A stretch of 64,000 nt of DNA from Chiloscyllium plagiosum. Its lineage: Eukaryota. Position numbers and translations under genes: made by a program. The notes under the pieces were generated by a model. It searched no databases. It had not been told where the DNA came from and worked only from the letters and a program-made list of their open reading frames with translations. Numbering within the stretch: the first letter of the stretch is position 1; every line of letters starts with the position of its first letter. The stretch spans positions 55,407,345 through 55,471,344 of the forward strand of contig NC_057713.1 in NCBI RefSeq assembly GCF_004010195.1, given 5' to 3'. Of the stretch, positions 1 to 64,000 are shown in pieces.

Positions 1-150
1 CAAAGTCACCGGACAACTTAACACAAAGGACGCCGGACTGCGGATCAGGCACGCTGTTGAATGGGTGCCTCCATGGACAGGCTGACAGCTGTCATGAAGA
101 ACCAGGTCCAATAATCTCAAAATCTTGCTGGATGTCCACACATACAACAC

Positions 151-169
151 AGAGAGAGAGAGAGAGAGA
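151..169. repeat. (AG)n microsatellite
   Basis: Direct reading. Confidence 0.9.
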
Positions 170-1299
170 TACCCTGTTTTGGGTGGTGACATTGCCAGCG
201 GAATGGAGAGCAGGGATCCACCTTGGAAAGTGAGTTTCTAAAAGAAGGCACCCAGTCTGGGGCTCGAACCCACGTCATCACTCAGCAGGAATGGCAAGCT
301 CACAGGGAGATGTAGGACCATGACCTTGCCTCTTGGTGCCCATTGCTCAATAAGAGACAGGGTGGTGCCAGTAGGCACCCAGGTGAAAGAGAAACCACAC
401 ACACTGCCCAGAAGTCTCCTCTCTAGACACACCAAAAATGTTGGGCTTTCCATCTTCACCTTATCTGCTACATTCAGGCCTGTGAGAGTTCAAACCTCTG
501 GGCAGGATACATTCGGCATATATGGCCCTCTGGATGGAATCACTCCCCTCCTCACCCTTGGGGTTGTGCAATAAAACTTACAAGGCCAATAAGTTCTACT
601 GGAGAGCAGGCTTCATCCACCTGTCTGCAGAACCCAGGAATGCACCAAGACACAGTGGATGAGAAAAAAATGATTTTTAACCTTCTGAAATGGCATAGGT
701 GGTATGGATGAGGTATCTGTGAAAGTAAACTTCCAGCTTTTCTAAATTTATGTCCTGTTTTTACTATTAAGTGCAAGTGCAAAACTTTGTCCAGCCACAA
801 CTACATCATTGAAGATATAGATCTCATCCATCATTAGAACTACACAACACTCAAATAGACAAGGTGTGAAGTGAAGAGCTCCTGCACCATGTGTAGGTAA
901 TGGCATATCACAGGCAATTGCTACTTTGGGAAGTAGACTCCATCTTTTCAGCTTGACAGGCTTTACAATTTATCATTGTTACCTTGGATGACATGCTCAA
1001 AAGTGTATAATGCTAGGATCTGGACCACACATGTCTAAGATTCTCAAAGCATGTATGCTTATGTTTCACAGGTAATGGTGTTGTCAATTGTAGGGCCTCA
1101 CATTGTTTGAAATCAAAGCCTTCTCTCTCTCATAGAATAGAGCACTTACCCTGCCCAACCCAGATGTATTCACTGCTATTTCATCTCTGTTGCTTGTAGC
1201 ATAATTGAAAACAACAGTGGTTGCTCCTTGAACAGAAGGTTTCAGGCTCAGATTCTCTACCTTGGCAAATGCCAAGCATTACTTTTGCATTCACTTACA

Positions 1300-2900
1300 A
1301 GATACGGGCATTGCTGGCTGGGCCAGCAATTATTGCCTATTTCTAGCTGCCCTTGAAAGTTAATGGTGAGCATCCTTCATGAACCACTGCAGTCAATTTG
1401 TTGTAGATACACCCACAAAGCTATAATGGAGGGGATTCCAGGATTTTGATTCAGCAATACTGAAGAAACAACAATATTTTTCCCAAGTCAGGGTGGTGAG
1501 TAGATTGGAAAGAAAATTGCAGATGGTGGTTTGCCCTTTCTGTCTTTGCCCTTCTCGTGGGAGTGGTCATGGTAAATTACAGGTGACTGTTTAAGGAACC
1601 TTGCCGAATGTCTGCACTGCATCTTGTAGATGGTATGCACTGCATCTTGTAGATGGTACACACTGCTGCTATTGAGCATCAGTGGTAGAGGCACTGAATG
1701 TTGATGTGGTGCCAATCAAGTGGCTAATTTGTCCTGGATGGTGTCAAGCATCAGTGTTGTTGGAACTGCACTCATTGGGCAAGTGGGGAGTTTACCATCA
1801 CATTACCGACTTGTACCTTGTTGATAGTGGGGCTATGGATTGGAAAATGTCATTGCCGAGCATTTGCATGGCTTGAATGTTACCTGCCACTTGTCAGCTA
1901 AAGCCTGAATATGTTCCAGATCTTGTGGCAGATTGGTGCATCAGTAACTGAAGAGCTGTGAATGGTGCTGAGCATTGAGCAACCATGAGCGAATATCCCC
2001 ACTTCTAACCGTATGAAGGAGGAAGCAGTTGAAGGTGGTTGGGTCTAGGACATGAGGGATTCCTGCAGAGATGTACTGGAAATGACCTCCAACAACAAGC
2101 ATCTTCCTTTGTGCCAGCTCCAACTCCAACCAGGGCAGTTTCCCCCAATTCCCATTGACTCAATTTTGTTTGAACTCCCTGATATCACATGTGGTCAAAT
2201 GAGGCCTTAATATCAAAGGAAGGCACTCTCAACTCACCTCTGGAATTTAGATTTTCTGAACATGTTTTGACTAAGACTTTAATGATTTAGATTTAGATTA
2301 CTTACAGTGTGGAAACAGACCCTTCGGCCCAACAAGTATACACGAACCCGCTGAAGCGCAACCCACCCAGACCCATTCCCCTACATTTACCCCTTCACCT
2401 AACACTACGGGCAATTTAGCATGGCCAATTCACCTAACCTGCACATTTTTGGACTGTGGGAGGAAACCAGAGCACCAGGAGGAAACCCACACAGACACGG
2501 GGAGAACGTGCAAACTCCACACAGGCAGTCGCCTGAGGTGGGAATTGAACCCAAGTCTCTGGCACTATGAGGCAGCAGTGCTAACCACTGTGCCACCATC
2601 CTGGCCACTAATGATGTTAGGAGCTGAGTGTCCTGGCAGGACCCAAGCTGAATGTCAATGAGCAAGTTAATGTTAAGCAAGTGATGCTTGATAGCACTGT
2701 TGATGACCCTTTCTGTCACTTTACCAATGATTCAGAGTGGCAGGTGGGCTGGTAATGCGCTGGATTGTGTGTGCCCTGCTTTTTCTGTACAGGACATAGC
2801 TGGGCAATTTCCCAAGTGGCTAGGTAGGTGCCAGTCTCATAGTTTTTCTGGAACAGCTTGGCTAGGGGTGTGCAAAGTTCTGGAGCACAGAATTTGTTGA
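1300..2900 (-). mobile_element. Decayed CR1/L2-group LINE, 3' part (RT fragment plus 3' end), interrupted by an HE1 SINE
   Basis: Minus-strand RT remnant (ERVINSAIKHHLLNINLLIDIQLG resembles ...NNLLTDAQFGFR). The 3' tail ggcaataattgctggcccagccagcaatgcc recurs near 58080-58110 on +. Confidence 0.75.
2287..2608 (-). mobile_element. HE1-type V-SINE (tRNA head, V domain, HER1-like tail)
   Basis: Reverse complement reads ggtggcacagtggttagcactgctgcctca...gtggagtttgcacgttctccccgtgtc...ccacactgtaagtaatctaaatct. TAATGAT TSD at 2280-2286 and 2609-2615. Confidence 0.92.
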
Positions 2901-5900
2901 AATATAATGATTAATGGAGAATGACAGTAAAGAACTTGTAGTACTATAATTCCATTGCTTATAGGTTCAGTAATAAGAATTCATTGTGGAATATCTAATC
3001 TTTGATGTTTGGGCATTCATCATTTTTATCATTTATTGAACATGCATGGTGTGTAGTAAATGCTTTTATAATAAATTACCATCTCATCCTTTTTGACCCA
3101 ATACAAAACAAATGTTGTTGAAAAGTCCATCCAAATTTGAACAATTTAATAGTGAAATGATGGTGTTTAATGCACACATTTAGGAAAACTGTCCACTGAT
3201 ACATCTACCGCTATGGTGTGGATTTTTCCTTTTCTAATATCGATCGATTCTAACGCAGGTCAAGGGAATTAACAGACATCCAACAACATAGATATAATCA
3301 AGCAGCCTAAGTTGTTCTTTCTGAAGTAGTGAAACAGCTGGCAAATCAAGGATTTTGTTAAAATTAGTTTTAAATTTCAATTTTTTACTCAACTGAGGGA
3401 AGCATATGCTCTTACTCTGACAAAGGTGATTACTTGCAGCTATGACATGTTGGAGAATCAGTACTGCATTGGACGAGAGTTGCTGTAGCAACGTGGTAGG
3501 TGGTGAATGAAGAGACTTTAGGACAATCTTGAAAAACCTGACTACGCCTCATGGAGAGAAGCCCTCTGTGAAACCGGAAGAAATTACCCTTAGCTATAAC
3601 ATGGGAAGATTCACTATTGATTTTAGCAATATAACTGATCATTGGTATATGAGAGTCAATGGGGCACTATCTAATCTTTCCTCCTTTACTCCACAGAAGC
3701 CTTGGCTGTAATTCTGAGTGGATGTGATATCCCTCTACCTAACTAAATGTTGGGAGTGACCCAGCCTTCAAAGGAAATCCAAGTGGATATTTTTGTTGTT
3801 GGGCCATTACTTGCCTCAGAGTAATACTTCTACCCCAAGTCAAATGGCTAGTAGCTTTCTAGATAGCTGCATGGGAATAGTGGCCACTGCTAAGAGTGTA
3901 GCTAATCCCAAATGAGGAACATTGGTGGAGACTGGACCACCAAACTAAGTGAGGCACTCTTGTCAGGTTGGAAGAAAGTCAGCCAGACCCCAGCAAGGGC
4001 AATGGGTGGAAGCTCCAGTGGGGCGGATGTGGAAGTAACAAACAGAGATGGGAGTAATTTGTGCAGAATAATGTTGAACACATCCCACCCCTCAGCTTTC
4101 AAATATGCCAGCAGGGGGCATAAAATCCAGCTACTCAATTCATTTGAGTTGCTGTAGTCATGGGAGAGGCTCCGTGATATTGTAAATGTTAACACATAGT
4201 GCCTCATAATTGTAACATGTTGATGTGTGTGCATAATTCATCACAACCACTTGGTTCCTGCTGTCAGCTGTTACTACTGTTATATTCTAATTTATGTTCA
4301 CAACAGCATAAGAGGATATTTAGAATGCAATGTTGTTGTGAACACTGCTCTGGGATATATGATTGTGTAGAATCCTCCTTACTTTGGTCAGGTTAAAATC
4401 AGGAACTCACTAATTTTAGCAAATCTTGCGCAGTTACTAATTTATGCCACCACTCATTGACATTTTTAAGCTCCAACATCATTGTATCACACAAATTTTT
4501 TCAAACTTTTCTTTTAATATGCAACATTATTATACATCATACAATATTTAGGTGTTAGGCTGTGACATATATTGTCTTGCAGTGGTGGATTCTGTGGTTA
4601 TTATGTACCAATATTAATATCTGATGTTTCATAAATTGGATGAATGAATTACTTTTCATTTTCATGACATATCATTGCAAAATTGCAATCATTCATGAAG
4701 CATTTCTCTTTCTGAAAACAAAGGGCATGTGTAAGAATGTGATATGTGCATTTTAATTGCGCTTTTGCTTATAAAACGAAGTCCCATGTTTGAAGAACAG
4801 TTAAGGAATTTGCTAAAAAAGGATTCGGAGCTGGTGTTGTGTGATATTTAGCTAAAAAAGGAAAATTACTTCATGATTATGCGTAAACAGAAGCAGCTTG
4901 TTGGCACACAACATTGATTTCTAATCAACCTAAAAGTACCTAAGAAAATAAATGTTTTAAAGTATATATTCTATGATGATACAAACTCCTTCTAAGAATA
5001 CACATTGGTTGTCATGATTTAAGATAAGTATGTTGTAATGCTCAGTAGCTCAATAACCCAAGAAACTTGTCAGTATCACCATCAAGTTTCTAGTTATCCT
5101 CTTGTTCTTAGGAAACTTCTAAATAAGTGGCTGGAGTGTAACCAAATCTCAGATTGTCTTGCCATCAAGCTCAAAATGAATCTCAAATCTGTCTGGATGG
5201 ATGGTAGGAACTGGGGAACAACTTTACTGACACTGATCAATTAAGAATGCTCATGAAGTGGACTACTATTCACAACAGAGATCTGCTGGTCCACCTTAAC
5301 TGATACCAAAATCTGCCACCTTAGCTACCTTGGCAATGCCGTTGATAGAGGTAGCTGCTGTTGATGCACAATTGTATATATTGCATTTTTCATATCTTTC
5401 TATCCTTCAGGGTCATCAAAACATCACCAAATCAATCATCTTGTGGCATATAAAGTGTGCTAAGCATTGGTTACAGATTGCCTTTTGGCTGGCATCCTAA
5501 CCAAACATTCATCATCAGCTGTAAAAGCAACCACTGAGGGAACTGTTCCAGCACCTTCTGTATTTTCATGAATCCTTGAAGGTCATGCAAGATCATTTTA
5601 GTGTGCTGGAGTAAGGAAGGCAGGCTCTGAAACTGGGAGGCTGAAACTTACAGTGGCAAATTTGGAGCCATGAGGATGACTAAAGCAACAGTTATTTCTT
5701 CATTGACCATGGATCAGCCAATAAGGCTGACAACTACATTGTCCGGGTTCATCCTGATGTTTGTAAAATGGTAGGGGTATAAAGTTGTTGCCAATTGGCC
5801 AATCCTCTGGAGGAAGGTGAATTACCAGAGGTCGTAATTGACATTAGTGCTTAAGACATAGTAAGGGGCATTTGGTCCTACAATTGAATTTGGGAACCTA

Positions 5901-5949
5901 GGTGGAAAATTAGCAAAATACCTTTCCAAGCCAGATGGGTTGCATCTGA

Positions 5950-6046
5950 TTATTCCTGATGAAGGGCTTTTGCCCGAAACGTCGATTTTGCCTGTCTTCG
6001 GATGCTGCCTGAATTGCTGTGCTCTTCCAGCACCACTGATCCAGAA
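5950..6046 (+). mobile_element. Penelope-like element terminal remnant (family 1) with 9-bp TSD TGCATCTGA
   Basis: Same sequence as the 3' end of the PLE at 21430-21530. TGCATCTGA occurs at 5941-5949 and 6047-6055. Confidence 0.85.
5952..5987 (+). ncRNA. Minimal type I hammerhead ribozyme motif
   Basis: attc-CTGATGA-a-GGGC-tttt-GCCC-GAAA-CG-TC-gatt: intact core boxes, stem II, palindromic ACGU stem III and GUC triplet; stem I is short and imperfect. Confidence 0.75.
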
Positions 6047-9000
6047 TGCATCTGAACAGAGTTAGGACTTAGTTCTGTGTGGGCATTCAGTTAGTGTTTT
6101 CGGGGAGGGCTTAAATCAACTCAGCAAATCATATCATGGTGCACAAAATACTGGAGAGAGAAATAGCATTAATATAGAGTTAATAGGTGCAGTTGGATAA
6201 GGGAAAATGTAATGAAATGAAAATAATGAAAGGGTTACACTGCATGTAAGTTACTGCATGGAGTAAAGTTAATAAGGTTGGTAAGTAAAGGTATGGATTG
6301 CTTTGTGGGATTATAATGTTGTGGCATCAGCAAAGACCAGTCCTCCGGAAGGTCTGATCTATCTGTTAGATATTCCGTGTTCCAAGGTGTTCAGAAAAGA
6401 TAGGAAAAGGTAAAAAAATGAGGAGGTGTCATGTTTGGATAAGGACAGCATTGTAATATTGGAGAAAGTGGATGTTTCAGAGGGTTCAAGGGCAGAAGGA
6501 ATTTAGCTGGAGCTAAGGAATAAATGGTATTCAGTTACATTTTGCTGTGTAACACACAGAGCATCAGCTAGTGGAAATGATGCAGAGAAACAATTCTATA
6601 AGGAAATTATGAAGATGTGTAAACATCATTGAGTAGTTATAATGGCACAAACAAATTACTTGTACATCCACTAGGATAGTGGTGGATTAAGGTGTATTGA
6701 GGAGCATATACGTTTAGATTGTATTCAGGAAAATCTCCTAAAGCAGTACATATCTAGCCCAACAAGAAATGAAGCCCTGCTATCCCAGGTTCGTGGGAAT
6801 GAGGTAATCAAGTAGATCCCCATGAGACAATACTGGAACATTTGGTATCGTAAGGTTTAGGATGATGGTGGAAAATGACATTGGTCAATCCATAGTAAGA
6901 ATGATCAACCAGTAATGAGTGGACTTAATGGGGCAAGAACAGCTGGGCTGGATAGATTGAAATCAAAAGTTGGTGATAAAAAAAGTTTTTGAAAATTTAA
7001 AGAAGAGATTATTTCAGCACAGTCAAGGTATATTTCCCACAAAAGGAAAAGTAGAGCAAACAAATCCAGAGCTCCCCGGATACAAAGGAGATACAGTCGG
7101 CACTTGGTTTATCAGGCAGTGGGACTGCACGAGATGCAGCTAAGGATATTGAGAAAAGTGTAAGTGGAAATTCAAAAGCATTGGCAATTATCTTTCAATT
7201 TTTCCTGGACTTTAGGGTGATGCCAGTGGATTAGCGATATGTACCTTTTTCAAAAATGTTTGTAAAGATTATCCCAGTTATTACAGACTAGTGAGCTTAA
7301 CTATGATGGTAGGCAAATTTATATAAACAATTATTTGGGATAGAATTAATAATCACATTGTAAAAATGTGGATTGACTCAGTAAAGTCAACACAGATATA
7401 ATGAGGGAAAATAATGTCTAACTAATTTGCTGCAATTTCTTAAAGAGATAACAAAAAGAGTTTATGTAGGAAACCCTGTTGTAGTGGTATTTCTGGACAG
7501 ATAAAATGTGTCCCAAATTCCAAACAGAGCCACACAACAAATCTGTGAAGAAAATTACAGGTCATGCAATAAGGGAGACAGTGTAACATTGTTATAACAT
7601 TGATTGAGGGATAGGAAACAGGGAATGGTGGTTAATGGGGATTTTTTTCAGGTTGGAAGAAGGTTTGTAATGGAGTTCCACTGGGTTGAAGTTTGGATCC
7701 TTGCTTTCACTGACATATAAAAGTGATCTAGACTTTGATGTGCAGCAGACAATTTCAATTTTTTTACTGAATTTGGGAGGATTTTAAATGGTGATCATGG
7801 TGTAGAACATCTATGATGATATAATGGCTTTAAGAGGTGTATCTTTTCTTTGTGAAGAAAGGTTCAGACAGATATACTGAGTGGTCTGGTGAAAGACAAT
7901 AGAATAAACAGCTTGTGAGGCCTTGGGATAGTTATTTTTAAAGTTGGAATAATAGAAGAAACCTGAATGGGTGGTGTCACTCTCCCACAGAACCAAAAGT
8001 TTAAGTTATAGCTGACCTTTCTGCAGTTGCTGAAGTATTGAAGCTGGATATGGAAGCTCTTAAATCTCTCTCTATTCGAGCTGGTTTTGTCTTCTTGCTG
8101 CTAGAATTGCATGTGAGACAATCTATTTTACTGAATTTGTCTTTGCCAAAGGTGTGATAATAGGATATTGTTATATTGGAATAGTAAATTAGTAGCAGTT
8201 AACATAAATATTATTTCTTTATGTATTTTATTAAGTTACAGTTAAGCCAATTCTTTTCATTTATTTTTATTTTGTCTATATTTTAACTGTAGCATAAAAC
8301 TAGAGTGTTTTGTATATAGTTGACTAATTGGACCAATCAAATTGCATCGTGAATGCAATGCATATATATAATATATATTGTACACACACACACACATATA
8401 TTTTTAATATATTTTGAGAGGAATTGGTCCAGTCCATAACAAATTGGGAGTTCTTGTTGGGATCAAAATCTCTACTTCCAGATTGATATTAAGATTATTA
8501 GACGCAAAAGCTGTGAGTGGTGAATGCTTGTGATTTCTTTTTGGGTATTGAACTTGGTTGGTTTAAATAGGGTGCGCCTTGTGTAATAATGGCTCTTTCA
8601 GTCACTAAGAATTTCCAGGGCTAGAAGAAGTCACTTTGGGAGGTTTACAGAAAATGAGAAAGGCAAAGATTTTGGAATTGATAGATAAGCTGGTTGCCTT
8701 TGTCCATGTGAAAAGGGGAGGTAATAGCAGCAATATCTCTACACTTAGATTGCCAGAAATGCCATCAGAATAATTGGAAATGGCTAAAATTCAATTACAA
8801 ATGAAGGATCTTGAATATGAAAAGGAAATTAAACAGAATGAATTATCATTGAAAGCGGAAGAAAAGCAGAAAGAAAGAATAGCTGTATCAAAGGAAAAAG
8901 ATAAGGAAAGAATAGACCTGGCAGAATAAGAAGACAAGGAAAGGAAGACCCTAGCAGAAGAATGGGAGAAAGAGAGTGTTTTTGAACTTCAGACGTTGGA

Positions 9001-10125
9001 ACTGAAAACTCAAAGTTGACTTAAAATGGCAAAGGTAGAGGTGAAAGGTAGGAGTAGTGATGAGGACAATCCCATTGAAGCCAAGGTTTGGTGGGGATCT
9101 GTTTAAATATGTCCAAATGTTGCAAAATTTCATTGAGAAGGACGTGGAAGCCTTTTTCATTTCATTTGACAAAGTGGCTAAACAGATAAAGTGGCCAGTA
9201 ACGATGTGGGTATTGTTGATCCAAACTAAGTTGGTCGATAGATTTAGTGAGGCATTTGTACCACTATCAGAAGAGATATCTGTGGAGTACAATAAGGTGA
9301 AAACATAATAAGGTGAAAACATTAAGTACATATGTCCTATACTAAAGCCTACAGATGTTTTACAGATCTAATGAGGAAACCTGGTCAAACGTATATTGAA
9401 AGGATCAAACAAGGTAATTTTGATAGATGGAGAAGGGCATTGAACATAGATCAAACATGTGATATGCTTAGAGAGACAATTATTTTGGAGGAATTCAAAA
9501 ATTAGCTTCCTGATGTAGTGAGAACTCATGTGGAAGAGCAAAGTTAGATTGCAAGATCGATGTGGTCCACTGCTTTTCGTCATTTATATAAATGATTTGG
9601 ATGTGCACACAGCAAGAATAGTTAACAAGTTTTCAGATGACACCAAAATTGGACGTGTAGTGGACAGCGAAGAAGGTTATCTCAGAGTTCAAAAGGATCT
9701 TGATCAGATGAGCCAATGGGCCAAGAGGTGGCAGATGGAGTTTAATTTAGGTAAATGCAAGGGGCTGCATTTTTGAAAGGCAAATCCAGGCAGGACTTAT
9801 ATAGTTAATGGTAAGGTCCATTGTCAGTGGAATTGTCAGGGGAATTGTCAGTGGGAGGTTGGGGGGGTTGCTGAAGAAAGATACCTTGTAGTGCAGATTC
9901 ATAGTTCTTTGAAAGTGGAGTCTCAGGTAGAAGGTATAGGGAAGAAGGCATTTGTTATGTTTTCCTTTATTTGTCAGGGCATTGATTGGTTGTACAGGAC
10001 ATTGTTTAGGCCACTTTTGTAATATTGTGTGCAATTTTGATCTCCCTCTTATTGGAAAATGTTGTGAAACTTGAAAGCGTTCAGAAAAGATTTGCAAGAC
10101 TGTTGCCAGGGTTAAAAGGTTTGAG

Positions 10126-10255
10126 GACAAAGTGAGGACTGCAGATGCTAGAGCTCAGAGTCAAGAGTGTTGTGCTGGAAAAGCACAGCAGTTCAGGCAG
10201 CATCTGAGGTGCAGGAGAATCGATGTTTCGGGCATAAGCCCTTCCTAATGAAGGG
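10126..10255 (-). mobile_element. PLE family 1 terminal remnant (inverted) with truncated hammerhead
   Basis: aaagtgaggactgcagatgct...gctggaaaagcacagc...tttcgggcataagcccttc matches 19997-20050 and 59860-59980. Confidence 0.85.
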
Positions 10256-10384
10256 ACTGTTTTCTTTGGAGCTTTGGAGGCTGAGAAGTGACCTTATAAA
10301 GGTTTATAAAATCATGAGGGGCATGGATAGGGTAAATAGCCAAGTCTTTTCCATGGCGTGGGGGAGTCCAAAACTAAAGGGCAT

Positions 10385-10712
10385 AGATTTAGATTAGATT
10401 AGATTAGATTACTTACAGTGTGGAAGCAGGCTCTTCGGCCCAACAAGTCCACACTGACCCGCCGAAGCGCAACCCACCCATACCCCTACATTTACCCCTT
10501 TAACCTAACACTACGGGCAATTTAGCATGGCCAATTCACCTGACCCGCACATTTTTGGATTGTGGGAGGAAACCGGAGCACCCGGAGGAAACCCACGCAG
10601 ACACGGGGAGAACGTGCAAACTCCACACAGTCAGTCGCCTGAGTCGGGAATTGAACCCGGGTCTCTGGCGCTGTGAGGCAGCAGTGCTAACCACTGTGCC
10701 ACCGTGCCGCCC
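10385..10712 (-). mobile_element. HE1 V-SINE, full length and apparently young
   Basis: The minus strand begins gggcggcacggtggcacagtggttagcac, contains the V domain and ends in a (TAATC)n tail. Confidence 0.95.
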
Positions 10713-11189
10713 AAAATTTAGGTTGAGAGGGGAAAAATTAAAAGGGACCTAAGGTGCAAATTCTTCATGCAAAGGTTGGTGCATGTATTGAATGAAGTGC
10801 CAGAGGAAGTGGCGAAAGGTGGTACAATTAGAATATTTAAAAGGCATCTGGATGGATATATGAATATGAAAGGTTTAGAGAGAAATAGGTCAAGGGCTGA
10901 CAAATGGGACTAGATCAGTTTAGGATATCTGGTCGGCATGGATGAGTTGGATTGAAGGATTTGTTTCCATGCTGTACATCTCTCTGACTCTATGACTCTA
11001 TTAGCAGCAGAAATGACAGACTGTTATGAGTAGGTTCATGACAATAATTTCAATCTGTGAAGAATAGAAATTGGAGAAAAGAGAAATCCTCAGGTGATAA
11101 AGGAAAAGGAGATCTCCTTGAAGATAGTAAAGATACTCTACCACAGAATAAAATGAGGGAAAGACACAATGCAGAGATCTGTTAATAAA

Positions 11190-11770
11190 GCACACACTAG
11201 TCTAGGATTCATGAATAGGTATTTAGTGTATTACTTACGATGAACTTATATAAGACATTAGTTAGACTGGAGTATTGCATACAGTCTGGGATCCACACTA
11301 TAGGAAGGTTGTGAATACATTAGACAGAGTGCAAAAAAAATTTTGAATATGGTTCCAGGGATGAGACACTTGGACACTTGGAAACATTGGAGTGGCTGGA
11401 ACTATGTCCCTTGGGGAGAAGAATGCTAAGAGAAGATCCGATGTAAACGTTCAAAGTCATGAGGGGTCTGGACAGAGTGGATAGAGAGAAAGTTTTAAAA
11501 TGTTTTGCAAAAGAAGCAAAGGTGTGGTTTGCAAATATACATTTCGCACAATGAGCAGTTTGGGCCTGGAATGCATTACCTGCAATTGTGTTGGAAGCAA
11601 GCTAAATTGTGGCATTCAAGATGGCTTTGGATGGTCATTTAAAAAGAAACAATGTGTAGAGTTACAGGGAAAAGGTAGGATTTTGGCACTAAGCTAAAAT
11701 GCTCAGTGAGCCAGTGCAGACATGATGGACCAAATGACATCCTTCTGCTATGCAACAATTCCATGATTCT
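11190..11770 (+). mobile_element. Old CR1 3' segment, possibly the continuation of 5700-7810
   Basis: 'LYKTLVRLEYCIQSG...HYRK' and 'LGRRMLRED' motifs with a CR1-like 3' UTR ending atgattct. Confidence 0.7.
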
Positions 11771-13039
11771 GGATTAGTTGGTTTAAAAAATTATGTGAAT
11801 TCAACTGGCAGGAGACATTACTGAAATTATTCTGAGATGGCCAAAAGAAATCAGCTTCCTCTTTTGATGCTTTCCTTTGCCACTTTATGGAGCCTCCCAT
11901 CAAGTTGCTAAAATTCAGCCAGTGTTTCCAAATAACTATAGAAAGAGTTAGTGCAAGGTAGCACCAACTGATAAAATTGACAACTGGGGAAGAATGAGTT
12001 TCTCTGGTAGGATAACTGCAATTCTGTATTACATTGCAACAAAAACAGAGTCAACCTCACTGCCAAATGTTTTTCATGTCATGGTGGATTATTATTGATT
12101 ATTTCCATCTATACACAAAGCCTACATCGATGTTAATAAAAATAAGACTTTAAAGCTTAATATGAAACACACTTCACCTCTATAAGCATATTTAACAGAA
12201 CAATTTGTAATTAAATTGGTTAAGTAAATTGTGTCAAGTGTAATTTCATTTTGGAACATCAGAAATATTTTATAGAAGTTAAGCTTAAGAAGAATACAAC
12301 AATGGAAGGCACCTGCTTGGAAAGATTTTGCTTTCAGAGTAAAAAAAATTCCAACATTAAGGATTGTCAACTCTCACCATTATAACTAATTACTAGTATT
12401 AAAAAAATCCTCAAAGCTAAGCAAACTAAAATGCCTTTTCTGAATAATATTTTCAATGATTGAATTTGATTTCATTAATAGTGATTCAAAACATTTATCA
12501 TTTGCCTTATGTCTTGCATGTAACTGAAAACATAACAGTTCTTTGCTATTGTCTGTATATTGTGTTTGAAATGAGGGGAAAATTGATTTTTTTTAACAGA
12601 TATGTCCTTTTCTCAATTTGTACAAATACACTGTTGACACATTCCCTGATGTTTGATGAAAATACTGTACCATTTTATAATTTTGTTCTTTTATATTATA
12701 TTCAATTTCTCCCTTCTCCAAAATCAGTTTGGCTTCTGTAGAATCAGTAACTGCTCACAAAGAAGAAGTTTGGCTTTATCTGCTTTCTCATCTACTTGCT
12801 TCCTCATTTTGACATGACTTGCAAGCATAGTGTTAGCTTTCATTTATACACAGACAACACCTAGCTGTACCTCATCACCCATCACTTGAGTCCTCTACTG
12901 TTACTAAGTAATTACAGTACTTAAACTGTGTTACTTTACCTTTGGTTTCACATTTGCTTCTAAGACAAGTTTCTGATCCTATTTCTTGCTATTAGCAAGA
13001 CCATCAATTTATACTCTGGTAATATCATCCGCAATATTT

Positions 13040-14030
13040 TGATCAGTGCAATGCTGCAAGGATCAGTGCTAGGGCCTCATCAATTTAAAATCAACATTAT
13101 TGAATGAGATTAAAAGACAGAGTGCAATGTATCAAAGTCTGCAGGTGATATAAAGCTAATTGTAAAGGTAACCTTTAAAGTGGACAAGGAGAGGCTGAAA
13201 AGAGACATAGACAGGGCAACAAATTCACAGATGGATTGTAATGGATTTATGAAATTATTCACTTTGATCGTAAGAATAGAAGTGCAGAATACTTGTTAAA
13301 AGCTGTGACACTTATCACAAAAAGAGATTTAGTTGTACCTGTGGAAGAGCACAAAGTTAGTGTGCAGTTACAGCACACAATTAGGAAGACAAATAGTATG
13401 TTAGCCTTCAATGCAAGGGGGTTGCTGTAGAGGAATAAAAAAGCCTTATTATCAATCATACAGGACTCTGGTAAGTTCAATTTGGAGTACTGTGTGCAGC
13501 TTCTGTCTCCACATTTCAGAAAATATTACATTTGAGGTGGTATAGTGAGGGGTCATTAAATTGGTACCAAAGATGAAGGGATTATCCTACGATGAAAGAC
13601 TGAATAAATTGGATTATATTTTATGGAGGTTAAAAGAAGGAGAGGCAATGTTACTGAAACTTTCAAGATTCTGAAGGGATATGGTAAGGCAAATACTGAA
13701 AGGTTGTTTCTAATGGTCATGGAATTTAAAATACAGGATCAAAGTCTCAGGATAAAGGGTTGATTGTTTGCCATTGGGATGAGGAGAAATGACCTCACTC
13801 AAAGGCTTGTGAAATTTTGAAAATCTCTGCCTCAGAGGGGATTTGGATACTCCATCATTGAATGCATTTTATGCTGGAATAGACAGTCATTAGTTTCTAA
13901 GGGAGTCAAGGGATACAAGGAGCAGACTGCCAAGTGAAGTTGAAGCCCAAGATCAGCCATCATCATACTGAATGGTGGAATAGGTTCAATTAGCAATTTG
14001 GTCTACCTACCTCTACTTCTATGACCTATG
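13040..14030 (+). mobile_element. CR1 LINE 3' fragment
   Basis: 'QGSVLGP' at about 13056, 'LEYCVQ' at about 13482 and a tail ending ttctatgacctatgttc. Confidence 0.8.
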
Positions 14031-14034
14031 TTCT

Positions 14035-14550
14035 TGTTACCCTATCTCGGCTCATCTGCTGCTATGATCTTCATTCATGCCTTTGCTGACCCTAAATTTG
14101 ACTATTTCTATGCATTCTTGTTTCCCACTCTCCACTCCATAAATATGATGTCATCCAAATGCCCATGGCTTAACTCACAGAAAATTGCATTCTTCTATCA
14201 CCTTACTACTCTTCAATGAAGAATACAGGACGGCATGCCAGGAGCAGCAGTAGGCATACCAAAAAATATCCACACTTCTTAACAACATCTGTATTCTAAT
14301 TCTGAGCTTCCCTAACTTTAATCACTTCAATCTTGGTGACCATACTTTCATTTGCCTAGGTCCCAAGATCTGCAATTCCCTTCCTATATCTGTGTGCCCC
14401 TTAAATCACTTTTCTCCTTTAAGAAACCCCATAAAACTGACCTCTGTCCGAATATGGCTCTGTATTTTACTCTATTTTACACTGCTCTTGTAAAGTAATT
14501 TATGATATTTCATTACATTAAAGGTGCTTTATAATTATCCTTCATTGTTG
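14035..14550 (+). mobile_element. L2-type LINE 3' remnant
   Basis: 'IFIHAFADPKFDY' resembles L2 LIHAFVTSRLDY; L2-like end tacattaaaggtgctttata. Confidence 0.55.
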
Positions 14551-15747
14551 TTTTAGATGACAACTTCCCTGAGTCTAATTATATGAATGATCTATCTTGT
14601 TGACTAGCCTGATATGTAAAAACTTGCCCAGAATTTGCTGAAAAAAAATGAATGATGTACACTGTGGTTTGTGATGGAATCAGCCAAAGTCTTATTGTGA
14701 GAAAGAGATTATGAACTGTTCATATTGCTGGGCAATTGCTTGTAAGTAGTGACATTAGTTAGGGTTATTGCCCCTGTCTAAGGATCTGCAATCTATTACC
14801 CTGAGCAATTTGATTGTTTAGGAAGTGGGAAAGCCAACTGGAAGCTTTCTAATTAATGGACTTGATATTTCTGTAGTCCCAGGTAGAGGTAAAACACTAT
14901 CTCTTAGTGTTGGGATTTGAATGAAACAAGTGCCTCAGTTCTATGCTTGTGTATAGAGATAGAAGTGCAGATGTGTTTCATCACTGTGGGAACATAATTT
15001 TTTTTTTTGCGTTTAGTACGAAACATGAATCTAATCTGTGTGTTCTGTAGTTCCTGATATTAATCTGGGTGCACCAAATAAAACAAAGTATTTTACAAGA
15101 GCCATTTTCTACTTTTCTACAAATCACTTTCGCCTCAATCAGTATGACCTATGCTGCTCCATCAAGTTTCAAATTTTCTCCAAAACCCATTGATATTCTC
15201 TGAATGTCACCTTGATCATCCCTGAACTCTTTGCCTAATCTCTAGCAACTCCCACCACTAGATAATTGGATCCTGCACATTGTGTTCACTTTCATGACAG
15301 AAAAATCACATTAAACTTGAAAAATGCTTTGTAACTAGACTTAAATCTTTTTTTTAATGTAAGAGGACAGGTCAGAGGTTTGAGCACAGATTGTTAATAT
15401 TATCAATATTGAAAAGATTGCAAGAGCAAAATCATTGTCATGCATTGTAAAGACTGCACAACCGCATTCACAGAATCTCCATAACTGCAGCATACAAGAC
15501 AATTTTAGCATTATATTGCACTGAATAAGTGCCAACAGAATTCTCATAAGTTTGGCCTTCTAGGGACTGCAAAATTTGAACTATGAGAAAAGGCATTCTA
15601 TACATCAATTTTACCTCCATGTAATTCTTATGGGCAGGCATAAATATAGGATCTACATGACAAATTAATTTGAGTTAGATTCGAGTGAAACCAATGTTCC
15701 AAAGCATGCTAGACCAAATCTCTCCTTGAAGGCCTATTACTGCTCCA

Positions 15748-16180
15748 AGTCATAGAGTCATAGAATCATACAGCACAGACACAGAGCCTTCAGTCCAACC
15801 AGTCCATGTCTAAAATAATCTAAACTAAGCTAGTCCCACCTGCCTGTTCCTGGCTCTCATCCCTCCAAACCTTTCGTATTTATGTTCTTATCCAAATGTC
15901 TTTTAAACATTGCAATTATGCATATATCCATCACTTCCTCAGGAAGTTTATTCCATATGCAAACCACCCTCTGTGTAAAAACTATTTGCACTTCATGTCT
16001 TTTTTAAGTCTCTCTCCTCTCACCTTAAAAATGTGCCTCCTAGTCTTGAAATTCCACATCCTCAGGAAAACATAATTACCATTAATCATATATCTACCTC
16101 TCATGTATTTATGAATTTCCATAAGAACACCCTACGCTCCAGTGAAAAAGTCCCAGTCTATCCAGCCTTTCTTTATAACT
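15748..16180 (-). mobile_element. CR1/HER1 3' end
   Basis: agtcatagagtcatagaatcatacagcac tail; homologous to 10750-11000. Confidence 0.85.
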
Positions 16181-17361
16181 GGTCAAAAAAAATCTGTGAG
16201 AGCTTGGCTGAGACCTGATCCACATGATATAAACATTGGAGACGTATGTTAGTTACTAAACCATCTGTAAATTCCAATTTCAGTCAAATCAAATCTGGTC
16301 TTTCAGTACTAATGTTTCTCTTTCTTGGATAATTCACAAGTCTCAGCTGAAAGAATTAATGATGAACTTTTGATACATCATAAATTACATTACAATTTCA
16401 GCAACAGTCTCTAGCTGATAGTTATGAGTAATATTGTCTGAAAAATGGTGAAATACCTGCTCTGTAATGATGTCTCAAATTTAAAAATTGCATAAGTATC
16501 CTTGAAGTCGTGATGTATACAGAAAATTAAGGCACAAAACCAATTTATGACTTCTTCATTTCACAGTATACTGGTAATCGTGCATATTTTTTCTCTGCAC
16601 TATTGTTATATATTTTTCTATTCTCTAATTTATTTTTTAATAGCTGAAAATACTCTGTGGTATCGTAATAACATTTCATCATGATAGAATGGCCAAATCA
16701 ATTTTAAACTTGTGGATTTTTAGACAAAATTAAATGAAATAATATGTCATGCAGCAGGCTAATGAAATAAAAACTTTACTAACAACTCAAAGGACTAGAT
16801 TTATTACAAACTTAATTAAAGAGCCAACATAGATAATGTTCACATTAATAATGTTATTTCATACCATCACTCTGAGCACTATTGTCCCTTAGAAACCATT
16901 AGTGAACCACAAGATTGCTTGGTAGGGTAATGGCCACGTAGGGCCCAATAAAACTGCAGTCCCATGAAAAGTAATAGTACAGATTTTCTCTCTATGCATT
17001 ACATTGTAAGGGGTGTATGAGATGAGCTAGAGATAGATGTATTGTTTCTAGAATTGACAGATCTTTACTTGAATATTTCCCAATGCTCACAGATTGCTCA
17101 CAGGTTCCTTACAATCATACAATGAAAAGCACAATCGCATTATTATTATACTTTCAAAACTATCACAATGTAATTAACTAAATACTTGGAAAGGAAATGT
17201 TTTCAGGATTATACAGAAACAGCAATGTATCTAATTGGATAGTTATTGCAAATTACCAGCACTAATACAATAGGTCAAATGGCCTCCATATGTACAGTAT
17301 GATGCTATACTATTTTCATAACACAATCTGAATATGATAATGTGGGAAGCTCCTATCTTTG

Positions 17362-17440
17362 AATTAGATTTATTGTCACATGTACTCACATGAGTACAGT
17401 GACAAGTTTATAAGTTGCCACTTACAGCACCATCTTACGT
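17362..17440 (-). mobile_element. Short fragment sharing the Rex1/Babar-type 3' tail
   Basis: gatttattgtcacatgtact...gtacagtgacaag is close to the reverse complement of 29380-29420. Confidence 0.5.
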
Positions 17441-17779
17441 ACAAAGGTACCAATGTACAGAATCCTTGGCTACTTGTTTTGATTTCATTACATTTTATCA
17501 TTGAATCGTCTTATAGTGAGGTGAACCAATGTGGCCTTTGATGCTGACTTATTTTCTCCAACTAAAACAACAGAATCAGATGTCTTGTTGATCAACATCA
17601 AAGCAATTCTATCATCTATCTGAACAGCGACATGCTTCATGAAAGGGTGGAAGATGGAGGAGGAAAAAGATAAATACACTGCATGTGTGGTTATCGTGAA
17701 TACTGTGTTTATTAATTTAGCAGAATTCTAGGAAGACTTTCTCAATGAGGACAAAGTTAGGAAGTGATGTCTAAGGAAC

Positions 17780-18070
17780 TTTGATGAATTGTTGCAGTGC
17801 ATCTTGTAGATGTACAATGGCAACAGTGTGTACTATTGAGGGAATGATTGTTGAAGGTTTTTGATGGGATTCCAATTAAGTGGACTGCTTTGTTCTGGAT
17901 TGTGTCATGCTTCTCCAATGCTTTTGAAGCTGTATTCCCTCATGAAAAGTATTCTATGGCACCCTTGATTTGTAGACAGAATTAAGGAGTCAGGAGGAGA
18001 GTGCCTCACTGCAGAATTATTACTCTCTGACCTGTTGTGAAAGCTACAATATTTATATGGCTGGTCCAGA
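17780..18070 (-). mobile_element. Fragment of the LINE family at 1300-2900
   Basis: gcagtgcatcttgtagatg...ccaattaagtggactgctttgttctggat matches 1615-1745. Confidence 0.7.
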
Positions 18071-18755
18071 CATTGTCCAATTTTGGATGAGAAAAATCTA
18101 AGTGTGCAGGAATCAAATAGCTATTAAAATTAAAAATGTTGTTACAACTAATTTAAAAAGTGATGATTAGTGAAAATGATCTCAGCAATCTTTGTAACAT
18201 AAAACAATTAAATTAGAACATTAATATTAAAATGGAAAATCACTAAAACAAATGATGTTGTGTTAAAATTGCTTTTTATAAATTTAATGTATGCTGGTTT
18301 ATTTCTTGACTAAATAGTTTTCTAATTTACAATAAAGGTACAAGATGCAACAAAAATAAGGTGGAGCATGATCGTGTCAAATCCTGTACAATGAAATTGT
18401 GTATCCTATGTTACATTATTTTCAGTAACATTGCCTTATGCAATGGAAATTCTCATTTGGATATGCGAAACAAAACAGTTTTTAAATCAAAACAATGTCA
18501 GAAAATATCTAGTTTAAATTATAATTTAAAATAACAGGTTGCTAATAGAAAAATGTCAAATATTTTCATTCTCTTTTATTCTCCAGACTGTGCACTCTTT
18601 CCCTTTGTCTTTCTCTCTCAAGCATGTCCTCAACAAAACAATGAACAGATCAACAAATATTGAAATGCATACACACTCACAGATGCAGACACGTTAGTAA
18701 ATAGTAACATACGTGCAAATATACTGTATGGAAACACATTCATAATTGTTAATAT

Positions 18756-19626
18756 TGTGATGTAAGCTGTGTGATTTATATATATTTTACTATAAGCTAT
18801 TCTGAATTTTGAACTAGTGGCAAGTCAGATTTGGCCTGTATGTGTACATGAAGGAGTTTAATGATTAGCTTGTGGTGATTTTTTCGAAGGTTGAGAAACT
18901 AGTTCTTAGAGTCTAACTGGAATTTGTTTATGTTAGGTGAATTTTATGAGCAAACAGAACAAGCAATTATTTAATTAGTTATTAATTAGAAGGTTTTTGA
19001 GTGGAATTTGGTTTGGTTTATTTTGGTTTGGGGAAATACACCCATAGCTTGGAACAGCTTTTCAGCTCCAAACTGGGAGATTTACAAAAATCTTACAGAA
19101 GACAATTGCTCCCAAAAAAAAGAGAGAAACTGTTTAAAAACTATAAAGAAATAGTGTTCAAAGCTTGGTTATAAAGTTCCAGACAGAAGTGTTTGGTTAA
19201 ACCCTTAATGGATTATTTAAAGTGGAGAATATCAAATTTAAGTTGAAGGAAAAAGTTGTTAGATTCTTAAGATGAAGAATAAAAGCTACTACTAAATTTA
19301 GTCCTAAAGATATGACAGAGAACGAAGTGAATATTCTGGTGTGAGTATTTTAAAAAAGAGTGCTGTTGCGATAAACTGGGTTGAATTTTAAAATGTGTTT
19401 GAAAATCTTTAAAACATGTGTTGTATGTAAATAGTCATCTTATTTGATTATTATCATTTCCTTTGTATAATAAACTGTTTGTTTTATTGTTATACCTAAA
19501 TCTGCAGCCTTGCATGCTTGTGTTGCAGTGAATAAAAACTAATTAAAAACAACAGAAAAACAATCAAACCAGATTTTAGTCTGGAATTTGACTTGTCCAG
19601 TAATAACATCAGTTGGGATTGTAATA
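18756..19626 (+). mobile_element. Probable solo LTR (Gypsy-type)
   Basis: Begins TGTGATG, has AATAAA near 19470 and ends gggattgtaata (a decayed ...taaCA). Flanks are ATAT and ACAT, a decayed 4-bp TSD. Confidence 0.5.
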
Positions 19627-19759
19627 ACATGTATAGACTAATAAGTACAAACACATTCATAAATACGTACTTACTTCAAAGCTATTGACTCCCATGCACA
19701 TTCACGGATATACAAGCACATTAACAGCCATTGACATTCCAATCATTCACAGGTACAAA

Positions 19760-19999
19760 TAGTTAAGAGTCAACCACATTGTAGTGGATCTGGGGTCACA
19801 TTTAGGCAGGCCAGATAGGGGTGGCAGATTATATCTCTAAAAGGCATCATAAACCAGATGAGTTTATGCAACATTTAATGTCAATATTACTGACCAGAAA
19901 CAAACGTTCAATTTCAGATTATTTCAAATTCCACCAATTGCAGTATTGGGATTTAATCCCAAATCATCAGAACATTAGCCTGGGTGTCTGGATTATGAG
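19760..19999 (-). mobile_element. tRNA-derived SINE (second family), interrupted by the PLE; its head resumes at 21541-21560
   Basis: Homologous to 41035-41360 (+) and 47960-48270 (-). Confidence 0.75.
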
Positions 20000-21531
20000 A
20001 AAGTGAGGACTGCGGATGCCGGAGATCAGAGTCCAAAAGTGTGTTGCTGGTCTCTGATCTCCAGCACCTGCAGTCCCCACTTTCTCCTATTGCTGCAACC
20101 TTATTGCAAAACCTCTTCCAAGGATGTCCACGTTGAAGATGTTTTCCTCCTCCTTCCACAAGGATCTCAGTGAGTCTCTCTCTGACTGCACCCCAAGGTC
20201 GTTATTGGTGCCACCTCATGCTCCGACGAGGAGGTTGAACAGTTCATCAACTTCACAAACACCTTCTACCCTGACCTCAAGTTTACCTGGACCATCTCAG
20301 ATCTCTTCCTGGACCTCTTTGTCTCCCTCTCTGGTGACCAACACAACACAGACATCTATTTCAAACCCACTGACTTCCACAGCTACCTGGACTACACTTC
20401 CTCCTACTTCCCCCACCTCATGAAAAAGTTATCCCTTACTCCCAATTCCTCCACCTCTGTTGTATCTGCTCCCAGCAGGAGCAATTCCACTCCAGGACAT
20501 CCCAGATGGCCTCTTATTTCAAGGACCGCAACTTCCCTCCGATGTGGTCAACTATGCCCTACTGCGCATCTCCTCCACTTCCTGCACCTCTGCCCTTGAA
20601 CCCCACCCTCCCAACCACAACAAGGATAGTATCCCCCTCATCCTCACCTTCTACCCCACTAATCTCCTGATATATCGCATTATCCTCCGCCATTTCCACC
20701 ACCTACAATCAGACTCCACCACTAGAGATATATTTCCCTCCCCACTCCTATCTGAATTCTGCAGAGACCATTCCTTCCGCAACTCCCTCGTTAGGTCCAC
20801 CCTCACCCCACTAACCCATCCTTCCCTCCCAGCATGTTCCCTCGCCACCGCAAGAGGTGTAAAACCTGCACCCACACCTCGCCTCCTCACCTCCGTCCAA
20901 GTTCCCAAAGGATCCTTCCACATCTGGCAGAGATTTTCCTGCACATCCAAACACCTCATCTACTGTTTCCGTTGCTCTCAATGTGGTCTCCTCCTCACTG
21001 AGGAGACAGGATACCAACTTGCGGAACGTTTCAGGGAACATCTCTGGGACACATGTACTAAACAACCCCACTGCCCTGTGGCTCATATTTTAATGCCCCC
21101 TCCTACTCTGCCAAGGACATACAAGTCCTGAGCCTCCTCCACAACCAGATCCTAGCCACCCGATGCCTGGAGGAAGAATGCCTCATCTTCCACCTTGGGA
21201 CCCTCCAACTATACGGCATCAATGTCAATTTCACCAGTTTCCTCTTCTCCCCTCCCCCCATCTCATCGCAGATCCAACCCTCCAACTCGCCCTCTTGAAC
21301 TGTCCTACCTGTCCATCTTTCTTCTCACCTATCCACTCTACCCTTCCCACCTATCTATCGCATTCCCAGCTACCTTCCCTCCAGCCCAACCCCCACCTTC
21401 CTATTTATCTCTGAGCCCCCTTCCCCCATTACATTCCTGATGAAGGGCTTATGCCTGAAACAACTATTCTCCTGCCTCAAGGATGCTGCCTGACCTGCTG
21501 TGCCTTTCCAGCACCACACTTTTCGACTCTG
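19997..21531 (+). mobile_element. Penelope-like retroelement (RT C-terminus plus GIY-YIG endonuclease, decayed) with inverted 5' terminus and 13-bp TSD
   Basis: VIGATSCSDEEVEQFINFTNTFYPDLKFTWTIS...IYFKPTDFHSYLDYTSS...IPYSQF (RT thumb); FSCTSKHLIYCFRCSQCGLL..EET..LAERFREH (GIY-YIG with CxxC). TCTGGATTATGAG at 19987-19999 and 21528-21540. Inverted repeat 19997-20031 / 20052-20086. Confidence 0.92.
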
Positions 21532-23240
21532 GATTATGAGCCAGTGGCATTATCCATTTCATCATTATCTTTGACTAATCATCCTGCTATCTTATTGGCT
21601 GCGCTGTAACAATACATTTCCAATAGATTTGGCATTGATATCAATGTAAGGGTGAGAAGTTGTGGCTCATAGCCAGTTGTTAATCACTAAACATGGCTGA
21701 AAAAGACAATCTATTGCATTCAAGAGTAAATTCGTTTTCAATGGTGTGCTAAGTCATAATGACTAACAAACAACTTACCTGATTACGAAAGCATAATTTT
21801 ACATGTCTGGAGCCCCATTCTTTCAGGGAGTTTATATAATGTTAGTGATTTTTAAAAACATTATCTCTCTGTCTCTTTCATTTCTCTGTCTTAATCTAAT
21901 CCTTTGCTCCTTATTTTATTTCCTGCCTATGAATTACAACCAACTTATAATTACTAGATTATGCTGGGTTTGGAGTTAGGCCCTGTTGGAGCCAGGAATG
22001 GATATGAGTGAGTTCTTCAAGCCTGTGATTCAGTTTCCCAGCACAATCCCAAGCCTGAGACAATTTTGTCATCCAGGAAAATGAGAGGCCAGACTGCCAC
22101 CCTTAAATGGTGTGGAACCAATTAAGCTCATTAAGGATCACTGATGAAGATTTTACAGTTTTCCTCCAGGTTCCTGCATGCAGCAAAGGCAAAGTTAACA
22201 GCCTGAGGTGACCTAATTGTGGCAGTCCGGGAGCCAGCACTTCAGGCAGGCGTAGAGATTCTCCTGGCTTGCTTCACTGCAGTATCAGCTACAGGCCACC
22301 CCTCAAAAGGCATTCAGCTCTTTCCCAGCATTAGTAAATAGGAAGCCATTTTTAAATGCCATAATACCCTATTCCTGCTTTCAAGATGATGGACCTTTCA
22401 GCTTCCAGAAGCTGCCCACTACCAGTGGTTTGTGAGCCCACTCTTCTGCCTCTAATTGACCACCTTGGGTAAAGCATAGATCGGTGACTGCTTCCCAAAC
22501 CATGCAGGCTTTTTTGCACCTATTTGAATTTGACAGAATGGATCAGAAATCCACAGGGAAAATCCAACCCAACATGCTTAGTGAGTATTCTTCATTCTGA
22601 TTGGTTGCAGAGTCATACTGCTTCAACCCTGCTCACATATACTATAGTGGGGCGGCGGGGGAGGGGCAGAGTTCTAATTTAGACTCAAAGGTTTAAAAGT
22701 CTGCAAAAATCTATGCGGGCATCTGTTAGCTCAGAGAGCAGTGAACAAATACTATTCCTTGCCAGTGTCTGTAAAACCAGCCAATCTTTTAAGTAATGAT
22801 TGGCTGGTTCATGTCTGAACATCAGTCATGAACTTTGGTTCAATATTTTTTAAAAAAATCTATGTAACTCAGATGAGTAAACAAAAAAACAAATTTAACA
22901 CATTACAGGGCTCTTTAATTATGTAGCAGTGAAATATAATAAAGTACTAACGTGGGAGACTTCCTTAAAATAGACTTTCTTTGAAATAGCCTAACATCTG
23001 TACAGAAATAATGCATACTGTATTAAAATTATCTGTCATAAAGCACATCTATGACCCCAGAACACCAAATGTTTAACCCCTATTCTAATCCTGATATCAC
23101 TCATCTCATCATTAGCATCTAATGCAGTTGAAGTCCTTGACTGAATAATGTTGTCAAAAGTGCTTTACAATTCTTTACATAGCAAAGGAACAGCAATAGG
23201 TATTTTCCTCCATTCAGTGAGATCATGGTTGATTTGTGAT

Positions 23241-24085
23241 CTTGTACACACTTACTCCTTTCCATATGAGCCCTTAACACTATGGCAGTCCCAGTCTATG
23301 TTTGAAAAGTTAAAATCCCCTACCATAACCACCCTATTATTCTTATAGATTACTGAAATCTCCTTACAAATTTGTTTCTCGATTTCAAACTGGCTATTGG
23401 GGGATCAATAGTGCAATCCCAATAAGGTGATCATCCCTTCCTTATTTCTCAGTTCCACCCAAATAAATTCCCTGGACATATTCCCAGGAATATCCTCCTG
23501 AAGTACAGCTGCAATGTTATTCCTATTCAAAAATGACACTTCCCTTCCTCTCTTGCCCCCCTTTGTATCCTATAGGAAGGATGTTGTGAAATGTGAAAGA
23601 ATTCAGAAAAAATTGACAAGGATATTGCCAGGGTTGGAGGGTTTGAGGTATAGGGAGAGGCTGAATAGGCTGGGATTGATTTCCCTCAAATATTGGAGGT
23701 TGAGGGGTGACTTTATAGATGTTTATAAAATCATGAGGAGTATGGATAGAGTAAATAGACAAGATCTTTTCCCTGGGGTGGGGGAGTCCAGAATGAGAGG
23801 CAAAGGCTTAAGGTGAGAGGAGAAAGATTTAAAAAGGACCTAAGTGGCAACTTTTTCGCACAGCGGGTGGTACATGTATGGAATGAGCTGCCAGAGGAAG
23901 TGGTAGAGGGTGGTGCAATTATAATATTTAAAAGACATCTAGATGGGTATATGAATAGGAAGATTTAGAGGGTTATGGACCAACTTCTGACAAATGGGAC
24001 TAGATTCATTCAGGATATCTGGTCAGCATGGACGAGTTGGACCAAAAGGTCTGTTCTGTTCTGTACATCCTTTTGATTCTATGGT
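23241..24085. mobile_element. CR1/HER1 insertion with inverted 5' segment (endonuclease region on -, 23241-23570; 3' end on +, 23570-24085)
   Basis: Minus: WVELRNKEGMITLLGL...NNRVVMVGDFNFSNIDW. Plus: YRKDVVK...YRERLNRLGL...RLRGDFIDVYKIM and the CR1 tail. The block sits inside an older CR1 3' fragment (about 23205-24135). Confidence 0.85.
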
Positions 24086-25199
24086 CTAACTCCATAAACT
24101 CGCCTTTGTTCCATATTCCTCAACACCTTTAATGCTACTTGCTGATTGGTGAGAGAATAAAGGTAGCTGTGGATCTGTTAGTTCAGTGAAGCACTACATT
24201 TTGAAAGGAAAATGGAACAAAAAATGAAATATGTCTTTGTTTTTGGATGAAAATGCTCTTTTCACTTGTACAAAAGAGAGAAAGAAATCAATTGAATTTA
24301 ATTATTCACTAATTCTATATCACTATTGTTCCCTGGTCAATGAACAACATAGATAGGAATATCAGGATTTGAGTGTAAGTGTAACCCATAATCTTAATCA
24401 GTGATGGAGACATGCGATGCTTCATCTTAATGCGTAATGTTGACATCTCAATCACTGGTGTTGCAGCAAATGTAAAAGGAAATTCCTGTTGATATCCTCT
24501 GTACTGAGATAATGATCGTTGAATAATATTTAGAAGTAACAAGGTGGTAAGTTTAGAATGTGTATATTGAAAATTATAACGAAAGGCCATTTTCTGATCT
24601 ACATGCAAGAATGGGTAGATTTTGATCTCATTACTTATGCAGTCATGGAGTCATGCAGTCATTAGCTTATGACATAGAAAAACATCCTTTAAGTAATTTA
24701 AGAACAGCTTTTAATCAATTAACTCAATTGCAGTGAGTATAAAGGAAATTAATAAAACATTTTTCAAAAAATTATTATAGGTCATAAGCTTTTGTACAAA
24801 ATTTCTGCAAGATTGCATTTCAATTTCAGAAAGTAAAACCACTCATCAACACAAGTCTGTTTGGGAATTCAGCTTTAGATTTTTGCCTTGTTTCAAATTC
24901 TACAAAAAACGAAATTAACTCTTTAAAGGTTAAACTGAATAGAGACTGCTTTTAATCTGAGTTCTGCTGTATGCGGGGGTAGGGATGGAATTGGCTGACA
25001 GGTAGTTCTGAATACTTACATGTAATTCTGTAAAATATGTTCCAATTCCTCTGACAAAGTTTTCTTTTTATCACTTAATAATCCTTATTAACGGACTTCA
25101 GTTTACACATATGAATCATAAACTGAAACCTAGCCCTAGGAACTGGACGAGAGTTAGATGTAATGTAACTTTGGGTTTAATCCAGCCATCACTTAGGTC

Positions 25200-25560
25200 T
25201 TCAATATACCTTTGGATTGGGAAGTGTATATTGAAATCTGGGAACAATACAAATGTTGCAAATTTAGTGTGAGAAAGGCGGTAGCAGACTTTAGGAAGTC
25301 ATAGATAAATTAGAATGAATAGATTGGTGGTAGATGCTATTTAATATGGTGAGGCAATGCATTTTAAAAGGAAAAGCAGTTATGGAAATTAATCCAAAGG
25401 CACTGATATATTTAGAGGAGCAGAGGTACCAAAGGATGAAAGTACACAATTCCTGAAAACCTGACAGAGGATAAGTAAAACCATAACTTGGAAACATCAT
25501 TTAGATTTTATAAATAGGGCCTTAGCATACAAGAAGTTGTGATAAATTTATACAATGCTT
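25200..25560 (+). mobile_element. Very decayed CR1 RT fragment
   Basis: aatacaaatgttgca...tggtagatgctatttaatatgg..gaggcaatgcatttt resembles the WQM.FN..KC.V.HF block. Confidence 0.55.
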
Positions 25561-27618
25561 TTTTTCACTGTAATAAAACTTGCCACTTTACTCAAATCAG
25601 TGTTTGGTGTTAAAGTAAAAAAAACTGATACCATCCAGATTCTAATGTAGCGTAGCCTAGCAACAATATATATGAAGCTATTATAAGTTGGCCTGAAGTA
25701 GCTTTCTCAGTCATGATATGTAATGTGATACATGTAACTCAAATCATTGAAAAACATTGTGGATAACAAGTAATTTTAGTCACAGAGTAGCTGTGATAAT
25801 CAAGATTTTCTTGTCAGTCATGTCATCTCCTTTAATCCTTAACTGTGGTTCACAAACAATTATAGAACCTGTTCATTTAGAAATATTGTTGAAATCAATT
25901 AAATAGGCCATTACATTGGAATAAACTTTCTGAAAATAATCAGGTTATCCCCTAGTGAGCAAAACTCAACTGTACTTTGTAAGGTGATTAAGGAACTATT
26001 GAGGCTTTGCAAAATATTTTAATTTTGGTGAAATGCACTTCCCTCAGCTTTCAAAAGATAACTAAAGTAGCCTTCTGTTAAAGCTAGCACTCCAGTGTAT
26101 TAATAGGTATTTAAAATGAGTTAAAATTGGCAACTGGGTATTACCTTTTGAAATCCAAGTTACATTAACTGATGAAAACAATCATGAGTAATTGTATACT
26201 TCAAAAGAGAGCCTCAATTACTGATTCATTTAACTGTGTAGGTTTGTTTATTTTTAAGTCAAGACTTTTCTCTTATTCTTTTTTATGACACTTACTTGTT
26301 CTAAATGCATAATAATATAATTATCTGTATATAGCAGTGTGAGTATGTCATTTTAAGAGCACTTTAAGTGTATGGTAATGACATTTTTGTGTGTATGGTA
26401 CCTTAAATAATGTTATTTACTAAACTGCCTTCTTCTGCACTGTGAAAGTTCTGTGATTTTAAAGGAAAGGTAATAAGAGTTATGGGTGGACGAATTTCAA
26501 CCTTTCTGCAAATTTTTAAACAATTAGAATAGAATAGGAATATTACCTTGGCTTTTCATGCCCAAATCCTACAGACTGGAATTTAAACTGAAGATGCTAA
26601 GGGAATATATTGGGAGCGAGTAATATCATAGAATCATAGCAGCTTACAGCACAGAAGAAGACCCTTTGGCTCATTGAGCCAGTGCCAGTCAAACACAAGA
26701 ACCTTACTATTCTAATCCCATTTTCCAGCACTTGGCCCAGAGCCTTGTGTATCATAGTATTACAAGTGTACATCCAAATATTCCTTAAATGTTATGAGGG
26801 TTTCTGTCTGTACTATCCTTAGAGGCAGTGAGTTCCAGATTCCCATTACCGTCTGGGAGAAAACATTATTCCTCACATCCTCTAAACCACCTGCCTCTTA
26901 CCTTAAATCTATGCCCCTGATCATTGACCCCTCCACCAAGGGGAAAGGTTCCTTCCTCTCCAACCTATCTATGGCCTTCACAATTTTATACATGTAAATT
27001 ATATCTCTTGAAAGTCTCCTCTTCTCCAAGGAAAACAATCCCAGTCTATCCAATCTTTCTTCATAATAAACTCTGTAGCCCAAGCAACATTCTAGTAAAT
27101 CCCCTCTGCACCCTCCCCAGTGCAATCACATGCATTGTTAAATGTAGATTCCAGAAGTACATACAATACTCTAGCTATGGCCTAACAGATGTTTTATACG
27201 GTTCCAGCATATCGTCCCTGCCCTGAAACTCTATGCCTCAACTAATAAAGGTAAGTTATCCCATTTGCCTTCTAACACATTATCTAACAGTCTCACTATA
27301 TTAGGGGCTCTGTGGATGTGCACACCAAGAGCCTTTGATCCTTGATGCTTCCTGGGGTCCCACAGTTATCATGTGTTCCCTTGCCTTATTTGTCCTGGCC
27401 AAGTGCATCACCTTACATTTATCTGATTGAATTCCATTTGTCACTGATCAGTCCATCTGACTATCCTGTCTATATCTTCCTGCAATCTGAGGCTATATTT
27501 CTCCTTATTTACCAGCCCAACAAGTTTTGTATTATCTGATATGAACTTATTGATCAGCTCATCTGCATTCATTCGTAAATCATTTATATATATGATAAAC
27601 AGCAAGCGTCCCAAAACT

Positions 27619-29423
27619 TGCAACGTTCAAATCAGATGACCCACACCAATACAGGAAATCCAGATATGACCTCTGAAAAGCTATCAAGGATGCCAAGATG
27701 CAGTACCAGACCACGTTAGAGGCCCAAACAGACTCCTGCTGCCTATGGCAAGGCCTAAACAACATTATGGAATACAAAATGAAGCAGAGCAAGATAGCAG
27801 AATGCCAGTGGCATGATGACGCATGCCCCGACAACCCCAGACACAACTGTTCGCTTGGTCACTGCTGCAGCCGTCAGATCGGTCTTCTTGGTAGTCAACC
27901 CAAGGAAAGTACCAGGCCTGGACGGTGTCCCCAGCCAAGCACTCAGATCCTGTACATACCAACCGGTGGAGGTATTCACTGACATCTTCAACCTCTCCCT
28001 CCTCCAAGTCCAAGTCCCCACCTGCTTCAAGAAGACCACCAATATTCCTGTACCTAAAAAAACACATGCAATGTGTCTTAATGACTACCACCAAGTGGCT
28101 CTGACTTCCATAATCATAAAATGCTTCAAAAGGTTGGTCATGGCCCACATCCACTCTAGCCTCTCTGCCTGCCTTGATCCCCTACAATTTTCCTACTGAC
28201 ATAACAAATTCACAGCAAATGCCATATCCCAAGCACTGCACTCATCCTTGGAACATCTTGACAACACGGTCACCTCCTTCAGACTCCTGTTCATTGACTA
28301 CCGCTCCACCTTCAACACCATTATCCCCTCCAGATTGATCACAAAACTCCATTACCTTGGTTTCAGTTCTGCCCTTTGCAACTGGATCCTCAGCTTTCTG
28401 ACCCACAGACCACAATCAGTGAAGAAAGGCAACTGCACCTCATCCACAATGACACAGAACACTGAAGTCCCCCAAGGATGTGTCCTCAGCCCCCCCTATA
28501 GTACTCTGTATACACCCATATCTGTGTTGCCAAATTCCAAATGAAACCATCTACAAGTTCGCTGACGACACCACCATAGTGGGACAGATATCTAACAATG
28601 ACAAATCAAATAACAGAAGGGAGATGGAGGACTTGGTGATATGGTGCAATGATAACATCCTCTCCCTCAACGTCGGCAAAACCAAAGAACAGATAATTGA
28701 AATCAGCAAGAAAGGAGGAGAATGTGCCCCCATCTACATTAACGGAAAGGAGGTTGAGAGGGTGGTGAGTGTCAAGTTCCTAAGAGTGACGATAACTGAC
28801 AATCTCTCCTGGACTTCCCACGAAGACGCAACAGTCAAGAAGGGACAACATTGCTTCTTCTTCCTCAGGTGGCTCAGGAAACTTGGCATGTCCATAAGGA
28901 TGCTCACCAGCTTCTACAGATGCACCATTGAGATGCACACTTTTTGGGTGCATAAAAGCTTGATATAGCAACTGCTCTGCCCAAGATCACAAGAAACCAC
29001 AGATGGTATGCGCAGCCCAGACCATCAGGAAAGCCAACCTTTCATCCAAGGACTCTATTTACATGGCTTACTGCCACGGAAAGGCTGCCAAAATCATCAA
29101 AGACTGATCACACCCCAGTAATGATCTCTTACAACCTCTTCTGTCAGGCAGAAGATACAGAAGCCTGAACACATATACCAGCAGGTTCTGGAACAGCTTC
29201 TTCCTGTCTGTTATTAGACTGGCGAATAGACTCTCTCACCTCAAACAATGCTGATCTTGCTAACACTGGCCTCACTTAGGGCATACCCTGTGCAATATAA
29301 CCAATATGTCTCTATCTAAGTCTTTTTGAACTATGCATCCTTGCTCACTATGATCTGCCTGTACTACTCATAAACAAAGCTTTTCACTGTACCTCAGTAC
29401 ACGTGACAATAAATCAATCAATC
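27619..29423 (+). mobile_element. Rex1/Babar-type LINE, 5'-truncated and frameshifted
   Basis: NPRKVPGLDGVP...FTDIFNLSL...CLNDYHQVALTSIIIKCFKRLV...LDPLQF; [15 protein letters not shown]; PQGCVLSP; KFADDTT; FLRVTITDNLSW. The 3' end is gtgacaataaatcaatcaatc, with an AAACT TSD at 27614-27618 and 29424-29428. Confidence 0.9.
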
Positions 29424-30139
29424 AAACTGATCCCTGTGGAACTCGATTGGATACAGGCTTCCAGTTACAAAGGTATGTCTTGACCATCACCCTCTGCTTC
29501 CTGCTCGTCAGCCAATTCTCAATCCAAGTAGCTAAATTTTCTTGGATCCCATGGGCTCTTACTTTTGCTATTAGTTTCCCACGGGGGACCCTTCTCAAAA
29601 GCATTGCTGAAGTCCGAGTGGACTATGTGAAATTTATTGCACTCATCCATACAAATAGTCACCTCTGAAAAATTAGTCAGACGTGGCCTTCCCTTAACAA
29701 AACCATGCTGACTGTTCCTGGTTAATCCCTGCCTCTCTAAGTATAGACTAATTCTGTCCCTTAGAATAGCTTCTAATAGCTTTCCCAGTACTTTTCCAGG
29801 TCAGACTCACTGGCTTGTAATTTTCTGGTTTCTCCCTTCCTCATTTTTTGAAGAATGGTAGTACATTGGCTGTCATCCAGACCTCCAGCATCTCTCCTGT
29901 GTCCAAAGAGGAATTGAAAATAGTTGCCAGCACTTCTGTTATTTCTTCCCTTGCCTCAGTCAAAATTTGGAATACATTTCATCCAGTTCTGGAGATTTAT
30001 CTATTGTTAAGTCTGCCAGATCGTTCAGATCACCTCTTTGCTAATTATTCTAATTTCTTTAATTGTCTCACAGTCCTTCTCCCTGACATCATCTCTCTTA
30101 CTAGTGAGCACTGAGACAAAGTATTCGTTGAAGAATTTA

Positions 30140-30480
30140 ATAGAATTCCCATAGTGTGGAATCAAGCCATGTGGCCCAACAAGTCCACACCAACCCTCCG
30201 AAAGGTAACCCACCCAGACCTATTCCCCTACCTATTACTCTGCATTTCCCATGGCTAATGCAACTAACCTACACATTCCTGAACACTATGGGCAATTTAA
30301 TATGGCCAATTGATCTAACCTGCACACTTTTGGACTGTGGGAGAAAACCGGAGAATCCGGAGGAAACCCACCTAGATGTGGTGAGAATGTGCAAACTCCA
30401 CATAGGTAGTTGCCTGCTGGAATCAAACCCAGTTCCCCTGGCACTATGAGGCAGCAGTGCTAACCACTGGACCACCATGC
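30140..30480 (-). mobile_element. HE1 V-SINE (older copy)
   Basis: tRNA head MVVQWLALLPHSA in translation, plus the V domain; more diverged than 10385-10712. Confidence 0.88.
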
Positions 30481-32069
30481 TATTCTTTTAGATTTCTACC
30501 CATGTCCTCCAGCTCCACACACTAATTATCATTGTGATCCTTCACAAACCCTATTCTTATTGTCCTTTATTCTTAACATGAATGAAAAATAACATTGGAT
30601 TTTCCTTTATTTTATTTGTCATTATCCTCTTATGCCCCATTTTTATGCTCTTCTAATTTCCTTATTAAGTTTCCTTTTGCACATTCTATACTCCTCTAAG
30701 GTTTCTGCTGTTTTGAGCTTTGGTATCAGCCACAAGCCTCTCTTTTTCTCTTTATCCAATCCTGTACATCCCTCGATGTCCAGGGTTCACTGGATTTGTT
30801 GGTCCCACCCTTTCTGCTTTGGAATTATCAACCCTGTATCTCCCTCTGCTCTGTCACAGACTTTCCTAATATTATCTACTCCCAGTACACTTTGACCAAA
30901 TTATATCTGATCGTATTGAAATTGGCCTTACCCTAGTTGAGAACTTTGATTTTAGACCCATCCTTGTCCTTTTGCACAGGAATCATGAATCTAATTAAAT
31001 TACAATCACAGTCTGAAAATTGCTCTCCCAATGATAATTCAACCATGTGCCTGGCTTTATTACCTAACATTAAGTCTAGGATCATCCCCACACCTGTAAA
31101 GCCTTTTACATATTGAAATGAAAAGCTCCCCTGGATGCATATTAAGAATTCTGCTCTCTCTAAACCTTTCATACTTTGACTATTCCAGTTAATGTTGGGG
31201 AAGTTACAAAATTCTCCCCTATCACTACCCTATTAATTTTACACTTCTTTGAAATGTGCCTATTGGTTTGCTCTTCTATTTCTCTCTGACTGTGAGAGTT
31301 CCTATATTTGTCCTGGTTTAAGTTTACAGATTGGGTTCCAATTAAGTCAATATTAACTCAACACTTGCATATCAGTAAAATGGTAACACATCAAAATGAA
31401 TGTACTGGTCATATTGGCACTCCATTTTGAAGTATATGAGATGTGTCAGATCAGTCTGTGTTACTTGCAAGTTTTTCTTCTCTATGTGAGGAAACCGTAC
31501 AGTTTCCTTATTGGACCAAACCTGCCACAAACAGAATTAGGATCAGAGATGATCCAGCAAGGTTGGTTTTTGAAACAAAATTATTTCCATTTGGCCAAGG
31601 AAAATCAGAAATGTTTCTCTGGGGCTTGGAGTGAAATCATAGTTCTTTGATTTCCTTCACATCACTGTCTCTGGATCTTACTTACCTAATGATGGAGATT
31701 AGTTCCTTGGGTCCTTGGTGTTAATTTCATTCTTTGGCCTACTTCTTCATCATTCCCACTTAACTTGGGTGAAAAAATATTCTACAGAATGTAAATGAGG
31801 CCTAATCATTAAAGTGAACTAGGTAGACTTCCCAAGTATCACATTTGGATATACGAAGTGTTTGCTGGCTTACCTTTTATCTGGGAGTTAAAATCAATCC
31901 CATGGTTTCAAAGTGCATAACTTTTGTTCTGGACTTTCATTACCATTATTGTAAATATTCAATCATTGTTTGTTTGTCAATTAATAGCATTTTATCCAGT
32001 ATAAAGATATGGCTGCAACCTCTTTAGGCATAACTTTGCTATGATATATAGTCAAAAATGATGTAATTA

Positions 32070-32170
32070 TCCATAGAAGTAAATCTACCATTGTGAACTG
32101 GTCTGGCCTACATGTGACACCTACAGCAATAGAGTTCACTGTTGGGACTGGGCAATAAATGCTGACATAG
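32070..32170 (+). mobile_element. Fragment of the second tRNA-SINE family
   Basis: ctggtctggcctacatgtgac...gggcaataaatgctg. Confidence 0.6.
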
Positions 32171-32600
32171 TTCACAAACTCATTAATTTTAAAAATATTC
32201 CCTTGGTACAAATTGCATTTGTAAGAGGTGCTGTATAATTTGTTTTAAGCATTAATAATTCATTGGATTTGGGAAATAAGTTAAAATAAGATGCAATCAG
32301 TCAGTAATCTCAATTAAGTATCTTTACGTTAAAATTGTGGGAATGATCCAAATCACCTGTTGCTGAATAAGACAATGGACCCACAGGAACAGTTAAGAGA
32401 ATGCAATAAATTGAAACAATTGACAAGCCATTTAAATCCCTTGACTAGATTGGTATCTTAAGTAAACTGATGGCTAGCTTGTAATATTTATAATGTGAAC
32501 ATGGTGCTGAATTAGTAATTGGCAACAGGTGATCTGACTTCATTGCCAGTTATATGTCATTCGCAGTTCCACTGTGTACCATAGAACAAAATGATTTCTG

Positions 32601-32604
<4 letters not shown>

Positions 32605-32652
<48 letters not shown>
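32605..32652. repeat. (AC)24 microsatellite
   Basis: Direct reading. Confidence 0.97.
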
Positions 32653-32655
<3 letters not shown>

Positions 32656-33268
32656 TAGGAGAGCTATGACAGAGTTGATCTATATAGGATTTTAGTAACA
32701 AACAAAATGATAAACTAATCTGTTTGCATACCTTATTTCTTAGGAAAATGGTATTTACAGATAGACATTAAGAAATATGATGTCTGTGAACTCAAGCCAT
32801 TCAAGTTGTTTCTGATACTATAATACTTAAATGTAAGAATTTTACAAATCTATGTACAGAAGACAAAAATTCCATACAGAACTTGGAACAAATGGCTTGT
32901 TTCTATACTGCAAGTTCTATTTAAACAGTCTAGAGACATCACAAGGGAATAACTGTTGTAAATGAAGGTCAAAGATAATGGTGAAGAAATTCTTTCCCTC
33001 ACCTCATGCACAAAATGTAATGTAGTCTGAATTTGTATTTGTAAACTTCAGAAATAATCCTTTTAAGGTAGCGAAGGAAGGATCGTTTCTGTTTTTTTAA
33101 GTGAACAGATTTAAAAATAGAAATTTCAGCTTAAAATCTGAAGTATTTTGATTTAGTGGAGGGTGTGCAGGGGAAGGTGAAATCTTGCCCATTATTTGTC
33201 TTCAGGTATTTCTCATATAAAAATACTGTTTAGATTTTGCTCCTTTTCTAATTTTGATAGCTTTGCAT

Positions 33269-33544
33269 TTAGATTAGATTTAGATTAGATTACATTACAG
33301 TGTGGAAACAGGCCCTTCGGCCCAACAAGTCCACACTGACCCACCGAAGCGTAACCCACCCATACCCCTACATTTACCCCTTACCTAACACCACGGGCAA
33401 TTTAGCATGGCCAATTCACCTGACCTGCACATCTTTGGACTGTGGGAGGAAACCGGAGCACCCGGAGGAAACCCACGAAGACACGGGGAGAATGTGCAAA
33501 CTCCACACAGTCAGTCGCCTGAGGTGGGAATTGAACCCGGGTCT
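33269..33544 (-). mobile_element. HE1 V-SINE, 5'-truncated inside the tRNA head
   Basis: Near-identical to 10385-10665; ends at gaacccgggtct. Confidence 0.92.
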
Positions 33545-35738
33545 ACAATTTCTATTGTAAAGATCTTATTTTGTCCTATTGTTTTTAGTTTAATTCAAAT
33601 GACCTTGAAATTCAAACCAAGAAAAACCATCAAATATTTGAATTATTTCTAATTTAGAGACTGAACTTTTAAGGTAATTTTTTTTCTGCATTGGCTAGTA
33701 AACTTGAGCGTGGTAGCTACCTTCTAAACAAGCACAACAATGTTTTTTAGTTTAGTAGGTAAGAGGAAAAAAATACTTTCCATGGTTCCAAATACTTTTC
33801 CTACAATATTCCTTTTACTTTATATTTTAAGTTGAGCCTTACCTTTAAAAGTATTGACACTTCTCATTTTTCTTTATTTATATCTGGAACTGTCTAGCTT
33901 TTTGCCTTGTCATTTTAATTCACTTCAACACTCCTCTTTCTTTCCCTTGCTTCAGTGGATCTGTCAGGTCTTGAGACTTCCTTATCCGCTGGTCATGTGG
34001 TACAGAATAAGACACAGTGCAGCTACAGACATGGTGCGTTTACACCACTGCAACCAATTCAGAATAACATATTATCTATATAGTGTGCCACATTATTTGG
34101 ATCATGGTTCAACTTGAAAATTCTCTTGCTGTGACAACTATGTTGATGATGTACATGTGGGAAATGGACACAGATTTTTGATTACAGCAGACCAGGCTGT
34201 TAGTTACATTGCAGACCACAATGTATTGAACCTGAATTGCCATTGCACTCACAAGAAACATTACCATAAAATATAGTGCATATATTGGCAGTGAGTTCAA
34301 TTAAATTGAACTACAAAGAAAAATAACCTCTTTATTTACGTGATTTGATATGTTTATTTTGAAGCAACATTACAACAGATTAAAGTACTTACCATCTATA
34401 CAATCCTGTTCAATAATATTAAGCGTATATTCTTTCTCTTTTGTTTCTGCATAAATAAATGCAGTGTCCAGTTTCATCCCACTTGAAAGATAAATATTAT
34501 TATAACAGTAACCTTGCTATCAATTTTGAAATTGGACAGTGTACAGAACAATATTAAGCAGGAAGAGTTCTAAATTAATTTTGCCATTGATATCTTTAGC
34601 ATGTCATGCCTTCATATTATGACATGGGGAAGAAAAACAATTTTTCTTTTAATTAACCACATTTTGTGGTTTACACTTGATAAATTTCTGGAGCATTAAA
34701 AAAAACTGCTCTTTTAGAATTCACTACAAATCAGATATCAGCTTCCTTCTTGCCTAGATGACATTGGCTTTTATGATTTTAATAAAGTACTGTCCTTGTA
34801 TACATATACCAATCTATCCTTAATTGTGTGTATAACCTAAACAATGACTATTAGCATATTCTTCAGCTGTAAAGGTGAAGGCCATAATTCTTGGAAACTT
34901 AAGTTGATGGACCTCAAAAGTTGGGTGTGGAATGCCAATCAGTGATAAACTCTTGCTTGTTAAATGCAATGTCAACCTTGTGCTGCCAGTCATTTCAGAA
35001 CTAACCAGGATTTGAGTAGCTGAATATATTATCACAAGATCAACATTGTGGTTGGCTAGCACCACTTAAAATTCAGCCTGTGTCTGTTAAAGTGGAGGGA
35101 TACCTTGGCTGAATTAGGTGTTGATATTCATGCAACTTGGTAACATTGAAAATGGTGGGTCAACTTGGGAGATAGTGGTTTCCAAGCATTACTGTGAGCA
35201 TTACTGGTGAGGCCAATGTTTTATTGCCAATTTGCTGCTCAATAATTGCCCTGAGGAAAATGATGGTGTCTCTGAGCATGAATGCTCCACTTGTGAATGA
35301 TGTGACACAGTTAAAGGGGCAATTATATTAATCAAGCACTTGCACAGTACAGGTTGAAGTCAGCTGATAAAATAGCACCCTGTATGTGAAATTCATTCAG
35401 TGTCCAACTGAGTCAGATACTATTCCTGGCCATAAGCAACCTTGACCATGTCATTGGTCATTGCAGATTGAAGATAGTCATCTCTGTGAAGCAGAAGTAA
35501 TCACAGGCGACCTTAAAAGTGGCACCTGCAGGCCACTATTCACAAAGATACTCCAAGACTTCATAAGCTGTACAAGGACCTGAAGCTGATTCCCTCTCAC
35601 CTTGAACTGTAAGTATTTGCTAACACGTTGCTGTATGCAATTCTGCCTTTCCTGGGTGATGTAGGGGACAGAAATGGGGGTGGGGGGGTCAAGAATTCAA
35701 TACTCATACAATACTTACAATCTCCTACAGGATCATGG

Positions 35739-36075
35739 AGAATCATGGAGTCATTTAGCATGGAAACAGACCCTTCGATCCAACCAGTCCATGCTGAAAA
35801 TAATCCCAAACTAAACTAGCTCCCCCACCTGCCCTGGCCCATATCCCTCCAAACCTTTCATAATCATATATCTGACCCAATGTCTTTTAAACATTGTAAA
35901 TGTTACCCACATCCAAACTTCCTTAGAAAGTTCATTCCACACGTGAACCCACTCTCTGTGTAAAAATTATGCCTCTTATTTCTTTTTTTAAATCTCTCTC
36001 CTCTCACCTTAAAAGCGTGCCCTCAGTCTTGAATCTTCTAATCAAGGGAAAAGACAACTTCCATTAACTCTATGA
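35739..36075 (-). mobile_element. CR1/HER1 3' end
   Basis: Homologous to 15750-16085. Confidence 0.85.
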
Positions 36076-36129
36076 AAGAGTTACAGCTGAATGTCCCCTC
36101 AGGATGTGTGGGATATCCAGAGTCCATCA

Positions 36130-36480
36130 TCCTCTGGCTGAATGAGGCGCAGTGTCACTGCAGACCAAGGACTTTCTGGGGAAATGCCATAGAACTATGG
36201 CGGCTGCTGGATTAGGGCCTGTGATATGAAGGGGTGGGGGGCCTATCCTATCCCAATGACTGTCAAGGAGACAGCTATGCTAAAACTTTATGCAGCTGAC
36301 TACTTCCAAGAGGCCAATGGGGACTGAGTGGGATTTCACAACCCTTGAGCCATAAGTGTATTATGACTGTAACTGATTTGTGCATGATTAAACTGCTTCA
36401 TTTCCTGTGACGAGATCAGTGCTGCAGTAGGTTTTGCCATCATAGCTCGCTTTCCTATAGCCTGTACACTTAGCATTGAG
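36130..36480 (+). mobile_element. PIF/Harbinger transposase remnant
   Basis: Frameshifted translation VKETAMLK/FYAADYFQEANGD...GISQP..HKCI...AVGFAIIARFP resembles Harbinger VKVTAALNFYASGSFQ..GD.CGISQ...GF..IAGFP. Confidence 0.55.
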
Positions 36481-38599
36481 AGTGCCATATCATAACAGCT
36501 AACCTCGTCATGAGCAAAAGGTTGGACTCCATCAATGCACAAGTTCTCAATGATCATTGATTCCATATCCAAGAAACCTGTGCAGATGTGGAGGAACGTG
36601 AAGGCTGTAATGATATGTGAAGGAGAGGTTTGCAAAATTATAGAAGACTTTGATAGAGTGAGTAGACAGTGAGTGGAGGGGCTAATAATCTAAGGCCAAT
36701 TAATGTAAGATAGTCACCAAGAAATCCAGTCAAGAATTTTCTACCTTCCCCAGTGCAAATAGACATGGGTAATAAATGTGATGCATCCAGCAACACCTAC
36801 ATCCCATGAACAAATAAAAAAAGAATCATGTTACACATGATAACTGCTTGCTTTGCTATGGACTCCTGCTGGAGTTGCTTGAATAGATATCAGTTTGGTG
36901 ATGTTCAAGTTATGTGTCTTAGGTTGAGGGACAAGACACATCTGAGGAACAGCTGCTCAGCTCATCTCATCTATTTCTGAAAAGACAATCCTTCTCTTGA
37001 GTACAGGGTGTAACTTTTTCATTCTTCTAAAAGAGGGATTGCAGGATCTTCACATCTTAAATTTCTTAAGCAAGATCTGTCTTCAAGATTGCAAAGGATC
37101 TATACATGATCAGTAATTTGACCACATATGCTGGAACGTGTGACAAATGTCAGGACATGCTACACTCTGTTCATTCAAGAATAATCCATTGGTCAAAGTG
37201 TTTTTTTTTCAGATGCCATTCTGCTGAGTTTTCTTTTGCCTTTTTCTGAAATATGCATGTGTGTCTATGTTTGGGATTATTTAGAGGGTTAAACATTATG
37301 GCTAAATTTAACCAGAAATTGGCCAAATCTCAATCTTGGCAAGTTTCCTGGAAGGTTTGTCTCCTTGAGGCCTAGTGAGATTTCTCACACTATTTCCTTA
37401 TTCCTATGCACCATGCCTCGATGATGCTTCACTCATTCAATCTTCCCTCTCAGAGATGGAAGTCCTGTTGCTGCCAAACCCTTCCAGGATCTCTGGTGCT
37501 GGCACTATTTTTAAAACCCAGCCATGAAATCAGTGAAATGTTGCCAGCCGGAAGTTGCCCTTCACTCTGTACAGGGTGGAGGGGAACCAAAAACAAATGC
37601 TTTTCAGGGTATACAGTTAGCACAGCTGTCGCTTCATTGGAAGTTCACTTTTGTAAATTGGTTGCAATGTAATACCATTCTAAGATGGCATGATACTAAG
37701 GGAGTGCTCCTCCTTTCCAAATAGGCAGTGGAGCCTCACACCTTCTCATTATTCAATGTGGGGCTGTCACATAAAGAAAAACCATCAAATGGTTAAAAAC
37801 TCTCACTTTTGATCAGCAACAAAAGAGGAGAATAAACAATCAAATCTGTGTTCACCACTGGACACAGAAGGAGATTGCTTGCCTTTTGAGACACATAGGT
37901 TTACATTAAATGTATGATCATTGCATCTAGCTCACTTCTATTGGAACGCGTTGTCAATTGAGTCCTGTCTGGCTTGCTACAATTGACATTGAAGTGCTTT
38001 ATCACACAGAAGATATTGTTCCTCCAGTGTACTCATCTTCCTTCTTAGGATACTATTTCTGCTCTCTGTTATTCAGAGTCCATCGCTACCTCTCATTCCT
38101 TGTCCATTTGTGCAGAGCACAGAATGCTAGGATTATGCAGCACACTTTGCCTGAGCCACTATGCAATGCCCCCACTCCAAACTGATCCAAGTATTAGAAA
38201 CCCCTCTTCAGCAAACTTATTGTCTGTTCCATATGGCCCAGATCAAAGAATGGATTGCATTGTAGCTACATTTAACCTCATTCTGTAATGGAGTCATCAG
38301 CCATAGGTGCGAATGTTAGCCCTGGTCTCCCAATAACCATCTTTGCAAAGTGCACAGCCATTGAAACAAACCAGGAACATGAAGGAACTCATGGTTATAG
38401 GCACCCTGCCAGCTCCCCATCCCAATACAGAAAGAAACCAAATCTGTTGATTCTTTTCTTCACATGTGTACCCATACATTTCTAATATCATAATTTGGAA
38501 ATAGAGTCTCCTTCTTGAATTGCTGCCATCTTTAGGAAGTACAGACATCAACAGTACTGTCATTCCATAACTTTGACCAAGCGACAGTGAACGAAAGGC

Positions 38600-38880
38600 A
38601 ATTTTATATTTTGAAGTGAAGATGGTGTGTGCTTTGGAGGCAAAATTGCAGGTGCTGGTGTTCCCATGCATCAGTTACCATTCTCCTTCTATGGGGCAGA
38701 AATTGTAGGTTTGGAAGGTGATATTGAAGGTGCTTAGGTAAATTACATCATGCACTATGTCACTCTGTGTTGGTGGTGAAGGAAGTGATTACTAAATATG
38801 ATGGATGGGGTATCAATCCAGTAAGCTGCTTTCTCCTGGATGGTGTCAAGTTTCTTGACAGTTGATGGCCCTGAGACTGC
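38600..38880 (-). mobile_element. Fragment of the LINE family at 1300-2900
   Basis: aaattgcaggtgctggtgttcccatgc...cctggatggtgtcaag matches 1515-1750. Confidence 0.65.
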
Positions 38881-39869
38881 CTGATTATAGAGCTATAACT
38901 TCTACTTCTTAATCTGGATGATCTCTGTTTTTGTTTCATCTCAAATAAATCAAGACAAGAATAGACTGTTTGGTATGGCTTTACCACCTGAATCTCTCTC
39001 TCTCCACCCACCCCCACCCCCACCCCTTGATTATCATTTCAAAAATGAATGAGAATTTAAAGTTGCAGATTTCATTGCTCCATTTGGAAATACATTTGGT
39101 CTGTACAGCAAGTATTTCCTGTTTGACAGCTTCCCATAGTTTAATCACTACCTTACCCGCCAATGCTTTATCAAAATAAATTCAACATTTCTCATTAAAA
39201 TTGTCTCTTTCCAAATTTTATTTTTGAATTTTATCTCGAACGTAATTGTATTGCTTATTCATCTGCTCCAAGGTTTTGGCTCATTGTCTGAAGTGTCATC
39301 CAAAGTATCTGCATTCCACTTTAGCTATAAGATGTGGCAAATCTTAAATCTACCTTAGCCGCAATGGACATGAAACCTGTGCTGTTGATGTTAATCTGAA
39401 CAATATGCTAGCTGTCCAAATGACTGAGCTTACTGGCCCATTTCCTAATTATATTTTGTTTATTAATTTCTAGATGCTCATCATTCCTTTATAATTAAAA
39501 AGTTCTCTAATTAATTTCATAGAACTAGATCTATCGTTGTCATATTTCTTACTGGACTACAAACATATTGCAATTTGAGACAATTTGCTATTTATGTTAC
39601 TTAAGTGCAATCCTTCTATGTATGCATATGGTTGTCCCTTGGAATGAGGATGATACTTGCACTTGGAAAGAACTCATGTGTGGGATTGTTTGATACAGGA
39701 GCCTATTGTTCTGCAGTTACCACATGGTTCTGGCAGAACAGAAAACATTCCTGCCTGCCATAGGCTTATTGGAAGGATTTATAGACTACTAATCAATTTG
39801 TTTGAAGACAATCATTCTTAGCTGGACAAAACCAAGTCGACCAATTACCTGCCTGTCTTTTTAATATAC

Positions 39870-40300
39870 AAATTAGAAACAGTAGGAGACCACTCTGCCT
39901 CTCAAGCCTGCTCTGCCATTCAGTAAGGTCATGGCTGCTCTGATTATTCCATATTCCTGTCCAGCTGATCATCCCTTGCTTATCAATAATCTCTGCCTTA
40001 AAATATTCAAAGACTCTGCTTGCACCATTTTGTGGAACAGAGTTCCAAAGACTCATGGCTGGTGAGGAAAAAATGTAATTCTTATCCCTATGTTATGTTT
40101 AAACAGTGAATTCTAGTTATAGATTTTTCTACAAGAAGAAGAATGATTTCTATGTGCAACCTGTTAAGGCCCCTCAGAATTCTATATTTCAATCAAGTTA
40201 CCACTTATTCTAGACTGTAGCAGATGCAAGCCTGTTCAACTCTTCATGAGACGTCTTACCCATTACAGATATTGGTCTGGCAAACCCTCTCTGACATCCT
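39870..40300 (-). mobile_element. CR1 3' end
   Basis: Minus-strand translation SLWNSVPQ, plus the cctgctctgccattcagtaaggtcatggctg tail. Confidence 0.75.
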
Positions 40301-41034
40301 GAAAAACCTTGACAAAGTGCATGTGGAAAGCATGCTAATGAAATTGAGTCGAAGATTAGTTAGGATCTCTTCAAATGATAGAACAGATTTGAGCAGCTGA
40401 ATTATCTATGCCTGTTTTATGAGCAGAATCTTTTGAGTTAGGCAGATGTCTGATGTGCTGCCTGCAAAAGATCCGAGACACCTTTATTGACTCTTAGAAG
40501 GCTACCATATATAGTGACCACCAAGTGCTTGAGTCAACAGTGGCAGGCCTTCCTCCCAGCTGAAGACCTTGTGAGAAAATGTCATGTCTGACTCATCTGC
40601 TGGTTGCTCAAGCCAACATCTCCAGAACTTGGCAGTGCCATGAGGAGCCTGTGGGCTCTCAGGTGGAGGAACAACTTGGGCCAAAGGTAGGCATTGCTTT
40701 AGGGTAGTCACACAAAATAGGTTCATAGTTAGAGGGGCACCATAGAAATCAGAGATCACCCTGTTGCCACATCTTAGTGCACATTCAAGGGCATGGACAT
40801 TTGTAGTGCAGATTGAGAGCTGCACTGTTTATCCTGGCTGGAGTCGAGATCATTCTGGGGACCTGACAACCTAAAAGTGTGATAGGAACACTGGAACCTT
40901 GAGTCTGTTCCACTGTTCAATCAGATCATACTTGATCTCTGATACAACTCCGTATACCTACCTTTGGACCATATCCCTTAATACCTTTGTTAACAAAAAC
41001 ATATCTGTCTCAGATTTATAATTAACTAACTATC

Positions 41035-41360
41035 TACTATCACTAGACTATTAATCCAGAGATCAAGGTAATGTTCTGTGCACTCAGTTTTGGATCCCAC
41101 CATCAACAGCACAGATTTCATGTCCATTGTAGAATTTGAATTTTTAAAAAGTTAGGTCTAATGATGGCTGATTGTCAAGAAAAAATACCATCTGGTTCAC
41201 TAATGTCCTTTTAGTGAAGGAAAGTGCCATCCTTATCTGATCTGGCCAACATGTGACGCTAGACCTACACTAAAGTGTTTGTCTCTCATCCACCCTCTGG
41301 ACGATTCACCAAGAGTAATGAATGCTGGCCTAGCCAGCGATGCCCTCAAATGGATAAAAA
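41035..41360 (+). mobile_element. tRNA-derived SINE (second family), near full length
   Basis: cactagactattaatccagag head; central ccatctggttcactaatgtcctt...gaaggaaagtgccatcctta..tctggcc..atgtgac; tail aatgctggcctagccagcgatgcc shared with the 1300-2900 LINE. Confidence 0.8.
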
Positions 41361-41375
41361 AATTACAACCCAATT

Positions 41376-41593
41376 TGTAGTTATTGCAATGAGGTCAGCC
41401 AGGTGGATCTAATCAGTCCAGATTAACATCCTCAATCAGGAAACCCTGGCTGATAGATAAAAATAAGAATGTCAGATATCCTGTTCACTCTGAGAACTGG
41501 TTCTGAGAAAGCTGAATCATTGTAAAGGACTTTCCATGCACAAATAAAAAGGTGACTTGGTGACAGGATACAGGCCCCCTTGGAGTGATTTCA
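41376..41593 (+). mobile_element. Short solo LTR with perfect 5-bp TSD CAATT
   Basis: CAATT|TGTAG...AATAAA...ATTTCA|CAATT: TG...CA termini and an internal polyA signal. Confidence 0.8.
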
Positions 41594-42644
41594 CAATTAA
41601 TGATCATTAGTTGACCACTTAAGGGACTTGAGTGAAGACTGGAGAGGAAGATAGGTCATTGACGTTCCTGCCCAGAAATTACTTGAGACAGAGGTGGCAA
41701 GGCTTTGGATGTCTGTCCTGAAAATAACCCATTTAATTTTCCAGGCTTCTTGCTTCTTTCTTTGTCTCCTCGGGCCTGGAAGATTCTGCTCTACATTCCT
41801 ATTGCAAATAAAAAAAAGTTTAGCAAATGGTAGAATCTCATTCCATATTTATTTTGACAGATATGAGGAGGGAAAATTTATCTTGCTGAAAGATAAAGAG
41901 TGATTTACATTCATGCTTCTGTCATTTCTTTAAATATTTCATACATTGACTTCATGTGAAGTAGAATATCTGCAATGGTAAAGTTAATTTATTAAAAGCT
42001 GTTGATGTAGTAAAACTAATGACTAAGTTTTTAATTGTTACGTAGACAAATTCTGCAGCTAGTTCACACAGATGAGGATCCCTCAAACACCAATCAGATG
42101 AACAGCTACTTAATGGCTTTTAATTTCCTTCATTGTCTCATGCAGCAATTATGCTGAGGTCGAAGAAATCAAATTATGCTAAAGTTTCCTCAGAAATCTC
42201 ATTGGTACAATTTAAAAATGGTAAAAATTAGACAGAGAGGAGTGTAAGCAATTGTTTCTCAAGGGAAAGTGCAGAATATAGGTGCCTTTCATTGTTTAAG
42301 TTCCTAGTTTATCTTACTAATGTGATGAACAATAAAGTTTGAAACTATCACAATCACTTATGCACATTTTAAGCATTGCATATCTAAGAAAATGCAATAG
42401 TGTAATATTTTCTCTTTTTAATGTTACAGATTCTGAAGTTAAACATTCTGAATAAAAACATTCAAAAGGTATACAACATGCAGTGCAGGTCTGAGCATGG
42501 ATAAATTAGAAAAAAAACACCAGCAAATGTGACTACAAGTCCTGCTGTATGTATACCTTTGGGAGAAATTTATGCTCATTCAGAACAACTACAGAAAAAC
42601 CTGCGTTCTCTGGATATTTGAACAGGATTATCCATGTCCATGAG

Positions 42645-42876
42645 TTACTTTACACAGAGGGTGGTGGGTGTCTGGAATGCGTTGCCAGCAGATGTGATAG
42701 AGGCAGGCATGGTAGATTAATTTAAGATGCATCTGGACAGATGCATGAGTAGGCGAGGTGCAGAGGGATACAGATGCTTAGGAATTGGGCGACAGGCTTA
42801 GACAGTCGATTTGGATTGGCTCAGGTTTGGAGGGTCGAGGGGCCTGTTCCTGGGCTGTAAATTTTCTTTGTTCTTT
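42645..42876 (+). mobile_element. CR1 3' end
   Basis: tttacacagagggtggtgggtgtctggaatgcgttgccagcag (FTQRVVGVWNALPA)...ggcctgttcctgggctgtaaattttctttgttct. Confidence 0.85.
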
Positions 42877-43245
42877 CCTTGTAACTGGGACTTTGGCACA
42901 TATAACTAAGGAGTGATACAAATGATCATTGAAAAACTAGCATATCAGTAAAATGCAAATGTCCAAGATACAGCTTTCAAATATAGTTGCTTCATGCTGT
43001 ATTTATAACAAATCTTTTCAGGAAATTTCTGACCAGTGTGTTACTTTTCGATGTTGGAATCCCACAAAGTGAAGAAATCAAACTTCTTCAAAGTAACTTT
43101 GCCTTCATTTAAGGAATTCCTAATGCAGATTTTACTGTGTATTCCCTCTCCCATCCCACACGGCAACTAGACTTTCTGTTTTGATTAGTAGAATGGGACA
43201 GGCTGACTCTCTAACAATCAATGGATCCCGGCATGGTTGTTCTAG

Positions 43246-43943
43246 TATTATTAGAACTTGTATCACCTTTGTTCACTGCAGAGGATCTAACTTCAAAAAA
43301 TACTTCTATCAAAACCTGTTCTACTTTACTACTGTTTGGAATAACCAAACAAGACAAAACAGAAATAAATTTCTCTCTCACCTTACTACAAGTCCACAGG
43401 TTACATTTAACCCAGAATTGGCACCAGAGTTTTGAAGCAGAAATATTTTTGGTTTAGCATTTTCTGCCACATATTTTTGAATTGCAGACTGAATGAAAGT
43501 ATAACTGGTGGCTATTTTTATCTCTGCCATATAGAAATCCCAGTTCAAATATTGGCAATTCAGTTATATATTTATAAGGATTGAAGAGTACATGTTTAAA
43601 AGTATTGTGATATTGGCTTTTTACATGCTGGTAGCTGGGCAGTTCTCCTCTCAACTGTTTGATTTTCCCCAGACTAATATTACCAAAGCATCAGATTGTG
43701 TCATTGGCTTTTAAGATTGTCGGTATAATCAATTCAAACTTGATTGGAATTTGGTATTTTTCAGGGTATAATTTAAACTGATTGGCCTAATTTGAATCTG
43801 TTTTGTTGTTTCCAGGCAACCAGCTAATTTAGCTTTCGATCAATTGTTACATTGTTACCTTACTGAGAACACTTGGTGCTGTCTAGTAGCCCTGCCAGAT
43901 TTTAAATCTATTAAAGGGACAGTACACCCACATCTTCATAACA
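43246..43943 (-). mobile_element. Possible solo LTR just upstream of the KCNK9 acceptor
   Basis: The minus strand starts TGTTATGAAGATGTGGGTGTACTG and ends ...taata (decayed taaCA). Flanks are CTAG and CTGG. Confidence 0.4.
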
Positions 43944-44385
43944 CTGGATTGCTTCAACTTACAATAATTCTATGCTTTCTTTTGCCATTGACATTCAAAA
44001 TTGATGAACTTATTTAGAAATTATAAATAAAAGCAAAACAAAATTCTAGATAACTGCAATGGGTTTGGCAGCATCTGAGAGAAACAATGTGACTCTGCTT
44101 CTGATATTTTAATGAACAATTTTTGTTATTTCCTGCTTTAATGAAAGGTATATCTGAGCATTACCCAATCCCTTGTTTCTCTGCGATGATTGTGTGTACA
44201 TTTTAACTATTTTTAAAAGCAAACAAGTTACAAGGTAGATAGCAAAGTATCTGTTTTAGATGCCAAAGGGCAATGCGAAATAATAATGTTAAATATTTTC
44301 AAATATAAAACTCAGTCAGAAAGGGAGGATACTTATTATCCAGGGTATTTTTGATAAATACTTGAAGATTCTGGCAGCAATTTGA

Positions 44386-45255
<870 letters not shown>

Positions 45256-46600
45256 AATATTTTTTGATTTGTTTTTGAGCGTGCTGGAGAAGATGAGGAA
45301 AATACAGTCATCTTTCTCTGGGACTCAGAAACCAAGCATGAAGCATGGTTAATAAAAGCTCTACATCAGCGACAATATGCCTTACTGACGGCAAATGGAA
45401 TTTTAGGAACAAGCAAAATGCTGGGCATCCATTGGAACTACTTAAGCAAGAGGACTGGTATTATTGGCAGTATTCTGCTTGGAAGTGATTGTAAATTGTT
45501 AGAATGAGGAAGTGTTATTGGTGAAAGTGGGGATGTGTGTGGCATACAATGCATCAGGTATTAATTTTGTATAATCATTTAACAGAGTTTCAAATCTGAC
45601 AAACAGAAGAACCCAAATCCTATTGCCAAAACAGCATGCGCATTAGTAAATGAAGCAGTTGGTATACTGGATGTGCCATTGTACTTTCAACAGCTGGCTC
45701 TTTATTACTGGATTGTAAAATGCTGAAAGATAATTTTAGCATGCCAGTTTAACTGCATGCGCTTTGTACAACTGGTATGCATTATAACTTACCTGAGAAC
45801 ATAAATTAATTAGCAACAAAATTAATAAAACGATTCATATTTATTGATTTATGAATAGTATTTATGCTTTTGCAGCAATTCTGGCCATTTGTTCTTTCTT
45901 GGCTTCTGTGGTTATTTTGACAGAGGGAAGAAGAGTTAAAAATGAATGGCTAGGTTGCATTTCATAACTTAAGTGCAGTTATAATTGGCATGACATGGAA
46001 TTAGTTTGTGAATGCCTGGATAAGGACAATAAGTCTAGAAAATCAGCAACAAAAAAGATTTTCCTCTTCAGAAGATCTAACAGTTTAAGTGATTTTAACT
46101 GTTATTTCCAAAACCATTTTTTTTTTTGCTGTTCTATGACATAATTCAAGTGATAGGAAGCTGTAACAAAATGTTTACAACTCAAGGAAGCTTTTATGCT
46201 CATGTACAAAATGTAATTAATGGGGTTGCTTCTTTTTTGTAATGATTGCACTAACATGTATATATTTTACATTGTCTTTACAATTACTGCAGTGTTGTAA
46301 AATAATGCACTTTTCTATATTTTTCATTAAAATATGGCACGTTTCAAAATGTACATTGTTGCTTTTATAACGAATGTACATGGTTAGGGGAAAATCATGT
46401 AAATTTGTATCACAGAAGCTAACTTCAGTGGTCGTATTTTGTACAGAAGTACAGACATCTATAGAGATTTATGAATACATAATATATTCAAATTTGAATG
46501 AAAATGTACAGAGAAGATTTGACGAATGAATTTACGTATAAAGAGATGTTATAAATGCCAAATATTTTGCATGCAATAAAAATTACATTTTTGACAACTC
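45256..46600 (+). promoter_or_regulatory. Probable KCNK9 3' UTR with polyadenylation signal AATAAA at 46575-46580
   Basis: AU-rich sequence without recognisable repeats after the stop codon, with a dense cluster of TGTA motifs (46200-46510) upstream of AATAAA. Alternative AATAAA signals lie at 45351 and about 45824. Confidence 0.5.
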
Positions 46601-47959
46601 TTATGTGCAAAGTGACATTCACAACATTTTCCAAATCAGACTTATAGTTAATTAAAAAAATTACTTACTATGCTGGACAAATACACATGTTGGTAACAAT
46701 AACCTGTTCCCATGCCGAACCCACCCTTCTATGCAATATAGTAGCAGCATTGGTGTCACCAAATGAAACCAGTCTAGAGAGATGAATATTTAAAATTATT
46801 AATGCGTTACATAATGTTTTTGTTTAATTGTTTAACAATGGGTGACTAGTGACAGCTGGTTTTAGAGAAAATCTGCATTTTCTTCTCAACCTGAGTGCAA
46901 TAACATAATACAATCAATATGGGCCTCACAGTGAAGTCAAAGTGAATCTCTGTTAGCTTCATTTACACAAAGGATTGATTGCAATTAAATTTCTAAGCTT
47001 ATTGTAACATACATAGATTGTCGTACACTTATAGTTCATGATAATGGCCTAAAGATATCAAGTCACATTTCTTAATCTAATCAGCCACCATATACTACAT
47101 CAAAGATTTCTTTCATAAAAGATTTAAAATTATGAACTTCAGATGGTACTATACACCTTTCTATTATTTACTGCTGTCTGTGCTTCAATAACTTAACCCT
47201 ATATTATTCCTTTGATGGCCCAATGTATAGCTGAGCCCTATTGGACAAGAAGCTTCAAATCATTCTGAAAGATTATGAAATATTATCCACAAATCTATCT
47301 CTCATCTCTATCACTCATTTCCTTCGCTAGTACCTGGTCAAATGAGTTTAAAGAAACCACATCCTTCTATTTCATAACTTCCCTATCCTGTATGTAAAAT
47401 AATTTCATTTAAAAATGTATCTTCATCTTTCCCATTTTGAGCTAAACATTTTTGGCATTTGTGATGTTAGTGGTTGAATATCTGACTGTCTAATACTTCT
47501 GTCTGCTATTTTAATGGAGGCATTAAACAGTTAAAATGAATTTGTTAACACCCCTGTTAAAATTTCCTGATAGTGAACACAATCATCACTAGTCAATGAA
47601 GATGGAATGGTCAATGCGAGGATGCTCAGTCCAAGGACGGTTGTCAGTATTGTGAAGATACAGAACAGAGAGAGTTGGACTGACATATACTGAAGTATGA
47701 TTTTTATGAAGGTATATTGCCCTGAATTGCTACAGGTTCTTACTCAACTACCATAACTTCATTGGAGAGATATTCAGTGAAGGTAGGTTTATGCCAAGTT
47801 ACAATCGAGGACACAACAGTGACAAAGTCTGCAGAAAGTCAGGGCCATATTACATATTGTGTTCATTTTAAAATCTTGCATTCCATTTGTATTTTCAAAT
47901 TATGCTTTGATTGATATTTAAGTAACAAACCTAGGCAGTTTGAGATGTAGAGCTAGTGT

Positions 47960-48270
47960 TTTTCATTTGTTCATGGGAGATGGGTATCTTTGACTATGTC
48001 CACCCTAATTGCCCAGGCAGCAGTTGAGAGTCAATGGAGTCACATACAGGTCAGACCAGGTAGGTGCAGCAATTTCCTCTATTAAAGGACATCAGTGAAC
48101 TCCAGATGGTTTTTTTTCTTGACAATTGACAATGATCATTATTAGGCTTTAATTCCTGATTTTTATTGAATTCAAATTCCACCAATTTGGCATGGTGGGA
48201 TTCAAACCCAGAACATTACCCGGGTCTCTAGACTACAAGTTAGTGATAATACCACTGGGCCATTGCCACG
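47960..48270 (-). mobile_element. tRNA-derived SINE (second family)
   Basis: The reverse complement begins ggcaatggcccagtggtattatcact and has the same central block and tail as 41035-41360. Confidence 0.8.
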
Positions 48271-48774
48271 AGAAAGGTGATAAGGAACTGCCTTCTTAAA
48301 CCACTGAGGTTCTTGGGGTCGAGGAACATTCACAATAACATTAGATAGGGAATTCCAGGATTTTCACCCAGTAACAGTGAAAGAATGCTGCCTTGTCCTT
48401 CTAATGATGGAAGTTGCTGGTTTGGAAGGAGTCTTGGTCAGTTACTGTTGTGCATCTTGTGTTTGATACACTGCTGCCACTGTGCACTATTGCTTGACTA
48501 GTTTGTGAGGCAGCTCTCCCAATTTTACACTGGAGGCCAGAACTAGTTGAGGAGTAAAACTTGATGGGGATGTTGATCAAGCAAGAGGAAGGTTGAAATG
48601 TTGTATAGTCCTGGAGAGAGGATGATTGAAATTTTCTGGAGAAGAGATCAGGAGTGGGTTTAGGTGGTGGGTGGATGGGAAGGAGACCAGTGTGACTGTG
48701 TCATTAACAATGCCCTGTGCTATCTACCTCAGATTAGAGGGAAAGCAATCATTGCATTATCTTGGAACAGTGTA

Positions 48775-50520
48775 CTCTCATAGAATTACATAGTAGAGAA
48801 AGGGCCCTTCATCCCTTTGAGTTTGCATGAATAAAAGAAATTATTCTAAGACTACTCTAAACTACTACACTAGTTCCCCTTTCCAGCACTTGGCCCATAA
48901 CCTTGAATGTTATGACACTTCAAGTGCTCATTCAAGTACTTTTTATAGGTTGTGAGGATTCCTGCCTCAACTACCATCCCAGGCAATTGTCCCATATGCC
49001 TTCATAATAACCATAATAATGTGCCCTACAGCCTTCAGGGATCTGTGGAACAAACACACAAGATTGCTCAGTTCCTCTGAGCTTCTAAGTGTCTTGCCAT
49101 TCAATGAGTACTCCCTTGTCTTGCCACTTCATCTAAAGTGCATCAGCTCACACTTATCAGGGTTAATTCCATTTTACACTGATCTGACCACCTGACCAAT
49201 ATGTTCTTCTATAACCTAATACTTTCTTCTTCACTGTCAACCACCTAGCCAATCTTCGTGTCATCCACAAATTTACTGACTGTCCCTTGCTTTGTTTCTT
49301 CTATAGTATTTATATATCTTGAACAATAAGTGACCCAACACTGATCCCTGTGGCATGTGACTGGAAACTGGCCTTGAGTCACAAACATCCTTCTACTACC
49401 AGCCTCTGACTCCTAAGCTAATTTTAGATCCAACTTCCCAAGTTACTCTGGATCCCATTTACCTTCTTTATCAATCTCCCATGTGGGACCTTGGATTAGA
49501 AGGCCTATAAACTTAATCAACAGCACAAACCTCATTGATATCTCTGATGACCTCTTTGAAAAATTCAACCAAATTTGTTTGGCATGACCTCTCTCTAACA
49601 AAACCATGCTGACTATCTCTGATCAAACCTTGCCTTTCCAAATGCAGATTAATTAACTCCATAATAATTATCTCTAATAGTTTCCCTCCCACTGATGTGA
49701 TATTGATTAGTGTGTAATTCCCTGGTTTAGCTCAGCCACACTTTGAGAAGTGGAACAACACTAGCTGTATTTTAGTCCTCAGGGTACTACCCCTATGACC
49801 AGAGAAGAATTTAAAAATTGGGTCAGAGCTCCTGCAATTTTCTCTCTCTGTTCCCACAGCAGACTGGAAAACAACTTATGTGGAACTGGAGATTTTTAAG
49901 CTTGCCAAAGCTCCAATACGTCCTCACTCCCTATGTCCATCTGCTCAAGAAAATCGCAATCTCTCTTCTTGAATTCTGTATGAATACCTTCCTTCTCCAA
50001 AGTAAAGACAGACATGAAGTACTTGTTTAACATCCAACCAGTGTCCTCTGGCTCCATGCGTAGATTATTCCCTTGGTCCCTAACAAATCCTACTATTTCC
50101 TTGGTTATCCTCTTTCCCTTAATATACTTACAAAATATCCTGGAATTCTCCTTTACCTTGCCCACCAGTGTTTATTCATGCCCCATCTTTGCTGACCTAT
50201 TGCTTTCTTAAGTTTTTGCCTGCACTTTCTGTACTCCAGTAGAGCCTCTGTTGATTTTCTCCCCTTGTACCTGTTAAAACCTGTTATCCAATATTCATGG
50301 GTATTGAGATTTTTTGGGGCTTGTTGTTCCAACATTTCACCCTGAAGAAAAATGATGGAACTGTACTGTCATCAATTCCATTTGGAATACCATCGCTGCC
50401 CACTGTCCTGATGTGATTTATCCAGAAGTAGCTTGCTTGTCCAAATCCTGATTTATTTTAATAAAATCTGCCTTCCCCAAATCCAAAATCCTGTTTTGCA
50501 GCTCACCTTTATCCTAGAGT
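48775..50520 (-). mobile_element. CR1 LINE with internal deletions
   Basis: KVKENSRIFCKYIKGKRITKE...LNKYFMSVFT; PQGSVLG at about 49340; tail tcatagaattacatag. Confidence 0.85.
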
Positions 50521-53500
50521 CTCTACAGTTATTTAAGGAAAACATTCTTACTATTATTGATTATAGTGACCTTCTTGATGCAACTGACAAATTAACTTCT
50601 ATTTATAAAATTTGGGGGATATATTTTATGCCTGATATTTTCCAATAGAAAATGTAAAAATTAAAGGTGTTTGGGGCACTGTACTTTTGTCCTGTAAGTT
50701 TTACTGTCTTGTCCAGATGGCACAGTCTGACAGGAAATTTGGGATACAGACCTCCCCAGTGCAGTACAATTGACCACAAGTCTATAGTTTCTGTTGAGTA
50801 TTCATCAATGCTCTGTACAAATTCAGTGTCATATTCTGGTATTTGTGATTTATTCCTCTGGATTTCTATAAAAAATTATACTTGTGCAGTAGCAGTAAAT
50901 CAGCAATGTGCTAATGTTTCATCCAGTGCATCCAGATTCACACTCCTGTAGATTGCTACTGTTAAATTTATATTCTTTCTGCTAGATGTGTACGTTCAAT
51001 GTGATAACCACTGAGTTGACAGCACAATGTCAATGTAATGCATTCCAGTTCAAAAATCACATTTTACATATGCCTGCTTTAGTGCAAATATTTAGTTATA
51101 GAAATACCCTTAAAATCACAGCCTTTGCAACAAACTCTCAATCTTCAAAAGGTCTGTGTTTAGTGGAAAATGAATATAATTGCATTGCTTGTGCAGAAAC
51201 ATGAGTTGATGAAAAAAATCACTGTTTTGCCCTAGTCAGCCTTCATTATAATTTAAGTGACAACTGCATCGAAATAGATGATGTTTGTTACTTTACCGCT
51301 GGGATTTCCCGTGGTTTTAGGGCCATAATGTTAAAACCAAAAGTGGCTTCCAAGCTCACAGTTGCCAGCAACAAGTCTGGCTCAGCAACCCCATCGTGGG
51401 AGGCAGTTTATTAATTAGGGGCCTCTGAGTTCACTGTCTTATTAAGAAAAGCAGCAGGGTTGTCAATTCTGCAAACTTAATCAAAGGTCCAACATAACAT
51501 CTCTGACGCCCTGACAGTACTACTATCTAAAACTAGGTGGGTTCCACTGGCAGGCACCAGCAGCTAGACATTGGTGAGGCTGCAAAATCAACCTCAACTG
51601 GGAGCTCAATCATCTGAATTGGCTGTCTGCCTCCATGTCATGGGCAGATTCTCTTCTTCTCAACCCACACCTGCAGAATCTCCTCAGTGGCAAAATTGTA
51701 TTGGAGAACCACAGCAATGTGGCTCCTTGTTATTTTCTCAGTTCTGTTAACTCCAGCTGTGTCTTCACAGTACTGGGAATATCTATCGAAACCAAAAGAT
51801 TTTGACCCAGAATTGTAGGAAAAACTGAGGATGTGGGCATCTGGGAGGTAGGATAAAATGGCTGAAGGAGCTGCACAAAATGACTTCTGCATTGTTAAAT
51901 TGCAGTGAACCAGACAGAAACAAAAACCGCAGACTGATGTAGATCTGATTAATTGCAGAAGTAACGTTTTAACCCTAACTACAAGGCAGGACGAATATAA
52001 TTCTGAGAACAGGTTGTTTACAAGAAATCATGATAGGCTAACGCAAAAGTGTACGCAAACTTCGGAGAATTTGATTGATTGTTACTATGCGATCATGCTT
52101 CATGCCTGACTATGAACAACGTATATAAACCCTATGCAAACTCTGTAAGTTGTTTGATTGTTTTGGTGATCTAGAAGTACTCATACATCTGGGCAGATCA
52201 GAGCCTACCGACCCGACCATATCAAAGAATAAACAATTGCTTGTGTGATTGACAAAGAGTCGTTTACAGGTGTGTTTATTGACTGATTGTGGAACCAAGA
52301 GATCCCTGGGGGTTCAGATCTTCAAAACTACCCACTTACTTGTCCATACTATTTACAACTAGGCTTTCCATGCTGGCTGCCTCTCAATGCCTGTGGACAT
52401 TGATGCAGCAATCGGAAAGTGAAGGCTCCCCCTTCAATACAGAGGAGCTGGGAACAGCCCTAAAGATAGCAGCAGATTTAAACTGTAAGATGAGTTTAAT
52501 GAAACTTCCATACCATTTTAAAGTGCTAAAAGCCATTGTAGTAATTACATTCTCTTTTGTTTAAACATTTTATATTATTGTTCAATATTCCTGTTCATTA
52601 AATAAGAATGCCACTATGTTTAAATGTAACTATTTTTTTCTTATTCAATATTCAATGCTATTTCACAGTTCTTGGTGAGTAAGGAAAGTAGATGGCATCA
52701 AGAGAGGGTGACACCTAAGAAGGCAGGCATCTGGGTAGGGAAATCATGGGTAAGATGGTACATTGCTAGAGTGGTAGGGTAATAGATGGGTAAGGTGGCA
52801 GGTTGCAAGGGTGATAAATGGATAATATGGTATGTTGGCAATTAAGTAGGATGTTATATGATAGGCTGGTAGGTTACAGGTGGGTGATGGTGAGTTGAGT
52901 ATAGATAAAGTAGAATTGGGTGATCAGGTCAGGGACATCATCAGGCAAGTCAAATTGTTGGGGGCAGGGGGATATTGGGAGGAGCATTGAGAAAGATCTG
53001 GGTAAGGTGGCAACTTGACAGTCAGGTATCTTGGTGGAATAATGGTAGGGAGGATAGCAGGTGTCAAGGAGAAATGGGGATTTTTGTTTTGGTGGAGGAA
53101 GGAAGAGTCTGGGGTAGAGCTAGGGAAATTATGTTACGTTGAAATAGGGTGAGGTCAGGTCAGGAGCTGCTGGGCAAGATTGGAGATGATGTCAGGGTGG
53201 GGTGACATTGAGTCAGAGTGGTGTCAGGGATATCAGTGTGAGTCAGGGGCTCAATGGCTAACAATTTGATTAAGTGAGTCAGTCCGTCTGAAATTTTGGA
53301 GTCAACATTAAAGATATTTTCAGTGGGTCCTGTTGTTGAATAATTGCTCATCAGAAGTTTTAATTTCTTAAGTAATTATTGTATAGTTAGGTATCGTGGA
53401 ATATTAGTGTGGTCAGATGTGCATCTCCTGTCCACAACAGCTATCTTCCTATCAGAAGCGCAGGGCCTCTATGTTATAAATTATAGGTCAACAAAACCAA

Positions 53501-55068
53501 TGGGTCCAAGCAACTTGTATAAAGGAGTTAAAATTGTAATAGTGTTTATCTGTGATTCTTGGTCTAATAAAGTTTTGCCTGATGAAATGACTAGGATTAA
53601 ACAAAATAATCAAAGTGGAAATCACACAACATTTTGTATAAAATGACATTCCAAGTCTGTTTTTTGCATTCTAGTTCTGATGAGTGCGAGACAAAAAGTT
53701 TCAGTTTGCCTCTTTTTCGTAATGTTTAAATCACACCACTTGAGATTCTTTCAAAAGTCAAATAAGTACAAAATTATAATGAAGCGTGATATGCAATAGT
53801 TCTGACTATTTCTGACAGTTTTTTTTCCTTAAATTGTTTCTGCTGAGCAGTAACTGGTAATGATATCACCATTGAGTACTGACTTGAAGCATTTACTGAC
53901 ACTAATTGCAAGGATGCTAAATAACCTGAGTAGAGATAGAGTCATAAACTTGGGGATGACTCAGTGCTGACTACACATGTGCAAACCAGTTAGCTACAAT
54001 TATGTCACTATGTCTCACCAAAAATAATCTTCAAGCAATAAAAAGGATTAACTAAGTTATAATTCATTATAACTGATCTGCCAATTGACTCCTGATGATG
54101 AGATTCTCAATCAGTTTTTATTAATTCCTTAATGACCTTCAAAGTGCTGCACATCTGCTTCCTCTTCTATTATCACTGTGTTTTGCAATATTAGCAAAGC
54201 AAAATCATTTCACAGTTAAGGAGGTTCACCTTCAAGTTCAATTATCCTTTTTAAATAGAAGTACTAACTTTTAATGATTTATGTTGCTGAAAACTGTTAT
54301 TGGCCACATTTTACTCTCAAAATAATGGTGAGGCTAATGGTGCAGTAAGGAAAAGAGCAGAATATTCATTGTGAATATCCAAAAGATGTTGTTTGTGATG
54401 CTCCGATGTCCTCCTCAGGATTGACATGCATTAAATGCCATTAATTTGGGTATTTTCATGTATGAAATCTGCCACAGATATTTAGTGTTGTAGTTGCAAG
54501 TACTTAGAACCATGTCCTTTATTGATGTGATAAGCATTAATGATTGTCGATCAGCCTCTACAGCACTGAATATGAACTATTACAACTGTAGTGTCTCATT
54601 CCGTTGTCTTGTAAATTGTTTTAATAAATTTTGATAAGTCAATGTTGAAATTTTTCTAATTTTGAATTTTAATTGTAAGGGTGCACATGCAAGTTTGAAT
54701 CATGCCAGATACTATTATATGGAATGTTTTCGCAAAGACAGTTGATATTTCAGACAACAAAACAATTGTTTTGACTACAAAAGTTCAGACTACAATGTCT
54801 TCATAAAATCCAATTGAAAATTGGTGCTGGATTCCTCTTTGTTCCTCCTTATTGCTCACAAGATTTATCAGGCGTCCAGTGCAGGGAGCATTTTATGTGA
54901 CTACTGGAACAAACCTATTTGTCTCAATTCTACAATTATTTCATGAAAGTTGAGAGTGCTCACTGCTTTCGTATATAGCACCTTATTAATTTTATAACTT
55001 TATTAAAACATTTTCTTTTCCCTGAAGTGGCCTAAGTCACAACTGTGTCAGAAAAGAACAAAAGTTTA

Positions 55069-55357
55069 ACAAAGTTAAAAATCACACAACACCAGGTTAT
55101 AGTCCAACAGGTTTAATTGGAAGCACAGTAGCTTTCGGAGCGACGCTCCTTCATCAGGTGATTGTGATGAATCAGAGCTGAAAATGTGTTGCTGGAAAAG
55201 CGCAGCAGGTCAGGCAGCATCCAGGGAACAGGATCACCTGATGAAGGAGCGTCGCTCCGAAAGCTAGTGTGCTTCCAATTAAACCTGTTGGACTATAACC
55301 TAGTGTTGTGTGATTTTTAACTTTGTACACCCCAGTCCAACACCAGCATCTCCAAAT
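55069..55357. mobile_element. Hairpin-shaped PLE mini-insertion (family 2 arms, family 1 spacer) with 15-bp TSD
   Basis: 94-bp inverted arms 55069-55162 / 55233-55326 (2 mismatches seen), a 31-nt one-sided tail at 55327-55357, and CAAAAGTTTAACAAA at 55059-55073 and 55358-55372. Confidence 0.88.
55233..55271 (+). ncRNA. Minimal type I hammerhead ribozyme motif (intact)
   Basis: CAC-CTGATGA-a-GGAGC-gtc-GCTCC-GAAA-GC-TA-GTG: stem I CAC/GUG, 5-bp stem II, palindromic AGCU stem III and CUA triplet (predicted cut after 55266). Confidence 0.8.
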
Positions 55358-55499
55358 CAAAAGTTTAACAAACTGTCTGATTTTACCCAAAGCATAAGGA
55401 TTCTTTATAGACTGAATTTTTCTGTTCAACCTCACAGTTTGCTCTTACCTGAATACTCCCTGGCCCTTATTTGTTTAAAATCTGATTTAACATCTTCAC

Positions 55500-57145
55500 T
55501 CATTTGATTCTTCATAGCAGTAGGGTCATTCCAGTTTAAGGGTGTTCACCCCATAGGAACAGCTTCCTCTTTCCTCAGCACTCATGCGAGTACCCTATGA
55601 ATTGTAAAGCTTGCATTCAACTCTATTCTTTCAAACTAAAGTTTAAACCATTAATCTGTCTCTCCCTTTGCCATTTTAGGCATGCCACAGATCGTAATCC
55701 ACAGATTATCATCATTTGAGGATTTGCTTTTGTATTTGTATCCTAACTTCTCAAATTCTCTCAGGAGAACATTGTTCCTAGATCTACCTGTGTCATTGAT
55801 TTCTACGTAAACCGTGACATTGAAACATTTGCCCCTTCCTCAACAAGTTTTTGACACCAACTAAAAGGCCTAGCTATGACTGCAAAGGTCAATATTCAGC
55901 CCCTGACTACATTATAACTGCCACATTAATTTTTCTTTTCTCACTTGAATGGCCTTCTGTGCCAGTGAGCTATGGTCAATTTGCTCTTACTCCCTGCAGA
56001 GTGTATTCTCTCCACACCAGTTACAAATACTTCATATTTGTTGGAACAATGACAAAAGCTGACAGAACTGCATTGAGGACTCCTTCTCTTCCCGAGATGC
56101 AATCGCATTCCCTTTTATCTCACTATTAGTAAGTCCAGACCATTATCTGACTAGCTCCTGGATCAAAATGTCATGGGAATTTTTCACAATCTCTGATGCA
56201 TAGCAACATCTGTACTGCTGACTCTAGATTCATAACAATGTGTTTAACTCTTAACTCTGAAAGAGCCTGATATTTGTATCAAAACTACTTAAAAACCTCA
56301 AAATAGGAAGAAGAGATGGACCATTGAGAATTGACCTAAGCACCAGAAATGACGACAGTAAATTCAGCCTTGTCAACCCTGACCTGAATAATGAAAATCA
56401 GATAAATACCCATTTATTCGCATTCATTAACTCCTGTCTGCCAACCAGTTTTCTGTCCATGTTAGTGCACTAACCCCAATCCTATGCACTTTAATTTTTC
56501 TCAATAATCTCTTATGTGGGAATATGGCAAAAATCTTCTTAAATGAACAAATAAACCACATCCAATGGCTCCTCTTCATCATCTCTACTAGTAACATCCT
56601 ACAAGAATTTTAGTAGATTTGTCAAGCACAATTTTCCTTTCATGAATCCATGCTGACTATCTGATCACGTCACTGTTGTCCAAATGCACAGTTATTAATT
56701 TCTTTATAATGGACTCTAGCATTTTCCCCACTGTTAATGTCAAGGTGACTAATCAATAATTCTTGGTTTTCTCTCTGCCTCCCTTCATAAATAGAGAGAT
56801 GCTACATTAGCTACCTTTCAATCTGTAGTAACTGTTTCAGACTCGATAGAATCTTGAATGATGACCACCACTGCATCCATTATTTCTTAAGCTACTTTCT
56901 TAATTACTCTGGGATTTAGGTTATCAGGGCGTTGGGGATTTACTGGCCTTTAATCCCATCAAATCCCCCAACACAATTTCCATACTAATACGGGTTACTC
57001 CAGTACTTCCCTTTCACTGAACCCTGTGTTCTCCAACATTTCTGCTAAGTTATATGTGTCCTCCTTTGTGAACAGAGAACCAAAGTGCGTAATTAGTTGG
57101 TCAGCTATTTCTTATTATACATTTCCCCTGTTTCTGACTGTAAGG
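55500..57145 (-). mobile_element. Decayed CR1 fragments (ORF1-like 55500-56230; RT 56410-57145)
   Basis: The RT part reads on - as 'NSDVIR*SAWIHERKIVLDKST' (a frameshifted SQHGF.KGKSCLTNL block); the ORF1-like part has gttcacc..ataggaacagcttc. Confidence 0.6.
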
Positions 57146-57149
57146 TTCC

Positions 57150-58125
57150 CAGCATCACAGATGTTGGTCTTCAGACGATTTGATTTATTCTGTATGACAT
57201 CATGACATGACAGAAGGCACTGGCTACTGAAAAAGGCTAAGGGGCCTGATAACATTCTGGCAATTGCACTGAGGATGTACTCCAGAACTTGCTGTGTTTC
57301 TATCCAAGCTGTGCCAATACAGCTACAATAATGTTATTTACTCAACAATGTGAGAAATTTGCAACTTATGTCCTTCGCACAAAAAGCAAAACATATGCAA
57401 CCCAGCCAATTAGTGTCTTATTAGTTTATTCTCAATCATCAGAAATGCAATGGTAGGAGTCATCAAAGGTGCTATAAAGTAGCACTTCCTGAAAAAATAA
57501 CTCATTGATACTCAACTTGGGTTCTGTCAGGGCCACTCAGAACCATGTAAATACAATGGCTTAAATGGGTAGTCAGAGACTAGGAATCTGGCAGCACATT
57601 ATTGTCCTCCTAAATCCCCAGAGTCTATCCAATTTACAAGGCAGAAGTCAGGAGAATGATTCAATATTCTTCATTTGCCTAGCTGACTGCACTCAAACAA
57701 CAACACTCAAAAAAAGCTTGACACCATCTAAGACTAAGCAACCTGCTTGATTGGCACCATTTCCACAAACATTCATTCTCTCCACCAACCACTCTCCTCA
57801 GTATTATGAGCAAGATGTGCTGCAGAAATGCACCATGGCTCTTTAGCACTTTCTATATCCATGTTGGCTAATCTAGAACATCAAGACCAGTGAACTTACA
57901 GGAACACCTGCAAGTTCTTGTCTAAACCAGTCAAAGTGCCTATGTGGAAATACCTTCCCTTTCTTTCCATGATGCTGGATTTAAAACCGAGAACTTCCTC
58001 CCTAACAGCATTGTGGGCGAATAGACTGCAGCAATTCAAAACGGAAGCTCACCATTTTCTTAGCCAGGAAAACTACTGATGGGCAATAAATATTGGCCCA
58101 GCCGGCAATGCTTGTATCCATGAAG
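57150..58125 (+). mobile_element. Copy of the LINE family at 1300-2900 (RT plus 3' end)
   Basis: aaggctaaggggcctgataacatt (KA.GPDNI), ctcaatcatcag...ggagtcatcaaaggtgctataaag, and the tail gatgggcaataaatattggcccagccggcaatgc. Confidence 0.78.
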
Positions 58126-59859
58126 GTTTTTTTAAAATTGTGAATATACAAACACGTGACTATGTGATCACTCAGCCCACTCTGCCATTCAGCAAGCTCA
58201 TGGCTGATCTGTTTGTGTTTCAATTCTGCATTTCCTTCTATCCCAGTAACATTTGACTCACTGCTGCGAATCTATCTAACTCTGTGTTAAAAATATTTAA
58301 TGATCCTACCTCCAACAAGGTAAAGACAGGGGGTGAAGTCAAAGTTTATTCTAATATGCACTTGTTAAGACATTCTGATTTAATCGACATCAATCAATCA
58401 TGCACATCTTCATGTAGCTTCTCTAGGTATTTCAACCCTAAATGTATCTCTTGACGAGGAAGCAGATATTGCGTACACCTAGTCGGGCAAGCAAAACTTG
58501 AAAAAAAGAATCAGGTTGGTTCTCTGACATGTCCCACTTTTCCCAGGGGGGGCCTGGGAAATCTCAGTGAACATCATACTCTCTGCCCCTTTCAGCAGTG
58601 CAGGAGAACCTATAATGTAATCATAAGAATGAGTAGTGGATACATCTCGAAATTTATAGAAATTCTCAGTCCACACATGGGATGCCTGTTGTGCCACGTA
58701 GTAAGAGCAGAGTAGAAGTCAGAGCATCATGAGATTCATCTGCAGTGGTAACTTTCAAGGACAACATTGACAATTCTCAGGGCATTCATTTATGGAAATG
58801 CAAGCATTTCTTATCTGTAGAAACATCCAATTAATAATGTTGGGTTCAGGCAATTGGCTAACAGTTCAACCAACACTGGTACCTCCAGTCTTGCTTTCCT
58901 CTTTATCACCACCCATGTGAACAGCACACAACATTCATAGTCAGTCTGCTAGATGTCCTTCACTTCAAATACTGATTAGCCCTCCTGATCCTTGGGCAGT
59001 CTGTAGTCCATACATGGATATGATCCAAACAGAATCTATTTAATTGACTTCATCTAGGAATATTATACCAGATGTCTCATCACGTGCCCATCAGGGTTCA
59101 ACCCCTGTTGAACTTGTGACTCGGATACGAAGCTTCAACCATATTAATGCAGAAATACATATAACCATTTGGTTATTCCATACAATCTATTTGAATAATT
59201 GTGCAGAAGTAGTCAGTTTGAACACATTGGTTGCAAAATTTGATAGCACAGAAGAGAGGTTAGAAGTGAATGCAACATGAAGATACATACATAAAAACTA
59301 GGAGTGTCCTTCTTGGCCCTAATAACCTGCTACACCATTGACTAAGATCATGGCTGATTTGATTTTAACTTGCCCTCCATGTTCCTGTCTAGTCCTGATA
59401 ACCTTTCACCCCTTTGCTTATCCGAAATCGAGCTCATTAGAATATTCTTCATTGCGCAATATATGAGAATGTTGAATTGTCTATTCTCATCTTCATCTAG
59501 CGAAGGCAGATTCGGCAATCCCAGAAGAAGGGATCTCAGATCTGCCTTAACTTCAGTTCCCAAGATCCCCTCTAACACATTCGCTCTGGCACCACAATAC
59601 CTACGGATCTTCTAGCATGACCACAAGCAATGTGTGAGAGTAGTGATATCTATTTTGCATTTAGGGCACCCTGCAGATGCACCTTTCTTAAATTTTGCTA
59701 GCTGCTCCAGGGCCAAATGGGCACTATGGAGAATTTTTAGTTGCGTGCCTGCGCTTTATTGTAAATCAAAATCTTTTTCACATTCTCCCAGATATTCTGC
59801 CATGCTACCAACAATATTTCTGTTCCCAATTGCTGATTCCAGGCTCTGTAAAGCCTTTT

Positions 59860-60073
59860 AGGAGAAAGTGAGAACTGCAGATGCTGGAGATCAGAGCTGA
59901 AAATGTATTGCTGGAAAAGCGCAGCAGGTCAGGCAGCATCCAAGGAGCAGGAGCATCGACGTTTCGGGCATGAGCCCTTCTGAAGGAGGGCTCATGCCCG
60001 AAACGTCGATTCTCCTGCTCCTTGGATGCTGCCTGACCTGCTGCGCTTTTCCAGCAATACATTTTCAGCTCTG
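59860..60073. mobile_element. Hairpin-shaped PLE family 1 mini-insertion with 16-bp TSD, inside the L1
   Basis: 87-bp inverted arms 59892-59978 / 59987-60073 (1 mismatch seen), a 32-nt one-sided tail at 59860-59891, and GCTCTGTAAAGCCTTT at 59843-59858 and 60068-60083. Confidence 0.92.
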
Positions 60074-61129
60074 TAAAGCCTTTCCATATCTTTTGAGCCA
60101 CCTCCTCTCTGTAAATGATGGAGAGTACTGACTAAAAGGGTACTCGTACACCAACGTACTCTTCTCTCTGTCTTGAACTTATATGGCTGAGCCAAAAACA
60201 TGGTCCTTTTCTGTATGTAGTCCCTGACCTGAAAGTAGGGGAAGAGGTCCCTACTAGATAACCTGTTTTTATGGCTCAACTGTTCAAAAGACATCAAAAC
60301 TTCTCCCTCAAATAGATCTCCTAACAGGAGACTTCCCTGGCCTCCCATATCTTAAATCCGGAATTTATCAATCCCGACCTGAATCTTGGTGTTCCTACTA
60401 AAGGTGGAAATGGGGAGGTCTTACGTAGATTATCCTCGTTCTGCTGCATCATTCTTTTACAGTACTCAGCAATAGTTTTCATTCTGTCCATAAATAACAA
60501 ATTCAGGAGGGGACATTTTGCCTGGGAGGCCTCAATGTTGAGCCATCTTGACCTCGGATCCTTACACCCCTAATCACTCACATAAGACAAAAAAGAACTT
60601 ATTTGGTATCGCTTAAAGTCAGGGAAACCTCCCCTCCCAATTTCTGTGGAAGTTGCGACTTAGCAAATTTAATAAGAGGATGCCTGCAGTGCTAAATAAA
60701 AGATCCAAGCCAGCTATTAAGCCTCTGCAGCGCTTGTCTATGCAGCAACAACGGGAGCATTTTCATGGAGTATAGTAGGCGAGGAAGAACATTCATTTGA
60801 ATCAGAGCTATTCGACCTAGCCATGATATTGGTAACTCTTCCCAACGCTTAAAGTCTTGTTTTATCTTCTCAAACAATTGAGCAAAATTAGCTCTGTACA
60901 ACTGGTGAAAAGCGGGTGTAATGAAAATATCCAAATACAGGAAACCTTCCTGTGACCACCCAGAATGAAACTGAGTCCCATCTTCCAGATCAGTTATTCC
61001 CACAAGGCCTCTAAGGGCATGGCTTCCAATTTCATAAAATTAATTTTATACCACAAAAAAAACAAATAAATTAATATTTTGTATTAGACAGGGCACAGAC
61101 ATTGTTGGGTTAGCCAGAAAAAGAAGAAC

Positions 61130-61840
61130 AGAGTCATAGAGATGTACAGCATGGAAACAGACCGTTTGGTTCAACCCGTCCATGCCGACCAGATAGCCCA
61201 ACCCAATCTAGTCCCACCTGCCAGCACCCGGCCCATAACCCTCAAAACCCTTCCTATTCATATACCCATCCAAATGCCTCTTAAATGTTGCAATTGTACC
61301 AGCCTCTACCACTTCCTCTGGTAGCTCATTCCATACACATACCACCGCATGAAAAAGTTGCCCCTTAGGTCTCTCTTTTATCTTTCCCCTCTCACTCTAA
61401 ACCTATGCCCTCCAGTTCTGGACTCCCCAAACCCAGTAAAAAGACTTTGCCTATTTATCCCTATCCATGCCCCTCCAACTCCTGTACTCAATACTCTGAC
61501 CAATAAAGGAAAGCATACCAAACACCTTCTTCACTATCCTATCTACCTGCCACTCCACTTTCACGGAGCTATGAACCTGCACTCCAAGGTCTCTTTGTTC
61601 AGCAACACTCCCTAGGACCTTACCATTAAGTATATAAGTCCTGCTAAGATTTGCTTTCCCAATATGCAGCACCTTGCATTTATCTGAATTATACTCCATC
61701 TGTCACTTGTCAGCCCATTGGCCCATCTGGTCAAGATCTTGTTGTAATCTGAGGTAACCCTCTTTGCTGTCCACTACATCTCCAATTTTGGTGTCATCTG
61801 CAAACTTACTAACTGTACCTCTTATGCTCACATCCAATCA
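61130..61840 (-). mobile_element. CR1/HER1 LINE inserted in the L1 RT domain
   Basis: KFADDTKIG at about 61780-61805, MEYNSDKCKVLH...EQRDLGVQVH, and the tail agagtcatagagatgtacagc. Confidence 0.9.
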
Positions 61841-64000
61841 TGGTGAGTGATTTTATGCTCCCCTATTCCCATTTTTGGGGCAGCTATTTTCGTGTCCTTC
61901 CGGATAGCCTCCGCCAGCGGTTTGATCACTAAAGTGAATAGCAGCGACAAAAGGGAGCACCCTTGTCAGCTGCCTCTCCCAATACTAAAGTCATCTGATT
62001 TTATCTCATTCGTAAGGACCACTGCGTTATATAACACTGCACCTACCTGGCGAAGGCCCCACCCCGCCAAGATCAAAATGTTCCAGCACCTAAAAGATAT
62101 ATGGCCAGTTCATCTGGTCAAATGCTTTCTCCGCATTGAAGGAGATCACCAAGCCTGGGTCTGACCTCTCCTGGCACACCTGTACCATATTCAATGCTCT
62201 TCTGATGTTGTTAGAGGAAATGTGACCCTTAATGAAACCTGTCTGCCACCTTTTTAATTGAGGGCAGTACCTACTCCAGTATCAATGCTAATGTTTTAGA
62301 CAGCAGTGTGATTGGTCTGTAGGAGGCACAGTCCTCATATTTCCCTCCCTTAAGAATAAGGGAGATATTAGCTTCCCTGGGAGAGGGTGGGAAGCAGTCC
62401 TGAGTGCTACGAATGGTTATATATACCCAGCATTGACTCAGCCAACAACGTTTACAAACTCCTTATAGAACTCGCTCGGGAATCCATCCGGGCTAGGTGC
62501 TTTGTCACTTTGGAGTTGCCTTACCACTGCTTGTATCTCGTGATGTCAGAGGGGCGTTCAAAAGGGAAGCCTGCTCTGCAGTTTTCCCTGGGAATCCTTC
62601 TCAAAAAAGGACCCATCGCCGACCCATCCTCACAGCCCTCTGACCAGTCTATCTCTGCATAGAACTTCTTAAATGCTGCGTTGATCTTTTTAGATTCACG
62701 TGTGAGAGTACCAGTACCCTCCCTAGTGGTCATGATTGATTGAGGGACGCTCTTCTTCCTGGCCAGAAATGCCAAGAATCTACCTGGCTTATCACCGTAC
62801 TCAAATACTCTTTGCTTCATGAAGGAGACTTCTCTCTTTGCTGCCTGAGTGAGTACAGAGTTCAGAGCAGCCTGGAGAGCCATAACCCGTTGTAACTTAG
62901 TCTCATTCAGTCTGTCATAATATGCGGACCTGGCTGCCTTCAGTCAGCCCTCAAGTATACGCTGCTGCTCGCCCTTCTGTCTCTTCCTGGTTGCTGAGTA
63001 CAAAATAATTATTCCCCTTAAATAAGCCTTGGCAGCCTCCCAGAGAACCACTGGATTACTGACCATAGCCAAGTTAATGTCTCAAAAAGTCTTAAACTTT
63101 CTTGTAAAGTACTCAATAAACTTTCTGTCTTTCAAAAAAAATTGGATCCATGCGCCAATGCTGTGTATCAATTCCATTACCCCTGATCTGGAACTCCAAA
63201 TATACTGTCACGTGGTCTGAAATGGCTATATTCCCAATCCTACAGGATAGCATTGAAGTCAGAAAGGTCGATGGAACAAAGAAAATATTATTCCTGATGT
63301 GGCACTTGTGTGGGTAGGAGTAGAAAATAAAATTCCTACTTTTTGGGTGAAGACACCTCCACACATCCACCAGCCCTAACTCCCCACACAGGTCCACCAA
63401 CTGTTTGGATTGCGGGCAGATGCTAGAGAGACTCTTTGGAACCCTATCCATCTCGGGATCCATAAGACAGCTAAAGTCTCCCCTTTTATCATGCAGCGCT
63501 CACCAAGAGCCATCAATCTAGAAAGTGCATCAATTAAAAATTTGAGGGGTGTGTCAGAGGGCATTAGACATTAATGATGCCATATTCCTCCCCACATATT
63601 AGGGCTTTAAGGATAACAAATTGCCCATGTTCATCCTTAATTTGATCTATCAATTAGAATGGAAGGTTCTTCTGTATTAGTATAGCCACTCCTCTACTTT
63701 CAGAATTAGAAGATGAAAAGAACACCTTGCCAGACCATCCCAGCTGTAATTTTAGATACTTATCATTCAAGTGTGTTTCTTGCTGCAAAGCAATATCAAC
63801 CTTCTCCTTTCTGAGGTTTGCGAGCACTCTCTTAATGTTCCAGGTGCATCATCTAAATGAACAACTAGCCATAACCGTCCAAAGCAGTCCATGACTCCAG
63901 AGAGGAAGATGTCTACTCATGGTGCGTCGAGTGGAGACAGAAAAGGATTCGTAAAATCGAGAAAATACCACTACAAACACGAACAAAACAATAGTTCTAA

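Follow-up and report, generated by a model that had tools for sequence, protein, structure and literature searches.

A Penelope-like hairpin insertion with a piece of a second family in its seam, probably a functionless variant of a known insertion type

Positions 55059–55372 of the 64,000-nucleotide stretch of Chiloscyllium plagiosum DNA analysed here (referred to below as the window) hold a hairpin whose two arms belong to one Penelope-like element (PLE) family and whose centre belongs to another. How a piece of one family (family 1) came to lie in the seam of an insertion made from the other (family 2), and whether this took one integration event or two, is the question that the locus raises. 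A sequence-only reading had offered two answers, a switch of the reverse transcriptase (RT) between RNAs of the two families in one event, or a ribozyme-bearing mini-retroelement mobilised in trans. The window was compared with 7 of 24 listed public sequencing runs, which come from its own species (organism A) and from two relatives (organisms B and C).

The outer boundaries of the insertion are given by a 15-nt target-site duplication (TSD) at 55059–55073 and 55358–55372 (both on the + strand), which is the sole direct repeat of at least 8 nt between the two end zones; random flank pairs had no 10-mer in common in up to 20000 draws, overlapping draws being skipped. The TSD described in the sequence-only reading therefore holds, and so do its 94-bp inverted arms (55069–55162 and 55233–55326), which differ at 2 of 94 positions. 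The insert of 289 bp that it gave is indeed bounded by the TSD, but the DNA between the TSD copies measures 284 bp, and the larger figure includes 5 bases that belong to both TSD and arm. These are the last 5 bases of the left TSD copy and the first 5 of the inverted arm, and they can be read as a priming microhomology; an overlap of 4–6 nt between the TSD end and the start of the arm without a tail is found in all three TSD-flanked inserts of the window. A spacer of 70 nt separates the 94-bp arms. The inverted family-2 arm (55069–55166, − strand) runs from the inner start site to 55164–55166, a stop point common to many other copies, and thus extends 4 bases past the palindrome, so that the spacer resolves into 4 nt of filler (55167–55170) and 62–63 nt of family 1. 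The direct family-2 arm (55233–55326, + strand) is followed, on this side only, by a 31-nt family-2 tail (55327–55357, + strand) of the kind described in passages of PMC3846280 and PMC11167929.

This layout is already known as the inverted-pLTR-plus-tail PLE insertion. The locus has the features of an insertion unit of an endonuclease-bearing PLE: an inverted, 5′-truncated copy beside a direct copy (the 94-bp arms with 2 mismatches), a tail on a single side whose 31 nt lie within the 30–40-bp range, a TSD (15 bp) that is present once in the empty allele of organism B, and a minimal hammerhead in the repeat, as judged by a motif scan against the description in passages of PMC4209133. No coding copy of family 2 occurs in the window, and the family is a putative PLE by its architecture. 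A 23-nt match to a family-2 arm at 4831–4853 was dropped, as it had no further family-2 context.

A scan of the whole window for the minimal hammerhead core together with a stem II hairpin returned 5 motifs, two of which lie in the arms, with cores at 55238–55262 on the + strand and 55157–55133 on the − strand; the earlier claim of one core per strand is thereby borne out. The plus-copy motif (55235–55269, predicted cut after 55266) has a 3-bp stem I, a 5-bp stem II, an unpaired base before stem II and a palindromic 4-nt stem III. In the minus-copy motif (55129–55162), base 55128 beside the predicted cut disrupts stem I, the mismatch that had been reported there. Rfam, searched at E ≤ 1 over the window, gave 3 weak matches, with no hammerhead among them and none inside the element, and the hammerhead call therefore depends on the motif description in passages of PMC4209133. 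Whichever strand is transcribed, the hammerhead is made after its own complement, and folding predicts that a transcript of either strand forms a 94-bp duplex in which the hammerhead is buried. The predicted probability that the core is unpaired is <0.001, and the ribozyme fold could be imposed only at a cost of 56 kcal/mol. Since the transcript is predicted to form such a duplex, the element is likely to be without ribozyme activity and unable to spread as a unit. An active ribozyme on each strand was rejected because both cores are predicted to be buried. The element was also rejected as a non-LTR retrozyme, which requires a head-to-tail tandem with at least two hammerheads on the same strand, whereas those found here lie on opposite strands.

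Family 1, the donor of the spacer, is represented in the window by a longer copy at 19987–21540 (+ strand) that has a 13-bp TSD and decayed coding sequence resembling an RT thumb and a GIY-YIG domain. The decayed frames at 20186–21128 align to an 896-aa RT-domain protein (E 5e-11 and 1e-25), and the closest homologue found for the family-1 frames is 57% identical and annotated as a Chiloscyllium punctatum protein. Pfam returned no family for the decayed family-1 frames of the window, and two family-1 homologues gave RVT_1 and GIY-YIG matches slightly under the Pfam cut-offs, the C. punctatum protein being one that matched GIY-YIG. As the decayed frames align to an RT protein and the homologues match GIY-YIG, family 1 is an endonuclease-bearing PLE, its repeat being linked to an RT followed by a C-terminal GIY-YIG endonuclease. 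A CxxC remnant in the decayed copy at 19987–21540, and the full CX2-5CxxC motif in a homologue, recall the motif given for the linker preceding GIY-YIG in the Neptune/Nematis clade (passages of PMC8557442), and family 1 is perhaps Neptune-like. The 5′ part of the same copy is a short, tail-bearing inverted arm (19993–20050), and in its sense part the tail passes directly into an internally deleted RT-thumb/GIY-YIG body.

A pure family-1 hairpin at 59843–60083 (− strand) serves as a second comparator, with 90-nt arms, a one-sided tail, a 16-bp TSD and a 6-nt overlap between TSD and arm start. Its arms are 98% complementary, and its centre lies inside the hammerhead core, so neither copy has a whole core; it also yields a spurious weak match to an Rfam miRNA. 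Single-arm family-1 stubs are present at 5941–6055, with a candidate TSD of 9 bp, and at 10098–10261, inside a LINE-like fragment and with a candidate TSD of 7 bp. The ends of families 1 and 2 show no likeness beyond chance or the motif itself, 73 of 1000 shuffles reaching the local score.

Within the spacer, 55171–55233 and family 1 at 59890–59952 share 60 of 63 bases, and a blastn search confined to the window gives this match an E of 3e-24. This family-1 piece lies on the − strand, in the same sense as the inverted arm. It begins 2–5 nt from family 1's inner start site and ends 5 nt before the predicted hammerhead cut of family 1, and it contains no hammerhead core. It also lacks the 31–33-nt tail, and so is not the terminus of the family; the sequence-only reading had named the right family for most of the ~70-bp spacer and the wrong part of it. 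Along the top strand, 55074–55233 can be read as cDNA of PLE RNA throughout, first of family 2, then through the 4-nt filler, then of family 1. The filler is part of a 7-nt stretch (55165–55171, + strand) that is repeated at 55239–55245, so that a direct repeat brackets the family-1 piece plus 5 nt. Just 2 of the 256 possible fillers would recreate this repeat, in a test that was picked after the repeat had been seen. The repeat may have arisen by a stutter with the partner arm as template, or it may be the TSD of an insertion that came later. An aborted start at the tail end of family 2 was set aside as the source of the filler, since it gives a match of only 4 nt and the match to the partner arm is longer.

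The sequencing runs place the insertion in time. In organism B, a 4096-nt contig (run X9) joins 55058 directly to 55358, which represents the empty site with one TSD copy that the sequence-only reading had proposed to look for in relatives. In organisms A (X2) and C (X13), contigs enter the insert for 19–23 nt from each flank and then stop, a distance shorter than the 31-letter rule for bridging. Because flank contigs enter the insert at both ends in both species, the insertion is likely to be common to A and C. Compared with the window, the flanks show 38 differences over 1561 positions in C and 47 over 1502 in B; these counts and the 2 arm mismatches agree with each other and fit an insertion after B had split off, and the arms are likely older than the split between A and C. 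At 55038, 21 nt to the left of the TSD, 14 bases that the window lacks are present in organisms B and C, indicating that the lineage of the window has a small deletion beside the insertion. Neither spacer junction is crossed by the 24 longest of 83584 pieces from X1, X13 and X12, among which pieces of ~60 nt would have ranked; run X1 was read whole. With neither junction recovered in these three contig sets, the seam is read from the window sequence alone. A spacer-free joint of 55166 to 55233 in X1 (depth 6.6, 1 contig) was set aside as another allele because it also occurs in B, which has no insertion.

Joints in other copies bear on both sides of the seam. All 15 listed of 77 spacer-free joints run from 55162–55166 to 55232–55247, from which it follows that both family-2 arm ends of the element are ordinary ends of spacer-free hairpins. 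Filler letters, some of them derived from the partner arm, are common in the seams of other copies, as judged from the 12 rows listed out of 800 and out of 132. Loose ends of family-1 insertions cluster before 55176 (85 contigs in X13 and 106 in X12), and restarts in other family-1 copies appear as joints back to 55171 in X12 and X13. In X5, family-1 copies extend to the very position of their predicted hammerhead cut and then start again at the inner site (55233/55179 joint, depth 282), which is possibly the trace of copying off ribozyme-cut RNA and a subsequent jump. A joint from family 2 to family 1 elsewhere (55100 to 55176) occurs in 4 of 4 DNA runs from three organisms at ~3 to 26 times flank depth, with short sides of 20–26 nt and a likeness of 88 for which it is flagged as unreliable; it could stem from a jump that recurs, from insertions nested in one another or from a small family of chimeras. 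RNA run X21 of organism A contains transcripts of both families, with 1607 matching reads out of 12955460; no RNA run is listed as containing the locus itself.

The best reading of these data, in which we place about as much belief as doubt, is that both cut strands were primed on family-2 RNA and that the top-strand cDNA then jumped to family-1 RNA at its inner start site. The process would open with a staggered cut, 15 bp apart, to which the single TSD copy of the empty site testifies. The bottom strand would prime at the tail end of family-2 RNA, and the top strand 31 nt further in, at the inner start site; the grounds for this are overlaps of 5 nt and 2 nt and the two start sites that an anole PLE uses in vitro. 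The top-strand cDNA would pass the uncut hammerhead as far as 55166, copy 4–5 nt briefly from the partner cDNA, and restart on family-1 RNA at the inner site, where 62–63 nt would be copied up to the halt 5 nt before the predicted cut. The two cDNAs would finally be joined through a 1-nt overlap, making the hairpin a by-product of landing. Both DNA strands are cut and then extended by the anole PLE protein, a predicted dimer that starts at two RNA sites bounding the tail and accepts uncut RNA as template (passages of PMC11167929). An enzyme acting in this way would leave two arms with primers of their own and a tail on one side only. R2 and other RTs have been shown to jump between templates (passages of PMC8857657 and PMC2912911), and we saw no demonstration of such a jump by a PLE RT in the literature consulted.

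Several observations favour a jump within one event. A single TSD encloses everything and the empty site is clean. The family-1 piece is oriented as top-strand cDNA and starts where family-1 insertions end and where the arms of the comparators start, and restarts at the family-1 inner site are seen in other copies, at 55171 and 55179. Against it, the landing overlap is 1 nt, compared with 4–6 nt at target-primed starts.

The main alternative assumes two events, in which a family-2 hairpin formed first and family-1 cDNA entered its seam later, either by an insertion that made a TSD of 7 bp or through the patching of a break in the palindrome loop. We regard this as a serious but less probable rival. 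The 7-nt direct repeat around the piece is TSD-like and is recreated by few fillers, the single-arm family-1 copies of the window have candidate TSDs of similar size (7 and 9 bp), and any family-1 insertion primed from the top strand would likewise begin at the inner site. Base frequencies in the runs also speak for a later arrival of the piece. At 55224, the base of the spacer accounts for 50% of read depth in organism A, 6% in C and 8% in B, and is thus 7–9 times commoner in A, while the arms are likely to predate the A–C split; this is a single diagnostic site, the 93% likeness filter skews the percentages, and B and C have the variant too. A family-1 variant at 55181 reaches 18% in A and <1% in B or C. 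Together, the variants at 55181 and 55224 suggest recent, lineage-specific growth of a family-1 subfamily in A, and there is a hint that the subfamily with the spacer's 55224 base expanded after the A–C split, and hence after the arms had landed.

A later insertion would, however, have had to hit a target seam of only ~10 bp. Its TSD would need 5 more bases (55234–55238), and these are exactly the family-2 sequence before the right-hand repeat; filler templated by the partner also occurs at other seams. The reliance of the subfamily argument on one filtered site whose variant occurs in all three organisms counts against it as well. The switch between two family RNAs in a single event, as the sequence-only reading had put it, thus stands as the best reading, with a nested-insertion rival, a case that reading had itself foreseen, that gains support from the 7-nt repeat and the 55224 base; our weighing of the two uses rough estimates of copy number and target size.

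The other proposal of that reading, a mini-retroelement that combines two families, encodes no protein and spreads as one entity when a PLE protein mobilises it in trans, found no support and appears very unlikely. The element is compact and TSD-flanked, with an intact plus-strand tail at its end, and PLE termini can mobilise unrelated sequence in trans (passages of PMC3846280). But its left arm begins on bases native to this target site, its hammerhead cores are predicted to be buried, with the folding cost given above, and no spacer junction recurs among the pieces and joints that are listed for three DNA runs. The junctions of the locus itself likewise went unrecovered there; as other seam types are listed at several times single-copy depth, the result argues mildly against a high-copy chimera. 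Exact pattern scans for the left junction in metagenome contigs, and for a family-2 arm motif in metagenome, viral and prokaryote contigs, gave 0 matches each and carry no weight, since DNA of this animal is evidently absent from those collections.

An assembly artefact, with real arms and a misplaced family-1 piece between them, is highly improbable. Neither junction was recovered in X1, and the best-matching runs are without 4–6% of the sampled words, about what private seam words would explain; cleaned contigs are, however, expected to lose thin links between very deep repeats, and a start at the inner site, an orientation as cDNA and a structured filler are not expected of a misassembly. 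We give scarcely any credence to the idea that the piece was copied during seam repair from the DNA of the nearby hairpin at 59843–60083. That hairpin lies 4.7 kb away and is the closest of the 4 other window family-1 copies compared (60 of 63 bases), but the piece differs from it at 3 of 63 positions where both of its arms agree, with ~0.8 expected for its age (P ~0.04), and a DNA copy gives no reason for a start at the RT start site. Just as implausible is a chimera that pre-existed in RNA, by read-through from an antisense family 1 upstream of family 2 or by ligation of two RNAs at a ribozyme cut: capture of host DNA by PLEs is published (passages of PMC3846280), but read-through would need a chance stop at family 1's inner start site, and ligation was rejected because the junction is not at a cut, the joined family-2 end at 55166 lying ~38 nt from the predicted cut 55128/55129 and hence not being a ribozyme-made end.

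Taken together, the element is likely a stub-sized, dead, one-off PLE insertion, and a real, probably functionless variant of a known insertion type that is likely present as a single copy. No two-family PLE seam was found in the literature searched, whose coverage leaves subscription journals largely outside. A seam that is filled from a second family and entered at that family's start site would bear on how inverted PLE ends form: it would show that the top-strand arm is made independently from RNA and that start sites can serve across families. A broader proposal, that a PLE RT at work on one insertion resumes copying at the inner start site of an unrelated PLE family's RNA, and does so repeatedly across the genome, seems to us rather unlikely. 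If it were true, the joint of 55100 to 55176 in four runs would be another cross-family case, the inner start site would be a family-independent entry point for RNA, owing to a structure in common, to an RNA end formed beforehand or to a mixed dimer of the proteins, and termini could be swapped between PLE families, which would offer a route to new non-autonomous elements. A single non-coding and probably functionless copy with an ambiguous history is a modest clue to this rather than a new element.

The closest counterpart is the inverted-pLTR-plus-tail arrangement of Pen2a_Av from Adineta vaga (passages of PMC3846280 and PMC8557442), which has the same head-to-head copy, a 31-bp one-sided tail, a TSD and strong 5′ truncation. 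An inverted copy with a tail is given as typical of PLEs in PMC8557442, and captured-DNA spacers and template jumps have been proposed for insertions of the Pen2a_Av type in PMC3846280. The shark element differs in having no ORF, arms of ~100–125 nt and a TSD of 15 bp instead of 8–10, and also in the second PLE family represented in its seam, for which the passages of the two papers give no counterpart. For the anole PLE PAc (passages of PMC11167929), cutting and extension of two strands, two starts bounding the tail and the use of uncut RNA predict the arms and the tail of the shark element. The start site of PAc has no homology to the cut DNA, whereas the three inserts of the window show overlaps of 4–6 nt, and the assays in those passages used neither a second family nor a template jump.

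With respect to its ribozyme motifs, the element resembles the minimal hammerheads of metazoan PLEs (passages of PMC4209133), which have the same core, an unpaired base before stem II, a palindromic stem III and a short stem I. Stem I is 3 bp in the shark element and 4–5 bp in those hammerheads, and the shark motif is a predicted one. A double hammerhead on opposite strands has already been described there for PLE remnants, with mention of motif pairs 100–700 bp apart, but head-to-head copies such as those in the shark cannot make the same-strand dimer that the same source calls necessary. Animal non-LTR retrozymes (passages of bioRxiv 10.64898/2026.07.22.740005) are likewise non-coding, carry a type I hammerhead and derive from PLE repeats; they are head-to-tail tandems with two ribozymes on the same strand, whereas the shark element is head-to-head and its cores are predicted to be buried.

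The nearest parallel to the seam comes from LINE-1 twin priming and tripartite LINE chimeras (passages of PMC2912911 and PMC4476161), which have the same primers on two strands, inverted halves at the seam and a second RNA within one TSD. For the tripartite chimeras, PMC4476161 presents the same ambiguity between a double switch and a later nested insertion. LINE-1 uses another class of enzyme, and both shark arms copy the same segment. In the shark element, moreover, the second RNA would be that of another retroelement family, entered at that family's own start site.
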